Below are positions 1 through 11,055 of a stretch of DNA of 11,055 bases, piece after piece. Below the pieces are notes generated by a model. It was not told where the DNA came from, did not search any database, and saw only the letters and a program-made list of their open reading frames with translations. The stretch spans positions 1 through 11,055 of the forward strand of contig JAOPTX010000067.1 in NCBI GenBank assembly GCA_051532055.1, in the 5' to 3' direction. Within the stretch, counting starts at the first letter, position 1, and each line of letters begins with the position of its first letter. A program made the position numbers and the translations under genes. The stretch is from Fibrobacterales bacterium. Lineage in GTDB: Bacteria > Fibrobacterota > Fibrobacteria > Fibrobacterales > JAOPTW01.

Positions 1-2
1 AA

Positions 3-398
3 TGGCGTTCGGTAAATGGAGCACCTCCATTTATCCCCCATGAGATCGACAACAAATGGGAGAATGCCAATGATTGTCTCTCGTGTCATAAAAATGGTGG
101 GTTTGTAATGAAGTGGAAAAAATTCACTCCACCAATGCCTCATGATTTTATCGGTGAATGTCGCATGTGTCACAACCCTCCTTACCCAGGGTATAAAGAT
201 GGAGGTCTTGCAACGAAAGGTGCTCCCGCTCTTAATAATGTAGTGGCTCCTGGTGCTCCACCACAGATTCCTCATTCTACTGCTATGAGAAAAAATTGTG
301 TATCATGTCACTTTGGCCCAACCGCAATCAAAGAGGTGGCATCACCTCACGAAGAACGCGCGAATTGTGCAGCCTGTCACCAGCCATTGGCCCAGTAG
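3..398 (+). CDS. Multiheme cytochrome c with two tandem NapB-like diheme units (5'-truncated, at least 4 hemes)
   Basis: The frame of ORF 108..398 is open back to the window edge (WRSVNGAPPFIPHEIDNKWENANDCLSCHKNGGFV-MKW...). Four CxxCH motifs: CLSCH 75-89, CRMCH 159-173, CVSCH 297-311, CAACH 366-380. The NapB-like GAPPxIPH motif occurs twice (starting at 18 and 252). Stop TAG at 396-398. Confidence 0.85.
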   Translation, partial: WRSVNGAPPFIPHEIDNKWENANDCLSCHKNGGFVMKWKKFTPPMPHDFIGECRMCHNPPYPGYKDGGLATKGAPALNNVVAPGAPPQIPHSTAMRKNCVSCHFGPTAIKEVASPHEERANCAACHQPLAQ

Positions 399-407
399 GA
401 GTAACGA

Positions 408-1055
408 ATGAAAATACTATTGACTATTGCGACAATCGCTATGATAACCATTTTTACTGGTTGTAATTCCCATGAAGAGGTTACCTTTACCCAGCGCATT
501 CATGCAGCCAAAGAGGTTCCTACATATTCTGAAAATCTTGTAGAGTTTCATAAAGATTCGAAGAAATTTTATATGGGTTCTGGCCTGTTTGGTTCACAAC
601 CTTTTCATGTGCTTGACACGGGGAGTGTTGCACAGAGAGATAATTGTGCTAACTGTCACCAAGGATCACTTAACGTACAGATGAAGAAAAACCGCCCATC
701 ATCAGCGAAACTATCTCACTGGGATAAAAAGTTACATCATGGGCCAGAAGGAATTCTTCAGTGTGCAACGTGTCATGACTATGATGCGAAGCAACCTGTT
801 TTAAAGAGTGCTATGAAAACCAATCTCGATTTTTCTCAAGTGTATCAGACCTGTCAGACTTGTCACAATGACAAAGTACGTGATTGGGCTTTTGGTGCAC
901 ATGGTAAACGTGTTGGCGGATGGGTTCCCCCAAAAGTTATTCGTAACTGTACTGGGTGTCACAATCCTCACGATCCAAGCTTTAAAGGATCTATTCCTAA
1001 AGCGATCCCACAGAACTATAACATTACTCGGGGGATAATCACCGATGCAAAATGA
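408..1055 (+). CDS. Tetraheme c-type cytochrome, predicted lipoprotein
   Basis: RBS AGGAG upstream. N-terminus MKILLTIATIAMITIFTG-C has a lipobox. Four CxxCH motifs (CANCH, CATCH, CQTCH, CTGCH) plus extra His residues (LSHW, LHHG, GAHG, NPHD) as candidate distal ligands. Confidence 0.88.
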   Translation: MKILLTIATIAMITIFTGCNSHEEVTFTQRIHAAKEVPTYSENLVEFHKDSKKFYMGSGLFGSQPFHVLDTGSVAQRDNCANCHQGSLNVQMKKNRPSSAKLSHWDKKLHHGPEGILQCATCHDYDAKQPVLKSAMKTNLDFSQVYQTCQTCHNDKVRDWAFGAHGKRVGGWVPPKVIRNCTGCHNPHDPSFKGSIPKAIPQNYNITRGIITDAK

Positions 1056-2016
1056 ATTTCTAGAAAACATTGAAAAAGATCTTAATGAGTTAAAAGATAA
1101 AAACCTCACCAGAAGATCAGCAATTAAGAAAATGGCTGCTGGTACACTTATGGCAGCAACTGCGGTAAGTGCAGCAAAAAATCCATTGAACGATAATGAT
1201 AAAGCCCGCGTTCGTAATTTGGAACTCCAAGAGTTTATTAAAACAAATTACAAGGTGATGACTCGCGAAGAAAAGTTAGCTACAGTTAAACGTCTTGAAG
1301 AGCTTGCAAAACTAAAGCACAATGTTGATGTATCCATATCATCGAAAGATGCAATACCTGGTGTACTATACGGATATGCTTTTAATATTGGGCGTTGTGG
1401 TGGTTACCAGGACTGTATTACTGCATGTCAAAAAGAGAATAACCTTTCTCAAGATTCAAATATGCAGTATATCAAAATATTTGAATCAAAGCTGGGTGAA
1501 TCACTGCACCTTACTTCTGGCAATGCACAATATCAGCATGAAATTCCTGTTGATGATCACTTTTACATGGGGACTCAGTGTTTTCACTGTGAAAACCCAC
1601 CATGTGTAAAAGTATGCCCAACACAAGCAACCTGGAAAGAACCTGATGGCATTGTTGTCGTTGATTACGATTGGTGTATTGGATGTCGGTATTGTGAAGC
1701 GGGCTGTCCGTACTTTGGTCGTCGTTTTAACTGGTCTGAACCTGTAATACCAAAAGAAGATCTTAATACTACCCAGCACTATTTAGGAAACCGTCCACGT
1801 TCAAAAGGCGTGATGGAGAAATGTACATTCTGTATTCAACGTTCGCGTGATGGCAAAAATACTGCATGTGTTGAAGCGTGTCCAACTGGCGCACGAGTAT
1901 TTGGTAATATTCTTGATCCCAATAGTGAAATAAGATATGTTCTTGAAAATAAATCGGTATTCAGATTGAAAGAAGACTTGAACACGGACCCTAAATTTTG
2001 GTACTTCAAGGACTAA
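1045..2016 (+). CDS. Tat-exported 4Fe-4S dicluster-type electron-transfer subunit (NrfC/DsrO/PsrB family)
   Basis: Twin-arginine motif LTRRSAIKK followed by an Ala-rich h-region. Cys groups CGGYQDCITAC, CFHCENPPCVKVCP, CIGCRYCEAGCP and KCTFC...CVEACP. C-terminal FGNILDPNSEI...TDPKFWY is typical of the family. Overlaps the upstream gene by 11 nt. Confidence 0.92.
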   Translation: MQNEFLENIEKDLNELKDKNLTRRSAIKKMAAGTLMAATAVSAAKNPLNDNDKARVRNLELQEFIKTNYKVMTREEKLATVKRLEELAKLKHNVDVSISSKDAIPGVLYGYAFNIGRCGGYQDCITACQKENNLSQDSNMQYIKIFESKLGESLHLTSGNAQYQHEIPVDDHFYMGTQCFHCENPPCVKVCPTQATWKEPDGIVVVDYDWCIGCRYCEAGCPYFGRRFNWSEPVIPKEDLNTTQHYLGNRPRSKGVMEKCTFCIQRSRDGKNTACVEACPTGARVFGNILDPNSEIRYVLENKSVFRLKEDLNTDPKFWYFKD

Positions 2017-2025
2017 GGAGAAATT

Positions 2026-3255
2026 ATGCGTGATACCATTGGAAGAATCGTCGATTTTAATTTATTAGCACTACGTATTCTCTTTGTCGGGAGTGCTCAG
2101 TATTACATGTGGATGTCATTTTTAACCCTCCTTATTATGGGTGGGTTATTGGCGTATGCACAACAGTATGATACAGGCATGGCAGTTACTGGCATGAATG
2201 ATATTGTAAGTTGGGGCCTTTACATTGCTAATTTTACTTATTTTGTTGGGGTGGCAGCATCAGCATTGATGATTGTAATGCCCTTTTACATATTTAAAGA
2301 GCAGGAATTTCGTTCCTCGGTTCTTGTAGGTGAAGCAGTTGCGGTAGCGGCAATTACAATGTGTATATTGTTCGTTACTGTTGATATTGGAGGGCCACTT
2401 CGTGTTTGGCATCTAATGCCATTTGTAGGAACCCCAAATTTTCCTGACTCAATTTTGACTTGGGATATATTGGTTCTCAACGGCTACCTTATGCTCAACT
2501 TAGGTATACCAATCTACCTACTTTATAAGAAAGCACACGGGCGTGATCCAGTAAAAAAACATTACTATCCATTTGTAATAACTTCAATTTTTTGGGCTGT
2601 ATCAATTCATATGGTGACCGCATTCTTATTTCAAGGAATTCAAGGAAAGCCATTTTGGGCATCTGCACTTATGGCGCCAAAATTTCTTGCAAGTGCATTC
2701 TCGTCAGGACTCGCTTTTATACTGATTCTTTTGACAATTGTACGTACGTTAACACGTTACGAAATTTCGAATAGTGCTCTTCATAAGATGGCTCAAATTA
2801 TGACAGTGGCATCGCTTGTAAATATGATTATGTTCTTTTCTGAATATTTTAAAGAGTTCTATATGTTTGCGCATCACAGTGAAAGTGCACAGTATCTCTA
2901 TTGGGGGCTGGGCGACCATATGACAACTCTCAATTATCTTGCTTGGGGCCTAAAAATACTCAGTATAGTAGCTACTATTGCATTAACAGTTGGCTTGTTT
3001 AAGGGTAAATTTAAGCTTCTAATTCCGCTCTGTGGCGCGATGTTTATTTCTGCTTGGTTTGATAAAGGTATAGCATTTGTTGTCCCTGGGTTTGTACCAA
3101 GCCCACTGGGAGAAGAAATAAGTTATGTACCTACAGTCATTGAGTGGGGAGTACTCGCTGGAGTATTTGGCATAGGTCTTATTACTCTTACGATCTTGCT
3201 CAGACTCATTATCAATATTGAATTGGGTGGGATGAAAATAAAAGACTCTAAATAA
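2026..3255 (+). CDS. NrfD/PsrC/DsrP family polytopic membrane anchor (probable quinol-interacting subunit)
   Basis: RBS TAAGGAG. About 10 hydrophobic segments. Family motifs TGMNDIVSWGLYIANFTYFVGVAA, DIGGPLRVW, SILTWD, APKFLASAF and YVPTVIEW. Directly follows an NrfC-like gene. Confidence 0.92.
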   Translation: MRDTIGRIVDFNLLALRILFVGSAQYYMWMSFLTLLIMGGLLAYAQQYDTGMAVTGMNDIVSWGLYIANFTYFVGVAASALMIVMPFYIFKEQEFRSSVLVGEAVAVAAITMCILFVTVDIGGPLRVWHLMPFVGTPNFPDSILTWDILVLNGYLMLNLGIPIYLLYKKAHGRDPVKKHYYPFVITSIFWAVSIHMVTAFLFQGIQGKPFWASALMAPKFLASAFSSGLAFILILLTIVRTLTRYEISNSALHKMAQIMTVASLVNMIMFFSEYFKEFYMFAHHSESAQYLYWGLGDHMTTLNYLAWGLKILSIVATIALTVGLFKGKFKLLIPLCGAMFISAWFDKGIAFVVPGFVPSPLGEEISYVPTVIEWGVLAGVFGIGLITLTILLRLIINIELGGMKIKDSK

Positions 3256-3296
3256 ACTCAAATCATTAATGAGTTTAGTAGGTATACTACTATTTT

Positions 3297-3323
3297 AGGC
3301 CACCAAATAAGGTGGCCTTTTTT
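3297..3323 (+). terminator. Rho-independent terminator of the cytochrome/NrfCD-like operon
   Basis: Stem AGGCCACC (3297-3304) / GGTGGCCT (3311-3318), loop AAATAA, followed by a T-tract to 3323. Confidence 0.85.
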
Positions 3324-3403
3324 ATTGATGTGTGTTTATTTCGACAAAAATGTATTTCATTTATGTAGTCTTACTACGGTAAATTTGTGACTTAAATATA
3401 GTT

Positions 3404-3715
3404 TTAGGGATGCACTGTCAAAGTTGTACCGTAGGTTTGTTCTATATACTGCACCAATATTTTTTTTGTATCCATTGGCCGTTTGACTAATTGAGCACCA
3501 TTATCACACCAACCTTTACAGATGGCAGTGGCTTTACCTAAAGACGTATAGAGTGTTTCATGTCTGATATACTCATCTAAGTCGCTTGGTTTAAGCACTG
3601 TGCCGATGATAACCTCCTTTACAGCATCTCTATCAACAAACTGATATTTATCATTGTGGGCAAATGTTTGATCAATAATTTCATTGATATAGCGTATCAT
3701 ATCTTTAGAATGCAT
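3404..3715 (-). CDS. Hypothetical soluble protein, 103 aa (MHSKDMIRY...TLTVHP)
   Basis: The ORF fills an otherwise empty intergenic space. A strong RBS (GAGGAGG-ATACT-ATG on the - strand) supports a start at 3715 rather than 3742. No family recognised. Confidence 0.7.
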   Translation of the reverse strand: MHSKDMIRYINEIIDQTFAHNDKYQFVDRDAVKEVIIGTVLKPSDLDEYIRHETLYTSLGKATAICKGWCDNGAQLVKRPMDTKKILVQYIEQTYGTTLTVHP

Positions 3716-3811
3716 AGTATCCTCCTCTAGTAAGTATATCATAACTCATTTTAAAAAGTTTTAATGTCGCTAATATTGCTTCTAAATTTTGTCAAATACC
3801 AAATATCTATA

Positions 3812-3827
3812 TGGCACACATATTGCT
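3812..3827 (+). promoter_or_regulatory. Sigma54 (RpoN) -24/-12 promoter for nirB-nirD-narK
   Basis: TGGCAC-ACATA-TTGCT matches TGGCAC-N5-TTGCW, with exactly 10 nt between GG (3813-3814) and GC (3825-3826). It lies ~95 nt upstream of the nirB ATG in the correct orientation. Confidence 0.8.
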
Positions 3828-3922
3828 AGAGTAGAGATAGGTCACAAAAGATGTGATGTTTGATTACATGAGAATATAGCGTAATCAAATATTTCAGTAT
3901 GATGAATATACAGTGGGAAATT

Positions 3923-6409
3923 ATGAAGAAAAAATGTGTCGTTGTTGGTAATGGAATGGTTGGTCTTAAATACATTAAGGAGCTACTAGAGAAAGATACA
4001 CAGGAAACATATGAAATAATTGTGTATGGTGAGGAAGGTAGGCCGGCGTATGATAGAGTACAACTCACTTCTTTTTTTAATACTCTTGATCCACTTGATT
4101 TAGAAATTGAATCATCTTCATGGTATAGTGATAATGGTGTGACACTAAAGACTGGTGAAAAAGTTATAAAGCTTGACCGAAGTGCGAAAACACTTACAAC
4201 TGATCAAGGCGCTACGACCACTTATGATACTCTTATACTTGCTACAGGTTCATTTCCTTTTGTTCCTCCCATACAAGGAAAAGATAAGAAAGGGGTCTTT
4301 GTATATAGGACAATTGAAGATTTGCAGAACATTAGATCGTATAGTTTAACATCAAAATCTGCGGTGGTGATTGGCGGTGGATTATTAGGATTGGAAGCGG
4401 CAAAAGCGTTAATTGATTTAGGTATGGAGACTCACGTAATAGAGTTTGCGAGTAGATTAATGCCAAACCAAATTGATGATCAAGGGTCAAAGCTTTTAGT
4501 TGAAAAAATAGAGACTCTCGGTGCGAAGGTACATTTGAATAAAGCCTCTCAATCAATTGAAGGAACAGATTCAGTAGAAAAGATTGTATTTACTGATGGC
4601 ACTGAATTATCGGTAGACATGATTGTTGTTTCGGCAGGTATTCGACCACGTGATGAACTTGCGAAGCAGTCTGGTATTTTGATTGGGGAAAGAGGCGGCA
4701 TAATTGTTGACGATACTTTAAAAACAAATGACCCTGATGTGTATGCAATTGGAGAATGCGCGCTCCACAACAATTTTATTTATGGATTAGTAGCTCCAGG
4801 CTATCAAATGGCAACTACAGCGGCAGCAACAGTACTGGGAGAAAGCAGTTCATTTCAGGGTGCAGATATGTCAACCAAATTGAAATTGATGGGTGTTGAT
4901 GTTGCATCAATTGGTGCCTCTACATTGGTTGATGATCACAGCGTCACTACAGTAGAAATACTTAATAGCTATGAAGGAGTGTATAAAAAGCTCATTATAG
5001 ATAAAGAGAGTCAAACACTTCGTGGGGCTGTCTTTGTAGGGGACGCATCTGAATATGGGCAATTACTCCAATATTATAAAAATGAAATGCAATTACCGGC
5101 ATCGCCTATTCAGTTAATAGTAAAGGGGGTAGAGGGAGAGAATGAAGGAGCTGGTATAACTGCCCTTCCTGACGCGGCTCAAATATGTAGTTGTGAGAAT
5201 ATCTCTAAGGGAAATATCATTGATGCAGTTCAGGATGGGGCGACTTCAGTTGCTACTATAAAAAAGTGTACGAAAGCAGGCACCGGCTGTGGGAGTTGCG
5301 TTTCACTTATCAAAGATGTTATGGATCATGAGATTCAAAAATCGGGAGGTGTCGTTGATACTTCATTGTGTGAACATTTCTCAATTTCACGAGTAACACT
5401 TCGCGATACAATGCAAGAAGGAATTTTTACTTCTTTTAAAGAGGTGATTACTGCATTAGGTAGCGGTGAAGGCTGTGAAATTTGCAAAACGACAGTAGCG
5501 TCAATTCTTGCTTCGTATCAAAACCCAACACTATTAGAACAGCAGAATGTTCAAGAAACAAATGACTATTATCTTGCCAATATTCAAAAGAATGGTACTT
5601 ATTCAATTATTCCTCGAATAGCAGGGGGAGAGATTACTGCTGCAATGCTTGGGGTATTAGCTCAAATAGGTCAGGAATATGATCTTTATACTAAAATTAC
5701 AGGAGCACAACGAATTGGGCTCTATGGAGCTACAGTGGAGCAACTTCCAATTATTTGGGAACGTTTGATTGATGCTGGTTTTGAAACAGGGCAGGCGTAT
5801 GCTAAGTCCTTGAGAGCAGTTAAGTCTTGTGTAGGCCAGTCGTGGTGTCGGTATGGTGTCGGGGATTCTACGCAACTTGCAATTGATCTTGAAAATAGAT
5901 ATAAAGGCTTAAGAACGCCTCATAAAATTAAGATGGGGGTATCAGGTTGTGCTCGAGAGTGCGCAGAAGCACAAGGAAAAGATTTTGGAATAATAGCTAC
6001 TGAAAATGGCTGGAACCTATATGTATGTGGAAATGGAGGAATGAAACCTCAACATGCAGTTCTCTTTGCAGCGGATATCGAGAGAGACCTTGTGTTTGAC
6101 TATATAGATCGAATCATCATGTATTATGTTCGAACAGCAGATCGTTTAGAAAGAACCGCTACATGGTTAAACAAATTGCCTGGGGGGATAGAGCATCTAA
6201 AAGATGTGGTCATGCATGATGTACTGGGAATAAATGCTGAATTAGAAGAAGAAATGAAATTTTCAATTGAGACTTTTCGGTGTGAATGGAAGGAGAGTAT
6301 TGAAAACACTAAAATTAAACAGCGATTTAAAACCTTCATAAATAGTGACATTACCGATAATGACATTGCATTTAATGAAGTACGTGGACAAATTCAGCCT
6401 GCTCAATAG
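3923..6409 (+). CDS. nirB: NAD(P)H-dependent siroheme nitrite reductase, large subunit
   Basis: FAD-binding VVVGNGMVG and NADH-binding VIGGGLLGLEAA. BFD-like 2Fe-2S motifs (ICSC...GTGCGSC; LCEHF...GCEIC). ANIQKNGTYSIIPRIAGGEIT. Siroheme/4Fe-4S ligands KSCVGQSWCRYG and SGCARECAEA. Start placed at ATG 3923 (MKKKCVVVG); upstream in-frame ATGs at 3899/3902 are possible. Confidence 0.97.
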   Translation: MKKKCVVVGNGMVGLKYIKELLEKDTQETYEIIVYGEEGRPAYDRVQLTSFFNTLDPLDLEIESSSWYSDNGVTLKTGEKVIKLDRSAKTLTTDQGATTTYDTLILATGSFPFVPPIQGKDKKGVFVYRTIEDLQNIRSYSLTSKSAVVIGGGLLGLEAAKALIDLGMETHVIEFASRLMPNQIDDQGSKLLVEKIETLGAKVHLNKASQSIEGTDSVEKIVFTDGTELSVDMIVVSAGIRPRDELAKQSGILIGERGGIIVDDTLKTNDPDVYAIGECALHNNFIYGLVAPGYQMATTAAATVLGESSSFQGADMSTKLKLMGVDVASIGASTLVDDHSVTTVEILNSYEGVYKKLIIDKESQTLRGAVFVGDASEYGQLLQYYKNEMQLPASPIQLIVKGVEGENEGAGITALPDAAQICSCENISKGNIIDAVQDGATSVATIKKCTKAGTGCGSCVSLIKDVMDHEIQKSGGVVDTSLCEHFSISRVTLRDTMQEGIFTSFKEVITALGSGEGCEICKTTVASILASYQNPTLLEQQNVQETNDYYLANIQKNGTYSIIPRIAGGEITAAMLGVLAQIGQEYDLYTKITGAQRIGLYGATVEQLPIIWERLIDAGFETGQAYAKSLRAVKSCVGQSWCRYGVGDSTQLAIDLENRYKGLRTPHKIKMGVSGCARECAEAQGKDFGIIATENGWNLYVCGNGGMKPQHAVLFAADIERDLVFDYIDRIIMYYVRTADRLERTATWLNKLPGGIEHLKDVVMHDVLGINAELEEEMKFSIETFRCEWKESIENTKIKQRFKTFINSDITDNDIAFNEVRGQIQPAQ

Positions 6410-6434
6410 GTTTTGAGCAATAATAAGGATTGAT

Positions 6435-6761
6435 ATGAGTGATTGGATTCAAATTGGAGCCTTGGCCGATGCACAGCCAAATGCGGGGATGTGTGCTAAG
6501 GTTAAGGGTAAACATATTGCAATTTTTAATTTCGATTTAGAGCGATGGTATGCCGTACAAAATACATGCCCTCATGATAATAGAAGTGTTCTCTCTCGTG
6601 GTATAATAGGGGATATGAGTAAAGAACCAAAAGTAGTGTGTCCCCTTCATAAAAACCAATTTTCTCTTGAAAATGGATCGTCCCTTGACGATAACGATTG
6701 GATTCTTGAAACGTATGAAATAAAAGTTGTTAATGAAATAATTTATATAAAGGGATTCTAA
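6435..6761 (+). CDS. nirD: Nitrite reductase small subunit (Rieske-like)
   Basis: RBS TAAGGA. IAIFNF...WYAVQNTCPH...VLSRGIIGD...PKVVCPLHKNQFSLENG. Immediately downstream of nirB. Confidence 0.95.
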   Translation: MSDWIQIGALADAQPNAGMCAKVKGKHIAIFNFDLERWYAVQNTCPHDNRSVLSRGIIGDMSKEPKVVCPLHKNQFSLENGSSLDDNDWILETYEIKVVNEIIYIKGF

Positions 6762-8237
6762 ATGGAAATCGCAACGAGTAAATCACATAAAATTTTAACG
6801 TTGAACACTTTAGGATTCACCATATTCTTTGCTGTATGGATGCTTAATGGAGTGCTTGTAACATTCTTAGCAGCAAATCAGGTATTCGATTGGGGAGCGG
6901 TTGAAATTGGATGGTTATTGGGGATTCCCGTATTGACTGGGGCACTTTTTCGGTTACCTGCTGGTATACTCACTGATAAGTATGGAGGAAGGCCAATTTT
7001 TACTGCCCTCTTTTTTATTGTCGCAATACCGATGTACTTGTTGTCCTATGTAGATAGTTATATGGGTTTTGCGTTGTGTAGTTTTGGCTTTGGGTTGGCG
7101 GGGGTAAGTTTTTCAATTGGCATAGCATACACATCCATTTGGTATCCCAAGAAAAACCAGGGTTTTGCTTTGGGAGTTTTTGGGGCGGGGAATGCTGGAG
7201 CGGCGCTGACCACTCTATTTGCACCAGCTATACTGAATACATTAACAGATAACGGCTCTCACCTTGAAGGATGGAGGCTACTACCACAGTATTATGCTAT
7301 AATTTTAGTTGTATCTGGTGTATTCTTTTTCCTCTTTTCAGAGAATAAAAAACCAGCATCATCTAATAAGACTATTAAAATGATGTTACAGCCCTTAAAA
7401 AATATTAGAGTGTGGCGCTTTGGCCTCTATTACTTTTTAGTATTTGGCTGTTTTGTTGCATTCTCTCAATGGTTGGTTCCCTATTTTGTAAATGTGTATA
7501 GCATGGATCTTGTTACTGCGGGGATTTTAGCGGCATTATTTAGTTTCCCTTCTGGGATAATACGTGCCCTTGGTGGCTGGATGTCAGATCATTTTGGTGC
7601 TCGAAGAGTCATGTATTGGATTTTGATTTCCTCTGCATTAATTAGTTTTATGCTTATCATTCCACGAATGGAAATCTATTCACCGGGTAAAGGAGTTATG
7701 GCGAAAAGAGATGGGATTGTACAGGCGGTTACAGCTGAAAAAATAGTAATGGATTATGGTGAAATTCCATTGACTATGAAACCAAAAATTACCGGCATAT
7801 CTGATAATAGCTTTTCGATTCTTCCATCAAAACTTGGGTGGCAAGAGTCAATAGTTGTTGTAGGTCAGGTGATAAAGAAAAAAGAACTCATAGCAAAAGG
7901 GATTACAAAGATTAACTTCCAGGCAAATGTATGGATTTTCGCAGTACTTGTTATCCTACTCGGCAGTATTTGGGGTATTGGCAAAGCTGCAGTGTATAAA
8001 CATATCCCCGATTATTTTCCTGATGAAGTTGGAGTTGTCGGTGGGATGGTTGGAGTACTTGGCGGGCTTGGTGGGTTTGTATGTCCTATTATCTTTGGCT
8101 ATCTGCTTGAGGGGACGGGACTTTGGTCAAGTTGCTGGATATTTATGTGCTTTCTTTCAGTAGTATGCTTATTGTGGATGCATCGAGTAATTGTTAAAAT
8201 GACTCAATATCCCGATGGTTTTGATAGCAAGGAATAG
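6762..8237 (+). CDS. narK: NarK/NRT2-family (NNP) MFS nitrate/nitrite transporter with an inserted soluble domain
   Basis: 12 predicted TM helices. Conserved Arg in TM2 (LFRLPAG) and TM8 (IIRALGGWMSD). Nitrate-signature glycine motifs GFALGVFGAGNAG and GVVGGMVGVLGGLGGF. ATG directly abuts the nirD stop codon. Confidence 0.92.
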   Translation: MEIATSKSHKILTLNTLGFTIFFAVWMLNGVLVTFLAANQVFDWGAVEIGWLLGIPVLTGALFRLPAGILTDKYGGRPIFTALFFIVAIPMYLLSYVDSYMGFALCSFGFGLAGVSFSIGIAYTSIWYPKKNQGFALGVFGAGNAGAALTTLFAPAILNTLTDNGSHLEGWRLLPQYYAIILVVSGVFFFLFSENKKPASSNKTIKMMLQPLKNIRVWRFGLYYFLVFGCFVAFSQWLVPYFVNVYSMDLVTAGILAALFSFPSGIIRALGGWMSDHFGARRVMYWILISSALISFMLIIPRMEIYSPGKGVMAKRDGIVQAVTAEKIVMDYGEIPLTMKPKITGISDNSFSILPSKLGWQESIVVVGQVIKKKELIAKGITKINFQANVWIFAVLVILLGSIWGIGKAAVYKHIPDYFPDEVGVVGGMVGVLGGLGGFVCPIIFGYLLEGTGLWSSCWIFMCFLSVVCLLWMHRVIVKMTQYPDGFDSKE

Positions 8238-8271
8238 CTCCCTTACCTAGGTATTGTATTGAATAAAATTA

Positions 8272-8304
8272 GTGGCTCTCTCATTTTCGAGGAGTCACGT
8301 TTTT
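8272..8304 (+). terminator. Probable Rho-independent terminator after narK
   Basis: GTGGCTC-T-CTC / GAG-GAGTCAC stem (one G-U pair, one bulge), loop ATTTTC, followed by GTTTTT. Confidence 0.6.
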
Positions 8305-8336
8305 ACTAAATGTGTTACAACTCTGTATTTCGATTG

Positions 8337-8375
8337 TTGAATTACAACTTGCCCATTCCAAAGTTGTAATTTCAA
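8337..8375. repeat. Inverted repeat upstream of the cbb3 cluster (candidate operator or hairpin)
   Basis: AATTACAACTT (8340-8350) / AAGTTGTAATT (8361-8371) is a perfect 11-bp pair with a 10-nt spacer, extendable to 14 bp with a 1-nt bulge. Confidence 0.7.
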
Positions 8376-8424
8376 GTTATTATTGTACCCACAAAATTTT
8401 TACCAATTTAAGCCCTAAATTGGC

Positions 8425-8430
8425 TATAAT
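8425..8430 (+). promoter_or_regulatory. Candidate sigma70 -10 element for the cbb3 cluster
   Basis: Perfect TATAAT ~43 nt upstream of ATG 8473. No convincing -35 at 16-18 nt spacing. Confidence 0.35.
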
Positions 8431-8472
8431 TTTGGTAAGAAATACAAAAGAGTAATTTTGTTGGGAGAATTA

Positions 8473-9120
8473 ATGATAGCACCACTACTGATTGGCATAG
8501 GCAGTGCATTTACTCACTGCCCAGGAATGTGTCTTCCCCTAAATCTTGTAGTACAAAAAACCTCTAAGTCTCCACTTTCAATGGTTTTATATCATATAGG
8601 CCGAATCCTCGGATATACTGGAATAGCAACGATCCTCTTTTTTATGTCAGACTCAATAGTCTCTCTTAAAGACCCACTCTATAAAAAAATTGGCTTTTCA
8701 TTTGTGGTCAGTATGTTTCTCTTTTTTGGATTGTGGTATCTCAACCTTATTCCTATTAATATGGAGAAAGGGCTATCAAAATTATTCCCTGCAAAACTCC
8801 AAAGATGGCTGCTCGGTAAAACAAGTCATGTGAGTAAGTTTTTTCTTGGGGTTTGTAATGCACTCCTCCCTTGCCCGACAAGTTATGCAGTTTTTTTATG
8901 GGCAGTAAGTGTTGAAAATATATTTGAAGTTATTGGTGGTACTCTTCTGTTTGGGGTCGCTACCACACCAGCTTTCGCACTTTTGTCAGTGCCTTTTGTT
9001 AAAAATCGAGTATTTGGTCAAATCTGGTTTCAGAGAGCTCTCGGGTTTTTCTTTCTCGGTATGTTTGCCTTTAAAATTTACAAGTTTAATATGATGCAAG
9101 GAGTACCTTCATGTCATTAA
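8473..9120 (+). CDS. DsbD_2 / sulfite-exporter TauE/SafE-like membrane protein associated with cbb3 oxidase biogenesis
   Basis: Motifs HCPGMC, YHIGRILGY, NALLPC and LLFGVATTP, about 6 TM segments and a C-terminal SCH. GGAG RBS precedes ATG 8473, preferred over TTG 8458. Sits upstream of ccoS/ccoN. Confidence 0.85.
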   Translation: MIAPLLIGIGSAFTHCPGMCLPLNLVVQKTSKSPLSMVLYHIGRILGYTGIATILFFMSDSIVSLKDPLYKKIGFSFVVSMFLFFGLWYLNLIPINMEKGLSKLFPAKLQRWLLGKTSHVSKFFLGVCNALLPCPTSYAVFLWAVSVENIFEVIGGTLLFGVATTPAFALLSVPFVKNRVFGQIWFQRALGFFFLGMFAFKIYKFNMMQGVPSCH

Positions 9121-9134
9121 AAAAAGAGAACGGT

Positions 9135-9251
9135 ATGAGTAAAATCGAAATTATAGCTGTAGTTATCCTATCAATTGCAGGTCTTGTAATTGGTATGCAG
9201 ATGGGCACAGCTGATGGTAAAGAAGAAGCAGCTCAGGTATATCAAAAATAA
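9135..9251 (+). CDS. Small single-pass membrane protein, 38 aa (MSKIEIIAVVILSIAGLVIGMQMGTADGKEEAAQVYQK)
   Basis: Read directly from sequence and not in the ORF track. ATG at 9135, TAA at 9249-9251. It fills the gap between the TauE-like stop (9120) and the ccoS ATG (9256). Purine-rich AAAGAGAA upstream. One clean hydrophobic helix. Confidence 0.65.
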   Translation: MSKIEIIAVVILSIAGLVIGMQMGTADGKEEAAQVYQK

Positions 9252-9255
9252 TAGT

Positions 9256-9417
9256 ATGTCGATACTTTTTTTATTGATTCCGTTGTCACTTATCATATCT
9301 GGTTTTTTTGTATTTCTGAGTATACGAGCAATACAGAAGGGACAATATGATGATATGGAGTCACCAAAATGGAGAATGCTGTTTGATAATGATGAAATTA
9401 AAAACAAAAAACAATAA
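9256..9417 (+). CDS. ccoS: cbb3-type cytochrome oxidase maturation protein CcoS/FixS (53 aa)
   Basis: MSILFLLIPLSLIISGFFVFLSIRAIQKGQYDDMESPKWRMLFD has an N-terminal TM helix plus the GQ(F/Y)DD motif. Start is the internal ATG 9256 of track ORF 9190..9417. Directly upstream of ccoN. Confidence 0.92.
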   Translation: MSILFLLIPLSLIISGFFVFLSIRAIQKGQYDDMESPKWRMLFDNDEIKNKKQ

Positions 9418-9428
9418 TCGAGGACATA

Positions 9429-11055
9429 ATGATAAACGTCACCTACGATAATCAAATTACCAAGAACTACCTTATAGCAACCCTTCTTTGGGCTGCTGTA
9501 GGTATGCTTGTTGGAGTACTTATCGCATTGCAATTGGCAGACCCCATGTTTAACTTTGGTGTCGAGTGGTTGAGCTATGGACGACTTCGTCCTCTCCATA
9601 CAAACGCGGTTATATTCGCATTTGCAGGTAATGCCATATTCATGGGTATCTACTACTCTACACAGAGATTGCTTAAAGTGCGGATGTTTAGTGATCTATT
9701 AACAAAGGTCCACTTTTGGGGTTGGCAGTTTATTATTGTATGTGCTGCGGTAACGTTATTACTTGGGTGGACTACTGGCAAGGAATATGCAGAACTTGAA
9801 TGGTGGATAGATATCCTTATTGTTCTCGTATGGGTTAGTTTTGCTATTAACTTTTTTGGAACTATTGCAAAGCGTAATGAAAAACATATTTATGTGGCAT
9901 TGTGGTTTTACATAGCAACAATCGTTACCATCGCAATTCTTCATATTGTAAATTCTATTGAATTACCAGTCGCTATTTCAAAAAGTTATCCGGTCTATGC
10001 AGGTGTGCAAGATGCTCTTGTGCAGTGGTGGTATGGGCATAATGCTGTTGGGTTCTTTTTGACAACCCCCTTTCTTGGCATGATGTACTACTTTCTTCCA
10101 AAGGCAGCAAATGGCCCAGTGTATTCCTACCGTCTCTCAATCATTCACTTTTGGGCACTGGTATTTCTCTATATTTGGACGGGTCCTCACCATTTACAAT
10201 ACTCATCACTTCCCGACTGGGCTCAAAATTTAGGAATGGTTTTCTCCATTATGCTTTGGGCTCCATCATGGGGGGGGATGATCAACGGTCTTATGACTCT
10301 TCGTGGCTCATGGGAAAAACTCAAATCTGACCCAATACTTAAATTTATGGTTACTGCAGTAACCTTCTACGGAATGGCTACTTTTGAAGGACCATTGCTC
10401 TCAATTAAATCGGTTAATGCATTGTCACACTATACTGATTGGACAATAGGACATACTCATTCAGCAGTACTTGGCTGGAATGGGTTTCTTGCATTTGGTG
10501 TCATTTATTGGTTGGTACCACGTCTTTGGAAGCGTGAGCTTTTTAGTCAAAAGCTTGCAAATATTCATTTTTGGGTAGCGCTCATTGGTATTGTAGGCTA
10601 TATGGTATCTATGTGGATTGCGGGAATCACTCAAGGTCTCATGTGGAAAGAGTTTGATAGTGAAGGAATGCTTGTCTATACTCAATTTCTCGATACTCTT
10701 ACCGCTATTATCCCTATGTATTGGGTGCGTATGGTGAGTGGACTCGCTTATTTTCTCTCACTTTTTATCATGGTCTATAACCTCGTTAAAACGGTGAAGG
10801 GCGCTAAAGTTGAAGACGAAACGGTTGAGGTAGCAGAACCGACATGGAAGACTGAAAAAGAGTCTACTAAAGGCCTCTATTGGCATACGGTTCTTGAGAG
10901 AAAGCCTCTATTCATGGCTATAGGTGTTGCGGTACTTATTTTAAGTGGGACTGTTGTAGAGTTGGTACCTGCCTTTATTATAAAATCAAATGTTCCAACC
11001 ATTAGTAGCGTTAAACCATATACTGCACTCGAACTTGAAGGGCGTGATATTTATA
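9429..11055 (+). CDS. ccoN: cbb3-type cytochrome c oxidase, fused subunit I/II (CcoN-CcoO), 3'-truncated
   Basis: Absent from the ORF track because there is no stop in the window. RBS GAGGA, ATG 9429. CcoN motifs YGRLRPLHTNAVIFAF, KEYAELEW, QWWYGHNAVGFFLT, IWTGPHHL and DWTIGHTH. Continues in frame into CcoO-like WHTVLERKP...VKPYTALELEGRDIY. Confidence 0.96.
   Translation, partial: MINVTYDNQITKNYLIATLLWAAVGMLVGVLIALQLADPMFNFGVEWLSYGRLRPLHTNAVIFAFAGNAIFMGIYYSTQRLLKVRMFSDLLTKVHFWGWQFIIVCAAVTLLLGWTTGKEYAELEWWIDILIVLVWVSFAINFFGTIAKRNEKHIYVALWFYIATIVTIAILHIVNSIELPVAISKSYPVYAGVQDALVQWWYGHNAVGFFLTTPFLGMMYYFLPKAANGPVYSYRLSIIHFWALVFLYIWTGPHHLQYSSLPDWAQNLGMVFSIMLWAPSWGGMINGLMTLRGSWEKLKSDPILKFMVTAVTFYGMATFEGPLLSIKSVNALSHYTDWTIGHTHSAVLGWNGFLAFGVIYWLVPRLWKRELFSQKLANIHFWVALIGIVGYMVSMWIAGITQGLMWKEFDSEGMLVYTQFLDTLTAIIPMYWVRMVSGLAYFLSLFIMVYNLVKTVKGAKVEDETVEVAEPTWKTEKESTKGLYWHTVLERKPLFMAIGVAVLILSGTVVELVPAFIIKSNVPTISSVKPYTALELEGRDIY

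Follow-up and report, generated by a model that had tools for sequence, protein, structure and literature searches.

Periplasmic nitrate reduction by Nap is encoded by differently arranged gene sets, and a 2026 review lists, in its accessible text, the operon types napEDABC, napDAGHB, napCMADGH and napAGHBFLD (PMC13223375). From cable bacteria and some Proteobacteria a locus has been described in which DsrO- and DsrP-like proteins are encoded along with a tetrahaem cytochrome (DsrOhPhCyt), and the accessible parts of the two papers report its function as unknown (PMC13047784; 10.64898/2026.08.25.746951). For DsrP1 of D. vulgaris the residues Tyr52, Asp106, Ser124, Asp129 and Lys329 are listed in the accessible text of PMC8076601. 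Here we analyzed a stretch of 11,055 nucleotides (the window) that begins at base 1 of contig C67 of a Fibrobacterales genome and starts with four genes, ORF1 to ORF4. This cassette probably makes up the half of a napD-napA-B-T4-dsrO-like-dsrP-like gene set that takes in electrons; it would pass them from menaquinol to NapA and replace NapC or NapGH. Like known Nap systems, the set has a Tat-signal NapA with the Mo-ligand Cys, the chaperone NapD and a NapB-related cytochrome behind napA. In contrast to them, NapC, NapG and NapH were not found here, the NapB-like protein is doubled and lipid-anchored, and a second tetrahaem cytochrome and a DsrO/DsrP-like pair are present, which occur in none of the four operon types in the accessible text of PMC13223375; this agrees with the little-characterised Nap architecture proposed in the initial annotation. 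The cassette resembles DsrOhPhCyt in its DsrO-like and DsrP-like genes with a bis-His tetrahaem cytochrome outside dsrMKJOP, but napA is not described there in the accessible text, and a homology to ORF2–ORF4 is suggested by the published description. An Atlas cluster rich in Thermodesulfobacteriota, which scored 0.89, is a lead only for kinship with the DsrOhPh-tetrahaem type.

All four genes lie on the forward strand with intergenic gaps of 9, -11 and 9 bases. ORF1 (3..398), a doubled NapB-related tetrahaem cytochrome c named B2, is open at its 5' end, of which about 70 codons are absent from the contig. It is followed by ORF2 (408..1055, T4), a predicted lipoprotein tetrahaem cytochrome c with four CxxCH motifs and a signal ending in FTG-C19, by ORF3 (1045..2016), a Tat-exported DsrO-like four-cluster ferredoxin (Fer4_11, NCBIfam DsrO), and by ORF4 (2026..3255), a DsrP-like membrane protein that belongs to the NrfD family (NCBIfam DsrP) and predicted menaquinol dehydrogenase. 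An intrinsic-terminator-like stem-loop on the same strand (3297..3318; -15.8 kcal/mol) with an 8-pair stem, six of the pairs being G-C, and a T run after it closes the cassette. As the terminator scan taken overall was at chance level (9 found vs 7.2 expected), the weight rests on the position of this stem-loop. Thus, the four packed genes with one terminator described initially were recovered, with the stem-loop lying just beyond position 3255 where the unit had been taken to end, and the at least eight haem motifs proved to be exactly eight CxxCH, four each in ORF1 and ORF2. Comparison with the sister genome G001 shows purifying selection on each of the four genes, with dN/dS values of 0.039, 0.060, 0.017 and 0.067 for ORF1 to ORF4.

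Eight His are invariant in the alignment of the ORF1 family (46 rows), whose profile ranked three NapB sequences first among solved structures (E 6.5e-08 to 2.5e-05); the profile was needed, as a search with the single B1 sequence reached NapB at E 0.99 only. NapB is a single dihaem domain, whereas this family has four haems in two tandem halves, each retaining the NapB His pattern. The halves align to each other with an HHalign probability of 99.3, and the half-vs-half test gave a median of 33.8 bits against 7.2 bits for the control (ORF2 family), with one control row at 27.3 bits exceeding ORF1's own 26.5. ORF1 itself scores 23.6 in Pfam NapB against a cut-off of 25.1 and has Val instead of Tyr in the NapB motif R-x-Y-x-x-x-P-P-x-I-P-H, and its AlphaFold model is weak (pLDDT 60.7, pTM 0.33). 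As judged by profile, the family appears to be related to NapB at the level of the fold. Two NapB-like paralogues with 48% identity are present in the genome, namely B1 directly behind napA on contig C27 and B2 in the window, and a 75%-identical B2 orthologue of 203 aa has a lipoprotein-type N-terminus. Since B1 adjoins napA, B2 may be a relay and not the partner of NapA; of the NapB-like tandem feeding NapA that had been suggested, the doubling and, by profile, the kinship stand, but the direct role of the window copy is in doubt. The named matches to this family include the marine flavobacteria Aquimarina, Arenibacter, Cellulophaga and Maribacter.

The haems of ORF2 are predicted to be all bis-His, and eight His are invariant in its family, which counts 1020 relatives at 50% clustering. 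ORF2 matched no named family; its best solved-structure match by profile was 6r2q_A, a weak multihaem match (E 6.9e-07), and Foldseek with the weak AlphaFold model (pLDDT 66.5, pTM 0.56) found no match at E 0.001. ORF3 (323 aa, 15 Cys) is the Tat Fe-S protein that had been recognised before, carrying T-R-R-S-A-I-K-K at residues 22-29 with R23 unchanged across all 47 aligned homologues. It matches Fer4_11 (E 1e-21), and its best NCBIfam family is DsrO (188 bits vs a cut-off of 200) compared to 121 of 378 for NrfC. In its first motif, C-x2-Y-x2-C-x3-C, the second Cys is missing, and this three-cysteine form is that of the nap-linked clade. The co-folding of subunits suggested earlier gave a score of 0.78 for ORF3 with ORF2 and 0.00 for the best of three controls, with a between-run contact agreement of at least 92% and a partner pLDDT of at least 71; the mark applied is reached by 116 of 157 solved pairs and 2 of 215 mismatched pairs. 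The interface takes in ORF3 residues 117-129 including Tyr121, so that ORF2 is predicted to dock on the face of ORF3 bearing the three-cysteine cluster. This result may also reflect likeness to solved pairs of the ActB/ActA or DsrO/DsrJ type.

The NrfD-family anchor was confirmed in ORF4 by a Pfam NrfD match (E 6e-34). It reaches 351.6 bits in NCBIfam DsrP (cut-off 350) compared to 21.4 vs 347.6 for NrfD proper, and hence the former NrfD/NrfC-like label holds for the NrfD family in the broad sense, while by NCBIfam ORF3 and ORF4 are closer to DsrO and DsrP. Across 40 homologues Y66, D120, S142, D147, K347 and E373 are invariant, and all six are common to three DsrP-type rows, one of them from a locus with dsrM/K/J-like genes. 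A crude hydropathy scan gave seven non-overlapping helices, vs ten described for DsrP. Identity is 35-38% to DsrP-type rows vs about 50% to nap-linked rows, and in a quick tree, which left out loci too short to label, ORF4 is found on a long branch (1.94) within a 60-row clade (SH-aLRT 99) containing all nap-linked rows, with the DsrJOP-type and nap-less rows falling outside. As in DsrJOP, ORF3 is DsrO-like and ORF4 keeps the residues listed for DsrP1 in the accessible text of PMC8076601, as matched by spacing and by alignment with DsrP-type rows. In contrast to DsrMKJOP, DsrM was not detected in the genome, a tetrahaem cytochrome replaces the trihaem DsrJ, and the electron end point would be a periplasmic molybdoenzyme and not the cytoplasmic DsrK.

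With NrfABCD from E. coli the proposed system shares an NrfD-family anchor, a four-cluster ferredoxin, a small multihaem relay and a soluble periplasmic reductase, but ORF3 and ORF4 are far under the NrfC and NrfD cut-offs and the terminal enzyme would be NapA. True NrfCD was rejected on these scores and because nrfA lies with nrfH on contig C26 and not in the cassette. Among sequences with solved structures, ORF4 comes closest to ActC and ORF3 to ActB, both from alternative complex III; unlike alternative complex III and QrcABCD, the cassette lacks both a fused molybdopterin-like domain and ActD/E/F genes, and ActB (6f0k_B) misses a Cys in motif III and ORF3 in motif I. Alternative complex III was rejected as ORF3 is a free protein, ActD/E/F are absent from the cassette and ORF4 is the one NrfD-family gene found in the genome.

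The NapA-like molybdoenzyme expected outside the window was found, since contig C27 carries napD-napA at its end (napA, C27:673-2982). This NapA passes both NCBIfam cut-offs (NF010055, 970 vs 904; TIGR01706, 932.9 vs 930.55), its best solved-structure matches are all NapA, and the Tat signal SRRSFLK, CRFCGVGC and the Mo-ligand Cys motif NARLCMASA are all present. The best match of the 86-aa ORF directly upstream is NapD, under the cut-off (E 0.0015). A second molybdopterin oxidoreductase, the only other one found, is NasA-like, has no Tat signal and adjoins a second nirB. As anticipated for a non-canonical Nap, napC, napG and napH were not detected over cut-offs in this 94%-complete genome (G000), and napC and napG were over the cut-off in 0 of 5 genomes each; at this completeness absences are soft. 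The two NapC/NirT-family matches are nrfH and a hexahaem protein on contig C44. Of the genes for which a genome search had been advised earlier, nrfA was found beside nrfH, and no DsrM/NarI-family gene (PF02665) was detected in the genome. Genes of the futalosine route to menaquinone are present. The adjacent nirBD-narK had been taken as support for nitrate as substrate, and the neighbour is indeed there, but its support is weak: it is separated from the cassette by a terminator and by an ORF on the opposite strand, it carries a sigma-54-type motif of its own, and it is seen beside the cassette in one other lineage only (L103). It was rejected as part of the cassette unit.

The metagenome loci kept for comparison, the best 80 of 597, were chosen by similarity and are not independent, and a locus entered a count only where it showed the gene or had sufficiently long upstream DNA. 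Among these best 80 of 597, napA stands in the same order in 45 of 48 scorable loci, as predicted by the proposed association with a molybdoenzyme, B in 48 of 51 and T4 in all 59, and 23 of 28 long loci have a napD homologue upstream of napA; napA is absent from three of 48 long loci. One locus (L038) scored as lacking the FeS gene reflects an ORF-calling artefact, the gene being present, and two frameshifted loci (L041, L064) were left out of the homologue alignments. The intact six-gene order is also found in Flammeovirga kamogawensis, where NapD is annotated, and in genome G283, with napA-B-T4-FeS-P in G244; a search of genome contigs with one protein returned a close relative only. The gene set is widespread and likely represents a variant of Nap with a DsrOP-like input in place of NapC or NapGH. 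As some loci have no napA, and the NapA of L074 and L078 has no Mo-ligand Cys, the module is not restricted to nitrate reduction.

We infer an electron flow from menaquinol via ORF4, ORF3, ORF2 and the NapB-like tetrahaems to NapA. ORF4 would oxidise menaquinol on its periplasmic side at a D120/S142 site, a step backed by the placement of menadiol in DsrP next to a DsrO cluster in the accessible text of a 2026 preprint (10.64898/2026.08.25.746951). Electrons would then run along the clusters of ORF3 and exit via the altered cluster, probably [3Fe-4S], to ORF2 and from there through the NapB-like tetrahaems to NapA, with B1 docking on NapA and B2 relaying between ORF2 and B1. The nitrite could be reduced to ammonium by NrfHA or NirBD of the same genome. 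Quinol oxidation would most simply be electroneutral, as with NapC. A rather doubtful extension makes the DsrOP-like module the sole complex-III-like quinol outlet with a split from B1 to NapA and from B2 to cbb3, and Nap would be energy-conserving if the DsrP-like subunit moved protons via a K347 channel.

The module is unlikely to act as a general quinol:cytochrome c oxidoreductase, standing in on a small scale for complex III and serving cbb3 and other periplasmic acceptors besides or instead of NapA with B2 as branch point. A cbb3 oxidase cluster does begin in the window and continue on contig C8, and neither a bc1-type cytochrome b, a bd oxidase, an alternative complex III nor a second NrfD-family gene was found, yet such absences are soft in a 94%-complete genome and the oxidase could receive electrons from the cytochrome c/b561 fusions on contigs C44 and C23. 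B2 has also lost the aromatic residue of R-x-[YF]-x-G-x-P-P, which B1 and all 44 other family members retain, and a similar module of cable bacteria is named a candidate alternative complex III in the accessible text of PMC13047784. However, the module tracks napA among relatives, and ccoN was not detected in the best 80 of 597 metagenome loci.

Quite improbable is an uncoupling of the cassette from napA in this genome, with B2-T4-O-P serving another acceptor and NapA-B1 receiving its electrons from NrfH or a different quinol dehydrogenase; besides NrfH, candidates are the NapC/NirT-domain hexahaem and the two cytochrome c/b561 fusions. It is in line with the separate contigs, the divergence of B2, a conserved 16-pair hairpin after B1, due to which napDA-B1 and the window cassette may be separate transcripts, and the nap-less T4-O-P versions in L037, L069, L087, L105 and L106. 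ORF3, however, has the nap-linked three-cysteine motif, four Cys being kept in four of these five nap-less loci (exception L037), and the tree pairs B1 with B2 as sisters (support 98, long branches). Moreover, the longest contig for the orthologues of B1, B2, T4 and ORF3 in one relative has 52,708 bases in each case, which suggests that they share it. For the genome studied here we infer that C27 and C67 may be physically joined. Their ends show no overlap, both assemblies break there at identical bases, and contigs of runs X1 and X2 from one sample, which may be the source, overrun these ends, with no bridge found among them. RNA-library contigs cover window positions 1-3227 and parts of napA, one reaching 135 bases upstream of the window; as they come from one sample, transcription is not demonstrated by them.

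A correct wiring with another oxyanion such as chlorate or selenate as substrate, or with reversed flow, is very improbable: the general promiscuity of enzymes and the Cys-less NapA variants of two other loci speak for another substrate, but this NapA passes both equivalog cut-offs with its Mo-ligand motif kept, and NrfHA and two NirBD sets are available for nitrite. A true DsrO and DsrP identity of ORF3 and ORF4 with a role in sulfur metabolism, suggested by the automatic label of an ORF4 just above the DsrP cut-off, is largely refuted by the lack of a detected DsrM/NarI-family gene, the four haems of the cytochrome vs three in DsrJ and the grouping of ORF4 with nap-linked rows.

If the proposed route from menaquinol through the DsrOP-like pair to NapA is true, it would add a further common wiring of periplasmic nitrate respiration in marine flavobacteria, Fibrobacterota and other groups. 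It would also give a testable role to the type of DsrOP-tetrahaem module that the 2026 papers call function-unknown in their accessible text. It would likewise be a warning that labels assigned automatically in such genomes, for instance ‘DsrP’ or ‘polysulfide reductase’, can indicate nitrate respiration and not sulfur metabolism.

The four genes form a single run on the forward strand, ORF1 (3–398, its 5′ part cut off by the contig start), ORF2 (408–1055), ORF3 (1045–2016) and ORF4 (2026–3255), which is closed by a terminator-like hairpin at 3297–3318 (+). Four CxxCH motifs each in ORF1 and ORF2 account for the at least eight haem motifs of the initial annotation, ORF3 is its Tat Fe-S protein (twin-arginine signal, 15 Cys) and ORF4 is a membrane protein. 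With dN/dS values of 0.017–0.067 across all four ORFs against the sister genome G001, indicating purifying selection, this cassette is real and conserved, and the earlier reading is correct in outline. The window takes up all of contig C67 in a source genome of 5.17 Mb that is 94% complete; a relative with a 98%-identical ORF4 carries the label Fibrobacterales. Between the cassette and nirB lies a 112-aa ORF (3404–3742, reverse strand) with no convincing Pfam match.

The NapA-like molybdoenzyme postulated outside the window was found at the end of another contig, C27. Two molybdopterin oxidoreductases are encoded in the genome: the one on contig C2, next to a second nirB, resembles NasA and lacks a Tat signal, and the one on C27 is NapA according to both NCBIfam cut-offs and a solved-structure search. 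It is preceded by napD and directly followed by B1, a full-length tetrahaem paralogue 48% identical to ORF1. C27 stops 115 bases past B1, the G001 contigs break at the same bases as C27 and the window's contig, and no bridge across this gap was found in the contig ends and other contigs examined. In one relative, the longest contig given for the orthologues of B1 (74%), ORF1 (75%), ORF2 (78%) and ORF3 measures 52,708 bases in each case, circumstantial evidence that the four genes are located together; for an ORF4 homologue with 82% identity the length differs (45,033 bases). An A+T-rich 16-pair hairpin behind B1 (C27, about 40–95), kept in G001, is probably a terminator or transcript-stability element. 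As anticipated, NapC and NapGH do not appear as feeders: napC and napG exceeded the cut-off in none of the five genomes searched and napH did not in the source genome. The MqnA/D-family genes present indicate that menaquinone would be the quinone made.

Scanning metagenomes with an alignment of ORF4 gave 597 confirmed loci, of which the best 80 were kept; counts took in loci with the gene seen or with long enough upstream DNA (32 were too short for napA). Among these best 80 of 597, napA is found upstream, with the gene order kept, at 45 of 48 loci, which bears out the proposed molybdoenzyme association of the four-gene neighbourhood, a NapB-like gene is found in 48 of 51, ORF2 in all 59 and napD in 23 of 28. 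Because the loci were picked by similarity and are kin, these counts describe conservation and not independent trials. The exceptions without napA in this set are L037, L069 and L087; in L037 (4248–11158), whose module is of the nap clade, both napA and the NapB-like gene have been lost, and the opposite strand carries another molybdopterin enzyme, of 885 aa. Also within the best 80, L074 (5059–7401) and L078 (3616–13067) have NapA homologues without the Mo-ligand Cys and without napD, and L078 has a doubled Fe-S/DsrP-like pair. Flammeovirga kamogawensis has the six-gene order annotated. ORF4 relatives occur in 9 of 296 genomes of the window's phylum, with all six genes in G283, five in G244 and nap-less or DsrJOP-type versions in others.

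As a cbb3 oxidase is encoded, whereas searches of the 94% complete genome turned up no bc1, bd oxidase or alternative complex III, the module may be shared between NapA and other respiratory roles. The cbb3 cluster (window 8458–11054, fused ccoNO) runs on into the end of contig C8, which overlaps it by 132 bases and carries ccoP and fixG/H/I-type genes. Two multihaem clusters (C44, 84375–101527; C23, 61160–64667) each contain a cytochrome c/cytochrome b561 fusion (11 and 7 haems), and both fusions could act as alternative feeders; sulfur-transport and rhodanese genes follow the C23 cluster. There are two nirBD sets, one at 3899–8237 of the window with a NarK-type transporter and one on C2 (32957–40077) beside the NasA-like enzyme and molybdenum-cofactor-type genes. 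A sigma-54-type −24/−12 motif upstream of the former (3812–3827, +; one among 34 matches genome-wide) suggests that nirBD-narK has its own promoter.

The cassette was rejected as a member of NrfABCD, of DsrMKJOP and of alternative complex III. The proposed NrfD/NrfC-like quinol dehydrogenase holds as a DsrOP/NrfCD-type pair, but its nearest families are DsrP and DsrO: ORF4 narrowly passes the NCBIfam DsrP model (351.6, cut-off 350), ORF3 matches DsrO best (188 of 200, under the cut-off) and both stay far below the NrfD and NrfC cut-offs. A Dsr complex can be dismissed because no DsrM/NarI-family gene was found in the 94% complete genome and because a quick tree (69 rows) puts ORF4, on a long branch, in a 60-row clade (support 99) containing all nap-linked rows, with three DsrJOP-type rows outside. 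In the first motif of ORF3 the second Cys is missing, with Tyr121 in its place, as it is in 59 of 63 near-full-length metagenome homologues (46 Tyr, 11 Phe, 1 Ser, 1 Asn); the four retaining it are nap-less or their loci too short to judge. By analogy with mutagenesis reportedly done on DmsB, this three-cysteine motif would hold a [3Fe-4S] cluster. At L105 (9860–13320) and L106 (6602–12002), from other Fibrobacterota, nap-less tetrahaem/Fe-S/DsrP-like modules lie amid multihaem genes, and their Fe-S proteins keep all four Cys of the first motif. In ORF4, Y66, D120, S142, D147, K347 and E373 do not vary across 40 homologues and recur in DsrP-type rows; going by their spacing, they probably correspond to Tyr52, Asp106, Ser124, Asp129 and Lys329, which an NrfD-family survey gives for D. 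vulgaris DsrP (PMC8076601).

ORF2 belongs to a large family without a name (1020 matches at 50% clustering), in which eight His serving four haems are invariant and whose Atlas clusters are commonest in Bacteroidota, Methylomirabilota, Gemmatimonadota, Myxococcota, Planctomycetota and Verrucomicrobiota. ORF1 itself scores below the Pfam NapB cut-off; the description as a doubled NapB-like cytochrome stands because three solved NapB sequences are the top matches of its family profile and its halves align mutually (probability 99.3). B1 and ORF1 are sisters in the tree (support 98, long branches) and two NapB-like copies were seen in none of the surveyed loci (metagenome set: best 80 of 597), so this duplication is particular to the window's lineage. 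ORF1 has Val at a site with Tyr or Phe in 44 of 44 family members and Tyr in B1; all three solved NapBs also have Tyr. From this difference we infer that B1 would dock on NapA and ORF1 would be a relay upstream.

The accessible text of a 2026 Nap review distinguishes four types of operon and places an NrfD-family gene in none of them (PMC13223375), and a term search of the main text of the NrfD-family survey gave no 'Nap' (PMC8076601). A locus that encodes homologues of DsrOP together with a tetrahaem protein, of unknown function in the available text of two 2026 papers (PMC13047784; 10.64898/2026.08.25.746951), is by its description probably the same module as ORF2–4, and an NrfD-containing, complex-III-like cluster that in two genomes is reported to follow, downstream, the nap and nxr genes may overlap in part with the operon here (PMC10732223). 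In the literature searched this operon was neither described nor tested; an earlier mention may exist in subscription journals or supplements.

The analysis establishes what the parts are, how they are ordered and which enzyme is their partner; none of the known donors was found. In the proposed co-folding of the subunits, ORF2 and ORF3 are predicted to bind each other (score 0.78, best of three controls 0.00; contact agreement at least 92%, partner pLDDT at least 71), passing a threshold that 116 of 157 solved pairs and 2 of 215 mismatched ones attained; similar solved complexes may have contributed to the pass. The predicted interface takes in the three-cysteine motif with Tyr121 and the conserved GAHGKR stretch of ORF2. 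Menaquinol would be oxidised at ORF4, as described structurally for DsrP in the available text of 10.64898/2026.08.25.746951, and electrons would pass via ORF3, ORF2 and the NapB-like cytochromes to NapA, with nitrite going onward to NrfHA or NirBD. The system would work like a Nap fed via a DsrOP/NrfCD-type quinol dehydrogenase.
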